Assembly (NCBI GenBank): GCA_043290085.1
Contig: CM091797.1
Span: forward strand, 22,302,880-22,366,879
Direction of reading: 5' to 3'
Source: Rhynchocyon petersi
Taxonomy: Eukaryota
Length of the DNA: 64,000 nt
Shown one piece after another: positions 1 through 64,000 of the stretch (position 1 is the first letter of the stretch; each line of letters begins with the position of its first letter). The notes beneath the pieces were generated by a model. It worked only from the letters and a program-made list of their open reading frames with translations, was not told the origin of the DNA and did not search any database. A program made the translations under genes and the position numbers.

Positions 1-91
1 CCTTCTCAAGGTTAGCCACAGCTTGTTGTTGGGTTGTTGAAAAAAATGTATTTGTGATGAATAAACTGTTAGTCTCGTAAAATTCTATCAT

Positions 92-420
92 GTGATTACT
101 AGGATCATGTCTGTGACCAAGGTCCTACTTGTTAACGACCAATCCTTCTTTGTGTCCCAGTTTCTCATTCCAATTACTACTAATTACCAATGCATCTTGA
201 TTGCCTGTTTGACTATTTTCAGGCAGCAAAAGTTGATAAAAATCTTCCGTTTCTTCATCTTTGGCATTGGTGGTTGGTGCATGAATGTGAATGATAGTCA
301 TATTCTCTGGTCTTCCTGTCTTCCTTATAAGATACTCTCCTATTGACAGTGATGTACTTCTTTGCCGATCTTTAAATGTTACTTTTGTTGATGAATGTAC
401 AACCATTCATCCTTAATTTG
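92..420 (-). mobile_element. RTE/BovB-type LINE fragment (endonuclease region)
   Basis: The minus ORF 125-406 reads AKDEETEDFYQLLLPENSQTGNQDALVISSNWNEKLG. This matches the RTE/BovB apurinic endonuclease pattern (..EEvEeFYEQLQ...D.LiviGDWNAKVG), so it is a degraded copy. Confidence 0.55.
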
Positions 421-640
421 TGTACTATTCCATGTTTTCCTGATGCAGAATGACCAATACCAATCCATGTTAGCTCACTGATGCACAGAATATCAATCTT
501 TATGAATTCCATTTCACTGTTTGACAACTTCCAATTTTCCTAGATTTGTACTTCATACAGTCCATATTTTTATTATTAATGGATGTTTCTAGCTGTTTCT
601 TTTTGAGCCAGCCCCATTAGCAAATGAAGGTCTTATTCTA

Positions 641-810
641 CTAGTGGTAAGGAGCTGTGCTGCCAACCGAGAGCACATGGTTCAAATCCACCAGCTGCTC
701 TTTGGTAGAAAGAGTGGTATCAATTCCTGTGGGATTTATTGTCTCTGAAAACCTTCTGGAGGATCAGCTATGGGTCAGTCTTGACTCAATGGTACATAAC
801 AAAAACAACG
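641..810 (+). mobile_element. AfroSINE-type tRNA-derived SINE
   Basis: It has a tRNA-like head (ctagtggtaaggagctgtgctgccaac...ggttcaaatccaccagctgct), a central gggtcagctatg block and a tail ending ggtacataacaaaaacaac. The ORF 657-1022 runs across it and is spurious. Confidence 0.7.
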
Positions 811-1554
811 ATTATTTTGAAAAGACAACTGTTTTCCAATTGCATTTTGGGTTCTTTTTAACAGACAGGATCATCTTAGAGCTTTATTTCAATGTTCCAA
901 CCTCACCACACCTGCTTGTCATAAGGTTTTCACTAACCTGGAAGATTGCTAGGCCCTTCTTCCTAATCTGTCTTACTCTAGAAACTCCACTGAAACCTGC
1001 CCAACGTAGGTGGCGCTGCTGATATGTGGAGTGCCAGGGGCTTATCGTCCAGCATCATAACTTGAAAGCCATTACAGTGCCAAAACCTTAGAGACTGGTG
1101 GACGCTTAAAGTGAAATAAAGACAGAGTTATCACTGGACTTAGAAAAGCGGGGATCATTGTTGACCTTGACCGATAATACCTTTTTTTGTCTAGTGGCAG
1201 AGGCAAAACCCTAATTAGGACTGATTCAAGATCAAGTACAAGGACTGTTGTAGAATAGTACCAGACTTATGAGCTATAATGAGGCTCTTGTAAGGGACTT
1301 TTTCCCAACCAGCTCCCTATTTCTTCTGCTAAGTAGGCTGCACTGCTTTCCAGGGCTTCTCTTCCACTGTGTCTCACGTGACACAGACTCCACACCGAAG
1401 CGCTATCTCTTCTAAACCCCCACACCAGAGTTGGGAATTTGGGAAACATGATGAAAAGCCCAAGAATTGAAAACACATAAACAGAAGAGTTTCCATTGGT
1501 AATTGTAATATCAACTATATGTTTGTTTGTTGGTTTTTTTTTTTTCTTTTCCAG

Positions 1555-1686
1555 GTCATCATTTTTCAGACATACACTAATCAGAGTCCAGTGCCCATTG
1601 AGGCAAAATATGTCTTTCCTCTGGATGATAAGGCAGCTGTGTGTGGTTTTGAAGCTTTTATCAACGGGAAGCATATCATAGGAGAG
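1555..1686 (+). CDS. VWA5B-like gene, VIT-domain exon (VIIFQTYTNQSPVPIEAKYVFPLDDKAAVCGFEAFINGKHIIGE)
   Basis: The AG acceptor (ttttccag|gtc) and GT donor (gag|gtaggg) bound a clean ORF. The peptide aligns to VWA5A (VSATLNYENEEKVPLEAFFVFPMDEDSAVYSFEALVDGKKIVAE). It runs phase 0 to phase 0. Confidence 0.7.
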
Positions 1687-2444
1687 GTAGGGGAACGCAC
1701 ACGTCGTAACTTCACTTGGGTTTTCCATTTTCTTAAATCTTCTTTATCTGAGCCCCAACAGCTGTGAGGCAAGAGTAGCAACCTTATCCAAAGCAGAACC
1801 ATTTTTGTACTATATGCTTGGTCTTCATTCAGACCTCTCCCCTGATCACTACTTTCTGTCCCCTGTTTGTTCAGGCTTTGTTGTTCATCACATGCTTTGT
1901 CTAGACACTTCATGGCAGAAGAAAGAATAACTTTATTATTAAAAGTTTATTGGGTGGGAAAAGACGTTTATGAGGGGCACATTGGGTAACTGATTTTTGC
2001 AAAAGTGGGTCCTTCTGCACTTTGCTGGAAGAGTCAAGCTGAAGTGAATTTAGAAAAGAATATTAAAAGAAATATGTTGACTTGTTGTTCCTTTATTCTA
2101 AACATTAACCCACAAGTGCCCTTCTAACCCACATCTTCTTATTTTTAAGATAAAGTCAACTGAATTTCTTTTTTGTTTTTGTTATTCAAAAGGAAATCCC
2201 AAGTTTTTACACCCCCTGCCCCCAGTCTGTTGAGTCTGAAATACAGTCTAAAGTGAATGGCCTTTAATTGTCCTTGGGGTTCTGATAACTGGTGAGCACT
2301 TTCTATGTAGGCTTCCATTCATCTTAGTTGGGTTCTTAGTCTTCTGGTTTTGTCTGGATTTCAGTAAACATGAGGAAGTTTTCCTAGCTAAAGTCTGAAG
2401 TCACGATTCACATTATGATGGATGTAAAACCCTTTTTTTTCCAG

Positions 2445-2531
2445 GTTAAAGAGAAGGAAGAAGCCCATCGAGAATACCAAGAAGCCATCAGTCAAGGCCA
2501 CGGCGCTTACTTGATGGATCAGGATGCACCC
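2445..2531 (+). CDS. VWA5B-like exon (VKEKEEAHREYQEAISQGHGAYLMDQDAP)
   Basis: The acceptor is tttttttccag| and the donor is ccc|gtacga. The peptide aligns to the VWA5A segment KARTNYEKAISQGHQAFLLEGD of the VIT domain. Phase 0 is maintained. Confidence 0.7.
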
Positions 2532-3095
2532 GTACGACAGTATCTTCATCTGCTGGCTTCGTAGACTTATTAGAAAGGAAAAACAGTTGGGAAATTATTT
2601 TAAATATGAGATACAGGCTAGAAAAAAAGATAATTTATAATGTTTGGGGTCTTGGAGTTTTATTTACTTTTATCAGGGAAAGCCAAGCTGGTCAAACCCA
2701 TTCAACTTGTCTAAATAAAGGAGGCAATGGTATAAATACTTCCAGGCACATAAGAAGAGCTTCATAAATGCACACTGAGTTTCCCAGAAGTAATAAAAAG
2801 AAAATACTCAGGTTACGTCATTTTCTTCTGATGAGAGATAGTCACAGGATAAAATATTGCAACTAAGTGCACCTAAGAGTGTACTCAGTTTTCACCAGAT
2901 TGTAACCCAGGAAGGCATTTCTACAGAGTATTGAAATAGATGCCATCCTCTGCTTTCTGATTTTAGCTAGCTGTAACAGGAATATAATAGTGGCGAAGTT
3001 AAATTGTTTAACTACTAACTGAAAATTTGGTTCAAAGCCACCAGCCACTCTGCAGAATAAAAAGGAGCAGTCATCTGTAAAGGCTATGTGATGGG

Positions 3096-3265
3096 GTACC
3101 ATTGAGTCGTGAACGATTCATAGTGACCCTCCCGAGGGTTTCCGGAGGCAGTATCTCACATGGGAGTGGAAGCCACGCTTTCTCCCTCGGAGCAGCTGGC
3201 GGATTTGAACTGCATGCCTTTGGGTTGCCAGCGCAGCTCCTTCACCACTAGGCCACGCCAGCTGC
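3096..3265 (-). mobile_element. AfroSINE-type SINE (reverse orientation)
   Basis: gtaccattgagtcgtgaacgattcatagtgaccctcccgagggtttccggaggcagtatctcac...cactaggccacgccagctgc is the reverse complement of a tRNA-headed SINE. Confidence 0.7.
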
Positions 3266-4265
3266 TGTAAAGGCTACACCCTTGCCACTCCTATGGGGCA
3301 GCTCTCCTACAGATTCAACATGAGTCTGAATCAAGTTGATTGCAGTGGGTCTGTTTGTTGGTTTTGTTTTGCTTTACGAAGATGATGTGGGGACACTGGA
3401 AGAGTAATTATTCTCACTAGATTTTTATTCTTAAGTGTAAGATATTTTAAATGTTCCTTTGGCAGATGTGTTATTTGCACGTGGTCAGTCTCCAACCAGA
3501 CTATTTGGTGTCAATTTAGTTGTTGAAGATAACACCACATGCTTCAGAGATACCCTCTGAGAAAGGCACATTACCCCTTGAAAATGTGATGTGTGGCATG
3601 AGTGTGTATAATATGAAAAACTAATGTAGATTTATAGATCCATGGTTATCCTATGGGCATCCAAGTGGACTGTGCTCCATCGGGTCTTCAATGGCTGATT
3701 TTTCAGAAGTAGATCACTAGACCTTCTTCCAAGGTACCTCTGGGTGGACTTGAAACTCCAACCTTGCAGTTAGATTTAAGGAGTAGATTATTACTTTTGA
3801 ATCCAGGGTATATATTTGTTGGATTAAACAATGAAGAGGTGATTATCAGAGAGTTCATAGATGGCCCCTGGCTGAAATGTAAGTCAAGAAACCTGGGGTT
3901 CATTTGGAAGACTGCCATCTAAGAGTGAAGAATATGCCAGGTGGCTAACACACCAAGGTCTGCAGTTGAATTCACAGCTGTTCTGTGGGGACAAAGATTA
4001 GCAGTCCTCCCCTATAAATATTACAGCCTAGGAAACCCAGAAGGAGGGTTGCCATGAACTGGAGCCAACTCAGTAGCTGTGTGTGTGCGTGTGAGTGTGT
4101 GTTATAAGTTCTACAAGATACATTTCTATTTCCTGAGAAAAATGTGGGAGGATTTAGACACTTAACACTTTGGGCTAGCAGCACAACTCCCTAGAGGCGA
4201 GGAGATAGCTAACTAGAATGGATGTGCTTTTGAATTGTGAAACTAAGTGGTATGCTTCTGTATAG

Positions 4266-4430
4266 GATGTTTTTACGGTGAGTGTTGGGAACATACCCCC
4301 AAAGGCTAAGGTGCTTATCAAAATCACCTACATCACTGAACTCAGCGTCCAAGGCACCGCGGCGGTCTTCTGCATGCCTGCCACTGTGGCCCCCTGGCAA
4401 CAGGACAAAGCTCTGAATGAAAACATTCAG
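4266..4430 (+). CDS. VWA5B-like exon (DVFTVSVGNIPPKAKVLIKITYITELSVQGTAAVFCMPATVAPWQQDKALNENIQ)
   Basis: The acceptor is tgtatag| and the donor is cag|gttagt. The peptide aligns to VWA5A RDVFSCNVGNLQPGSKAAVTLKYVQELPLEADGALRFVLPAVLNPRYQ. It is 165 nt, in phase 0. Confidence 0.75.
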
Positions 4431-5091
4431 GTTAGTGTGCTTATGACTTAAAGCTGCCTTTCTTGGGGTCGATGTGAAGAAAAGAGAAAGAAAGCATCTA
4501 AATAATCTTTTTGGCGTAAAATGAGTTCTACGGGCAGTAGAGCATTTAGGTACATATCTTGTTTGTAAAGGGGAAAGAATGAAAGCCATGGATAGTATTT
4601 CTAGTCTGTTTAATGACCTATAAAAACTTTCTCTCTTTACTGTTTCTTCATCATAAAGAATTTAGAAAATAAACATTCCTGTTAGTTGCCCAGGAGTTGG
4701 CTTCAGTTGAGGGTGACCTCATGGCAGTAAAACATCACCTGTGGTGCCCTGTGTCCACGATGGTTGTCATGGTGCATTCCGTGTGCCTTCCAATCTCGGG
4801 TCCTCTCACCAAGCACTGTGTCAGACAGCACTCTGTGTGATCCATAAGGCTTTCATTGGCTGATTCCCTGGAGTGGATTGCCAGACTTTTCTTCCTTCTC
4901 TTCCTTAGTCTGGAAGATCTGTTGAGTCTTGCTCACTAAAGATGCCCCTGACAATATTTCCAATATCAGTTCCCTGGCTTCTAGGAATACAGCCACTACA
5001 AACCAACCCCAGTTTGACTAATTGGCAGATACTTTTGGTGGATACTCACAGACATTGCACATTAGCCCAAAGATAAAAATAATGGTGGTGT

Positions 5092-5261
5092 GTACCGTCG
5101 AGTCGTGAACGACTCGTAGTGAGCCTCCCAAGGGTTTCCGGAGGCGGTATCTCACACGGAAGTAGAAACCACTCTTTCTCCCGCAGAGCAGCTGGCAGGT
5201 TTGAACTGCATACCTTTAGGCTTGCAGCGCAGCTCTTTCACCACTAGGTCATACCAGCTGC
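5092..5261 (-). mobile_element. AfroSINE-type SINE (reverse orientation)
   Basis: It belongs to the same family as 3096-3265: gtaccgtcgagtcgtgaacgactcgtagtgagcctcccaagggtttccggaggcggtatctcacacggaagtagaaacc...ccactaggtcataccagctg. Confidence 0.75.
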
Positions 5262-6259
5262 CTTCCTTAATGCTAGCCTCCAGGGATAACTTGGTTAATG
5301 CTTTGCTATATATCCAGCTAGATTTCTTGTTATGTAGTTCTTGTCTTAGTGGAAACGCTAATCTAATGCTCTGTTAGAAAATAAAAAGGAAATATTTTAG
5401 TGAAAGAATAGTTGCATTTCATGAAATGGAGTGCCCCAACTTGTAGGAGAAAACAGTTTTTACTTGGCAAAGCCAATTAAGGGAGATGGTTTTCATTCAC
5501 ATACTTTGGGCATTTTATCAGGAGGGGCCAGTCTCTGGGGATGGACGTCATGCTTGGAAAAGTAGAGGATCAACATGAAAGCGATTGTAGGGTAAGGAAG
5601 GAAACCTTATAAGGAGTTACTGCTTTAATAACCATTCTTAGCAAAACTTTAATTTTGTATCACCTGATACAACTAAGGCAGCTAAGGCAGTGTTTCTAAA
5701 CACTTCCTTCTGGTTGAATGTAGCTCAGGTCACTTCCACTGTAAGTCCTTGAGAAGGAAAACGGACTCATTCAGTAAAGAGAAGGTGAATCCACTCTCTT
5801 TAGTGTGAAGCCTTCGAAACAGTGTTTAGCTGGCTGAGGGATGTGCTGATAACTCAGACCACTTCCCCTGAGGAGATCCTTTCATTTAAAATACAATCCC
5901 GCATTAGGTACGAAGTCATGGCCAGCAAGGTTCAGATCTGCTGTTCCACCACCAGTCGCCACCACCATGTTGTTTAAATCAGTTGTGTGTTTGTGTGTTT
6001 GTATACGGATATAACTGTTACGTTATGTGTAGACATACATGCGTGGTTGAAAATAGTTGTCAAAGTGGCCATAAATCATCTCCCATATTATTGCACTTTA
6101 AAAGTCACTGTCAGTCATCCAGAAAAGGACAAATGGGTTCACTATTACAAAAAGCTAAAGGAAAATTTACACAAAGAAAGAAGCATTCTTGGATAGTGAC
6201 TAGAGATGTAAAGGGAGGGAGAGAGAAGTAAAAATCTGTAAATAAATAGTGGAGGGGGC

Positions 6260-6429
6260 GCTACCATCGAGTAGTCACTGACTCATGGTGACCCTCCCGA
6301 GGGTTTCCGGAGGCAGTATCTCACACGGGAGTTGAAGCCACTCTTTCTCCCAAGAAGCAGCTGGCGGATTCAAACCGCATGCCTTCGGGTTGGCAGTACA
6401 GCTCCTTTATCACTAGGCCACGCCAGCTG
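6260..6429 (-). mobile_element. AfroSINE-type SINE (reverse orientation)
   Basis: It is a family member in the same orientation (ctaccatcgagtagtcactgactcatggtgaccctcccgagggtttccgg...). Confidence 0.7.
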
Positions 6430-6616
6430 CTCAAATAAATAATAGACTCTTCAATATGGATGAAAGGGAAAGCGATCTATAACAGAAGGAAAGGGGGGTA
6501 AGTTACTGCCATCCCATAAGCAGCTGCTGCCAGGGCCTTGTTTAGACTGCGTTCAGCATAGATTCTCATCATAAAACCTAAAAAAATATTTACATATATT
6601 TTTCTCTTCTTCTCAG

Positions 6617-6663
6617 GATGCAGTAGAGAAAGTTTGCGTAAACAAAATAGGGACAAAGCAAAG
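6617..6663 (+). CDS. VWA5B-like micro-exon (DAVEKVCVNKIGTKQ + 2 nt)
   Basis: The acceptor is ttcttctcag| and the donor is aag|gtaagt. It ends in phase 2, and the next exon supplies 1 nt. Positional homology to VWA5A (KDSCLNVKTPIVPVEDL region) is weak but colinear. Confidence 0.55.
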
Positions 6664-6794
6664 GTAAGTCCTTAAAATGTAAAACCGGTCTATTGATGAA
6701 CACTTCATTTCATTGCAAGTTCATTTAAGGTTATTGAAAACAGCTAAAAGCCGAGCTTTAAGATACTAAACAATTGTCTCCTCCCCTTCGATAG

Positions 6795-6873
6795 CTTCGC
6801 TCTGAGTATGTCTGTCGAGATGCCGTACGTGATTGAATTCATCTCCAGTGACACACACAAACTGAAACAAAAG
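6795..6873 (+). CDS. VWA5B-like exon (S FALSMSVEMPYVIEFISSDTHKLKQK)
   Basis: The acceptor is ccttcgatag| and the donor is aag|gttagt. The peptide aligns to VWA5A PYTLSMVATIDSQHGIEKVQSN. It completes the phase-2 codon of the previous exon. Confidence 0.65.
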
Positions 6874-7272
6874 GTTAGTCAATCTTTGTTTATTTCTTAA
6901 AAGACTTCCAAGTTTGTTTTTATTACAGCAATGCATGCATATTGTCGTTTTTGTGGGGTTTGGGTTTTTTTTTTCCCCCATGCATATAGTTTTAAAAGTC
7001 AAATAATACTAATGACAATGTCTAAGAGTAAGTAGAGTCACTCCCATTCGGCCCTGACTGTCCCTACCAGCACCCCGACGCTGTACCTCTTTAGATTCTT
7101 TTAACCGTTTCTTCTGATACGTATGCTCCAGTTTTAAAATATGAGGTTTTTCTTTCTGAGTCTTGATTCATATGTTTCAGAATTTACCTATACGTGTCAG
7201 GGGTGGGGGGAAGAACAACCAATAATTATACTATTAAGGAAAATTATTTCATTTGGCATGTGCAGTCGAGAT

Positions 7273-7440
7273 GGAGCTCTGGTGGTAAGTTGTGGTAAGT
7301 GGGTAAGAGGTTGTGCTGTGAACCCAAAAAAGCAGGCTGTTCAAATCCACCAGGGAGAAAGATGGGTAATCACCCCCTGTGATATTTACAGCCTCGGGGA
7401 AAACCACTGATCATTTTTGACTCGAAGGCACATAACCACA
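7273..7440 (+). mobile_element. AfroSINE-type SINE
   Basis: ggagctctggtggtaag...caaatccaccagg...gaaggcacataaccaca. It is a degenerate copy. Confidence 0.55.
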
Positions 7441-7480
7441 CCAGTAAAGTGCATGTGGTAAGGAGAGAGGTGGTGGTGGT

Positions 7481-7650
7481 GTACCGTTGAGTCGTGAACG
7501 ACTCATAGTGACCCTCCCGAGGGTTTCCGGAGGCGGTATCTCACACGGAAGTAGAAACCACTCTTTCTCCCGCGGAGCAGCTGGCAGGTTTGAACCGCGT
7601 GCCATTGGGCTTGCAGCGCAGCTCTTTCACCACTAGGCCATACCAGCTGC
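7481..7650 (-). mobile_element. AfroSINE-type SINE (reverse orientation), preceded by (GGT)n
   Basis: gtaccgttgagtcgtgaacgactcatagtgaccctcccgagggtttccggaggcggtatctcacacggaagtagaaaccactctttctcccgcggagcagctggcaggtttgaaccgcgtgccattgggcttgcagcgcagctctttcaccactaggccataccagctg. Confidence 0.8.
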
Positions 7651-7734
7651 CCAAGGAGGGGGGAGAGGTGAGAAATAGGACATTTTTTTTTTTCTTTTCT
7701 TAAGTTTTTATTTTAATTTTTTTTTTTTTTAAAG

Positions 7735-7865
7735 CAACCCAAATGCCCATCAACAAATGAATGGGTGGAGAAGCTGTGGTACATCCACACAATGGAATTC
7801 TATGCAGCTTTAAAAAACAATGATCAATTCTTCAAATATTGTACAACCTGGTCTAGGTTAGAGAA
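7735..7865 (+). mobile_element. L1 ORF2 C-terminal fragment
   Basis: It encodes ..NGWRSCGTSTQWNSMQL.. , resembling the L1 ORF2 tail (WIKKMWHIYTMEYYAAIKN). A poly-T/A tract lies immediately upstream. Confidence 0.45.
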
Positions 7866-8554
7866 ATAGGACATTTTGAGGGCAGTGCTTACTCTCCGTG
7901 AGGCCGAGCATTTTGAGCTATCATGGGGGGGGTGTCAGCTCAAGTCATAAACCTTCAGTTTCCTCTGGTGAGAGAAATGAGGATAAATGATGCTGCTGAT
8001 GGGTAACTTGTGGAGGAGAGGGGCCCTGTGGGTCTGATTGTTTACTACAGAGTCTGCTAAACAGGTTCTGACTTTTCTGCAGTGCATCAGAAACCTCAAA
8101 CTCAGTCGCCATCGAGTCAGGACTGATGCATAGCTGACCTCCAGCAGGTTTTGGGGGCCGTGTGTTGCATGGGAAGAGAGTGCCCACTCTTCTCAAGGCA
8201 CCTCCAGCGGTGAGCCTGCCAGGTTCCTGCATGGTCATTCACTCCTTGCCTGTGGCTGTGCCCTCCACACGCCCTGGGCAGTGGTCTCTCCCACTTGCTA
8301 AGCCAGTTCACATACTTTCATCAACTCTCCTTCTTTTCTGAAATGTGTTGACACTTCTCATTCCTCATAGATTTGGACTGTTTTTATTGCTTTCCTGTCG
8401 TGGAAGGTTGGTGTAGGATTTTACTAGGGAGGGGAAATAAATGTGCAGTTTGTCCATTCTAAATAAGTTCAGGATATCAGTTAGCTTTTTCTACACAATG
8501 AAAACCCCTAAATCCATGTAGCTTGAAAAACAAGCATTTATTGTTTCTCAGGGT

Positions 8555-8832
8555 GCTCTTTGGAGGCAAGGATAGAGAACCTTCATCTCACATATTTTGG
8601 ACATGTTGCTAGTAGAGGCCGGTTCCTGGAAGAGGATATCGTGCTTGGAAAGGTGGAGGGTCAGAGAAAGAGAGGCAGGCTCTCGATTAGAGGGATGGAC
8701 ACAGTTATTGCAGTGATGGGTTCAAGTGTATCAGGGGTGATGAGGATGGCGCAGGATAGGGCGAGTTTCAGATCTGCTGTTCATAGGGTCACTATGCATT
8801 GTCCTTGACTCAATGGCACATAACAACAACGG
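8555..8832 (+). mobile_element. RTE 3'-terminal fragment
   Basis: The ORF reads LHLTYFGHVASRGRFLEEDIVLGKVEGQRKRGRLSIRGMDTVIAVMGSSVSGVMRMAQDRASFRSAVHRVTM and ends in ...ggcacataacaacaac. This is the conserved RTE ORF C-terminus and tail. Confidence 0.75.
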
Positions 8833-9570
8833 TTCTATGTATTGATGGGCACTTCTGTCCGGTTGGCTTGGCTAGAACAGAATGAACTAGGATAGGCCTA
8901 GTCACATCCCTAGCTGCTGGCCTGGAGTCAACTAGCATGATTGTCACATGTCTCCTACCATCCAACTGGTTAGCTTGGGCTCATTTGCTGAGTAACGGAA
9001 GAAGTCCCAGAAGCAAAGAGAGGGTAAGCCTACTTACACAAACACTTTTCAGGCCTCTGCTTAATCACATTTGCCAACAGCCAAAGAAAGGAGTCCTGGT
9101 GTTGTGGTGGTGTACTCCTAAGGGAAAAGTCAGCTGTCTGTTTTGTAATCTACCAGATAGCCTTTACTGTCTCGAAACTGCTCAGATGTATTTAAAGAAT
9201 CACTTCATATTAGAAAGAAAATTTCCAGATACTGTACAATTCTCAGACTTCAGTTTTTCATTTCTCTACTGTATGTTATGGTTGTTTGGTGAATAATACC
9301 TACCTGGTGTATATAGTTGTGGTCCAAATCCAGATAATTCTAACTACACATGTCTATATTCTTGGGACCTTGGGTTTAAGACTGTCTCAAATGACATCTT
9401 CCTACATAAATGTGTCTTTGTCAGTCATTCTTAGGATTTCAGAATAGAGTACCTGATGTGATAATGGCGATGCTGCTGAAATGTAATATATCATCATTGA
9501 AAAATGTATTTGACTGTTATGCATGTAATTAATTAGTGACATAATTAATACAATTGTGCAGTGTAAATAA

Positions 9571-10195
9571 GATTGAAACTGTCAATGATTTCATATTACT
9601 TGGATCCACAGTTAATACCCTTGGCACCAGCAGTCAAGAAATCAAAAGACACATCACATTGGGAAAGGCTGCTGTCAGGGACCTCTCCAGAAGACAAAGG
9701 TGCACCTGATCCAAGCCATGGTCCTCTCAATACTAGCAATGCATCTGAAAGTTGGACAGTTAGTAAGGATGACAGAAGAAAAATTGATGCCTTTGAGTTG
9801 TAGTGTTGGAGAAGAGTGCTCACTATTCCATGGACTGCCAAAAGAACCAACAAATATGTCCTGGAGAGAGTATAATCATCAGAGTGCTTCCTGGAGGCAA
9901 GGATGGTGAAACTTTGGCTCACATACTTTGGGCATATTGTTAGGAGAGGTTAGTCCCTGGGAAGGGACATCATGCTTTGAAATATGAAAGAAAGGAACAT
10001 CATGCTTGATAATGAGGAAGGTCAGCAAAGGAGAGGCAGACCCTCAACCAGATGGATGGACACAGTGACTGCAATGATAGGTTGGAGTGTGTCAGGATGA
10101 TGAGAATGACACAGGATAGGGTGATTTTCAGATCTGCAGTTCATAGGGTCACTCTGAGTCACACTTGAATCACTGGCACCTAACAACAACAACAA
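9571..10195 (+). mobile_element. RTE fragment (3' half, degraded)
   Basis: It runs from GSTVNTLGTSSQEIKRHITLGKAAVRDLS through the 3' tail ...ggcacctaacaacaacaac. Multiple stops and frameshifts are present. Confidence 0.7.
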
Positions 10196-10212
10196 TTGAT
10201 AGAGAGTGAGCA

Positions 10213-10385
10213 GCTGGTGTGGTGTAGTGGTAAGGAGCTGTGCTGCCAACTCAAAGGTACACAGTTCAAATCTACCATCTTCTCCATGGAAGAAAGAGTG
10301 GCACCAACTTCTGTGTGATATACTACCTCCAGAAACCCACTGGAGGGTTAGCTATGAGTTGGTGATGACTCCACAGTACCCATCA
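10213..10385 (+). mobile_element. AfroSINE-type SINE
   Basis: It has the tRNA-like head gtgtagtggtaaggagctgtgctgccaactcaaagg...caaatctacca and the gggttagctatgagttggtgatgactcc 3' part. Confidence 0.7.
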
Positions 10386-10489
10386 TCATCTTCATCAGAA
10401 GAAGATGAAAGGAATACACACAAAGTCACTGTAGCAAAAGAAACTGACTGACACAGAACTATTTCAGGAAGTAGACTATGTTCAAGAAC

Positions 10490-11830
10490 CAATGGTAATG
10501 AGGAAGAAGTTGAAGCAGACTGGAGGCACTGGCAAAATACAAGGCTCCAGGAAATGATGGAATACCTACTGACATATCTCAACAAACAGAAGCAGTCATG
10601 GATGTGCTCACCAAGCTGTGCCACGAAATCTGCAGGACAACTGCCTGGCCAACTAATTGGAAGAGATCCATATTTGTTCCAATTTCCAAAAAAGGTGATC
10701 CCAAAGAAGGTGGAAACTACCAGACAATATCACTGATATCACATGCAAGCAAAATCCTATTGAAGAATTATTCAGAAAACAACTGGAGCAGTACATAAAG
10801 AGAGAACTTCCAGAAAGTAAGGCTGAATTTAGACGGGGCCATGGCACCAGGAATATCATTGCAAATGTCAGATGGATCTTGGCTGACAGTAAAGAATACA
10901 AGGAGAGTATCTCTTTATGTTTCCTTGACTATGAAAAGGCAATTGATTGTGTGAGTCACAACAAACTATGGCTAACGTTGAGTAAAATGGGAATTCCAGA
11001 ACACATAATTATACTCATGTGAAATCTACACCTAGATCAAGAAGCTGTTGTCTGAACATAGCGTGGGAATTCTGCATGGTTCAAAATCAATAAATGCATG
11101 CATCAGGGCTATATCCTATCCCCATACCTATTCAATCTGTATACAGAGCAAATTATTTGGAAGCCAGGCTCTATGAGGAAGACTGTGGCATCAGGACTGG
11201 AGGAAGATGCATCAACAACCTGTTGATGATACAACCTATGTTGATACAACATACAACATACATAGGTATGATACAACCCTGCTTGCCAAAAGTGAAGAGG
11301 ACTTAAAAGTTTGCTGCAGAAGATCACGAGTGCAGTCTTGAGTTATGGATTAGCATATAGACTGGCTAAAACTCAAGAAAACCAGGATCCTCATCACTGG
11401 GCCAATAGGGAACACCATAGTCAACAGGGAAAGGATCAATCCTTTTGTCAATGATTTACTTGGATCCAAAGTCAACACCCTTAGCACCAACAGTCAAGAA
11501 ATCAAAGACACATCACATTGGGAAAAGTTCTGTCAGAGACCTCTCCAAAGTACTGGGGAGTAATGATGTCAGCTTGAAGACAAAGATACACCTGATCCAA
11601 ATCATGGTCTCCTCAATTACTAGCTATGCATCCAAAAGTGGGACTATGAGTAAGGATGACAGAGGAAGAATTGATGCCTTCAAGCTATGGTCTTGGAGAA
11701 GAGTGCTCAAAATCCCATGGGATTGCCAAATTCCATGAACTGCCCTTGGAAGAGTCCAACCAGAATGCTCCTTGGAGCCAAGGGTGTTGAATCTTTGTCT
11801 CTCATATTTTGGACATTGATGGGTACTGGT
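10490..11830 (+). mobile_element. RTE fragment (RT domain to near the 3' end, degraded), in tandem with 9571-10195
   Basis: It encodes MDVLTKLCHEICRTTAWPTNWKRSIFVPISKKGDPKEGGNYQTISLISHASKILLK, FLDYEKAIDCVSHNKLW (with stops), VNTLSTNSQEIKDTSHWEK and KDDRGRIDAFKLWSWRRVLKIPW. These are RTE reverse-transcriptase motifs broken by stop codons. Confidence 0.7.
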
Positions 11831-12319
11831 GCCTATACATGACAGAATCCATATTGACACTCAGCATGACCTTACCTATGACGTAAGGTCTCTGGAAGCT
11901 ATCATGCAGACTCAAGTAATTAAAGGAACTGACTAGCGCCAATTTACTACTTTAAAGAGATAACCAAGATGTTAGTTCTGCCTTCCCAAATTGATAGAGG
12001 GTTTTACTAATGTGTTCTTAAGCAGATTTATGTTTAACTATAGAATTTACAGTCCTAAGAAACCTTGAACTTAAGGAAACTGTTTCTTTTTAATTAAGCT
12101 GTAAAACTTTGTAACCCCCCCAAAAAAAACATGTTAATGTGAAGACCTTTTTAAGGAGACAAAGAATAAACTGAACTCACTCGAGTCTTATTACGAAGAA
12201 GGCTGAGTCAGCTCTCATTCTTTCTTTCTATCATCCTTTCCCTTCCTAATCTTTGATGAGTTGTGGCACCTCTGAGAATGGTTAAGTAATTCCTGCCTGG
12301 TCCAGGTATTGTTTAGCCG

Positions 12320-12572
12320 AAGATGGCAGAACATGTTATTAGAAGAGACCAGTCCCTGGAAAGGGACTTCATGTTTGGAAAGGTGGCGGGTCAGAGAAAG
12401 AGAAGCAGACTCTCGCCTGGATGGTTGGACACAGTGACTGCAGTGAGAGGTTTGAGTGTGTCGGGCATGATAAAGATGTTGCAGGTTAGGGTGGGTTTCA
12501 AATCTGCTGTTCATAGGGTCACTATGAGTCATACTCGATTCTTGGTACATTACAACAGCAATAAAAATTGAC
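12320..12572 (+). mobile_element. RTE 3'-terminal fragment
   Basis: The ORF 12323-12571 reads RDQSLERDFMFGKVAGQRKRSRLSPGWLDTVTAVRGLSVSGMIKMLQVRVGFKSAVHRVTMS. Confidence 0.7.
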
Positions 12573-12632
12573 AAATAAGTGAATGCTGGTAATATGAGAT
12601 TAATCTATTTCTCATTGTTATTTGTTTCACAG

Positions 12633-12770
12633 CGCACCGACTGCAAAGCTGTAATTAGCACTGTGGAAGATAGCTCCTTGGACAGCAATGGATTCTCTCT
12701 TCGTGTTGGTTTGTCTGATGCCTATCTCCCAAGGATGTGGGTTGAAAAGCATCCTGAGAAACAAAGCGAG
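12633..12770 (+). CDS. VWA5B-like exon (RTDCKAVISTVEDSSLDSNGFSLRVGLSDAYLPRMWVEKHPEKQSE)
   Basis: The acceptor is tttgtttcacag| and the donor is gag|gtatgc. It is 138 nt in phase 0. It is colinear with the VWA5A linker between the VIT and VWA domains (SAQVSLAAGHKFDRDVELLIYYNEVHTPSVVLEMGMP...). Confidence 0.65.
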
Positions 12771-13486
12771 GTATGCTGAGTCTTACTTAGAAACAAGTCT
12801 TAATAAAAAAAAAAAAAATCATAGAATAAATTGGTTATTCAAGTTTGCAAATAATTGATGTGGACTAATAATGACCACAAGCACAACAGAAGGAAGAAGG
12901 TGCTTGCTTGATCCTGCACCATCCTTAGACCTCTGCTCTGTGTAAGCCATTGCTGCCCCTGTGTCCGTCCATGTCGCTGAGCATCCTCCTCTCCCTCCCT
13001 GTCTACCATCAGACTACCTGAGCCCACGCTGCGTGTGCAGACCGCTGTGTTAATCTCTGATCTCAGGGCTTATAGCCAGCATATTATACGTTTTGCTCTA
13101 CTCTCAAACTACATTAGTCCTTTTACGTAAGCTTTTTAGTCAATCATTTTGTTACTGAATCAATTTCGCTCTTTTTGTTTTCATAAGAGCATTAGAAAAT
13201 TTCAGAATGTTACATAGATCTTTTCCAATAAAAGAGTGCTTAGAATTCTGCAGATCCTTATATGCTTAGAGAATGTTATTTTTAGATAAATTCTATATTT
13301 TCATCTTTATTTTACATAATTACATGTGTATAAATCATTATATAAAGTGTATCAAGTGTTGTAGGGTATTGCATAATCCATTTTTTTCTTGCCAGTTATT
13401 TTCACTGCTAAGTGACTAATGCCTAGCAGGATTTGAAACCCAGTCAACAGCGCTGGCACAGCCCCCCATCACCAGTTTTTAGTAGC

Positions 13487-13663
13487 CTGGAGAAGGAGAG
13501 GCAGGCCATCGACTAGATGGACAGACACGGCCACTGCAGTGATGGGTGTGAGCGTTTCGGAGATGGTGAGGATGGCACAGGACAGGGTGCATTTCAGGTC
13601 TGCCGTTCATAGGGTTGCTATGAGTCGTCCTCAACTCGACGGCACATAACACCAACAACAACT
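13487..13663 (+). mobile_element. RTE 3'-terminal fragment
   Basis: The antisense of the minus ORF 13479-13661 reads ...RQAIDxMDRHGHCSDGCERFGDGEDGTGQGAFQVCRS*GCYESSSTRRHITP.. with the tail ggcacataacaccaacaac. Confidence 0.6.
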
Positions 13664-13719
13664 CTTTTTGTCTGTTACTCTATTTCAATTACTTGACTTT
13701 AGTGTATGCCCTCTGTTCA

Positions 13720-13960
13720 CCTCACATGCTCTGGGCACGTTGTCAGGAGGGGCCAGTCTTTGGAAGAAGACATCAGGCTGGGAAAACAGAGCATCTGTGA
13801 AAGAGAAGACCCTCAACCAGACCAATTAACACAATGGCCACTCAGATTGGCTCAACTATGTTGGAGATATGACGCAGGTTAGGGCAAGATTCACTTCTGT
13901 TTTTCATGTGGTCACAATGAGTCAGAATCAACTGAATGGCACCTAACAGCAACAATTAGT
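13720..13960 (+). mobile_element. RTE 3'-terminal fragment (degenerate)
   Basis: ctctgggcacgttgtcaggaggggccagtctttggaagaagacatc...gaatggcacctaacagcaacaa. Confidence 0.5.
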
Positions 13961-14027
13961 GGTGATAACAGGCAGAACACTTTAAGTCCTAAGAAGCATC
14001 AGTAATGGACTTTTCCCCTCCTTGTAG

Positions 14028-14223
14028 GCGTGCATGCTTGTCTTTCAACCAGATTTCAAGCTCACTGTCCCCGAAGCCGCCGAGAAGAGTGAACTGATTA
14101 TCTGCCTTGATTGTTCCAACTCTATGAGTGGTGAGGCATTCTCTCAAGCCAAGAAGATTGCCTTATATGCGCTGACCCTGGTGGCTAAGGAGCAAAAAAT
14201 AAATATTGTCAAGTTCGGCACAG
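14028..14223 (+). CDS. VWA5B-like exon, start of VWA domain (ACMLVFQPDFKLTVPEAAEKSELIICLDCSNSMSGEAFSQAKKIALYALTLVAKEQKINIVKFGT)
   Basis: The acceptor is cttgtag| and the donor is aca g|gtaagg. The motif LDCSNSMSG corresponds to the VWA MIDAS DxSxSM of VWA5A (FLMDRSGSM). It ends in phase 1. Confidence 0.75.
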
Positions 14224-14535
14224 GTAAGGATTCTTTGGCTCTATGACAAAGTGAGCATCCTCTTTCTATCAGCACACTCTTGGGAAGAGCTGAAACTGTG
14301 AACTTGAACTTATTTGTAAGTGTGAGAGGGGGCATAAGGTTAAAGATCTCTGGAGCCAAATGGTCTGGTTTCAACTGCCAGCAGTACCACTTACTCATGG
14401 AATCACCATGTCTCGGAATCGACTCGATGACAACAACAAAAGCACCACCCACTTGTGGCTGCATGTACCACCTTATTCCAGTAACTTAAACTGCTGAAGT
14501 GTCCGTTTTCTCATCTGAAAATGAAGTTTGGTGGG

Positions 14536-14696
14536 GTACCGTCGAGTCGTGAACGACTCAGAGTGACCCTCCCGAGAGTTTCCGGAGGCAGTATCTCACA
14601 CGGAAGTAGAAACCACTCTTTCCCCCGCGGAGCAGCTGGCAGGTTTGAACGATGTGCCTTTGGGCTTGCAGCGCAGCTCTTTCACCACTAGGCCAT
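14536..14696 (-). mobile_element. AfroSINE-type SINE (reverse orientation)
   Basis: gtaccgtcgagtcgtgaacgactcagagtgaccctcccgagagtttccggaggcagtatctcacacggaagtagaaacc...ccactaggccat. Confidence 0.75.
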
Positions 14697-15165
14697 TGTT
14701 GTTTGTTGTTGTTATGTGCCGTCGAGTCGAAGACGACTCATAGCGACCCCATGAACAGCAGACCTGAATTGCGCCCTATCCTGAGCCATCCTCACCATCT
14801 TCGACACACGCACGCCCGTCACTGCAGCAACCGTATCGATCCATCTAGTCGAGGGTCTACCCCTTCCTCTCCCACCCTCCACCTTTCCAAACATGATGTC
14901 CCTCTCCAGGGACCGGTCTCTCCTGGCAACATGTCCGAAATACGTGAGGCGGAGCTTCACCACCCTTGCCTCCAGGGAGCACTCCGGCTGGATCCTCTCC
15001 AGAACATACTTATTCGTTTTCTTGGCCATCCATGGGACATTGAGAACTCTTCTCCAACACCACAGCTCAAAGGCATCAATTCTTCGTCTGTCGTCCTTAG
15101 TCATTGTCCAACTCTCAGATGCATGGGTAGCGATTGAGAATACCATAGTTTGGATCAGACGCATG
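14697..15165 (-). mobile_element. RTE 3' fragment (minus), the inverted partner of the RTE at 16228-17600
   Basis: The minus ORF 14712-15164 reads MRLIQTMVFSIATHASESWTMTKDDRRRIDAFELWCWRRVLNVPWMAKKTNKYVLERIQPECSLEARVVKLRLTYFGHVARRDRSLERDIMFGKVEGGRGRGRPSTRWIDTVAAVTG...AVHGVAMSRLRLDGT. It is about 94 percent identical at the nucleotide level to the reverse complement of 17130-17590. Confidence 0.8.
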
Positions 15166-15759
15166 TCACAATTTCCTCTGTGTGCTGCTGTGAGTAATAA
15201 GTTATATAAAGTGCATAAAGGAGTGTGTATTGCATGGTAAGTTCTATAAAAATATCATAGTAGTATTATTGACTGCCCCAAACCCAAACTCTAGCAAGAA
15301 TAAGAGTCCTGAGGAACAGAGCAGGATATTTGAAGTCATCGTGGTCTGTGCGTATCTGTAAGGAACTGCCAGGAACCATCAGATAAACGCTATCAGAAGA
15401 AAAGCAAGTCATCCTCCCAGAAAACTCAGCTCCCAGGAGGCACCTCTCTTTAGGGATCGGGGAAGGAAGGTAGTGTGGAGTGAGGATGGGCACCAGTGAG
15501 TCTTATGTTCTGTACGCTCCAGCTGCAGCCCTCTCCCACCTTACAGCTAAGCGGGGTCTGCTGCTGTGGAGGGACGAGCAAGGTGTACTCAAAGAACGCA
15601 CATGCAGAGTGGACTTTTGTCCTGTGGCTAAGCTGCCCAGGCAATTTTGGAGCCCCTGCACTGAAAGTGTTTGTGAGTTTACACATTTAATTTGACACAT
15701 AACATTTTTAAGAGTAAAATGCATTATTTTGGACATACTAGAGTTTTGGGATATTAGAC

Positions 15760-15940
15760 TAGCTCTTGTAGCCTTGTGGAAAGGAACTGCACTGTCAATC
15801 CAAAAGTATGCAGCTTGAATCCATCAGCTGCTAAGTGGGAGAAATAGGGCAGTATCCTCCGTGTGATTTACTGCCTCTGAAAACCTGACAAAGGGTCAGT
15901 GGTGAATCAATTCCAACTTGACAGTACACGGCAACAGAAT
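15760..15940 (+). mobile_element. AfroSINE-type SINE
   Basis: gccttgtggaaaggaactgcactgtcaatccaaaagtatgcagcttgaatccatcagctgct...gggtcagtggtgaatc. Confidence 0.6.
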
Positions 15941-15977
15941 AGATTACTTGTACAGGAAGAGATTAGAATATGCTAAA

Positions 15978-16140
15978 TGGAGCTCTGATGACTTACTAGT
16001 AAGGAGTTATACTGCCAGCCCAACGGCAGGTGGTTTGAACCTACCACCTGCTCTGAGGGAGAAAGATAGACATTCTCCCCCTGAATGAGTTATAATCTCT
16101 GAAAACCTGCTGGCAGGTCAGCACCAATTCAAAGGTAATG
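15978..16140 (+). mobile_element. AfroSINE-type SINE
   Basis: ggagctctgatgacttactagtaaggagttatactgccagcccaacggcaggtggtttgaacctaccacctgct...ggcaggtcagcacc. Confidence 0.6.
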
Positions 16141-16227
16141 AGTTAGTCAGTGAGAATACACTATTATTTAAAAGATTACTATTTTTAAATGATCAAACAT
16201 AATCTTCTTAAAAGTAAGGTGTTTTTG

Positions 16228-17600
16228 TTCTCTAGTGCCAACTGACTGGAAAAGATCCATATTTGTCCTGATTCCTAAAAAAGGGGATCCCAAAGAATGC
16301 GGAAATTACCAAACAATATCACTGATATCGCATGCAAGTAAAATTCTGTTGAGGGTCATCCGAAAGCGATTGGATCAGCACATTGAGAGGGAATTGCCAG
16401 AGTGTCAGGCTGGTTTTAGAAGGGGCCAGGGTACCAGGGACATCATCGCAGATGTTAGATGGATCCTGGCTCAGAGTAAGGAGTACCAGAAGAATGTGTA
16501 CCTCTGCTTCATTGACTATGCAAAGGCATTTGACTGTGTGGACCACAACAAACTATGGCTCATGTTGAGGAAAATGGGAATTCCAGAACACTTGATCGTG
16601 CTCATGCACAATCTGTATCTAGATCAAGAAGCTGTGGTAAGAACAGAGCACGGGAACACTGCATGGTTCAAGGTCAGGAAAGGTGTGCGCCAGGGTTGCA
16701 TCCTGTCCCCATACCTATTCAACCTGTATGCGGAGCAGATTATCCGGGAAGCGGGACTCTATGAGGAGGAGCGTAGCATTGGGATTGGAGGAAGATGCAT
16801 CAACAACTTGCGATACGCAGATGACACAACCCTGCTTGCTGAAAGTGAGGAAGACTTGAAGGCTCTGCTGCATAGAATTAAGGAGTGCAGTCTGCAATAT
16901 GGATTGAAGCTGAATCTCAGGAAAACCAAGATCCTTGCTACTGGGCCAATAGGGGATGTCATAGTGGATGAAGAGAGGATTGAAAATGTCAGGGATTTCA
17001 TATTGCTTGGATCCACAGTCAACACCCTTGGCACTAGCAGCCAAGAGGTCAGGAGATGTATCACATTAGCAAAGGCTGCAGTTAGAGACCTCGCCAAGGT
17101 CCTGAGGAGTAAGGACATCAGCTTGAAGACAAAGGTGCATCTGATCCAAACTATGGTCTTCTCAATCGCTACCCATGCATCTGAGAGTTGGACAATGACT
17201 AAGGATGACAGAAGAAGGATTGATGCCTTTGAGCTGTGGTGGTGGAGAAGAGTTCTCAATATCCCTTGGATGGCCAAGAAAAGGAACAAGTATGTTCTGG
17301 AGAGGATCCAGCCGGAGTGTTCCCTGGAGGCAAGGGTGGTGAAGCTCCGCCTCACGTATTTTGGACATGTTGCCAGGAGGGACCGGTCCCTGGAGAGGGA
17401 CGTCATGTTTGGAAAGGTGGAGGGTAGGAGAGGAAGGGGTAGGCCCTCGACTAGATGGATAGATACGGTTGCTGCAGTGATGGGTGTGGATGTGTCGGAG
17501 ATGGTGAGGATGGCTCAGGATAGGGCGCATTTCAGGTCTGCTGTTCATAGGGTCGCTATGAGTCGTCTTCGACTCGACGGCACATAACAACAACAACAGT
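16228..17600 (+). mobile_element. RTE/BovB-type LINE, 5'-truncated copy with an intact 450-aa RT-domain ORF (16235-17587)
   Basis: It is an uninterrupted ORF containing the RT motifs FIDYAKAFDCVDHNKLW, QGCILSPYLFNLYAEQI and YADDTTLLAES, plus the conserved C-terminus LRLTYFGHVARRDRSLERDVMFGKVEGRRGRGRPSTRWIDTV...FRSAVHRVAMSRLRLDGT. The tail is cacataacaacaacaac. The intact frame implies a young insertion. Confidence 0.9.
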
Positions 17601-17898
17601 GCTGCTATAACAGAAATAACACAAGGCGACTTTAACACAGAGGAATTGATTCTCTTATGTTTGGGAGGCTGGAAGTCCAAACTCGAGGTAACAGCTCTAA
17701 GGAAAGGCTTATTCTCTGTCAGTTCTGGAGGAGAGTTCCTGTTTCCTTCAGTGGCTGCAGTCCTGGAATTCCTTGGAGATCTCTGTATGTCTTGGCTTTT
17801 CCAAGTATCAAGGAACTTCCTCACACAGGGCCCTGAGTGCAAAAACAACAAACTCCACTCCTGTCAGGGAGCTCCAGTGGCTTAATGCAAAGGGGGAG

Positions 17899-18067
17899 GT
17901 ACTGTCTAGTCGTGACTGACTCATAGTGATCCTCCCGAGGGTTTCCAGAGGCAGTATCTCGCACGGGAGTTGAAGCCACTCTTTCTCCCGGGGAGCGGCT
18001 GGCAGATTTGAACCAAGTGCCTTTAGGTTGGCAGTGCAGCTCCTTTACCACTAGGTCACACCAGCTG
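17899..18067 (-). mobile_element. AfroSINE-type SINE (reverse orientation)
   Basis: gtactgtctagtcgtgactgactcatagtgatcctcccgagggtttccagaggcagtatctcgcacgggagttgaagccactctttctcccggggagcggctggcagatttgaacc...ccactaggtcacaccagctg. Confidence 0.75.
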
Positions 18068-18497
18068 TGTGCTAACCCAGAAGGCACCCTCTCGGGGGCT
18101 CTGAATCCACCAGTACAACTGCATAGGAGAAGGATGCACAGTCTCCTCCTGCGTGGTTTATACCCTTGGGAACCCACTGGATGGTCAGCTGGTTGGTCTC
18201 CACTGAACGGCAATGATAGAGAGACTAGTCCTGGTGAAGGCTCTCCTTTTGGCTCACATCCTTCCTCTTTCAGATCTAATGAAGATAGAGAATCGAGAGA
18301 AAAGCCTAGGGAAATTCCCCCTATACTCTGTTAGGGCTGTGATGGGAATAAGGGGTGTTGCGTTCCACTCTTAATCATTTTACAGCTATTTGGTTTCTCG
18401 GTTTCTGGAGGATTATTACATTCCTCCACATTCTGTCACTCAGACTAAGACTCAGGATCTGTTATGAAACTGGCAGAGACTCATGGCTGATCCTGCC

Positions 18498-18498
<1 letters not shown>

Positions 18499-18537
<39 letters not shown>
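18499..18537. repeat. (GT)n microsatellite, about 19 units
   Basis: It is a perfect gtgtgt... run. Confidence 0.95.
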
Positions 18538-18538
<1 letters not shown>

Positions 18539-19035
18539 TTTCTTGGGCTGTAAATCACACAGGAAGAGATTAGCCGTCCTTCATCACCCCAAGGGCCACT
18601 GGTGGATTTGAACCCCAACTTCCTATGGACTACCACCAAAACTCCCATTCTATCATTCAAAAGCCCACAGACTCAAAATCATTACCATTGAGTTGGAAGT
18701 GATTCATAGCTGGCCGTCCGGTGGGCTTTCAGGGACAGGAAATTACAGGGAGAAGATTGCTCATCTTTCTCCCGAGGAGCAGCTGGTAGATTTGAGCCAG
18801 TAGAGAGGTTCTAACCTTTGGGTTAGCAGTACAACCCCCTATGGACTGTGCCACCAGATTCTCTCATTATGTATTTGAGGTGGGAGGGAGAAACAACTCA
18901 ATCCAGGACAAATATGCACATAAATGTGTAGTGTCTTTACGGTAGCAGTGGTAGTATAAAGTACCATTATTGTTTGCTAATTCTCAATAAAGTGAATGTA
19001 TAATGGTAATACGTTATGCCAATCTTATTATGCAG

Positions 19036-19103
19036 GTTACAAGGAATTATTTTCATACCCTAAGTGTGTCACAAGCAATGATATTCCAGCAGAGTTCATT
19101 ATG
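19036..19103 (+). CDS. VWA5B-like exon (G YKELFSYPKCVTSNDIPAEFIM)
   Basis: The acceptor is ttattatgcag| and the donor is atg|gtgagt. It takes 1 nt from the previous exon. The peptide aligns to VWA5A GSSYEACFPESVKYTQQTMEEA. Confidence 0.65.
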
Positions 19104-19467
19104 GTGAGTGACAGGCCTTCCTTGGTCTCCTTAATGTTCCTCTCTTGAGTTTTAGAAGTACTGTTGAGGATCTACTCTCCCTGGAACCACCATCAGAAAT
19201 ATCCTTGTTCTTCAGTTTTTATGTGTTGGCAGACACTTTAGTATCTTTAGTAAAAGTGATATGTACTCATTTTAAAAATATTAGATATTTTAAGAATAAA
19301 CAGGTACAAAATGTTAATAGTATTGCTGCTGTGTGAGTTGAAGGAAATGAAAAGGATGTTAGAGTAGTTGTTCTGAACGTGCAAATTGATGTGCTTCAGG
19401 AAAGGATGATGGTTAATGGTAACTATTCCAAGGACTAGTTAATACTCTCTTGCTTCATTTCCTCCAG

Positions 19468-19655
19468 GCTGCCACGGCTACCATGGGAAATACAGACTTC
19501 TGGAAAACTCTCCGATACTTAAATTTGCTGTACCCTTCTCAAGGACTTCGGAACATCCTCCTCATTTCTGATGGCCACATTCAGAATGAAAGCCTGACAT
19601 TCCAGCTCGTGAAGAGAAATGCCCAGCACACCAGGTTGTTCACCTGCGGCACTGG
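19468..19655 (+). CDS. VWA5B-like exon, VWA core (AATATMGNTDFWKTLRYLNLLYPSQGLRNILLISDGHIQNESLTFQLVKRNAQHTRLFTCGT + 2 nt)
   Basis: The acceptor is tttcctccag| and the donor is gg|gtgagt. The peptide aligns to VWA5A ADLGGTEILAPLQNIYRGPSIPGHPLQLFVFTDGEVTDTFSVIKEVRINRQKHRCFSFGIGEG. Confidence 0.75.
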
Positions 19656-19829
19656 GTGAGTAGCGTGTATGGGGCTTTGTGGTGGGTTTGGACTGGTTTC
19701 TGAGCTGTGCAGTTGGTCCTCACCTAGAGAAGCTTTGCAGGATAAAGGTGAAGAGCAGAGCGTTCAGCTTTCTCAACCTTTGCTGGCCACGTGTTAGCTG
19801 TGACCTTGGACACATTGTCTAACTTCTCA

Positions 19830-19998
19830 CCTAGTGGTAAAGGAGCTGTGCTGCTGACCCAAAGGCACACAGTTCTAATTCACCAGCTGCTCCTCGGGAG
19901 AAAGAGTGGCTCCCACTCCCGTGTGAGATACTGCCTCCGGAAACCCTCAGGAGGGTCACAATGAGTTGTTCATGACTCAATGGTACGCCACCACCACT
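19830..19998 (+). mobile_element. AfroSINE-type SINE (first copy of a tandem pair)
   Basis: cctagtggtaaaggagctgtgctgctgacccaaaggcacacagttctaattcaccagctgctcc...gggtcacaatgagttgttcatgactcaatggtacgccaccaccac. Confidence 0.75.
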
Positions 19999-20012
19999 TC
20001 AAGGAGAAGCAC

Positions 20013-20190
20013 TGGTGGCCTAGTTATAAGGAGTTGCACTGCCAACCCAAAGGCACGTGGTTCAAATCCACCAGCTGATCTTTGGGAGAAAGAGTGGCGT
20101 TAACTCCCTGCAATTAACTGCCTCTGACAACCTGCCAGAGGGTCAGCTGTGAGTCAGTCATGACTCGATGGTACCCAACAACAACAACTT
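20013..20190 (+). mobile_element. AfroSINE-type SINE (second copy of a tandem pair)
   Basis: agcactggtggcctagttataaggagttgcactgccaacccaaaggcacgtggttcaaatccaccagctgat...gggtcagctgtgagtcagtcatgactcgatggtacccaacaacaacaac. Confidence 0.75.
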
Positions 20191-20460
20191 CATGGAGTGA
20201 AAATTAAATCTACTTCTTTATGGAAACCATTTAGAACTGCACCAAGTAAATGTTACTTATTGCTCTTGAGTTGAGTGACCAATTCATGGTGACCTGCCAT
20301 TGGGTGGCTGAGGCTGTAAAATTTTATGTGAGGAGACTTCCCATCTTTTCCCCAAATGTGACTGGCAATTTAAAACACTGACATTTTAATTAGCCCAACA
20401 CGTTACCCAATATGCTGTAGAGCATCTTATTATTTTGTATAAAAACCTGATTTTCAAGTT

Positions 20461-20740
20461 TTGGAGGCAAGGATAGTGAAGCTTCATCTCACATATTTTG
20501 GACTTGTTGTTAGGGAGAGACCAGTCTCTGGAAAGGGACATCATGCTTGGAAAGGTGGAGGGCCAGAGAGGGAGAGGCAGACCCTGAACTAGCTGGATGG
20601 ACACGGTGACTGCAGTGATGGGCTCGAGTGTTTGGGGGATGTTGAACATGGTGCAGGGTAGGGTGGGTTTCAGATCTGCTGTTCATAGGGTCACTATGTG
20701 TCGTCCTGGAGGGGATGGCACATAACAGCAACAATTTAGG
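20461..20740 (+). mobile_element. RTE 3'-terminal fragment
   Basis: ttggaggcaaggatagtgaagcttcatctcacatattttggac...gggtcactatgtgtcgtcc...ggcacataacagcaacaa. Confidence 0.7.
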
Positions 20741-21994
20741 AACTCTGGTGGTCAGGGGGCACGTCCCCGCGGAGCTGTGTTTGACCAGAGATGAGTGGCT
20801 CCTGCTGCTGCTCCGGGTGGGGAGGGCAGGGGCTGGCTAGTTTCACGGTGTCACCTCCCCAGTTTGGTTTACTCACTCACGTTGCCTTTCTGGCTGATGT
20901 GAGCACTTGAACTTTATAAACTATCAATCCACTGCTGTCCAGCTGATTCTGACTCATGGTGACCATCATTGGCCTTTTGAGGCTAGAGGCCTCCACATGC
21001 CTTAGCCTTGGTGTGGAGGAGCTTCCTCATGTGCTTAGTCCAGAAGGATGCGCTCCACACTTGGAAATTTTTCCTTGTTATTTATAAGCTCAGAAACCCA
21101 AAAGAGGGTCAACTAAGAGTGGGTTCTGACTCAAGGGCATTGAGAAAGAGATGCAATGGTCTCTGATGAGTAAACCCACCCGACTTGGGTCCATTCTGAC
21201 TCACAGTGACCCAGGAGGACAGGATAGAACCACCCTATAGGGTTTCTGAGGGTGTAATCCCTATAGAAGCAGCTTTGCCTCTTTGTTCTTTCACAGAATC
21301 AAAGGTTCAAATCACTGACCTTCCAGTTACTCCACACTGCACTACTTACTAAATGGTGTCTCTGAACCAAGACATCCGAACCACACTCACTAGCATGACT
21401 TGGGACACTCCAGAGGGGTGTCAGCAGACCTGTCCTGTGGCAGCAAGGAGTCTGTGGAGGGGCTCAGGTGGCCACACACCAGGAAGGTTTGCCCGAACTT
21501 CTGCTCAGGACTGGGGAGGCCAGTGGAAGGAGAGGATCATCGCTTTCTGCTGTGCAAGCACTAGCTAATCCTGACAGAGCTCCGTTGCTAGACATTTCTG
21601 CACGAGTCCCTTTTGGATTTGTGAGCTTGGATTTCCGAGTAAATCACATGGGAGCAGACTGTCCATCTTTCTCCCTCAGAGCTGCTGGTGCTTAGGAACC
21701 ACCACAGAGGCTCTGCCTTGAGGTTAGCAGCACAACTCCTACCAAAGGACGCCGCCTGGAGGATTTTCTCATCAGCGTCATAATCTCTGTCAGTTCATTG
21801 TGAGGACAAATAACAAAAATCTTCCCATGAGCTGAAAACCAAAAAATTCTTAAAAAGAAGTTTCATACTTTTCTGAAAAATAACTCATCATTCCTGCAGC
21901 ATTTCAGCACGAAATGTCTAAGGAGGGCATTCGTGATTATTCCGAGATGCTTGTCTCTTAAATGTTAATGATTTTCTTCGCTAGAGTGAGAGTT

Positions 21995-22548
21995 ACTTAT
22001 TTTTTTTTAATTAAATAATACTTTAACCATTGGTCAGTGCATCTTAGACCAATCAGGATCCCCTTACATATGATCCCAGCCCTCTCTGGCTCCCCCCACA
22101 CACACTCCTCTCCCCTCCCCATATAAGGTGAAGGCATGCCTGCTTCTTTGGTGTGTATCCATTTGTTTCCATATTTATCTTCCCTTCTCTCTATCCACCT
22201 CAATAGTCATTGTCCATTCTATTCCTACTGTCCCCGACCCAGCTTGTCCCTTGGCTTATTTCCCGTCCTGTGTCTTGTTTCCCACCCCATATCTTATTTT
22301 CACAATAAGTGGTCTGATACAATATTTATCCTTGTGCGTCTGAGTCATTTTACTCAGCATAATGTCCTCCAGCTTCTCCCATACTGGGTAATGTTTGTTG
22401 AATACTTCGTTGTTCCTCACTGCTGCATAGTATTCCATTGTGTGGATGTACCACAGTTTCTCTATCCATTCATTTGTTGAGAGGCATTTGAGCTGCTTCC
22501 ATCTTCTTGCTATAGTGAATAGAGCTGCAGTAAACATGGGGGTGCATG
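21995..22548 (-). mobile_element. L1 3' end (ORF2 C-terminus plus 3'UTR)
   Basis: The minus ORF 22256-22537 reads MFTAALFTIARRWKQLKCLSTNEWIEKLWYIHTMEYYAAVRNNEVFNKHYPVWEKLEDIMLSKMTQTHKDKYCIRPLI. This is the canonical L1 ORF2 tail. Confidence 0.85.
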
Positions 22549-22704
22549 TGTGTTAAGTGAGAGTTACTTTTTGTAAAAGTGTATTTTGGTTGGGATGAAA
22601 ATTTATAGAGCAAATATATTTTTGATTCCACAATTCCTACATATTTTGTTTCTTAGAGTTGTTATTGTTTTAATAGCATGTACCATTTAAGGTTTGTTCT
22701 TTTG

Positions 22705-23040
22705 GCCATCCACGGGATATTGAACAAACAAATATCTCCTGGAAAGAGTTCAACCAGAGTGCTCTTAGGAGGCAAGGATGGTGAAGCTTCGTCTCACTTA
22801 TTTTGGTCATGTTGTTAGGAGAGGCCAGTCCCTGGAGAGGAACATAATGCTTGGAAAGGTGGAGGGTCAGAAAAAGAGAGGCAGATCCTCTACTAGATGG
22901 ATAGACTCAGTGACTGCAGCGATGGGCTCGAGAGTGTCAGGAATGATGAGGATGGTGCAGAATAGGGCAGGTTTCAGATCTGCTGTTCATAGGGTCGCTA
23001 TGAGTCGTCCTCAACTCAACAGCACATAAAAACAACAAAC
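22705..23040 (+). mobile_element. RTE 3'-terminal fragment
   Basis: The ORF 22778-23029 reads MVKLRLTYFGHVVRRGQSLERNIMLGKVEGQKKRGRSSTRWIDSVTAAMGSRVSGMMRMVQNRAGFRSAVHRVAMSRPQLNST. Confidence 0.8.
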
Positions 23041-23247
23041 TGTTTAAGGAGCCCTGGTGGTGGAGATGAGTTATGCTGCTAGCCAAAAGGCCCCCCAACT
23101 CTGGTAGTTCACGGCCATCAGTAGTTCTGTGGGGAAAGATGGGCAACCTCCTCCCATTAAGATTATAGCCTTGGAATCTCAATAGTGGGTCTCTCTGAAT
23201 CGGAACTGATGCATGAGCAGTGAGGTCGAGTTTTTAACATGTACTAT

Positions 23248-23409
23248 GGCCTAGTGGTAAAGGAGCTGCGCTGCCAACCCAAAGGTACACAGTTCAAATT
23301 CGCCAGCTGATTCGCAGGAGAAAGAGTGGCCTCAACTCCTGTGCGAGATACTGCCTCCGGAAACCCTCGGGAGGTTCACTATGAGTCGGTCATGACTCGG
23401 CGGTACCCC
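23248..23409 (+). mobile_element. AfroSINE-type SINE followed by (CAT)n
   Basis: ggcctagtggtaaaggagctgcgctgccaacccaaaggtacacagttcaaattcgccagctgattcgcaggagaaagagtggcctcaactcctgtgcgagatactgcctccggaaaccctcgggaggttcactatgagtcggtcatgactcggcggtacccc. Confidence 0.8.
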
Positions 23410-23415
23410 ATCATC

Positions 23416-23446
<31 letters not shown>

Positions 23447-23447
23447 C
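23410..23447. repeat. (CAT)n microsatellite, about 12 units
   Basis: atcatcttcatcatcatcatcatcatcatcatcatcac forms the 3' tail of the preceding SINE. Confidence 0.9.
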
Positions 23448-23983
23448 ATGAGATGCATCAAAACTTAAGACACAGAGTCTATAACATATTTGCCAGTTCT
23501 TGGCCTGTGAGATGAGGTTTCAGTCACTTCATCAGAGTAACACTAATCCTCCAGAATTCAAGGGTTTGCTTTTTCTTTATTTCTACTGTCCAAGATAAAG
23601 AAATCCTCTTATGTGTGGGAACTGAAATCGCTCAATCCCTCAGGTATATCACACTGTCTGCTACAAGTTTTCTCTCTCCAGCCTCAGATGCAGAAAAGTA
23701 AATTCTTCCTGCAATGCTCTATTCAGCTTTGCACTGCATGACCGTTATTAGCATGTGCTTTAAATAAACGTTCCCTACAACTTCTTAAAACTAAAACATG
23801 TGGCATGTGATTAGTTCCACAGCAAATCATCATACCTTAAGGACTTTGGCGCAGCGTGGTGCTGGAGTGTTTGAATATTTTAACTCAAAATCCAAACATA
23901 GCTGGAAAACACAGGTATGTTGTTCCATATCTTCTGTGCGCTCTTCTGGTTGGTTATGTATGGAAATATTCTCCCGTGTCTAG

Positions 23984-24078
23984 TGACAGTAACCCCTGTG
24001 CTTTCATTAATGGAATGAGGGCTCCTGGAGAGACTACAGCAGATCTGACCACCTGCCTCAATGACAGTTCACCTCAAA
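23984..24078 (+). CDS. VWA5B-like exon, tentative (G DSNPCAFINGMRAPGETTADLTTCLNDSSPQ + 1 nt)
   Basis: The acceptor is cccgtgtctag|, which fits the 2-nt carry-over from 19655. The peptide has weak but colinear similarity to VWA5A TSTSLIKGIARASGGTSEFITGKDRMQSK. The only usable donor before the in-frame taa is a weak aaa|gttaaa. The phase then matches the acceptor of the next exon. Confidence 0.4.
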
Positions 24079-24676
24079 GTTAAAGCTTAACAGATCCTTC
24101 TTCTAGCTTATAATCTGATTTCTGCTGTATAATGTGACATGAGGTTATTTTTTAAAGCATTGCATATCTGACTGTTAGTATGGATTTTTGTAACTGGAAT
24201 TGTTGCATTTTTGTGGTGAGATAATGAAATAATTTTAGGATGTTGTAAATGCCAGTTATATGGTAGTATTGTTATTTCTAAAATACCTCTGTAGATGTTT
24301 TTTCTCAAAGCTCTCTATAGCAGGAAGGACAACAGTCCCCAAGATTGAATGCTAAATTTGTTTTTAACATTAAATGGGGAGGGGAAAGGGAATAAACATT
24401 AATGAATAGATAAACTGGGTTATGGGAAAGCCAATCCACAGTAAGGGGCTGGTTAAGCACTGTAATTGGCCAGTTGCATTACTTAATGGCAAATAATGTT
24501 GTAAAATAAAACGTCTATGAATGCGTGTGGAAAACCAGTATGATTTCTAAACTTTCAGTCAAATAAAAAGAAACCATTTTTGTTTGAAAACCAAAATATG
24601 TCTGTTGCTACCATGAGAACTGTTTCCTGGATGTCAGGTTGATAAAAGGAATAATTCCTCTTTCGTGGGTAGATAG

Positions 24677-24843
24677 AAGACCAGATGATGCGATTGCGCT
24701 CTCCAAGTTGCCACTCTGTCTCCGTCAAGTGGCAGCAGTTCAGCACTTGGTCGTCTGAGCCCTTGCAGGCACCTGCCCAGGTGCAGTCCTTGTTCCACAA
24801 TGACCGCCTGCTCGTCTACGGGTTTATTCCTCACTGCACACAG
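24677..24843 (+). CDS. VWA5B-like exon (K DQMMRLRSPSCHSVSVKWQQFSTWSSEPLQAPAQVQSLFHNDRLLVYGFIPHCTQ)
   Basis: The acceptor is gggtagatag| and the donor is cag|gtatga. The peptide aligns to VWA5A LKRSLQPVVEDVSLSWHLPPGLSAKMLSPEQTVIFRGQRLISYAQLTG. It ends in phase 0. Confidence 0.65.
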
Positions 24844-24973
24844 GTATGAAGGCACAGCGCTCGGCTACCATGGGAAGACCAATGTATTCTGCTGGGAATC
24901 AATCATCTTTCTCTTCTTCACCTTCCTTCCACCTTCCAGAGTCTAATCTACTGGCCCGTTTTCTCCTTCTGAG

Positions 24974-24976
<3 letters not shown>

Positions 24977-25006
<30 letters not shown>
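24977..25006. repeat. (GT)n microsatellite, about 15 units
   Basis: It is a perfect run abutting the SINE at 25008. Confidence 0.95.
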
Positions 25007-25007
<1 letters not shown>

Positions 25008-25009
<2 letters not shown>

Positions 25010-25170
25010 CGTCGAGTCGTGAACGACTCATGGTGACTCTCCCGAGGGTTTCCCAGAGGCAGTATCATGAGCATGGGAGTAGAAGCCACTCTTTCTCCCA
25101 TGGAGCAGCTGGTGGGTTTGAACCGCGTGCCTTTGGGTTGGCAGCGCAGCTCCTTTACCACTAGGCCACA
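25008..25170 (-). mobile_element. AfroSINE-type SINE (reverse orientation)
   Basis: ttaccgtcgagtcgtgaacgactcatggtgactctcccgagggtttcccagaggcagtatcatgagcatgggagtagaagccactctttctcccatggagcagctggtgggtttgaaccgcgtgcctttgggttggcagcgcagctcctttaccactaggccac. Confidence 0.8.
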
Positions 25171-25314
25171 GCGTAGCGGGTGGTTAACCAAGAGGGTCGG
25201 AGAGCTTTTGAGTTTCATGGGGAGAGGAAATTGCTGAAGCAATCGCCCTTAGACTAACCATGACACTGCGGAGTAGAAAAGCTGATGAAAAACCCTCTTT
25301 TTCCCCCAATTCAG

Positions 25315-25395
25315 GCAACTCTGTGCGCAGTCATTCAAGAGAAAGAACTTTGCACGATGGTCTCAACTACAGAGCTTCAGAAGACAACTGGGACT
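25315..25395 (+). CDS. VWA5B-like exon (ATLCAVIQEKELCTMVSTTELQKTTGT)
   Basis: The acceptor is ccccaattcag| and the donor is act|gtaaga. It is 81 nt in phase 0. The peptide aligns to VWA5A AETTGEVCLKYTLQGKTFEDKVTF. Confidence 0.65.
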
Positions 25396-25719
25396 GTAAG
25401 ATATAAAACGTTAAGATGTGGGCCAACGGATGCAGAGTTGTACTTGTATATCATATCTGATGCTTCATGCACTTGCTGCTTTTGCTGTGTTCTGTGCTGC
25501 AGTGTCCGCACGCAGTGTGAAGAAGGGTCATTATCTGTATAAAGGACACTTTCCTTTGGTTCCATCTGGAGTTCTGTGTCTGGAGTGGGGTTTCAGTGAA
25601 TGTGAGGAACTAAAATCAAATAGGATATTTTATGTATGGGAAATTTCTTAGAGAGATTTTGGTGAAATGTGAGTGCTGCTAGCCCGTCTGCTTTTTAAAA
25701 AGAAGTGCAACAGCGCTCG

Positions 25720-25960
25720 GTAGAGGCAAGGGTAGTGAGATTTCACCTCACACTTTGGGGGTGATAACATACAGGAGGAGCGAGTCAGCAGAGGAGAGGA
25801 GGTGCCTCTGTGAGCTGGACAGAGGCAGGGACTGCACCAGTGGGCTTAGCACAACAGAGAGGGCGAATGGCGCAGGGCCCCTCAGGGTTTCATTCTGGGG
25901 AACGTGGTGTCACTGTGAGTGGGAGCTGACTCGATGGCACCTGCCAACAACAGCAACAGA
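25720..25960 (+). mobile_element. RTE 3'-terminal fragment (degenerate)
   Basis: ggtagaggcaagggtagtgagatttcacctcacactttggg...gggagctgactcgatggcacctgccaacaacagcaaca. Confidence 0.5.
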
Positions 25961-26150
25961 ATTTCAGAATAAGAGAAAACCATATTGTATGTTGAGAATT
26001 TGCTTGTTCTTTCCATTTTTTGATTGAAAGCAAGTGAATTAACACCAAAATATTCTTGTGGTACTCAATATGTTAGTTATAGTTTGACTTTGAAAATTCT
26101 TAATCTCTATATTCTATACCAGGGAGCTCTGGTGGCAGAGTTGCTGTTAA

Positions 26151-26318
26151 GTACCATCGAGTCAAGACTGACTCTAGCTGAGCCTCCAGTGGGTTTTCAG
26201 AGACAGGAAATTGCATGGACGTTGACACCACTCTTTTTCCCATGAAACAGCTGGTAGATCAAACTGCATGTCTTTGAGTTGGCAGTGCAGATCCTTACCA
26301 CTAGGTCAGACCAGCTGC
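26151..26318 (-). mobile_element. AfroSINE-type SINE (reverse orientation)
   Basis: gtaccatcgagtcaagactgactctagctgagcctccagtgggttttcagagacaggaaattgcatggacgttgacaccactctttttcccatgaaacagctggtagatcaaactgc...ccactaggtcagaccagctgc. Confidence 0.7.
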
Positions 26319-26328
26319 TATGGCGGCA

Positions 26329-26356
26329 TGATGATGATGATGATGATGATGATGGG
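26329..26356. repeat. (GAT)n microsatellite between two SINEs
   Basis: atgatgatgatgatgatgatgatgg. Confidence 0.85.
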
Positions 26357-26516
26357 ATACTGTCGAGTCTTGACTGACTCATAGTGACCCTTCCATGAGT
26401 TTTCCTTTCAACACAGGAGTTGAAGCCACTCTTTCTCCCACAGAGCAGCTGGCGGATTAGAACTGTGTGCCTTTGGGTTAGCAGTGCAGCTTCTTACCAC
26501 TAGGCCACACCAGCTG
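26357..26516 (-). mobile_element. AfroSINE-type SINE (reverse orientation)
   Basis: atactgtcgagtcttgactgactcatagtgacccttccatgag...gagcagctggcggattagaactgtgtgcctttgggttagcagtgcagcttcttaccactaggccacaccagctgc. Confidence 0.7.
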
Positions 26517-26522
26517 CTATGG

Positions 26523-26698
26523 GGGCAGAGTGGTAAGGAATGTAATTTCCAACTCAAGGAGAAGCTGTACAGATCCATTAGCCGCTCCAGAGGAGGTAAA
26601 TGAGCATTCTCCTCCTGTGTGATTTACAGCCTCGGAAAACCCGCTGGAGGGTCAGTTATGAGTTGGTCCCTACTCAATGGCACATAACAGCAACATAG
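26523..26698 (+). mobile_element. AfroSINE-type SINE
   Basis: agagtggtaaggaatgtaatttccaactcaagg...ccattagccgctcc...gggtcagttatgagttggtccctactcaatggcacataacagcaaca. Confidence 0.65.
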
Positions 26699-26706
26699 AT
26701 TATACA

Positions 26707-26893
26707 GGGAACTCTGGTGACCTAGTGGGTAAGGAGTTGTGCTGCCAACCAGAAGGTGGGTAGTTCAAATCCACCAGCTGCTCTGCAAGAGAAAGATGGG
26801 CAGTTTTTTGCCATGCAATGTGCAGCCTCTGAAATCCTGCTGGAGGGTCAGCTGGGAGTCAGTTCCAACTCCAATGGCACGTAACAACGACTG
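26707..26893 (+). mobile_element. AfroSINE-type SINE
   Basis: gggaactctggtgacctagtgggtaaggagttgtgctgccaaccagaaggtgggtagttcaaatccaccagctgctc...gggtcagctgggagtcagttccaactccaatggcacgtaacaacga. Confidence 0.75.
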
Positions 26894-27631
26894 TATCGTA
26901 TACTTGGTAGCTTTCTCTTAATAGAAATACTTGTATAACTAGAAAAACCATTTTCCAAAGATTGCTGAGGGTTTTAAAAATAAATTAGGCCTTACTTTTG
27001 GGCATTGCATCAATAATTATTGATTTACTACTTGGCAGTGATTTATGATAGCACTTAAGAACTTAAGGCTATATTGCTTTTGAAAATGACTCTAAGTGGA
27101 GAGAGGTCTTTTCCCATTACCATTGTAGCAGCCATACTTCTCCTGTGAACTGTGGCTTTATCAATCACAAACTGACAAGATTTGGAACTGCTGAAAGCAG
27201 AGATGCTGCCAGTCCAGGTCAGCTGTGTTTCTTAGTCATTTGAAGGAAAAGATGGAAGTTCATCATGATGAAATTTTGCACTCCAGAATGTTTTCATGTT
27301 GGGCATTGCAGCTATAGTGAAAAACAGTTTCAAGATTTTGAAATAAGTTAGATTTACTAAATGTCTTTTTTATAGAAAAGACAATAATAATAGGAACACA
27401 GAACAGTTATGGTCACCAGAGGCTGAGGCTGGTTAGAGGGGCGTGAGGGAACCTTTCTGTATCTTTATTTTCAGTTGTGTTTGTGAGACTGTAAACATTA
27501 CTTAAAGATCATCAAATGATACTTTTAAAATGTGTATGAATTCTACTTCTATTTAAGGAGTTATGTTCCGTGTACATCTTTTCATTAGAATCATTGGTGT
27601 CTTTATTTTCCTCTTTGTCTCCAAAACATAG

Positions 27632-27712
27632 ATGATTCATAAGCTGACAGCCCGAGCTCTCATTAGAGATTTTGAATACGGCATTCTCCATGAAGATGAG
27701 ACACATCATCAG
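27632..27712 (+). CDS. VWA5B-like exon (MIHKLTARALIRDFEYGILHEDETHHQ)
   Basis: The acceptor is ccaaaacatag| and the donor is cag|gtctgt. It is 81 nt in phase 0. The peptide aligns to VWA5A IHRLAAKSLLQTKDMGLRETPASDKKDA. Confidence 0.65.
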
Positions 27713-28841
27713 GTCTGTCTGTTCTTAGCAGAAATGATTATGTATTTCACTTGGTCATTCTTGATTTACCTTCAGAAACAGAGGGTCAGGCCAGCTGAGT
27801 GGAAAAGATGAGTGTGCGTTTTGGAAGGCCATCATTTCTGTCCACAGCTACACGCAGGTGTGGAGTGAATGTACTGAGTGTGTGACCCAGGGAAAGAACG
27901 CTGAACACTCAGCCAGTACAGCGAAGAGGATGTCCCCACATGACTGCAATGGACATGATCTCATTTCAGTCTTAAACCCATGGTGTAGGTGCTGGTGTTG
28001 CCATTTTACTAACGAAGAAACTCAGGGACACAATGGGTGGGGCACCTGACCCACAACCCACAGCGAAGCCAAAGCCCACCTCGTCCCTGCTCCCTTTACT
28101 GATAGCTCCAGTCCAGCACCCACTCAGCCCCTCCCTTGACTGGCCCAGTGGCTCTCTAGGGTTGAGAGCTCAGACATGGCTGGGAGTGTCGGTGCTCCGC
28201 CACAAGACGATGGTGTCTGGATGCCCGCAAACCATCCTTAAGTGACAAACTCTCTTCCCCCAAACTCCTTTATTTCCTGCTCAGTAGCTGCCTTCATGTT
28301 CAGTTTTCTGGAAGTTCTTATATTCCCCTGGGATGGCCCTGAAGTCAGAGCAAGACCATGTGGTGCCCGACCAGCCCTGCCATTGACTACTGTGTGGCTA
28401 GGTGCCATCAAGTCCAGTATGACTCCTAGTGACCCTGTGAACAGCACCTGAACACCTTGCCCTGTCCTGCGTCATCGTCACACTCTCTATCATGCTTGAG
28501 CCCATCATTGCAGTCACTCTGTCCCCGTCCATCTCCTGGAAGGCCTTCCTCTGTTTTGCTGACCGTCTATTTTTCCAATAATGGGATTAAGATTCAACAA
28601 ATCGCCCACCTGTCTGAGCCTTGATTCCTTGTTTTTAAAATGGGAACTAGGCACCTCCCTCCTGGGCTTACCTATAAAAGAATAACAAATTCCAAAGAGC
28701 CATATGATTAAGAATTCTTTTGTCCATGATTTAGCTAAATCATTTGATCATATTGACAGCACCTACGTGATTTTTTTTAAAAAATTTTTTTACACCTACA
28801 TGATATTTAGATAAGCGTGTTCATTAAATAGTTTGACATGT

Positions 28842-29600
28842 TGTTGTTATGTGCCATCGAGTCGAAGACGACTCATAGCGACCCTATGAACCACAGACCT
28901 GAAATGCCCCCTATCCTGTGCCATCCTCACCATCCCTGACACACTGGCACCCATCGCTGCCGTAACTGTGTCCAACCATCTTGTCGGGGGTCTGCCCCTC
29001 CTTCTCTTACCCTCCACCTTCCCAAACATAATGTCCTTCTCCAGGGACCCGTCCCTCCTAGCAACATGTCCGAAATATATGAGGCGGAGCTTTGTCACCC
29101 TTGCCTCCAAGGAGAACTCTGGCTGGACCTTCTCCAGAACATATCTGTTTGTCTTCCTGGCCATCCATGGAATATTGAGCACTCTTCTCTAACACCACAG
29201 CTCAAAGGCATCAATTCTTCTTCTATCTTCCCTAGTCATTGTCCAACTTTCAGATGCATGTGTAGTGATCGAGAAGACCATTGTTTGAATCAGATGCACC
29301 TTTGTCCTTAGACTTACATCATTATTCTTCAGAACCTTGGCAAGGTCTCTAACCGCGGCCTTCCCCAATGTGATACGTCTTTTGATCTCCTGGCTACTGG
29401 TGCCAAGGGTATTGACTGTGGATCCAAGCAGTATAAAATTACTGACAGTTTCGATTTTTTCTCCATCAACCATGATATCCCCTATTGGCCCTGTGGTAAG
29501 GATCTTGGTCTTTTTGAGGTTCAGCTGCAATCCGTATTTCAGACTGCATTCCTTGAGTTTCTGCAGCAGAGCCTTCAAGTTTGACATACTACTTACAAAA
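28842..29600 (-). mobile_element. RTE fragment (3' half, minus strand)
   Basis: The minus ORFs 28847-29182 (MLNIPWMARKTNRYVLEKVQPEFSLEARVTKLRLIYFGHVARRDGSLEKDIMFGKVEGKRRRGRPPTRWLDTVTAAMG...) and 29189-29614 (..LKKTKILTTGPIGDIMVDGEKIETVSNFILLGSTVNTLGTSSQEIKRRITLGKAAVRDLAKVLKNNDVSLRTKVHLIQTMVFSITTHASESWTMTREDRRRIDAFELWC) are RTE sequence. Confidence 0.85.
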
Positions 29601-29728
29601 TTATTTGTCTTCAAGGGAAAAATCCCACAGTTTTTTACGATTATTTAGTGTTCTTTTAATTGGTCAGGTGTAGCTAAATAGTGAAAAATGACACAGCACT
29701 GACTTTCATTTGTTACTTTCTCTTTTAG

Positions 29729-29824
29729 ATGAAGAAGCAAGCGTTAAAATCTCTGATCATTAAAATCAGCAAAGAAAATTCTCTCCTAACACAATTTACA
29801 AGCTTTGTGGCTGTTGAGAAAAGG
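29729..29824 (+). CDS. VWA5B-like exon (MKKQALKSLIIKISKENSLLTQFTSFVAVEKR)
   Basis: The acceptor is ttctcttttag| and the donor is agg|gtacgt. It is 96 nt in phase 0. The peptide aligns to VWA5A DKKDALNLSLESGVISSFTAFIAINKE. Confidence 0.7.
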
Positions 29825-30411
29825 GTACGTGTTGCCGTTAATTTATGGTTAGATCATTTGTCTTTTAAATTATTTTCTCATGTTAAGATAATTACTCTTG
29901 TGCTGCTTGTTAATCTGTGCATCACAGAAAGAAATCCCAAGTACAGGATTCTTCACATGTATGTGGCAAAGCACATACCATAGAACACTGGTTTTAATGT
30001 CAAAGAGAGCGGGGCTTTAATCTGATGAAGCTTTTTAAATAATAAAGAGTTGAACTTTGTATTCAACAATGCTGCATTATTATTGTTGTCGCTGTAGTTG
30101 AAGAATACCTTTAAAATGAAACTTTAAAAAATCCCAAACCTGATTTTTAAAAATAACATACAAAGAAGCATGTTATTAGAAAGCCCTAAATTTATTTCAC
30201 CGGGAGCTCTTGTGGCATATTGTTGACAGTTCTAATTCACCAGGAACTCCAAGAGAGAAAGATGAGTAGGCCCCTCATGTGAAGATTTACATAAACATGC
30301 ATTTCTCTGGCACGGGAAGAAGAGAGATGTGGAGAGATCAGGAGGGTCCCTGAACCAGAGCCTCTTTAGCTTTAGGTTTTATAATGGACTGTCTAAATTA
30401 GTATATGTTGT

Positions 30412-31225
30412 TGGTGGTGTTAAGGTGAAAACAACTCACAGTGACTACATGAACAGCAGACCTAAAACATGCCCTATCCTCTGCCACACTGCCATCTCTG
30501 ACACACTTGCACCCATCACTGCAGTCACTGTGTCTATCCATCTAGCCCAGGGTCTGCCTCTCTTTCTCTGACCCTCCACCTTTCCAAGCATGATGTTCCT
30601 TTCCACGGACTGGCCTCTGCTAACAACATGTCCAGAATACGTGAGACGAAGCTTAACCACCCTTGCCTCCAAGGAGCACTCTGGCTGGACCCTTTCCAGG
30701 ACACATTTGTTTGTTTTCTTGGCCATCCAATGGATATTAAGCACTCTTTTCCAACACTAGAGCTCAAAGGCATCAATTCTTCATCTTTCGTTCCTAGTCA
30801 TCATCCAACTTTCAGATGCATGGCTAGTGATTGAGAAGACCATGGTTTGGATTAGTTGTACCTTTGTCTTCAGACGGACATCATTAATTCTACAGTACTT
30901 TGGAGAGGTCTCTAACAGCAGCCCTTCCCAATGTGGTGCGTCTTTTGCTTTCTTAAGTGCTAGTACTAAAGGTGTTGACTGTGGATCCAAGTAGGATGAA
31001 ATTACTGACAATTTCAATCCTTTTTCCATTAACTATGATATCCCTTCCTTATTAGCCCAGTAGTGATAATCTTGGTTTTCCTGAGGTCTAGCCACAGTCC
31101 GTATTGAAGACTACAGTCCTTTAGCTTTTGCAGCAGAATTTTCAAGTCTCCTTTGCTTTCAGCAAGCAAGATTGTATCATCTACATATCGCAAGTTGTTG
31201 ACACATCTTCCTTCAATATATATGA
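30412..31225 (-). mobile_element. RTE fragment (minus strand)
   Basis: The minus ORF 30445-30744 reads MLNIHWMAKKTNKCVLERVQPECSLEARVVKLRLTYSGHVVSRGQSVERNIMLGKVEGQRKRGRPWARWIDTVTAVMGASVSEM. The ORF 30781-31029 reads ..RINDVRLKTKVQLIQTMVFSITSHASESWMMTRNER. Confidence 0.8.
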
Positions 31226-31356
31226 ATTAGTATATATGTTATCATTTTTAAAATTACAGTTATTAATTAGTCATATGTGTATTTTTCAGAAAGACTTCAA
31301 TGTTGTAAACTTTTTGGTATTTCTCGAGCCTGAAAAATAGAAAAACCAGTTTTTAG

Positions 31357-31536
31357 GTACCGTCAAGTCGAGATTGACTCCTACCTGACCTTCCAGTGGG
31401 TTGTCAGAGGCAGCAGTTAATTGCATGGGAGTTGACACCACTCTTTCTCCCATGAAGCAGCTGGTGGACTTGAACTGCGTGCCTTTGAGTTGGCAATGCA
31501 GCTCCTCCTTACCACTAAGCCACCAGAGCTCCCAAG
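31357..31536 (-). mobile_element. AfroSINE-type SINE (reverse orientation)
   Basis: ggtaccgtcaagtcgagattgactcctacctgaccttccagtgggttgtcagaggcagcagttaattgcatgggagttgacaccactctttctcccatgaagcagctggtggacttgaactgcgtgcctttgagttggcaatgcagctcctccttaccactaagccaccagagctccc. Confidence 0.7.
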
Positions 31537-31757
31537 AATCCTTATAAAAGGCCTCCACTTCTGACAGGCCATTTGTCAGTGTGAAGTCCTCAGTACAGGG
31601 CCCAGCCCCCAGGAAGGGATCCAGTAGGAATGTTACTGGTAGCTAATCATACACACAGTTATATTCCAGACTAAATGTTCACAATCTTTACAATATAGAA
31701 TGATAATTTCACTTGATGATGTCTGTTTTGCTTTAACCCCATTGTGATTCAATACAG

Positions 31758-31880
31758 AACGAGAATGAGTCACCTTTGCCTGATACTCCCAATATTTCAG
31801 ACCTCACTGCTAAAGAAGATGTGGACTTTCTGCCGTATATACCGTGGCAGGAGGAGCAATCTGATGACAGCACAGCACAC
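31758..31880 (+). CDS. VWA5B-like exon (NENESPLPDTPNISDLTAKEDVDFLPYIPWQEEQSDDSTAH)
   Basis: The acceptor is ttcaatacag| and the donor is cac|gtaaat. It is 123 nt in phase 0, and the open frame is clean. It is colinear with the VWA5A post-VWA region. Similarity is low. Confidence 0.55.
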
Positions 31881-32179
31881 GTAAATATTATTTACTGAAT
31901 ATGTTGATATCGTGTTAAGAGGAAAGACCTTGAAGTCAGCTATCACTCAACCGGAATCTTGGTGAAACCAATTCCTGGCTTTGTGAATGTTTCTCTGACT
32001 CAAGTACTCATCAGTAAAATGGGCTAATAGCAACATGTACTTTGTGATTTACAAGGAGCAGAGGGAGGGAGAGGCCAGGAGGGTCATTGAACCAGGTCGT
32101 CATTAGCATTAAGACTTGGGATGAGTTCTATAAGTGAGTATATATGGAGATGATACTGATTGTAGATTATAGTTGTTAA

Positions 32180-33230
32180 TTGTTGTTTCATGCCATCAAG
32201 TTGAAGACGACTCATAGTGACCCTATGAGCAGCAGACCTGAAATGTGCCCTATTCTGCGCCATCCTCACCATCTCCAAAACGCTCGTACCCATCACTGTA
32301 GTGACTGTGTTAGTCCATCTAGTTGACAGCCTGCCTCTCCTTCTCCAACCCTCCACCTTTCCAAGCATGACATCTCTCTCCAGGGACTGCCCTCTCCTAA
32401 CAGCATGTCCAAAATATGTAAGGCGAAACTTAACCACCCTTGGTTCCAAGGGGCACTCTGGTTGGACCCTCTCCAGGACAGATTTGTTTGTTTTCTTGGC
32501 CATCCATGGGATATTGAGCACTCTTTTCCAACACCACAGCTCAAGGCATCAATCCTCCTTCTGTCATCCTTTGTCATCATCCAACTCTCAGATGCATGGC
32601 TAGTGATTGAGAAGACTATGGTTTGGACCAGGTGCACCTTTGTCTTTAGACTGACGTCACTGCTCTTAAGCACTTTGGCAAGGACTCTAACAGCAGCCTT
32701 TTCCAGTGTGATTCGTCTTCTGACCTCTTGGCTACTGGTGCCAAGGGTGTTGACTGTGGATCCAAACAAGACGAAGTCATTGACAACTTCAATCCTTTCT
32801 CCACTGATCATGACATCCCCTGCTAGCCCCATGGCAAGGATCTTGGTCTTCCTAAGGTTCAGCCGCAATCCATATTGCAAACTACAGTCCTTGAGCTTCT
32901 GCAGCAGAGCTTTCAGGTCTTCACTTTCAGCAAGCAAAAGTTGTATCATCTGCATATTGCAAGTTGTTGATGCATTTTCCTCCAATCCTGATGCCACGCT
33001 CCTCCTCACAGAGTCCTGCTTCTCAAATAATCTGCTCTGTGTAGAGATTGAATAGGTATGGGGATAGGATACAGCCCTGACGCATGCCTTTTTTGACCTT
33101 GAACCATGCAGTATTCCCATGTTCTGTTCGTACAACAGCTTCTTGATCTAGATACAGGTTTCGCATGTAATGTGGACCTAGACGTTCCAGAAGATGTGAG
33201 GTTTCTTCCCATGAAGCGGTCCTTTACCAG
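32180..33230 (-). mobile_element. RTE fragment (RT through 3' end, minus strand)
   Basis: The minus ORFs 32084-32521 (MLNIPWMAKKTNKSVLERVQPECPLEPRVVKFRLTYFGHAVRRGQSLERDVMLGKVEGWRRRGRLSTRWTNTVTTVMG..) and 32293-33135 (280 aa, ..EDLKALLQKLKDCSLQYGLRLNLRKTKILAMGLAGDVMISGERIEVVNDFVLFGSTVNTLGTSSQEVRRRITLEKAAVRVLAKVLKSSDVSLKTKVHLVQTIVFSITSHASESWMMTKDDRRRIDAL..) are RTE sequence. Confidence 0.85.
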
Positions 33231-33851
33231 TACCACACAGGTAGATGTTAGTTACCAAACACATCAATATTGTTTTTGGTTGTAGTTATGAGGCTGAGAG
33301 TTCTGAAGTCACACTCTTGTGATTGGTCTAGTCAGGAACTGCTGTATCCTGATGTTGAAATATTTTGCATATTTATGAAAATGCCTGTGTATGGCCAAGG
33401 ATCATGTATCAGGCAGATATTTTAACAGACAGCCTGGGGTAGTTATAAAATACAGCAAAAGAACAAGTGTGGTTCAGGGCATAGGAAATGAAACTCATTT
33501 ACTCTAGGAAATATGTTAGGCTCATCATGAAATTAATGATGAAACTCCCATCACCTGTTCTAAACTCAGTACTGACATTTCATAAAGCTTATAATGCTTT
33601 GCACCATGGTCCTTATAGATAGAAATATTCCATATTTTATTTCTGCAAGGGATCTTTTATTAAACAAACTAAAAATATACTATGGATAATGATCATGTGC
33701 CTACATGATGCATGACTACTCTCTCATAGAACTTCATTTAAAGCATCTCATACCACATGAGTTGAATTACTGTGAACATTCTCAATTATTGGTACAAACT
33801 CTTGCCAGTGAATGACAAATTTACATACATGTATGGTGGTGGTGGTGGTGT

Positions 33852-34011
33852 GTACCGTCGAGTCGTTAACGACTCATAGTGACCCTCCCGAGGGTTTCCG
33901 GAGGCAGTATCTCACACGGAAGTAGAAACCACTCTTTCTCCTGCGGAGCAGCTGGCGGGTTTGAACCGCATGCCTTTGGGCTTGCAGCGCAGCTCTTTCA
34001 CCACTAGGCCA
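33852..34011 (-). mobile_element. AfroSINE-type SINE (reverse orientation), preceded by (GGT)n
   Basis: gtaccgtcgagtcgttaacgactcatagtgaccctcccgagggtttccggaggcagtatctcacacggaagtagaaaccactctttctcctgcggagcagctggcgggtttgaaccgcatgcctttgggcttgcagcgcagctctttcaccactaggccat. Confidence 0.8.
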
Positions 34012-34559
34012 TGTATGTCAGCCGGAAAATAAAGGAGAAAAGAGATTGAAATAAAAATTGGAAGGCATATTTAAAAATAGAGAACCAGTATCTTAGATGT
34101 CCAGGTTAAAGAAGTAAAATTTCTACAGTGTTGGAATTTATAGTATAATGAGAAAAGTTCATGGAGAGAAAAATATTTTGTGGATCCATTTTAAAGCTTT
34201 CATGTTATGGATAAGAAGCCCTAAAGATGTTACCCACCCCTCGTGGAGGTAGCTTTGTTTTGTTCTTAACCTATTGGTAGTCAAGTCCATAGTACTACTA
34301 ACCAAAAGCCTCCACCTCTCCAAAAGTTCTAATGCACCATAGCTCCTCTGGACATAGATTGGCAGTCCCCCAATTTACAGCCGAGTAAAACCCAATGGAG
34401 CGTTGCTGTGAGTCTAGATGGCAGTGAATTTGAGTGAGTTGTTAAAGTTGGGAAGATAGCAAACTCAGAAAAACCAAGTTTTCACACATTTTCTGGATTG
34501 ACATCTCCCAGTCAAAATAGACTAAAGTTGCCACAGTAAAGATAGGCTGAGATTGGGCA

Positions 34560-35460
34560 GGGTGAGTGGATGTGGCATAGTCATTTACCTTTAATGCAAT
34601 TTTGGAATGTGTCAGGACTTTAACCAAAAACCTGGTTGTTGAACAACCAGGAGCTTGGCAGACTTTAAATATGGTTTCCCAAATTTGCAGGATGTTTAGA
34701 CAGATGACAAAATCAAAAGACAATATTGAACTAGGTATAAAAATATTTGCAGCATAGTGGGAATGCAAAATGGTACAGCCACTATGGAAATCAATCTGGC
34801 GCTTCCTCAAAAGGCTGGAAATAGAGATTCCATTTGACCCAGCTATTATTCTCTTGGGGATATACCCCAAAGAAAACAGAGCTGAGAAACACACATGCAC
34901 CCCCATGTTTACTGCAGCTCTATTCACTATAGCAAGAAGATGGAGGCAGCTCAAATGCCTCTCAACAAATGAATGGATAGAGAAACTGTGGTACATCCAC
35001 ACAATGGAATACTATGCAGCGGTGAGGAACAACGAAGTATTCAACAAACATTACCCAGTATGGGAGAAGCTGGAGGACATTATACTCAGTGAAATGACTC
35101 AGTCGCATAAGGATAAATATTGTATCAGACCACTTACTGTGAAAATAAGTTATGGGGTGGGAAACAAGACACAGGATGGGAAATAAGCCAAGGGACAAGC
35201 TGGGTCGGGGAGAGCAGGAATAGAATGGACAATGACTATTAAGGTGGATACAGGGAAGGGAAGATAAGTATGGAAACGAAGGACTAATGGACTAATGGAC
35301 ACCCACCAAAGAAGCAAGTGTGCCTGTCAGCTTATATGGGAAGGAGGAGGGGGGAGGAGGGGAGTGCCAGAGAGGGCTGGGATCGTATGTAAGGGGATCC
35401 TGATTGGGCTAAGATGTATTGACCAATTGTTAAAGTATTATTTAATTTAAAAAAAATGTT
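34560..35460 (+). mobile_element. L1 3' end (ORF2 C-terminus plus 3'UTR)
   Basis: The ORF 34770-35186 reads MVQPLWKSIWRFLKRLEIEIPFDPAIILLGIYPKE...MFTAALFTIARRWRQLKCLSTNEWIEKLWYIHTMEYYAAVRNNEVFNKHYPVWEKLEDIILSEMTQSHKDKYCIRPLTVKIS. This is the canonical L1 ORF2 tail. Confidence 0.9.
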
Positions 35461-36642
35461 TGCAGCAGAGACAGATCAATTTTCATAACATGTGAACAGT
35501 ACCCCAAAGATAAATAATCCACAGAAAGACAAGGAAAGGGTTTGTTTTATACTATATAGGAAAATAGTATGACTCAATGTGTGCCTTCAAACTGACTACA
35601 ACTCACATGGACACTTTGAACAACAAGCTGGAATTGTGCTCCATCCTGTCCAGTGGTCACAATCTTGGACTTAAACACAGGCAAGGAAGAGGCCTGGAGG
35701 TGTAGTGCATAGCACATCAGGCTGCTCACCAAATCCACTGGCCACGCTGCCGGGAGCAGACTCACTCGAAACCATCTTTCAATGGGCAAATCCCCTCCCT
35801 TAAACATGTACAGGCAAGATAGAGGGTTGTTATGAGTGGGGTTTGAGTTAACAGTGGGTCGGAGTTTGGATGAAACACAGGAAAGATGTTCAGCCAACAG
35901 AAGACCATATAGGGCAGATGGCTACCTGAAAACAGCACACATGCCATCGTTCAGAAACCCACACAGACACAGACGTAGAAAGCCAAATCAACTCATGAGA
36001 CCAAAACATAGGAACGCAGAGATAATGTGCATTGGAAATATCTCCATACCTGTAGTGCAGCTGATAGGGGCCGAAGCTATGTAAACTTGTTAATCAGGAC
36101 CGGATACCCCAGGGAATGAATAACTGGACCTGCAGTCTTGGGACCATAGTCCTGCAGGACATCAAGGTCGATGAACATAACATAGTCCACAAAGACAATG
36201 TTCTACATCCCACATTGGTGAATAGACCCTGGGATCTCGAAGGTTTGTGAGCAGCCATCTAAGGTGCCATCAGTGGTGTCTTCTTATCCAGAACAGAGAA
36301 GAAGGAAGCAAGGAAGCATAAAGCTGATTTGTTCAAAGGACTAACAGAGCATGGGAATGCTCAAGCTCCATGATTCTGAGATCTGGACTAGGTGGTACCT
36401 AGTTATTGCTCCTGAGCACTCTAACGGGGATCACAATGGAAGGTCCTGGATATACAGGAGAGAAATACAGAACACAACTCAAAACAAAAAAAGCCAGGCT
36501 TCCCAGTCTGATAGAGACTGGTGGAGCTTCCAAGACTATGGCCCTTATCACCCTTCAAATCTGGCACAAAACTCACCTCTGTGGCTCAGTTTCCTGCCAA
36601 GCAATCAAAAAACCCAAGCTATTGCTGCTGGTTCAAAGCAAA

Positions 36643-37748
36643 GAACACCAGAAGGATGTCTAATGTTTCATTGACTATGCAAAGGCATTTGTGTGGATCA
36701 CAACAACAAACTATCGCTAACGTTGAGGAGAATGGGAATTCCAGAACACTTAATTGTTCTCATGCAAAATCTTTACTTAGATCAAGAGGCTGTCATCCAA
36801 ACAGAACACGGGAATACTGTGTGGTTCAAAATCAAGAAAGGCGTGCGTCAAGGCTGTATCCTGTCCCCATCCCTAGTCAATCTGTATATGGAGCAAATTA
36901 TTCGGGAAGCAGGACTCTATGAGGAAGAGCGTGGTGTCAGGATTGGAGGAAGGTGCATCAACAACGTGCGATATGCAGATGACACAACTCTGTTTGCTGA
37001 GAGTGAGGAGGACCTGAAAGTTCTGTTGCAGAGGCTTAAGGACTACAGTCTTCAATATGGACTGTGGTTACACCTCAAGAAAACTAAGATCCTCACCACT
37101 GGGCCAATAGGGAACATTGTAATTGATGGAGAGAGGATTGAAACTGTCAACGATTTCATCTTGCTTGGTTCCGCAGTCAGCACCTCTGGCACCAGCAGTC
37201 AAGAAATCAAAAGACATATCACATTGGGAAAGGCTGCTGTTGTAGACCTCTCCAAGGTCCTGAAGAGTAAAGATGTCAGTTTGAGGACAAAGGCGCACCT
37301 GATACAAACCATGGTCTTCTCCATCACTGGCTATGCATCTGAGAGTTGGACAGTGACTAGAGATGACAGAAGAAGAATCGATGCCTTCGAGCTGTGGTGT
37401 TGGAGCAGAGTGCTCAATGTCCCATGGATGGCCAAGAGAACAAACAAATATGTTCTGGAAAGAGTTCAACCAGAGTGCTCTTTGGAGGCAAGGATGGTGA
37501 AGCTTCGTCTCACATATGTTGGTCATGTTAGGAGAGGCCAGTCCCTGGAGAAGGACATTATGCTTGGGAAGGTGGAGGGTCAGAGGAAGAGGGGCAGATC
37601 CTCGACTAGATGGATAGACAGAGTGACTGCAGTGATGGGCTCGAGTGTGTCAGGGATGGTGAGGATGGGGCAGGATAGGTTCAGTTTCAGATCTGCTGTT
37701 TATAGGGTAGCTATGAGTCATCCTCGACTCGAGGGCACATAACAACAT
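36643..37748 (+). mobile_element. RTE copy (RT to 3' end), 349-aa ORF 36693-37742
   Basis: It starts at FIDYAKAF and continues with ..MDHNNKLSLTLRRMGIPEHLIVLMQNLYLDQEAVIQTEHGNTVWFKIKKGVRQGCILSPSLVNLYMEQIIREAGLYEEERGVRIGGRCINNVRYADDTTLFAESEEDLKVLLQRLKDYSLQYGL...LRLTYVGHVRRGQSLEKDIMLGKVEGQRKRGRSSTRWIDRVTAVMG..FRSAVYRVAMSHPRLEGT. The tail is cacataacaacattg. It is nearly intact. Confidence 0.9.
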
Positions 37749-37921
37749 TGCTGCTGGGTTGGAACAGACTCCCTCTAGTGGGTTTCTGAGGTATGAAAGG
37801 AGATCATCCATCTATCTCCTGCAGAATGGCTGCCAGCAGACGTTCAAACCACCAGAGAGGCCAGCAGTGCAACTCCCAACAGATTACACCATCAGAGCTG
37901 CCTAACCAAACAATTATTGTT

Positions 37922-38125
37922 GTGGTTGTTAGATGCCATAGAGTCAAGTACGACTCATAGCGACTCTGTGAACAGCAGATCTGAAACCTGCCCTACCCAC
38001 CATCCTCACCATCTCTGACACACTCGAGTCCATTATTGCAGCCACTGTGTCCATCCATCTAGTCGAGGGTCTGCCTCTCCTTCGCTGACCCTCCAGCTTT
38101 CCAAACATGATGTTCCTTTCAACCA
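37922..38125 (-). mobile_element. RTE 3'-terminal fragment (minus)
   Basis: The minus ORF 37944-38126 reads MVERNIMFGKLEGQRRRGRPSTRWMDTVAAIMDSSVSEMVRMVGRAGFRSAVHRVAMSRT. Confidence 0.75.
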
Positions 38126-38435
38126 AATAATAGAGATGCCCATAAGATGAACAATAATAACACTAGCGAGGTGCTCACTCCTTTGAACAATCAACCATAG
38201 AAGAGCAAAAGAGCAATATTTGTTTGGGGATAATATTAAAAAGTTTGGAAGTGGTAACACAGAAGAATTAATGGAAATGCGAAACACAAGGGGGGGGTGG
38301 GAAGTATGCGATGATATTGTAGATGTTGCAGTTACAGCCACGTAACAAAATATATATGATTCTTAAGCCTGTTGGTTTGATGTCAATTTTATTGCATAGT
38401 TTCTCCTTACATTATTATCATTCTCTGTTCTGTAG

Positions 38436-40157
38436 ACACGTTCCTTGGAATGGAATAAAATACTTCAAAAACAATGTTACAGAAAACGAATACTTTTAAG
38501 CAAGCAGAAGGTTGCTGACGATGTTGAAAAGGTTGATTTTGCTACACAAGCACCAGTACAAATTCAAACATTCGATTCTAAACATGCAGTCATGGCAAAA
38601 CCATTGGATTTAAGTCAGGTGGCCTCATTTGAAAACACAAAATTTAAAGCACATTCCTTTCCATTCCCCAAAATTCAAGGCCTTCGTTCAATTACACCAA
38701 CCCCCTTCGCTGCCTCTCATCGTGCTTCTGGTACCCTATTTTCTTTCTGCTCGCCTCTGAAATCTCTTCTCCCTTGTTTGAGTAGTTTCAGAGAGTCTGG
38801 TCTATCTAGGCATGACCAAGACCTTGACACTGATCATTCTGACAGTGTCCTGGAGGGGGCCTCCCTACCCAGACCCAGGCTGCCTACCCAGAACCCACCT
38901 ATTCCAGTTCCCGTTGGTGCTCCTGCGCCACCTCCCTTGTTCCGTATTCCGGCTCCTGCTAGTGCTCCTGTGCCACCTCCCTTGTTTGGTATTCCGGCTC
39001 CTCCGCCACTTCCCTTGTCCGGTATCCCGGCTCCTGCTAGTGCTCCTGTGCCACCTCCCTTGTTCGGTATTCCGGCTCCTGCTAGTGCTCCTCCGCCACC
39101 TCCCTTGTTTGATCCTCCGGCTCCCGCTAGTGCTTCTGTGCCACCTCCCTTGTTCCGTATTCCGGCTCCCGCTAGTGCTCCTGTGCCACCTCCCTTGTTT
39201 GGTATTCCGGCTCCTCCGCCACTTCCCTTGTCCGGTATCCCGGCTCCTGCTAGTGCTCCTGTGCCACCTCCCTTGTTCGGTATTCCGGCTCCTCCTAGTG
39301 CTCCTCCGCCACCTCCCTTGTTTGATCCTCCGGCTCCCGCTAGTGCTCCTGTGCCACCTCCCTTGTTCCGTATTCTGGCTCCTGCTAGTGCTCCTGTGCC
39401 ACCTCCCTTGTTTGGTATTCCGGCTCCTCCGCCACTTCCCTTGTCCGGTATCCCGGCTCCTGCTAGTGCTCCTGTGCCACCTGCCTTGTTCGGTATTCCG
39501 GCTCCTGCTAGTGCTCCTCCGCCACCTCCCTTGTTTGATCCTCCGGCTCCCGCTAGTGCTCCTGTGCCAGCTCCCTTGTATGGTTCCCTAGCTAGAACTG
39601 AACAAGCTAAAATTTACCAAGACCGTGAGCTGTCCAGTGAGGCTGACATTTCCAGCGAAAAGGACCCTGTTCGCAGATCACGTGCGCACCCTTGTAAATT
39701 CTCAACCCAGAGTTCTGACAAATTCTTTCACTCTCCTGGTGTTCTTTATGATCAAAGTTCTGTGGTTCCTCTGGGCGCTACATCCACACCACCAGACAAT
39801 TCACTTGGTTTTGCTGGCAGCGCCCCAGGAATTTATTTTTTATCCAGCATTTCTACTCGAAGTACATTATTGGGTCCCCCTTCAAGTGGCCTGCCGACCA
39901 ACTCAAGTCAAGAAAAGTCACATGATTGGCAAATTCCTGAACAGCGCCAACAAAATGACTTTCCTAAATGTCTGCTAGAACATGGGAGAGATTGTTTACT
40001 GGCACTGCATGACGGAGAGGATGATGAGGATGACAATTATGACATGCTTGTTGAGGATTACGATGATGGCATGGAAGATGAGGATGATGAGGACGACAGG
40101 GTCTGCCAAGAAAACTGGAGCAGTGTTGCACCTGAACTTTTCAGTCTGCAGACCGAG
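38436..40157 (+). CDS. VWA5B-like large insertion exon, about 574 codons. It is a unique N-terminal part, then 3 x 71-aa Pro-rich tandem repeat, then a Ser/Pro-rich region, then a poly-acidic DGEDDEDDNYDMLVEDYDDGMEDEDDEDD tail
   Basis: The acceptor ctgttctgtag| sits immediately after an in-frame tag, and phase 0 matches the previous donor. The ORF runs uninterrupted to the stop at 40194-40196. A candidate phase-0 donor lies at gag|gtattc (40157). The C-terminal part (..CLLALHDGEDDEDDNYDMLVEDY..SSVAPELFSLQTE) is colinear with VWA5A HLVQLIYHQNANGSWDLNEDLAKILG..AAQPAELVDSSG. The 3' boundary is uncertain (see findings). Confidence 0.75.
38928..39566 (+). repeat. Coding tandem repeat, 3 x 213 nt (unit starts 38928, 39141 and 39354) at about 97-99 percent identity
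   Basis: The unit encodes PPPLFRIPAPASAPVPPPLFGIPAPPPLPLSGIPAPASAPVPPPLFGIPAPASAPPPPPLFDPPAPASA(S/P)V. Each unit is itself built from 4 sub-repeats of about 16-18 aa (P-A-P-A-S-A-P-V-P-P-P-L-F-G-I). The Leu-rich ORF 38812-39591 in another frame is a by-product. Confidence 0.95.
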
Positions 40158-40423
40158 GTATTCGCCTTATTTCGCTCTAACTCTGCAGTGAATTAGCTTC
40201 AGAATTTAGGAGGGAACTACTCAGAGTAACCAGTCAATGAACACTTATAACCAGTTTACTTATCTTGGGGACGTAAAGTGATTTGTGCCAGGATGTCAGT
40301 CAGCGGGCCATTTCCTTCATCAAGGAAATTTTGTTACCAATTAATAAATAAGTCAGCAGAACTAAAGAGGGACGTGATGTATTTGACAGGAGTTCTCCAA
40401 TTAACTATAACTTAGAATTACAG

Positions 40424-41092
40424 GGAGCAGCTGGCATGGCCTAGTGGTAAAAAGCTGTGCAGCCAACCCAAAGACATGTAGTTCTCACCTGAGCCAGCTG
40501 CTCGGCGGGAGAGAGCGTCAACTCCCGTGAGATATATTGCCTCTGGGGTCAGCTATGAGTGGATCACGACTGGACAGGACCCACCGCCACCACCGCCGCC
40601 ACCACCACCTGCTCTGAGGGAGAGTGATGTCAACTCCCATGCTATTTAATGCCTCTGAAAACCCACTGGAGGGTCAGCTATGAGTCCGTTCCAACTTAAC
40701 AACAGGTGGTAGACTGAGAAGGGGTTACTCCGCTAACCCACAGGCAGTGCCTCTCTAGCAGTTCAAATCCGCCAGTGATTCCGCAGGAGAAAGATGGACA
40801 GTCAAGTCTCCTCCTCCTGTGCAGCTCAGGACCTCCACGAACCTGCCGCAGCGCCACCTATCGGCCATTTCCAGCTCCACGGTCATGTGTTTGAGTTTTG
40901 GTGCGGTGATAGGTGGTGGTGGGGTACCTGGCGGACTCGAACCGTGTGCCTTTGGGTCGGCAGCACAGCTCCTTTACCACTAGGCCATTCCAGCTGCTAA
41001 GTGAATGGCACTTCAAAACCACCAGCAGCTCTGTGGGAGAAAGATGGGCAGCGTGCGTCAAGTAGTCGGCAATTCAATGGCACCTAATAACA
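40424..41092. mobile_element. Cluster of 4-5 fragmented AfroSINE-type SINEs (mixed orientation)
   Basis: It includes ggcatggcctagtggtaaaaagctgtgcagccaacccaaagacatgtagttctcacctgagccagctgct.., gggtcagctatgagtccgttccaacttaacaaca, and the reverse copy ggggtacctggcggactcgaaccgtgtgcctttgggtcggcagcacagctcctttaccactaggccattccagctgc. It also contains a (CCGCCA)-like run. Confidence 0.65.
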
Positions 41093-42134
41093 TCTGCAGA
41101 GTACCTGTAAGAACAGTCTTCTTACAGAAGTTGTGTAAAAGATCAGAGTTCACTTTGGATTTGTCACATATCATTTGACTTTTGAATTTTTAAAATTTGT
41201 GCCATTGCCATAGATCCTCTAACTTTGCACCTGCCCATGATTGGATCCTCATTTCTGTTCTCCAGAGACTTGGGGGGCTCCGTCTACTTCAAGCTTTGAC
41301 TCCCCATCCTCAGGCCCTCTGTGCTTTCTTAGAATGTGATGAAAATGGGCCTTGGAAGCAGTGACTCAGCTGAGTCAGGCAGGAGATGGTAGATACAAAG
41401 AAGTGTGTATGTAGCTTTAAAACTGCAGCTTAATCTTGTAATTTTAAATTTAGAAAAATATGGTCTTCAAGCTTCAGATTCTAGAAGGCCAGTCTCTTTA
41501 TGTCCAACAGAAGGGGTCGTGATATGTGTAAAAGACTGGCGGAATGGCTCAAGACACAGCTTTTCTAGCTTTTAGTTTTTCTAAGAATATGGATAGTACT
41601 GTTTTTAAAATTCTTTCTGCCTCCAGAAACACTCGGGAGGGTCAGTATGAGTCGCTCACGACTCAACGATACCTCCCACACCACACCTTCTTTCTAGTAG
41701 TTCTAATACCTGGGGTGGGGGGAGTTTATGGTGTTGGTGAGAATCAAAACAAAGCCGTGTCACTAGTCTGTGAAACACTTAATTCCGTGGTAATACAGTT
41801 TCAGAAATGTTTTCAATAACTGAGTTGAAATAAGGCAAACTCATTCTATTTCTTTTTTAAAAAATTTTTATTTAAATGCATATTTGTAACATTCAGTATA
41901 CTTACCCAGGTGACTATAGGATTACAATGTAGGATTATAACATTCAGTATACTAGTTTATGTGATTAAATTCTTACAATATGACTTAAATTTATTTTCTT
42001 CATCTCATAATAGGATGGCTTCTGGAAACTTACTCCAGAACTGGGATTTTTATTAAAACTTGATATAAATCTATTAAGATGCTTTCTTGAAGAAAAAGGC
42101 ATTCGGTCCCTAGGTAAGATGCTTTCTAGGTAAG

Positions 42135-42245
42135 ATGACATGTTGGAGATGAGGGGATGCTGCAGGGGGCAGCAGGTTCAGATCTGCTGTTCATAGGGTT
42201 GCTGTGTGTTGTAGTCAACTTGATGGCACGTAACAACAACAATTA
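42135..42245 (+). mobile_element. RTE 3'-terminal fragment (short)
   Basis: gatgctgcagggggcagcaggttcagatctgctgttcatagggttgctgtgtgttgtagtcaacttgatggcacgtaacaacaaca. Confidence 0.7.
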
Positions 42246-42386
42246 CAAGACAAGAGCTTTGTTTTGTAAAATGCTCACTCAGAAAAGGAGTCATTAGATT
42301 CATTAGATATTTGAGTGTTTACACATGTTTCATGTTATAAGGTATTTTCTTAAATACTTCATTTTAATAACTTAGTGTCAATTAAG

Positions 42387-42565
42387 CGAGCTCCGGTGGC
42401 CTAGTGGTAAGGAGTTGCACTGCAACCTCAAAGGCTTGCAGTTTGAATCCACCAGCTGCTCCATGGGAAAGAGTGGTGTCAAGTCTCGTGTGATTTAATG
42501 CCTCTGAAAACCCACTGGAGGGTCAGCTATGAGTCAATTATAACTCAACAGTACCTAACAGCAAC
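42387..42565 (+). mobile_element. AfroSINE-type SINE
   Basis: gagctccggtggcctagtggtaaggagttgcactgcaacctcaaaggcttgcagtttgaatccaccagctgctccatggg...gggtcagctatgagtcaattataactcaacagtacctaacagcaaca. Confidence 0.8.
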
Positions 42566-42679
42566 ATTTACTGATAATGCCTAACATAACTGTCAATTAA
42601 ATAAGGCACACAGTCTGAACTGGCCTTAACACGTTGTGATTTAGTTACAGAAATTTTAAAAAGGAAATGGAAAGAAATC

Positions 42680-42732
<53 letters not shown>
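42680..42732. repeat. (GA)n microsatellite, about 26 units, followed by (GC)-rich gcgcgcgagcgc
   Basis: It is a perfect agagag... run. Confidence 0.95.
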
Positions 42733-42736
<4 letters not shown>

Positions 42737-43339
42737 CGAGCGCAGGGCTGGCTTTAGCTCAGCGGTTCCTTCGGCAACTTGTCTCAAGTGACAAAGTTAC
42801 CTTTTCCTGTGCTTAAACTAGTTCATGATGAAATGAAACAGGGCACTAAGTGGCTGTGTTGTAGCGACACAAACAGTGCTGTAAACACAACACATAGGAA
42901 GGAAATGAATATGATCTACCTATGGGAATACTCACTGAGGTTCCACTGCTAACGAAGATAGTTAGGGAAACATTAGAATAATGTCAGTGTCGTTGAATGG
43001 GAAATTGGAAAAAGAACAGTGTTTCAAAGCTATTGTTTTGTAGTTTAAGATGATTTTGAATATATATACCTTGTATTTTAGAAAGAGAAGTGACTGCTAA
43101 GTTCTGGGTTCACTACATCTAAACATTCTAATTCACTGTTTCATAAACAGTAAATGTGTTCATTTGCTGAATAGCATTGTTGACCTGCAACTGCTAAGAT
43201 TTGTTGAAAGCATTTGATACATGATCTAATCTGCTGTCTCTATTGCATACTTTAAGGTGGATTTAGAGGTTATTGTTCTGAGCCTAGAAACAGGCTTTCA
43301 TCATGTTTAATACAACCTGGTTATTGAAGAGGTCAAGGT

Positions 43340-43700
43340 AGCAGAGCTCTGGATCCAGTGAGGTGTTGTTAGGTACTGAGGAGTCAGTTCTTACTCTTAG
43401 CAGTCCTACCTGCAACAGGACAAAATCCTGCCCGATCCTGCCCCATTCAGTCTCTGATGTAATGCAACCTATTGCTACCGTCACTGTCTTAGTCCATCTA
43501 TCTCAGTGAGAGTCATCTTCTTTTGCTCTGACCCTCTATTTTTCAAGCACAATTAGCTTCTCCAGGGACTGGTCCCTCCTGTTAATGTGTCCAAAGCATG
43601 TAAAAGTGTAACTATCCTCACTTCCAGGCACATTCTTTGGTTGAAAATCCAGTCCAACTTCCTCCAAGGAAGGTCTGTGTGGTCTATTCAAGATTCTATA
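43340..43700 (-). mobile_element. RTE 3' fragment (minus)
   Basis: The antisense reads ..caggacaaaatcctgcccgatcctgccccattcagtctctgatgtaatgcaacctattgctaccgtcactgtcttagtccatctatctcagtgagagtcatcttcttttgctctgaccctctatttttcaagcacaattagcttctccagggactggtccctcc. This is the same antisense pattern as the other minus RTE 3' ends. Confidence 0.55.
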
Positions 43701-43829
43701 CCAACACTATAATTTAATTTCCTGAAAAACCTATAGGATGATATGATAGGTACACATTTCATTCTTCCTCACTTTTCATTTGAACAGCAAACTAGTTAGG
43801 GTCTTGAGAGAAATATAGTTTTATGATTT

Positions 43830-44470
43830 ACTCTGGGCCAATAGGGGTTATCAGGGTTGATGGAGAAGGGAGTGAAACTATAATTGATTTCCTCTTGCAT
43901 GGTTCCATGGTCAACACCCCTAGCACAAGTTGTCAAGAAATAAAACGACATATCACAATGAGAAAGGCTGCTAACGACCTCTCCAAAGTATTGAAGAGTA
44001 ACGACATCAGTGCTCCTGATCCAAACCATGGTCTTATCAGTCACTACCTATGCATCTGAAAGCTGGACGATGACTAGGGACAACAGAACAAGAATGGATG
44101 CCTTTGAGCTGTGGTGTTGGAGAAGAGTTCAATATCCCATGGATGGCCAAATGAGCAAACAGATATGTCCTGGAGAGAGTCCAGTCAGAATGCTCTTTGG
44201 AGGCAAGAGTAGTGAAGCTTCATCTCACATATTTTGGACATGTTATTAAGGAAGGTGGGTCCCTGGAAGGGGATATCATGCTTGGAAAGGTGGAGGGTCA
44301 GAGAAGAAAATGCAGGCCTTCGACTGGATGGATGGACACAGTGACTGCAGTGATGGTTTCAAGTGTGTCAGAGAATGATGAGATGGCACAGGATAGGGGG
44401 AGTTTCAGAGATGCTGTTCATAGGGTTGCTATGAATCATCCTCAACTCGATGGCACACAACAACAACAGG
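43830..44470 (+). mobile_element. RTE fragment (3' half, degraded)
   Basis: The ORFs 43823-44059 (..GPIGVIRVDGEGSETIIDFLLHGSMVNTPSTSCQEIKRHITMRKAANDLSKVLKSNDIS), 44010-44249 and 44197-44490 (MEARVVKLHLTYFGHVIKEGGSLEGDIMLGKVEGQRRKCRPSTGWMDTVTAVM..FRDAVHRVAMNHPQLDGT) are RTE sequence. Confidence 0.8.
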
Positions 44471-44524
44471 AGAGCTCTGGTGTGCTATGAGTCATCCTCA
44501 ACTCGATGGCACACAACAACAACA

Positions 44525-44715
44525 GGAGAGCTCTGGTGGCCTAGTGGTAAGGAACTGGACTGCAACCTCAAAGGCTTGCAGTACGAATCCACCAGCTGCT
44601 CTGTGGGATGAAAAATTATGTTGACTCCCATGCAATTTAATACCTCTGAAAACTCACTGGAGGGTCAGCTTGATTTGGTCATCACGCAGCAGTACTTAAC
44701 AACAACTAACAATAT
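44525..44715 (+). mobile_element. AfroSINE-type SINE (first of a tandem pair)
   Basis: ggagagctctggtggcctagtggtaaggaactggactgcaacctcaaaggcttgcagtacgaatccaccagctgctc...gggtcagcttgatttggtcatcacgcagcagtacttaacaacaac. It is preceded by a 58-bp local duplication of the RTE tail plus SINE head junction (44440-44470 repeated at 44478-44540). Confidence 0.75.
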
Positions 44716-44721
44716 TTTATC

Positions 44722-44905
44722 AAGGAGCTCTGGTGGCCTAGTGGTAAGGAGCTGCACTGCCAACCCAAAGGCATGTGGTTTGAATCTGCCAGCTGCTCCA
44801 TGGGAGAAAGTGTAGTGTCAACTTCTGTGCAATTAACTGACTCTGATGACCCACTGGAGGGTCAGCTATGAGTCCCAACTCGATGGTACAAAACAACAAC
44901 AAACA
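44722..44905 (+). mobile_element. AfroSINE-type SINE (second of a tandem pair)
   Basis: ggagctctggtggcctagtggtaaggagctgcactgccaacccaaaggcatgtggtttgaatctgccagctgctccatggg...gggtcagctatgagtcccaactcgatggtacaaaacaacaacaaac. Confidence 0.85.
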
Positions 44906-44924
44906 AATATTTTATCTGGAAGAA

Positions 44925-46486
44925 ATATAGAAGACAACTTCCTGGCCAACTGACTGGAAGAGATCCATTATTTGTTCCAGTTTCCAAAAATGATGATCCA
45001 ATGGTGGTGGTGGTGGGGTACCGTCAAGTTGTGAACAACTCAAGGTGACCCTCCCGAGGGTTGCCATAGGCAGTATCTCTCACGGGAGTGGAAGCCACTC
45101 TGTGGAAATTACCAAACAATATTATATGCAAGTACAATCTTTCTGACCATTATTAAAAAACAACTGGAACAGTACATCAGCAGAGAACTGCTTAAAAATG
45201 AAACTAGATTTAGAAGAGGCCATGGCCCTAGTGGTGAAAGAACTGTGCTGCAAGCCCAAAGGCACGTGGTTCAAACTTGGCAGCTGCTCCGCGGGAGAAA
45301 GAGTGGTTTCTACTTCCGTGTGAGATACCACCTCCGGAAACCCTTGGGAGGGTCACTATGAGTCGTTCATGACTCGATGGTATACCACCACCACCACCAC
45401 GATACCAGGGAGTCATTGCAGATGCCAGATTGATCTTGGCAGGGAATACCAGAAGAATGTTTATTTGTGTTTCAGTGACTATGTAAAGGAATTTGATTGT
45501 GTGGCTCACAATAAATTATGGCTAACACTGACAAAAATGGAAAACCCAGAACACTTAATTGTGCTCATGTGAATGCTATACCTAGATCAAGAAGTTGTCC
45601 AAACCGAACAAGGGACTATTGCATGGTTCAAAATAAGGAAAGGTGTGCATCAAGGGCTATATCCTTTTCCCCCATACCTCTTCATTCTGTATGCTGAGCA
45701 AATCATTCAAGAAGTTGGGCTTTATGAAGAACGTGGCATCAGGATCAGAGGAAGACTCTCAACCACCTGTATCATGCAGATGACACAACCCTGCTTAGCT
45801 GAAAGTGAGAAAGACTTGAAAAGCTTGCTGTAGAAGATCAAGGACTGAAATCCTATAACTGAGCCAATAGGCAAAATCATGGTAGATGAAGGAAGTCTTG
45901 AAACCGTCAATGAATTTATCTTATTTAGAGCCACAGTCAATACTTTTGGTACCAGAAGTCAAGAAATCAGAAGACACATCATGTTAGGAAAATCTGCTGT
46001 CAAGAGCCTCTCCAAAATCCTGAAGAGTAATGATGCTATTTTGAAGACAAAGGTGCACCTGATCCAAACTGTCTTTTCAGTTACTCGCTATGCCTCTGAA
46101 AGCTGAAGAATTTATGCCCTTGAGATGTGGTGCTGGAGAAGAGAGATTAATGCCTGATGGACTGCCAAAAAGACAAATATGTCTTAAAAGAAGTGCAACC
46201 AGAGTGCTCCTTGGAGACAAGGATGGTAAAATTTCAACTCACATACTTTGGGCAGGTTGTTAGGATGGGCCAGTCCTAGGAAAAGGACATCATGTTTGGA
46301 AAGGTGGTGGGGTGGGAGGCAGAAGAGAGGTAGACCTTCAACTAGATGGATGGACACAGTGACTAAACAGTGGGCTCATATATATCAAGGATGCGATAGT
46401 GGCTCAGCGTAGGTCAGGGTTCAGATCTGCTGTTTATAGGGTTGGTGTGAGTCACAGTTGACTCGATGGCCCCTAACAGCAACAAT
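44925..46486 (+). mobile_element. RTE copy (RT region to 3' end, degraded) with nested SINE insertions at 45017-45102 (-) and 45219-45401 (+)
   Basis: It encodes ..FLANWKRSIICSSFQK.., then (45402 onward) FSDYVKEFDCVAHNKLWLTLTKMENPEHLIVLM, LYLDQEVVQTEQGTIAWFKIRKGVHQG, SLETVNEFILFRATVNTFGTRSQEIRRHIMLGKSAVKSLSKILKSNDAILKTKVHLIQT, and the 3' end ..gtgagtcacagttgactcgatggcccctaacagcaaca. Many stops are present. Confidence 0.75.
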
Positions 46487-46589
46487 GTTTTATGGTTTAA
46501 TAGCACTTTTATAAATGGACATAGTTTGAGATGCAGTTTCCAAGAGACATACTGAGGGTTTTTTGTGGTTTTTTTAATTCACCTTTTAG

Positions 46590-46722
46590 GTATTAAAGGA
46601 CAAGAATGCCTCCTGGATCTGATTGCCACCTTTCTGGTACTCCAGTTTTTTTGCATCAACTTGAAAGAAGAAGGGCTAGTTTTCATATCACTGATGAAGT
46701 CAGATGGCCCTTCCCTATCCAG
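46590..46722 (+). CDS. VWA5B-like exon (x IKGQECLLDLIATFLVLQFFCINLKEEGLVFISLMKSDGPSLS + 2 nt)
   Basis: The acceptor is ttcaccttttag| and the donor is cc ag|gtgact. Only one frame is open. The peptide aligns to VWA5A WATILAVIWLHSNGKDLKCEWELL. It requires a 1-nt carry-over from the upstream exon, which conflicts with the phase-0 donor at 40157. Confidence 0.6.
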
Positions 46723-47134
46723 GTGACTTTATAAACTTTAACTATGAAGCTTTTCTTTCAACCATTTCTTAAATAAGTCTTATGAGATAACCACATGGAA
46801 TTCTTTTACTTATACACTATTTTTTTAAACTGTCATTTCATTGTATTTTCAGTGGAGGTTTTTACACAGCAGTTATGTTTCCGTTCAACAGTGCCCACAA
46901 CTTGTTCCGTTGCATTGGTTATAGTCTTCATAATGGGTGAACATTCTCATTGTTTCTGTTCTGCCTCCATTTATCTAGTTTCCCTACCCCCTTATATGCT
47001 CATCTTTGTTCCAAAGTGATTGTTGACAATTTGGTCTCATATAGGTGATTCTTTAAAGGATACTTACAGTGATGTTCATTATTTTGTGAGTCAGATTGTC
47101 ATTTAGTTTTAAGTTGGCTTCATGGGTGAAGGAA

Positions 47135-47322
47135 CTCTATCAGGCTACCAGTAGGGTGTCCTACTGGTAAGGAGTTGCCAATCCAAAGGCACTTGGTTCG
47201 AATCCACCAGCTGCTCCAAGAAAGAAAGATGGGCGATGCATTTACAGCCTCTGGAAACTTGCTGGAAGGCCAGCTATGAGTTGGTTCTGAATCAACAACA
47301 AATCATAACAACATGGGGTTTG
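47135..47322 (+). mobile_element. AfroSINE-type SINE
   Basis: ccagtagggtgtcctactggtaaggagttgccaatccaaaggcacttggttcgaatccaccagctgctcc...ggccagctatgagttggttctgaatcaacaacaaatcataacaac. Confidence 0.7.
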
Positions 47323-47989
47323 GTTCAAAGTTTGGAAGTCTCTCAGGGAAACAGTCTTGGGGCATCCTCTAGTCTCAGCCAGCCCAGTGGTGTAACTTTT
47401 TACGTGTAGGTGGTTGGGGTTTGTTTCAGGAATTTGAGGTCCTGTTTCATATTTTTCTCCCATATTTTCAGGGCCCATGTATTACAGCCCTGATTAGAAC
47501 ATTTTCTAACATTAGCCAGGCACTATCTAATTTTTTTTTAAATTATTACATCATTTTATACTTTTCATTACATTAGAATAGAGAATTGATTAGAATAGGT
47601 GATATATTGAACATTGCTCTTCCCCCATCCAGCCTGCCCTTCCACCAAATCCCCTCCTTTTTCTCCCTCCCTGATGCTCCCATCTCACCATTAGAGTTAA
47701 ATTTCCTTTTTCATTCCAACTCTGTTCATCTATTCTCTCACCCCTATTTTTCCTCGCCCCCATTTTTAATAATAGTGGACCTATACAGTATTGCGGGAGA
47801 AAGAGTGGATTCAACTCCTGTCTGAGAGATACTGCCTCTGGAAACTCTCAGGAGGGTCACTATGAGTCGGTCATGACTTGACGGTACACCCCACTACCAC
47901 CATACAGTATTTGTCCTTATGTGACTGGGAAAGTTTGCTCAGAATAATGTCCTTCAGCCTCGCCTATGTTTTATAGTTTTTAAAGAATA

Positions 47990-48560
47990 GTTCATTGTTT
48001 TTTAAATGCTGTATAGTATTCTATTGTGTGGCTGTACCACAGCTTCTCCACCCATTCATTCGTTGGTGGGCTTTTTTCATATATATACCAATTGTTAACA
48101 CTCTTTTTCAAGCAAATCTTTCTTTCTTTTTTTTGATGAGCTTTTGTGCTGCTCCCAACTCTTGCCACTGTGGACAAGGATGCAATGAATATATGTATCC
48201 ATACATCCAATTGTGTGTTCCTTCTGATTTCTTTGGGATAGTTTCCCAGAAGGAGTATAGATCGGTCAAATGGTAATTCCACATTTCGTTTTTTGATGAG
48301 GCACCAGACTGCCCTCCATAATGGTTGTCCCATTTTGCTCTCCCACCAGCAGTGATTGAGCCTTCCAGTCTCTCCACATCCTTGCCAGCATTTGCTTGCA
48401 GATCTATTAAACATTGTTTTGGGGCACCAGCTAGTTCTTCTAGGCTCAGGACAGATGAAGTTGTGGTGTGTTTAGACTTTATCCTGTGGACAATTTCTTC
48501 TTGGAATCTTTGTTTACCTTCTTTCCCTTTTTTTCTGGACAAGTAAAAACCAATAGTTTT
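47990..48560 (-). mobile_element. L1 ORF2 C-terminal fragment (minus)
   Basis: The minus ORF 47992-48414 reads MFNRSASKCWQGCGETGRLNHCWWESKMGQPLWRAVWCLIKKRNVELPFDRSILLLGNYPKEIRRNTQ...NEWVEKLWYSHTIEYYTAFKKQ. This is the L1 ORF2 Cys-rich tail. Confidence 0.9.
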
Positions 48561-48990
48561 CTCTTACCTGGCCACTCATAAACTTTTCAGACTCTAGACA
48601 CTATTCACCAAACTAAGATAAAGATACAACTTTATGAGCTACATTACACCAGTTGAGTTTTGAGATCAGCCATCCTCTCCCACAATATCTCATACAGTTA
48701 TAAAAATGGAGGAAACTGAGGCAGCCATTGTATGAGAGTTGTACAACACCATGCAGCTCATGTTAGTAGAATCAAGATTTGAACCCAGCTCTTCACTCCA
48801 ACACTATAGTGATGATCCTTGCCCAATTCACAGAGGGAAAATGTCAGGTAGATAGAATTTTCAACATGCTAAATTTTCCTCCTATAGAATTTTCTTTAAA
48901 ACTTTGGTGCCATTAATTATCTATTCTAATGTAATTAAAAGTATAAAATGATGTATTAATTTTAAAAAAAACATTGGTGCATATTGCTTG

Positions 48991-49188
48991 TTGGCCTTTT
49001 GGCTAAGATCAACTGTAGTATCTGATCTTATCAGTTTAATATCTGGCACTTCCTCTATCCGAGGACAATATAGTAAAAGGATTTTGGGAACGAGGAGATG
49101 GAACAGGACCTTGGCCCGTCCACTCCACGCATCAACCTGCTATTGCAAGTATCTCCAGGAACAGGGCATTCTGGGGGGGGGCACTTTG
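48991..49188 (+). pseudogene. U2 spliceosomal snRNA-like sequence, probably a U2 pseudogene
   Basis: atattgcttgttggccttttggctaagatcaactgtagtatctgatcttatcagtttaatatctggcacttcctctatccgaggacaatatagtaaaaggattttgggaacgaggagatggaacaggaccttggcccgtccactccacgcatcaacctgctattgcaagtatctccaggaacagggcattct matches canonical U2 (AUCGCUUCUCGGCCUUUUGGCUAAGAUCAAGUGUAGUAUCUGUUCUUAUCAGUUUAAUAUCUGAUA...). The branch-point-binding GUAGUA is intact. Substitutions are scattered, including in the 5' end and the Sm site. Confidence 0.7.
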
Positions 49189-49618
49189 GTGTAAGTTACC
49201 ACTTGTTGCACTCACAATTTCTACATGACATGACAAAGGAAGATGTAGAAAATGAACATTAGCAATTAATATTAATAATATGATGAACACAAAGCCAAAG
49301 TTGAGTTTTTTACGATATGCAGCTCTTGCTCGTCAGTTGTTACTGGTTTATATGATAGAAACAAATACAGTCCTCGAACACACTCACTGCTACTGAGTCA
49401 GAACCAACTCATAACTGACCATTTAGTGGGTTTTCCGAGGCTGTAAATTGCACAGGAGGAGACTGCCCATCTTTCTCCCACAGAGAGGCTGGTGGGTTTG
49501 AATGACCAGAGAGGTGTGGCCTTGGGCTAGCAGTACAACGCCCTGTAGACTAGACCACCAGAGCTCTTTACATGCAGTCCACACAATGCTAAGCAGGTAG
49601 AATTCCTGGCACAGCAGA

Positions 49619-49638
49619 GTGTGTGTGTGTGTGTGTGT
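49619..49638. repeat. (GT)n microsatellite, about 10 units
   Basis: It is a perfect run abutting the SINE. Confidence 0.9.
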
Positions 49639-49806
49639 ACCGTCGAGTCGTGAACGACACATAGTGACCCTCCCGAGGGTTTCCAGAGGCGGTATCTCAC
49701 ACGGAAGTAGAAACCACTCTTTCTCCCGCGGAGCAGCTGGCAGGTTTGAACCCCGTGCCTTTGGGCTTGCAGCGCAGCTCTTTCACCACTAGGCCATACC
49801 AGCTGC
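49637..49806 (-). mobile_element. AfroSINE-type SINE (reverse orientation)
   Basis: gtaccgtcgagtcgtgaacgacacatagtgaccctcccgagggtttccagaggcggtatctcacacggaagtagaaaccactctttctcccgcggagcagctggcaggtttgaaccccgtgcctttgggcttgcagcgcagctctttcaccactaggccataccagctgc. Confidence 0.85.
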
Positions 49807-50225
49807 AGAGTGAGCAAAAAGCCCAATTTGAAAAATGGTACTTGCATTGGTGTTTGAAGAACGGATAGGACTTAGATTGGTGAGTGTGGAAAGGGGATGA
49901 CAGCAAACACTTGGAAGCTGGAGGAAGCCGAATTATCCTTGATCCAGCAGGAGACACAGAAGTATAGTGTAAGTTAGGGACCAGTGGGTGTGATTATGTG
50001 AAAACTAATTAACTTGAATGTCAGTTGTCAGTAGGCTGATGGGAGAACTTTCTCAAAATGTCAGAGAATTGTTTATGTTCAGTGTTGAAGCGATATTTTC
50101 GTCTCTTAATTTTTGACAGAATTCTTTTGTTTGATGTAAGATGCTAGATTTCATGCTCTGTTGCATTTCACACGCAATTATATTCTGAAATCAATCTAAA
50201 GTCTATGATTTTTTTTTAAATCTAG

Positions 50226-50421
50226 GACTATTCCCTGTTATACTGAAGAAATAAAGAGAGCCAGTGAATGGGCAAGAAGAGCGGAAGGACGCTATCCATC
50301 TATCTGCCGGCGGCTGGAGCTGGGGAAAGACTGGGATTCTGCCACAAAGCAGCTGCTGAGAATCCAGCCCCTACACCCCACTTCTCCTCTTTACAGAGTC
50401 CTTAACAGCAATCACGGGTGA
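50226..50421 (+). CDS. VWA5B-like terminal coding exon (R TIPCYTEEIKRASEWARRAEGRYPSICRRLELGKDWDSATKQLLRIQPLHPTSPLYRVLNSNHG*)
   Basis: The acceptor is tttaaatctag|. It completes the 2-nt carry-over from 46722 as agg. The peptide aligns to the VWA5A C-terminus LERKAVAWMRAHAG... The stop tga is at 50419-50421. Confidence 0.65.
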
Positions 50422-50684
50422 CGGGGAATTTGTAGTTTAAACTTCTGCCATGCTCTCCTATAGGAAATAATCAAATACTAGTAGATACCTTTAGTGACAA
50501 TTAATTGTACTGTATGTACTTTATTAATTAGACCAATTTAAAATGGAAGAAGCATCACTTTAGCGAACTAACTAGTACTAATAAAAAGAAAGTATTACTG
50601 AATTTGTGTGTTTAAATGTTTTGTTTTAAGAGTGGCTCTGGAATCTTATTTTATTCTTTCTTTTGGGGAGTCTCTTTTTAAGGA

Positions 50685-50870
50685 GTTGGTGGTGGCCTGG
50701 TCCCTAGGGAGTTGTGTTGCTAACCCAAAGGCAGAACCTCTCTGCTGGTTTGAATCCACCAGTGGTTCTGCAGGAGAATGAGGGACAGTCTCCTCCCATG
50801 CAAATGATACACCTGGAAAACCGACTTGAGGGCCACCTATGTATGAGTCTGTCTGTTTCATGTTTAGGAA
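50685..50870 (+). mobile_element. AfroSINE-type SINE (degenerate)
   Basis: ggtggcctggtccctagggagttgtgttgctaacccaaaggcagaacc...ggtttgaatccaccagtggttctgcagg...gggccacctatgtatgagtc. Confidence 0.55.
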
Positions 50871-51289
50871 AATTGTCACCATTTGAAAGATTTGTGTAAC
50901 TCAATTAGGCAATCTTTTCCAAATGCCCACACTTCCAGCCTTGACCTTTCAGACTTAGGTTAATTTCCAGACCTCTCTTTGGAAGCATCTGACTCAGTCT
51001 GCCAAGCTTTTGATTACTTAGGCGAATATTTAATTACTTATGCTAACCATTGACTCTTTTCATGCCATTACCACTGCCTTAACTCAAATCCCCCTCATCT
51101 TTTACCTAGTTAGTCTCTTATTTGTGCTCAATACCAAACTCACCGTCAACCAGTCAGCCCCAACTCAGAGAGACCCTCCACTGGTTTCCAGGCTGTCAGT
51201 CTTCATGTGAGAAAACTAGTCATCTTTCTTGGACCGAGAACGCTGGTAGAGTTCAACTGCCTACCTTTCAAACTGGCAGCCCAATGTTG

Positions 51290-52300
51290 TTGTTGTCATG
51301 TGCCATTAAGTCGAGCATGACCCATATCAACCCTATCAGCTGCAGATCTGAAATGTGCTCTATCCTGCACCATCCTCACCATATCCCTGACACACTGGAA
51401 GCCGTCACTGCAGTCACTGTGTCCATCCATTTAGTCTAGGGTCTGCCTCTCTTTCTCTGACCCTCCACCTTTCCAAGCATCATGTCTCTTTCTAGGGATT
51501 GGCCTCTCCTAACAACGCATCCAAAATATATGAGGTGAAGCTTCACCATCCTTGCCTCCCAGGAGCACTCTGGTTGGACTCTTTCCATGGCATATTTATT
51601 TGTTTCTTTTGGCATTCAATGGGATATTGAGCACTTTTCTCCAACACCACAGCTCAAAGGCAAAAATTCTTCTGTCATCCTTAGTTATTATCCAACTTTC
51701 AGATGCATAGCTAGTAATTGAGAGGCCATGGTTTGGATCAGGTGTACCTTTGTCTTCATACTGACATCATTGCTCTTCAGTACTTTGGAGAGGTCTTTAA
51801 GAACACACTTTCCCAATGTGATGTGTCTCTTGATTTCTTGACTGCTGGTGCTAAGGATATTGACTGTGGATCCAAGTAAGATTAAATCATTGACAGTTTC
51901 AATCCTTTCTCTGTTGATTATGATGTTCCCTATTGGCCTGTTGGTGAGGACCTTGGTTTTCTTAAGGTTTAGCCATAATCCATATTGAAGACTGTAGTCC
52001 TTGAGCTTCTGTAGCAGACTTTTCAAATCCTCTTCACTTTCAGCAAGCAGTGTTGTGTCATCTGCTTATAGCTGATTGTTGATGCATCCTCCTTCAATCC
52101 TGATGCCATACTCTTCCTCATAGAGTCCCACTTACCCAACAGTTTGCTCTGCATACAGATTGAATAGGGATGGGGATAGGATACAGCTGCCCACCTTGGC
52201 CTTTCTTGATTTTGAAATATGCAGTATTCCCATATTCTGTTCAGACAGCAGTTTCTTGATCTAGCTAAAGATTTCACTGCAAACCCGACCACATTCACGG
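51290..52300 (-). mobile_element. RTE fragment (3' half, minus)
   Basis: The minus ORFs 51688-52026 (..LKKTKVLTNRPIGNIIINRERIETVNDLILLGSTVNILSTSSQEIKRHITLGKCVLKDLSKVLKSNDVSMKTKVHLIQTM) and 52023-52358 are RTE sequence. Confidence 0.8.
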
Positions 52301-52325
52301 TGCTAATCCAAGTATAATTAAGTGT

Positions 52326-54040
52326 TCTTGTTGTTGTGTGCCATTGAATCGAGGACAACTCATAGCGACCCTATGAAGAGCAGATCTGAAACTCGCCCTA
52401 TCCTGCACCATCCTCATCATCCCCAAAACACTTGAGCCCATTGCTGCAGTTACTGTGTCCAACCATCTAGTCGAGGGTCTGCCTCTCCCTCTCTGGTCCT
52501 CCATCTTTCCAAGCATGATGTCCCTCTCCAGGGACTGGCCTCTCCTAACAACATGTCCAAAATATGTGAGACGAAGCTTCACTATCCTTGCCTCCAAGGA
52601 GCAGTCTGGCTGGACTCTCTCCAGGACATGTTTGTCCTTTTGGACATGCATGGGATATTGAGTACTCTTCTCCAACTCCACAAGTCAAAGGCATCGATTC
52701 TTCTTCAGTCATCCTTGGTCATTGTCCAACTTTCAGATGCATGGCTAGCAATTGAGAAGACCATAGTTTGGATCAGGTGCACCTTTGTCTTCAAGCTGAC
52801 ATCATTATTCTTCAGTACTTTGGAGAGGTCCCTAATAGCAGCCTTTCCCAATGTGATACATCTTTTGATTTTCTGACTACTGGTGCTAGAGGTATTGACT
52901 GTAGATCCAAGTAAGATAAAATCATTGAGAGTTACAATTCTTTCCCCATCAATTATGATGCTCCCCATTGGTACAGTGGTTAAAATCTTGGTTTTCTTGA
53001 CATTTAGCCTTAGTCCATATTGAAGGCTGCAGCCCTTGAGCTTCTGCAGCAAACCTGTCAGGTCCTGTTCACTTTCAGTAAGAAGGGTTGTATCATCTGC
53101 ATATCGCAGGTTGTTGATGCATCTTCCACCAATCTTGATGCCACACTCTTCCTCATAGAGCCCCACCTCCCAAATAATTTGCTCAGCATAGAGATTGAAT
53201 AGTTATGGGGGTAGGATGCAGCCCTGACGCACACCCTTCCCAATCTTGAACCATGTAGTATTTCCAGGCTCTGTTCTGACTGCATGTGGCCTCTGGATCC
53301 AGGTACAGATTTTGCATGAGCACAATAAGGAATTCTGGAATTCCCATCTTCCTCAATGTTAGCCATAGTTTGTTGTGATCCACACAGTCAAATGCCTTTG
53401 CATAATCAATGAAACACAAGTAGGCATTTCTCTTATATTCTGTTCTTGCATCTGACATCGCAATGACATCCCTGGTGTCACGGCCCCTTCTGAATCCAGC
53501 CTGACTCTCTGGCAGCTCTCTGTCAATAAACTGTTCCAGTCATTTAAAAATAATCTTTAGTAAGATTTTGCTTGCATGTGATATCAGTGCTATTGTTCAG
53601 TAGTTTCCACATTCTTTGGGATTGCCTTTTTTGGGGATTGGAACAAATATGGATCTCTTCCAGTCAGTAGGCTAGATTTTTGTCCTCCAGATTTCCTGAC
53701 ACAGCTTTGTGAGCAAGCACATACAGGGCTGCATCTGTTTGTTGAAACACATCAATAGGTATTCCATCTATTCCTGGGGCTATATTTTTTGCCAGTGCTT
53801 CAGTGCTGCTTCCACTTCTTTCCTCATTACTGCTGGTTCTTCAACATAGTCTACTTCCTGGAATGTTTCCATGTCAGTCAATTCTTTTTGGTACAGTGGC
53901 TCTGTGTATTCCTTCCATCTTCTCTTGATGTTCATTGGGTCATTTAGTATTTTACCTCTTGTATCTTTTTCACAATGTTAGCCATAGTTTGCTGTGATCC
54001 ACTCAATCATATGCCTTTGCAGCCCAAAACATTATGCATA
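52326..54040 (-). mobile_element. RTE copy (RT domain through 3' end, minus), directly adjacent to the previous copy
   Basis: The minus ORFs are 52295-52681 (..LERVQPDCSLEARIVKLRLTYFGHVVRRGQSLERDIMLGKMEDQRGRGRPSTRWLDTVTAAMG..FRSALHRVAMSCPRFNGT), 52705-53166 (MGLYEEECGIKIGGRCINNLRYADDTTLLTESEQDL...KDD) and 53183-53458 (..AYLCFIDYAKAFDCVDHNKLWLTLRKMGIPEFLIVLMQNLYLD). The antisense continues to about 54040 with a short internal duplication near 53960-54010. Confidence 0.85.
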
Positions 54041-54079
54041 TATTATGCCACGCCCGCTACTCACCTCATTATTACATGG

Positions 54080-54268
54080 TCTCCAAATGGTGGCCCAGTG
54101 GTAAGGACTGGTGCTGCCAACCCAAACGCAGATGGTTCGAGTCCGCCACCTGCTCCGCAGTGGTGATGCCAATTCCCGTGTGATTTAATGCCCCTGAAAA
54201 CCCTCTGATGAGGCCGCTATGACTGTAGCTATGAGTCGGTCCCGACTCCACTTGGGTACCTAATAACT
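54080..54268 (+). mobile_element. AfroSINE-type SINE
   Basis: ggtggcccagtggtaaggactggtgctgccaacccaaacgcagatggttcgagtccgccacctgctccgcagtgg...gaggccgctatgactgtagctatgagtcggtcccgactccacttgggtacctaataac. Confidence 0.75.
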
Positions 54269-54289
54269 AATGGCTCAACCAGAAGGGAG

Positions 54290-55290
54290 CAGTTTCTTTA
54301 CTGTCACCTTTCACCAGAGCTGCAACTCGCACCGCTCATGCGCAGTCAGCTTCGCGCGTCCATGCCCAGCCCCGCCCCTCCAGAAGGCGGGGCCGTGATC
54401 TCCACTGGGCTGGAGAGCGCCACGCAGGCGCAGTCGGGAAGCCTTCGCTGAGCCTCGCCTACCTTTTCCTCTCGCGCGGCGGGTGGGCGGGCGGCTGCGC
54501 CAGTGGTGGTTGAGCGCGGTTGGCGCCTGCGACGGGGGTCCTGGGCCCCGGCCAGGGCTCAGCAGCACGGAGGTGCAGGGTATCGCCGAGGGCCCCGGGC
54601 TGGGCGCCGCCAGCAGCGTCCGCCTCGGGGCCTCGGCGGCTCCCGGGCCTGCTCCGGCCTGCGTCCCGGCTCCGGCGCAGCAGCTGACCCTGCTGGTGAT
54701 GCGCCCCTGCGGAGGGCAGGACGAGGTTGCAGCCGGGGGCGTCCTTCGGCCGGCGGCGGGCCAGCCGGTCCAGTACCTTTGCGACGCGGCGGGGGAGGCC
54801 GACGATGACGGGGGCGACGACGAGGCGGATCTTCTGGACACCTCGGACCCCCCGGGCGGCGGCGAGAGCACGGCTAGTTTGGAGGATCTGGAGGACGAGG
54901 AGACGCACTCCGGGGGCGAGGGCGGCGGCGGGGCCCGGGGTCTGGGCGGCGGCGCGGGCAGCACGAGCAAGACCTGCACGTACGAGGGCTGCAGCGAGAC
55001 CACCAGCCAGGTGGCCAAGCAGCGCAAGCCGTGGATGTGCAAGAAGCACCGCAACAAGATGTACAAGGACAAGTACAAGAAGAAGAAGAACGACCAGGCC
55101 CTGAGCTGTGGCGGGGCCGCCTCGGCCGCCAGCGCGGGGAGCGTCAAGCTGGAGGTACGAATCCCAGCGGGGCCGTGGGGATCGCCAGGAGGAGGAGGAC
55201 ACCCCTCCCCGTCCCGCTGTGAACCCCATTTCCAGGACCTCTGTCTCCTACGGGGCCAGACTACACCGCGAGCGCTGACCCCAAGGTCAA
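54290..55290 (+). promoter_or_regulatory. CpG island, the promoter and first exon region of the downstream gene
   Basis: It shows an abrupt switch to a GC-rich, CpG-dense sequence. GC boxes are present (ccccgcccc at about 54372, ggcggggcc at about 54386). SINE and LINE density drops, and the coding exon follows. Confidence 0.8.
54699..55154 (+). CDS. First coding exon of an unidentified gene (MRPCGGQDEVAAGGVLRPAAGQPVQYLCDAAGEADDDGGDDEADLLDTSDPPGGGESTASLEDLEDEETHSGGEGGGGARGLGGGAGSTSKTCTYEGCSETTSQVAKQRKPWMCKKHRNKMYKDKYKKKKNDQALSCGGAASAASAGSVKLE)
   Basis: It is a long ORF with strongly GC3-biased codon usage (aag, cag, ggc, tgc), unlike a random GC-rich ORF. ATG is in a gtgATGc context. It ends at ctg gag|gtacga, a good donor. 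The opposite-strand ORFs here are mirror artefacts. The start codon is uncertain, since the ORF extends upstream to 54483. Confidence 0.6.
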
Positions 55291-56249
55291 GTTTGTATGC
55301 ACGTGTTGCACCCGTCTGGTGGGCGAATGATTTTAAAGGGAAATGTGATACATCAGCGTGTCTGTCATTGGAAAGAGCTGGAGCAGACAGGAAATGATCG
55401 GTGTTATCACGAAAGGGGCGGGCATAGACTTATCCTAGGTGAAACTGGGATTTTGGAAAAGATGATGGATGGTCTTGGCTTCCTTACCTGTTGCCCTACT
55501 CACCGAGAGGTCAGCAGTTTGAATCCACCAGCTTTCCCGGGAGAGACGGACAGATAAGACCGTCTCCTATCCTTAAGATTAGAGCCTCCCGAACCCAAGC
55601 GAGGGTCGCTCTGAGCCAGAATCTACTTGCAGGCAGTTGGTTTGGGTTTTGTCTTTTGTCTTAGGGTAGCAGGGACCTTGGTTGTGCAGTGGTTAAGCGC
55701 TCGCCCCTAACTGAAATGCGTTTGATTGGAACTTGCTGGCAGTGTGCTACGGGACACATTACATCGTTGGAAACCTTTCAGCTCTCTCCTTTTGGGCCTA
55801 TAAGAGTTGGCATCCTCAGGATGGTGGGGAATTTTATTCTCAGGGCTCTAGTCCTTAGTATCCTGCTCTCACTGCCTCCTATTTTAGTACCAAAATCGTA
55901 GCACTTCTAAGGAGTTGAACCTTGAGGCCTGGATCTTAAAAAGACTTTGAGTTGATTTGAACTGTTTTGTTGGAGGTTAGCCAGTACTCTGGAGGTGAAC
56001 TTCAAGCAGGAAATGTACCTTCATTTGCTAGCAGTGTGGTCTTGAAGAAGCTGTTAAAACTGTCTAAGGCTCATCAGCTGCTTCATCTGTAGAATGGCCA
56101 TTAAAGTAGTATCTATTTCATAGTGTTGCTGTGAAGATGTGAGAGTCTAGTGTCCAGTAGTAAAATTCTGGAGACCTTAGCCATTATTACTGTTTATGTT
56201 ATTAACAAACCGGGGGGGGTGATTTCTGGGGGTAGCATGCAGTGGTGGG

Positions 56250-56412
56250 GTACCGTCGAGTTGTGAACGACTCATAGTGACCCTCCCGAGGGTTTCTGGA
56301 GGCAGTATCTTGTACGGGAGTGGAAGCCTCTCTCCCGCAGAGCAGCTGGCGGATTTGAACCATGTGCCTTCGGGTTGGCAGCACAGCTCCTTCACCACTG
56401 GGCCACGCCAGC
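56250..56412 (-). mobile_element. AfroSINE-type SINE (reverse orientation)
   Basis: ggggtaccgtcgagttgtgaacgactcatagtgaccctcccgagggtttctggaggcagtatcttgtacgggagtggaagcctctctcccgcagagcagctggcggatttgaaccatgtgccttcgggttggcagcacagctccttcaccactgggccacgccagc. Confidence 0.8.
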
Positions 56413-57190
56413 AATAGCATTATTAAAAGGTGTGAAATCCTCCAAGAACTGCCCAAATGTGCGGACATGAGGTGAACAGCAAAATGGTGCAGTTAGGTTG
56501 CTTTGCAGGGTTGACACAGACCTTACAGTAAGCAGAAGACTATGAAAAGTGTGCCTCTCCTGTCTCTCTGTAGAAACTGAGGCACAGCAGAGATCCTACA
56601 GCCAGCAAGTTCTGATACTGGAGCTCACTTTTCCCTTTAGCCTTTACTGCTTTTCTAGAATTTGGCACTGACCTATTAGAAGGGATTCACCATAATAACC
56701 TTTGATAACCCTCCATTATTTTTTCTGAGGGTATAAATCAATATTGGAGGAGACTGCTTACCTTTTCCCTTGGAGCAGTTGGATTCAAACCTTTGACCTT
56801 TAGGTTACCTGCCTAACACATAATGCATTGTGCCATTAGAGCTCCTTAGAAGGGGAAAGAAGAGATCACTTTAAGAAAGAATGTAAGAAGGGTAAGAATT
56901 TTAAAGCAATGTGGGGGAAATAGCAAGTGGAATTCTAGCTAAAATGGAATATTTGGAAAGTTCCTGAAAGATTAATTTGGAGAAATAGGTTGGAGCTAAC
57001 TTTTGTGTAATACTACATTTCAGGTGTGAGACTTGAGTTTGGAGCATTTAAAGATGGCTTTGCATTAGTATGGGTCCACAAGGCATAAATTGTAGTAGAC
57101 CATTATTAGGATGTCTAGAGAATGGGGTACCCACTAACTTGTAACTGAAAAGCCTTGTCTGAGACACCAGAACTTTGTTCTATGTAGTAA

Positions 57191-57407
57191 GCCAGTCCCT
57201 GGAGAGGGACATCATGCTTGGAAAGGTGGAGGGCCAGAGAGGGAGAGGCAGACCCTTGACTAGATGGTTGGACACAGTGACTGCAGCGATGGGCTCGAAT
57301 GTTTCAGGGATGATGAGGATGGTGCAGGATAGGGTGAGTTTTAGATCTGCTTATCATAGGGTTGCTAAGAGTTGTCCTCAACTTGATGGCACATAACAAC
57401 AACAACA
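57191..57407 (+). mobile_element. RTE 3'-terminal fragment flanked by about 65-bp direct repeats (57117-57182 and 57407-57473)
   Basis: The ORF 57175-57396 reads ..SQSLERDIMLGKVEGQRGRGRPLTRWLDTVTAAMGSNVSGMMRMVQDRVSFRSAYHRVAKSCPQLDGT. The flanks, agagaatggggtacccactaacttgtaactgaaaagccttgtctgagacaccagaactttgttcta and agagaatggagtacccaccaactttgtaactgaaaagccttgtctgagacaccagaactttgttcta, differ at 4 positions. Confidence 0.8.
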
Positions 57408-58334
57408 GAGAATGGAGTACCCACCAACTTTGTAACTGAAAAGCCTTGTCTGAGACACCAGAACTTTGTTCTAAGGAATGTTTGAGATTTGGGTGTTACA
57501 CACTGGTTGAGTCCTTGTATTTACTGTAAACCATCAAAGGATTACTGGGAGGATCCAAGGACGAACCTTATCATAAAGAGACGCTCCCATGAGTGGATTA
57601 TTTTGATCTACTCTATCATGTTAGCTCATAGTGACCCTCTTGAGGGGACTCGACGGTACCCCACCACCACCATCATGTTAGCTACTGGGCATGCCCAACA
57701 AGAAGGTAGGCACGCCTAGCTTTAACCCATGTGTTTTTAAGATTGGTTACTTCCAGGAAACCATCATTAGCCACTCCTCCCAGAATTGGAAAGTGTTAAA
57801 GGCCAGAGAGAGCGGAAGGGAGAGACCCCTTTGTTTGATCCGAATTCTGCTCTGGCTAGAGTAGAAATCTCATTGGAGTTGGTGTGTTTCTTCTGCATCT
57901 CCCAACTGCACATGGTTTGAATCTTCCTGGTCTCCCATATTTGGCGCACCGAGCAAGGTACGAATCTGTTTGGACTTCCACAATAAATGATAGGTGCTTG
58001 GCTGCTGACTGGAACAGTGGTGGTTTGAATCCACCAGAGGTCCCTCTGAAGAATGGTTGGGAATCTACTGCTGGAAAATCAGCCCCTGGAAGCCCTGTGG
58101 GTCACAATTTGGCTCTGATACTCACAGTGAGCAGAATCAACTAGGCAAAAACTGGTTTGGTTTTGGTTTGTTACTAGGGAATAATGGGCTCCAGGTATTT
58201 GGAGAATCTACCCTGAAGGGAAACAATGGCATCTAGAACCCCTCCTAATTACTAGGGAAGCACACCTGGGAATGGGAAGGAGTGGTCACCTAGCAATGTC
58301 ATTAATATCCCATGCATATATAAAGTATTACTAA

Positions 58335-58995
58335 AGATTATTCAGGAATGACTAGAACAGTACATTGACAGCTGCCAAAAAGTCAAGCTGGATTCAGAAG
58401 AGGCTGTTGGCATCAGGGATATCATTGCCAATGTCAGGTGGGTCTTGGCTGAAAGTAAAGACTACCAGAAGGATGTCTATTTGTGTCTCATTGACTCTGC
58501 AAAGGCATGTGTCAATCACAACAAACCATGGCTAGCACTAAGAGAAATGGGAATCCTGGAATATGTAATTGTGCTCATACAAAATCTTTACCTAGATCAA
58601 GAAGCCGTTGTAACAGAGCATGGGAATACTTGCATGACTGAAAATAAGAAAGGTGTGCATCAGAGCTGTATCCTTTCCCCATACCTATTCAATCTGTATG
58701 CAGAGCAAATCATTCAGGAGGTTGGGCTCTATGAAGAGAATGTGGCATCAGAATAAGAGGAAGATTTATCAACAACTTGCGATGCGACACGCAGATGACA
58801 AAACCCTGTTTGCTGAAAGTGAAGAGAACTTGAAAAGTTTGCTGCAGAAGATCAAGGACTGCAGCCTTCAATACGGAGTATGACTAAACAGGAAAACAAA
58901 GAGCCTCACCATTGGGCCAAGAGAACATCGTCATTGACAGAAACTATCGACACTGGTCATTGATTTCATCTTACTTGGATCCACAGTCAACATCC
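58335..58995 (+). mobile_element. RTE RT-domain fragment (plus), part of a nested RTE cluster at 58335-60398
   Basis: The ORFs 58445-58756 (MAESKDYQKDVYLCLIDSAKACVNHNKPWLALREMGILEYVIVLIQNLYLDQEAVVTEHGNT..GVHQSCILSPYLFNLYAEQIIQEVGLYEE) and 58653-58883 are RTE sequence. Confidence 0.75.
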
Positions 58996-59330
58996 TTGGC
59001 ACTGTTGTTGTTATTATGTGCCATCAAATCGAGAACAACTCATAGCGACCCTGTGAACAGCAGATCTGAAATGCCCCCTATCTTGCACCATCCTCACCAT
59101 CCCTGAAACACTCAAACCCATCACTGCAGTCACTGTGTCTAACCACCTAGTCAAGAATCTGCCTCTCTTTCTCAAGCCCTCCACTTTTCCAAGCATGATG
59201 TCCCTCTTCAGGGACTGGCCACTCCTGCCCAAAATATGTGAGACGAAGTTTCACCATCTTTGCCTCCAATGAGCAATTGGGCTGAACTTTCTGTCCAGGA
59301 CATATTTGTTTGTTTTTTTTGACATCTATG
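58996..59330 (-). mobile_element. RTE 3' fragment (minus), nested in the cluster
   Basis: ttgttgttattatgtgccatcaaatcgagaacaactcatagcgaccctgtgaacagcagatctgaaatgccccc... is the antisense of the RTE tail and C-terminus. Confidence 0.7.
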
Positions 59331-59334
59331 GGAT

Positions 59335-59460
59335 ATGAGAGATGGGCTTGAGTTTGTCCGGAATGGTGAGGATGGTGCAGGATAGGGCTGGTTTCAGATC
59401 TGCTGTTCATAGGGTCGCTATGAGTCGTTCTCTACTCGACGGCACATAACAACAACAACA
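59335..59460 (+). mobile_element. RTE 3'-terminal fragment (plus), nested
   Basis: gagatgggcttgagtttgtccggaatggtgaggatggtgcaggatagggctggtttcagatctgctgttcatagggtcgctatgagtcgttctctactcgacggcacataacaacaacaaca. Confidence 0.75.
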
Positions 59461-59910
59461 CATGGGATATTGAGCACTCTTCTCCAACACCAGCGCTCAA
59501 AGACATCAATTCTTCTTCTGTCATCCCTAGTCATTGTCCAACTTTCAAATGCATAGCTACCATTTGAGAAGACCATGGTCTGGACCAGGCGTACCTTTGT
59601 CTTCAGACTGACATCCTGACACTTCAGTACCCTGGAGAGGTTCTTAACAGCAGCCTCTCTGAGTGTGATGCGTCTTTTGATTTCCTGACTGCTGGTGCCA
59701 AGGGTGTTGATTGTGGATCCAAGCAAGATAAAATCACTGACTGTTTAAGTCCTTTCTCCATCAACAATGATGTCACCTACACTGGCCCAGTGGTGAGGAT
59801 CTTGGTTTTCTTGAGGTTTAGTCATAATCCATATTGAAGGCTGCCTTCCTTGAGTTTGTGCAGCAAACTTTTCAAGTCCTCTTCACTTTCAGCAAGCAGG
59901 GTTGTGTCAG
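59460..59910 (-). mobile_element. RTE fragment (minus), nested
   Basis: The minus ORF 59418-59726 reads MLGSTINTLGTSSQEIKRRITLREAAVKNLSRVLKCQDVSLKTKVRLVQTMVFSNGSYAFESWTMTRDDRRRIDVFERWCWRRVLNIP. Confidence 0.75.
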
Positions 59911-60398
59911 TGAAGAAATCAAAAGACATATCACACTGGAAAAATCTGTGGTTAAAGACCTCTCCAGAATACAGAAGAATAATGATGTTAGTTGAAGACA
60001 AAGGTACACTTGCTCAAAACCATAAGGACAACAGAAGAATTTGGTATGCCTTCAAGCTGTGGTGTTGGAAAAGAGTGCTCAAAATCCCATGGACTGCCAA
60101 AAGAACAATTGTGTCCTGGAGAGAATGCAACCAGAGTGCTCCTTGGAGGCAAGGGTGGTGAAACTTCCACCTTACATATTTTGGACATGTTGTTAGGAGA
60201 GGCCAGTCCCTGGAAAGGGGCATCATGCTTGGAAAGGTAGAGAGTCAGACCCTGGACTAGATGGATGGATGTAGTGACTGCAGTGATGGGTTCAAATGTG
60301 TCAAGGATGGTGCAGGATAGGGTGGGTTTCAGAGCTGTTGTTCATAGGGTTGCTATGAAGGCATAGTTGACTCAGTGGCATCTAACAACAACAACGTT
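59910..60398 (+). mobile_element. RTE 3' fragment (plus), nested
   Basis: It reads SEEIKRHITLEKSVVKDLSRIQKNNDVS.., KTKVHLLKT, and ends ..ggcatctaacaacaacaacg. The ORFs 59850-60161 and 59992-60240 cover parts of it. Confidence 0.65.
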
Positions 60399-60403
60399 GA
60401 AGG

Positions 60404-60575
60404 GAATGGAGCTCTAGTGGCTTTTTCTGTAGGGGGTTATGCTGCTAACCCTCAGGATGCACCTCCTGGTTCAAATCCAACAGCTGCTCTCTCAGAGAGG
60501 AAGATGGGGCAGTCTCATTCCATGTGACTCTGGAGGGTCACCTATGTGTCAGATCTGACTTGATGGCAGTGGGTA
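60404..60575 (+). mobile_element. AfroSINE-type SINE (degenerate)
   Basis: ggaatggagctctagtggctttttctgtagggggttatgctgctaaccctcaggatgcacctcctggttcaaatccaacagctgctc...gggtcacctatgtgtcagatctgacttgatggcag. Confidence 0.6.
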
Positions 60576-60649
60576 AGGGTTTTGTTTCTAAAGTTTAATC
60601 TGGAAGGGTACATTCAAGCTGAGGAGCTCTCTAGCTCATTATAAGGAGC

Positions 60650-60876
60650 CCACACTTTGGGTGTATTCTCAGGAGGGACCAGTATGAGGGAGGGATTTCA
60701 TGCTTGGTTAAGTAAGAGTCACCAAGATAGAGAAGGTCCTCAGTGGACAGTGACATGGTGACTACTCGGCACAGCAGAGATGTGAGGGTGGCGCAGGCAC
60801 GGGCAGGGTGTAGATGTGTTGCATGTGGGCTAGCTATGTGGCAGAGCTGACTCGATGGCACATAACAACAGAGGAG
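60650..60876 (+). mobile_element. RTE 3'-terminal fragment (degenerate)
   Basis: ggtgtattctcaggagggaccagtatgagggagggatttcatgcttgg...gctagctatgtggcagagctgactcgatggcacataacaaca. Confidence 0.55.
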
Positions 60877-62366
60877 CTTAAGTGGTGCAATGGTTAAGTA
60901 CTTCTTTACTAACTGAAAAGGTTGATGGCTCAAATCCACTAGCCAAAGAGTAGAAATTGTGGCAGGGTGCTTCTGTGCAGGTTACATGGCAGTGTGCTTC
61001 TGTGCAGGTTACAGACAGCCTCAGGGACCACGTGGGGCAGTTCTGATGTGTAGTCAACTCGATGGCACAGGCTTGTGTGTTGTTGTTTGTGGTTTTGGCA
61101 CTTCTTTCTAGCAACTCTAGTAGGTGCTGAGGCGGCAAGGTGCTTAGCAGCAAGATTAGCACTGAAGGTATTTAAAATGTGTCTCTTACATGAATCTCAG
61201 TCAGACAACAAGTGTATATAATATTTAGTCCATGTATCTAGGAGTTGCAGGAGAAAGAGTGGCTTCAACTTCCATGCAAGATACTGCCTCCGCAAATCCT
61301 GGGGAGGGTCACTGAGTCGGTCACAACTCGACGGTACCCCACCACCCCCATCTATGAGTTGGGCGATATGAGGAAATAGGGTTGAAAAGCTCACTTGTGT
61401 TGGATTGTGTTGATTATTTTAAATGTTTACAAGGTTTGTTGTTTGGAAGAAGCAGGATTTCTTTTGTATAGTTGTGAGGAAACTAAGAGACTCGGGTGGA
61501 AATCACACAGGTGTGTGTGTTTCAGCTCATCCCCAATAAAAGTGTTAGAGGGATTCAAAAGCAAAATGGAATGTCTTCAAAGCCCGTCAGCTTTCTTGGA
61601 GGGGAAGCTTTCACAGACTGTAGAAGATTGGACACATGTTTCCAGAGCTTCATGATACTGACATTCTGGATCCGCACCCTGCTTCTGGGGGATGTGGGCA
61701 TTTGAAGTACTTCACAGTCCTCTCAGGTTCTACATTCCAGTTATTTTTTACTTCCAGATAACATCATCTCGTTCATGGAGTTAAGCCGACGTGGGGGGAT
61801 AAGTGACTCGTTTTCTCTGGGTACTAGAATACTCTCTAGATCTCTCTTCATGATATCAAGGTCTAAAATGTTTAGGCATGTTTTTCCTACACCAGATTGG
61901 TTAACTTCTCATGGGGAAAGAGGATTTCTGAAACTGTCACTAGCAACAGGAGGAGACACCCATCTTTCTCCCTTGGAGCCCCTGCTGGTGTTGAGCTGCC
62001 AGAGCTACAAGGCCTGTTGGTTAGCAGTGCAGGCCACCAGGCCCTCTGCCCCCAGAGTTCCTTTAAATGAAGAAGAGGGGAGAGGAAATACTTTCCTTCA
62101 TGGCAAAACTGTTACAGTCTTCTATTCTAATGAGAATTCGGTAGATGAAGAAGGTGGCAAGGGAGGAGTGTAACTGTCAGCACGTCCGTCTGACCCAGTG
62201 AGGGGCTTTTCAGAAATCACACAGGGACAGGACCAGAAGGAAGAGGCCCAGTGATCCGTCATTATGTCATTGAAAGAAAAGCTTGTCATCGTAGATAGTT
62301 GTGTTACATTAACTGTTAGTGTACTACATTAACTGTTTCCATTTGCATTTTTGTCATTTTCCCCAG

Positions 62367-62474
62367 GAAAGTGCTGATAACATACTCTCCATTGTGAAGC
62401 AGAGAACAGGATCTTTTGGGGATCGACCTGCAAGACCTACTCTTTTAGAGCAGGTGTTAAATCAAAAAAGACTG
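62367..62474 (+). CDS. Probable second coding exon of the downstream gene (ESADNILSIVKQRTGSFGDRPARPTLLEQVLNQKRL)
   Basis: The acceptor is ttgtcattttccccag| and the donor is ctg|gtaaat. An alternative donor lies at cag|gtgtta (62453). It is 108 nt (or 87 nt) and in phase 0, which continues the frame of 54699-55154. It lies in repeat-free unique sequence. Confidence 0.45.
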
Positions 62475-62760
62475 GTAAATATCCGTTCATAAAGTTGTAA
62501 AGAGAGTTCTTTGTTTTAAGTGGGACTGTCATTGGCTGCACCTTGACTTAGCAGGATGGGGTGTGAAAGCTCTGCTGATACAGAATTCTGGAATGGGTTG
62601 AATAATTCTTTAATGGTATTGCTGTGACATTTAATGAGGAACTCTATATTGGATCCATATCAGAGCTCAGTCAGGAATGAAGTGATTGTCCCATAAGTAA
62701 TGGAATCATCAAGTGATAAATTTGAAAGGAAAAATAATAGCGTTCACTACATCAGACTAG

Positions 62761-62941
62761 GGAGCTTTGGTGGCTTAGTGGTAAGGAGCTGCACTGCTAG
62801 CCCAAAGGCATAAAGTTAAAATTCACCAGCTCCTCCGCAGGAGAAAGTTATGTCAACTCCCGTGGAATTAACTCCTCTGACAACCTATAGGAGGGTCAGC
62901 TATGAGTCGGTCACGAATCGACAGTACTTAACAACAACAAC
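62761..62941 (+). mobile_element. AfroSINE-type SINE
   Basis: ggagctttggtggcttagtggtaaggagctgcactgctagcccaaaggcataaagttaaaattcaccagctcctccgcagg...gggtcagctatgagtcggtcacgaatcgacagtacttaacaacaacaac. Confidence 0.85.
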
Positions 62942-63324
62942 ATCAGACTATATACCTTATCATAAATTCCTAATAAATTACAGTTCCCTCCCCTGTGATT
63001 TATAGCTGCTGAAAGCCCAACTATGAGTGGGTTCTGATTCAACAAACAGCATAGCAACAACAAAATGAAGACTGCAAGATTTTTTTAAACAGAACTAAGA
63101 TGAATTGGGGGTTTAAGTATCACAAAAACCCTGAAATAACAGTGTTCAGCTTTAAAAAAATAGAGGTAGGCCGCTCTTTCCTCATTCAAAGAGCGGTCCA
63201 TTCCTCTTCCCCATTTTCTCAAGATTTTGTGAAATTTATACAACATTCCTGAATGTAGGAAAAAATCATGCTGAGACTGAAGTCAGTAACAAAAGGACAA
63301 TTACAGTATGATGATGATGATGGG

Positions 63325-63492
63325 GTACCGTCGTGTTGTAACCAACTTGTAGTGACCCTCCTGAGGGTTTCTGGAGGCAGTATCTCGAACTGGAGTTGAA
63401 GCCACTCTTTCTCCCGTGAAGCAGCTGGCGGATTCGAACCGCGGGCCTTTGTGTTGGCAGCGCAGCTCCTTTACCACTAGGCCACACCAGCA
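63325..63492 (-). mobile_element. AfroSINE-type SINE (reverse orientation), preceded by (ATG)n
   Basis: ggggtaccgtcgtgttgtaaccaacttgtagtgaccctcctgagggtttctggaggcagtatctcgaactggagttgaagccactctttctcccgtgaagcagctggcggattcgaaccgcgggcctttgtgttggcagcgcagctcctttaccactaggccacaccagc. Confidence 0.8.
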
Positions 63493-63539
63493 GCACGATT
63501 CCAGTCAGTATAAGACCACTAATCTGTAAGGGAGCTCTT

Positions 63540-63720
63540 TTGGCCTAGTGGTAAGGAGCTATGCTGCCAACTCAAAGGCACTTGTTTTGAATCCGCCAGG
63601 TGCTCCTCAGGAGAAAGAGTGGCATTAACTCCCATGTGATTTACTGCCTCTGAAAACCCACTGGAAGGTCAGCAATGGTTCAGGCCCGACCTGACTGTAC
63701 CTAACAACAAAATATAAAAA
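63540..63720 (+). mobile_element. AfroSINE-type SINE
   Basis: gggagctcttttggcctagtggtaaggagctatgctgccaactcaaaggcacttgttttgaatccgccaggtgctcctcagg...ggtcagcaatggttcaggcccgacctgactgtacctaacaacaaa. Confidence 0.8.
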
Positions 63721-64000
63721 GTTACAGAAATGTTTACACACAGAATTGATCATGAAGGATTGACAGGAAAGGTAGCAAGCAGGGAGCAAAATTTATTAAA
63801 GAGATGGGTCAAGAGAAAGGCAGTAGACAGTAAGGATTTGATGAGACATTAATGACATTAATCAGTTATAACTAAAGTGACAACATTTACGAATGACCAG
63901 ATAAAAGCAAAGATGATTTGTAAACTTTCACTAAAAAAAGACAAGGACACAAAGGTGATAAATTTGGTTACATAAAAATGAATAAATAATGTATGTCAAA

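Follow-up and report, generated by a model that had tools for sequence, protein, structure and literature searches.

By cryo-EM, the C-terminal MINT domain of PARP4, the vault PARP (human residues 1562-1724), is anchored close to the waist of the vault, between repeat domains of MVP, and in the vault lumen the folded parts of the protein are connected by long disordered stretches (PMC12280208). Human exon 30, which encodes residues 1223-1582, is predicted to lack order over nearly its whole length, the JPRED result being that for the human protein, and has been proposed as a host-pathogen interface (PMC4038475). In primates and bats, the positive selection acting on PARP4 (dN/dS > 1) is confined to this exon, whose [quoted passage not shown] (Daugherty et al., 2014; PMC4038475). 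The hypervariability of the exon is therefore on record, but the literature searched describes no tandem array that gives rise to it in a particular lineage. Nor does that literature describe any proline-rich array in PARP4/VPARP, for which four domains are defined with no mention of one (Kickhoefer, 1999).

The window analysed here is a 64-kb stretch of Rhynchocyon petersi DNA, in which all exons and repeats described below lie on the forward (+) strand. Its large PARP4 exon (38436..40157; 1722 nt, 574 codons, phase 0-0) was delimited from the open frame and the splice sites, an acceptor AG at 38434-38435 that follows a pyrimidine tract and a donor GT at 40158-40159. The exon sits exactly at the place of human exon 30, with the VIT/VWA exons before it and the MVP-binding (MINT) exons after it, and carries the conserved anchors PLDLSQ near its start and ELFSLQTE at its end, the latter joined to DGFWKL, in a comparison that includes bat alignment S2 of PMC4038475. 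Inside this exon lies a proline-rich tandem array, which is probably a lineage-specific, in-frame coding minisatellite that has lengthened the disordered tether of PARP4 in a near-neutral manner.

Anatomy of the repeat array

TRF reports a repeat at 38909-39579 with a period of 213 nt, 3.2 copies, 97% matches, 0% indels and a score of 1279, inside which periods of 45 and 33 nt are nested. A repeat search gave copy spacings of 45, 45, 45, 33 and 45 nt, a pattern that recurs in register. With up to three mismatches allowed, a 23-nt repeat core was matched at 13 sites, all of them in the interval 38919-39580 and none in the rest of the 64-kb window, and it had 0 matches in dinucleotide-preserving shuffles. 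When set in codon register, the whole array extends over 38901..39584 and comprises 16 sub-repeats in 684 nt (228 aa), with a composition of 42% Pro and 18% Ala, in which three Arg and three Asp are the only charged residues. A first description of the sequence, referred to here as the initial annotation, had placed three in-frame units at 38928, 39141 and 39354. This is a valid phase with a spacing of 213 nt, and the frame holds as well (38928-38436 = 492 = 3 x 164). The repeat that it reported over 38928-39566 is real, but its limits are too short, since a diverged leading sub-repeat (38901-38945) and a last sub-repeat ending at 39584 also belong to the array. A 259-aa open reading frame in another frame spans 38812-39591; it was dismissed as a gene, being a by-product of the stop-free repeat. 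On the reverse strand over the array, there is no open reading frame of at least 80 aa.

The array begins with the leading sub-repeat E0, IPVPVGAPAPPPLFR (38901..38945), which is more diverged, sharing 34-38 of 45 nt with the other 45-mers, and marks the old 5' boundary of the array. It is followed by three higher-order units of 213 nt and 71 aa, unit 1 at 38946..39158, unit 2 at 39159..39371 and unit 3 at 39372..39584. Each unit is built from five sub-repeats (A1 B1 C1 D1 E1 in the first), and not from four of 16-18 aa as had initially been proposed, their lengths adding up as 15 + 11 + 15 + 15 + 15 = 71 aa. Sub-repeats A and C both read IPAPASAPVPPPLFG, D reads IPAPASAPPPPPLFD and E reads PPAPASAPVPPPLFR, each being 15 aa and 45 nt long. 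Sub-repeat B, IPAPPPLPLSG (11 aa, 33 nt), is a 45-mer with a 12-nt deletion. The terminal residues of the sub-repeats vary among LFG, LFR, LFD, LSG and LYG.

Units 1 and 2 differ at three of 213 nt (98.6% identity), units 1 and 3 at seven (96.7%) and units 2 and 3 at eight (96.2%). Each unit has private substitutions, at 1, 2 and 6 sites in units 1, 2 and 3, respectively, and of the sites at which unit 3 differs, three fall within its final 5 nt, where the array ends on the 3' side (..PAPLYG). Sub-repeats that occupy the same position in different units are identical at 44-45 of 45 nt and use the same codons; different sub-repeats inside one unit are identical at 35-43 of 45 nt.

The host gene and its orthologues

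Upstream of the large exon, the window contains VIT-domain exons near 1.5, 2.4 and 4.3 kb, identified as stop-free segments, a VWA-domain exon at 14028..14237 (..LIICLDCSNSMSG..), located by protein matches and tblastn, and further VWA exons at 19.4 and 23.8 kb, again as stop-free segments. The concatenated VIT/VWA exons match PARP4 proteins of many vertebrates with E values from 1e-213 to 1e-100 and 60-88% identity. Mapping with tblastn, for which primate and rodent PARP4 C-terminal fragments were used in the C-terminal part, gave the exon order VIT, VWA, C-terminus. The exon preceding the large one (..NESPLPDTPNISDLTAKEDVDFLPYIPWQEE) lies at 31755..31856 and ends in ..EDVDFLPYIPWQEE, and the first one after it, DGFWKLTPELGFLLKLDINLLRCFLEEKGIRSLG, which starts with DGFWKLTPELG and encodes part of the MINT domain, lies at 42014..42115, the limits of both being approximate. 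Two more MVP-interaction exons follow, and the last coding stretch (50221..50418; ..ICRRLELGKDWDSATKQLL..NSNHG) reaches the C-terminus at 50418, directly before a stop codon. Orthologues of these downstream exons carry the Pfam family PF26156 (PARP4 MVP-ID C-terminal). When the whole open reading frame of the large exon was used as query, nothing reached E <= 0.001 among at most 8000 candidate proteins, probably through crowding of these candidates by unrelated proline-rich proteins. The PARP4 matches came from queries with the neighbouring exons, and with the non-repeat flanks together with the C-terminal exons. An exact-sequence look-up of the open reading frame, begun either at its TTG or at its ATG, found no record in either case.

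Counterparts of exon 30 differ widely in length. They measure 360 aa in human, about 370 aa in an orangutan fragment, 345-365 aa in ten bats and about 450 aa in two murid sequences, as well as 287 aa in a bird, 217 aa in a snake and 69 aa in a gecko; the panel of orthologues is small and contains no protein above ~950 aa, so its PARP4 sequences are not full-length. The Rhynchocyon petersi exon encodes 574 aa, or 346 aa without the array, and thus exceeds its primate and bat counterparts by ~210 aa. Exon identities place the sequence among the placental mammals, the panel containing no close relative; a sloth fragment is closer by a small margin only.

The array is absent from the orthologues examined, which bears out the initial suggestion that it may be lineage-specific: in primates and bats the motif occurs once, and the short array of rodents is a different one. 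The single copy takes the form FGSAAPPRQFD / LFGSLASPKQFDPP in primates and bats. Hominoids have one FGSAAPPRQFDAS where Rhynchocyon petersi has the array, bats have one SLFGSLASPKQFDPP and the mammalian sequence P0125 one TFGSPVPPRQFDPP, and Old World monkeys have FGFAPPPRQLAAS, with PPRQL instead of PPRQF. In the alignment, the motif falls at the beginning of the array, and sub-repeats C-D-E of the unit (LFG-IPAPASAPPPPPLFD-PPAP) resemble it. This tentatively suggests that the array was seeded by the motif, the region aligned being of low complexity and fast-evolving.

In the murid rodents P0006, which is 84% identical to the Mus pahari PARP4-like protein P0124, and P0017, the exon has an array of its own, composed of four to five degenerate GGTHLPPPxxLFG units of 10-12 aa. 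It occupies the same exon at roughly the same place and, like the array described here, repeats a PPP-x-LFG core head to tail, but its unit of 10-12 aa is not organised into a higher-order unit and its linker is THL instead of IPAPASAPV. Because the linkers differ, the murid amplification looks independent. That murids independently multiplied a motif of the PPPxLFG type at this site hints that the motif may have a role beyond length.

Origin, likely role and rival readings

The copies of the array lie head to tail and without spacers, the unit length is a multiple of three, and identity between blocks exceeds identity within them, as in a coding minisatellite. The codon choices have been copied along with the amino acids, so the repeat arose by duplication at the DNA level and not by convergence of protein sequence. 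Identity is 44-45 of 45 nt between units and only 35-43 of 45 within a unit, which indicates that an old 45-nt array was recently triplicated as a block. The likely course comprises two steps. In the first, a 45-nt (15-aa) motif, IPAPASAPVPPPLFG, would have been amplified to about six copies, its source probably being the single FG-x-(A/P)-PP-x-x-F-D-P motif found at the same place in other placental mammals; the copies would then have diverged, one of them losing 12 nt. In the second step, much later, the block of five sub-repeats (213 nt) would have been triplicated through slippage or unequal exchange.

The recent expansion or homogenisation claimed initially agrees with the near-identity of same-position copies, with their shared codon choices and with the small share of synonymous changes, one to two of the nine variable sites. 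Between units, seven to eight changes are non-synonymous, and the point estimate of dN/dS is 1.4-3.3. This measure, which compares repeat units with each other only, is not distinguishable from 1 (p = 0.21-0.49), and nine variable sites do not separate neutrality from positive selection. From these numbers we infer near-neutrality. With a rate of 1-2 x 10^-9 substitutions per site and year (our own assumption) and no gene conversion, the triplication would date back between a few million and some ten million years. The array would thus evolve with no detectable purifying selection, as the rest of the exon is known to do.

The array ends ~190 residues upstream of the exon end and would lie in the disordered tether that links the VIT/VWA part to the MINT domain, the enzyme's anchor on the inner wall of the vault. 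The large exon is predicted to be disordered, a single-sequence AlphaFold2 model of exon residues 29-508 (mean pLDDT 41.7, no secondary structure), which on its own is weak evidence of disorder, being in agreement with the JPRED result for human. The 228-aa repeat product has no predicted secondary structure and is probably polyproline-II-like. A polyproline-II helix rises 3.1 Å per residue, and the vault is ~67 nm long. Each 71-aa unit could therefore add up to ~22 nm of contour, which is large by the measure of the vault, and the most likely effect of the array would be a longer tether, in which it acts as a spacer. If its copy number varies within the species, the array would offer a natural series for the effects of tether length or motif valency in vaults.

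The main rival to the spacer is a ligand array, that is, a multivalent platform of short linear motifs that recruits a proline-recognition partner to the vault, or serves as a viral decoy or target, and whose copy number was raised for avidity. This is unlikely on the present sequence patterns, although the independent rodent amplification (GGTHLPPPxxLFG, four to five copies) lends it some support and hints at a conserved motif. The array contains PPLP three times, PPPPP three times and PPxxF twelve times, and none of them occurs elsewhere in the exon; they are simple patterns, of the class II WW, profilin and Homer-type EVH1 kinds, respectively, and do not constitute evidence of binding. A likeness to FH1, SH3 or WW ligands had been noted initially, and it persists in these three patterns as a weak resemblance based on composition, but a pattern scan of the array found no SH3 class I ([RKY]xxPxxP) or class II (PxxPx[KR]) motif, no PPxY and no class I EVH1 motif ([FYWL]PxPP). 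In favour of a platform, primates, bats and P0125 each retain one copy of the PP-x-x-F(D/G) core, and the exon is the one proposed as a host-pathogen interface (PMC4038475). Against it, such short patterns match by chance in any proline-rich sequence, Old World monkeys have PPRQL at the seed position, the terminal residue of the sub-repeats is not constant, a Pfam FH1 match is absent, and PARP4 resides mostly in the vault lumen (PMC12280208), where partners of this kind are not known to reside.

A bolder form of the same idea holds that the FG-x-PP-x-x-F-D/G core is a functional linear motif in a hypervariable exon, with its valency raised independently here (16 copies) and in murids (four to five copies) by selection for avidity to a cellular or viral partner. 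From motif comparison, this appears slightly more doubtful still. If it were true, a change in repeat number, beyond point substitution, would be one mode of the proposed host-virus arms race of PARP4.

A comparably low probability attaches to an error in the assembly, through collapse or artificial expansion, such that the count of 213-nt units is another one in the true allele. Short reads do indeed have difficulty resolving units of 213 nt that share 96-99% identity; yet an artificial copy would match its source exactly, and each unit here has private substitutions of its own, and the edges of the array degrade gradually (E0, E3), as in a real array. Copy-number polymorphism of the array, or its collapse in the assembly, is plausible.

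It is very improbable that the array is a cohesive domain of the FG-repeat kind, which would bind transport receptors or form a cohesive phase in the vault lumen. The idea draws on a HMMER scan with the exon against 1.84 billion representative proteins, in which two of the five matches at E <= 0.001 (P0129 and P0130) are FG nucleoporins with PLFGAP-type repeats. The other three are repetitive proteins with no relation to it, a sign that the scores are artefacts of periodicity and composition, and PARP4 is not among the five. With composition-adjusted BLASTP, the match to P0130 falls to E = 0.56, and an FG dipeptide is present in only 6 of the 16 sub-repeats. A Pfam search of the large exon returned no family at E <= 1, Nucleoporin_FG and FH1 included.

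Finally, that the array lies in a VWA5B-type gene, the frame adopted in the initial annotation, is next to impossible: VIT and VWA domains do lie upstream, as in VWA5 proteins, but the flanking exons are 60-90% identical to PARP4, the named best matches to the VIT/VWA and C-terminal exons are nearly all PARP4 with no VWA5A or VWA5B among them, and the exons downstream encode the PARP4-specific MVP-interaction domain, so the annotation is corrected to PARP4.

Comparison with known repeat systems

Two families of repetitive domains resemble the array on the surface. Nucleoporin FG repeats (PF13634) likewise place a periodic hydrophobic FG motif on an uncharged, low-complexity linker, but the array is 42% Pro, whereas the repeats of the two nucleoporin matches consist, by eye, mostly of Thr, Ala, Gly and Asn. 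The likeness was rejected as one of periodicity and composition, given the E value obtained after composition correction. The FH1 region of formins (PF06346) is also repetitive and rich in proline, and hydrophobic residues come after its short poly-Pro runs. The array differs from it in having only three runs of five Pro, no adjacent FH2 and the context of a vault enzyme. Membership of this family was rejected too, as there is no Pfam match and the downstream exons encode the MINT domain of PARP4 and not FH2. The rodent PARP4 arrays reach FH1 scores of 25.7 and 19.6 bits, below the cut-off of 40.

With exon 30 as described by Daugherty et al. (2014), the Rhynchocyon petersi exon shares its position, its anchors, its predicted lack of structure and a length that varies among species. 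That work reports point substitutions and length variability and no tandem array (PMC4038475). In the present exon, by contrast, a proline-rich repeat of 16 copies, with its recent triplication of 213 nt, makes up 40% of the sequence. The array shows one concrete route to the length variability of the PARP4 exon, namely the block amplification of a short proline-rich motif that is single-copy in other mammals.

In other respects, the array is a coding minisatellite of the ordinary kind, lying in a disordered and tolerant region that can be expected to vary in length. Coding minisatellites of this class have copies that run head to tail and in frame, with the more diverged ones at the edges; they undergo block duplication, and their copy number is expected to vary. 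From such minisatellites with higher-order structure in proline-rich proteins, the array differs in nothing essential, and it belongs to that class.

Proline-rich and acidic repeats in the large PARP4 exon

In P0125, a mammalian PARP4 fragment taken from the orthologue comparison, residues ~185–235 carry three copies of SLPVPPPPIPP, a proline-rich mini-array that is unlike the one found in the window. This mini-array is encoded in the same PARP4 exon and lies downstream of the single-copy FGSPVPPRQFDPP motif of P0125. Local amplification of proline-rich motifs in the large exon may be recurrent across mammals.

The large exon also contains a second, small repeat at 40009–40107 (+ strand), for which TRF gives a period of 27 nt and a copy number of 2.4. 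This repeat codes for an acidic, D/E-rich stretch, DGEDDEDDNYDMLVEDYDDGMEDEDDEDD, shortly before the conserved ELFSLQTE terminus of the exon. In the alignment, orthologous PARP4 proteins are acidic at this position too, but without the repetition.

Candidate splice donors in the proline-rich array

The sequence TTTG/GTATTCC (38986–38992) recurs at equivalent positions of the array, at several of its sub-repeat junctions, and the hexamer GTATTC is common to these junctions and the real donor of the large exon (GAG/GTATTCG at 40158). The GTATTC-bearing junctions are possible cryptic donors, the use of which would shift the reading frame.

An RFXAP-like reading frame downstream of PARP4

A 304-aa ORF at 54483–55397 (+ strand), ~4 kb 3′ of the PARP4 stop codon, matches the Pfam profile RFXA_RFXANK_bdg (PF15289; E 1.7e-28, profile positions 1–74 of 122 covered) and is contained in a GC-rich island at ~54.0–55.5 kb. 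The ORF appears to be RFXAP exon 1, accompanied by the CpG island of that gene. Since PARP4 and RFXAP are presumably separated by ~12 Mb on human chromosome 13, the gene order of Rhynchocyon petersi may differ from that of human.

LINE and SINE copies

Two long reverse-transcriptase ORFs of an RTE/BovB-like LINE lie on the + strand in PARP4 introns, at 16193–17584 (Pfam RVT_1, E 1.7e-37) and 36693–37742 (RVT_1, E 7.6e-19), the latter ending ~700 nt before the large exon. The LINE fragments have a shared tail at their ends, the translation of which reads ..HRVAMSRPQLDGT, and a tRNA-derived SINE is present dozens of times, at many sites of the window (for example 7448–7700, 14485–14740, 25037–25234, and 49601–49865). 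Together, the SINE copies and the LINE tail resemble the AfroSINE/RTE pairing known from afrotherian mammals.
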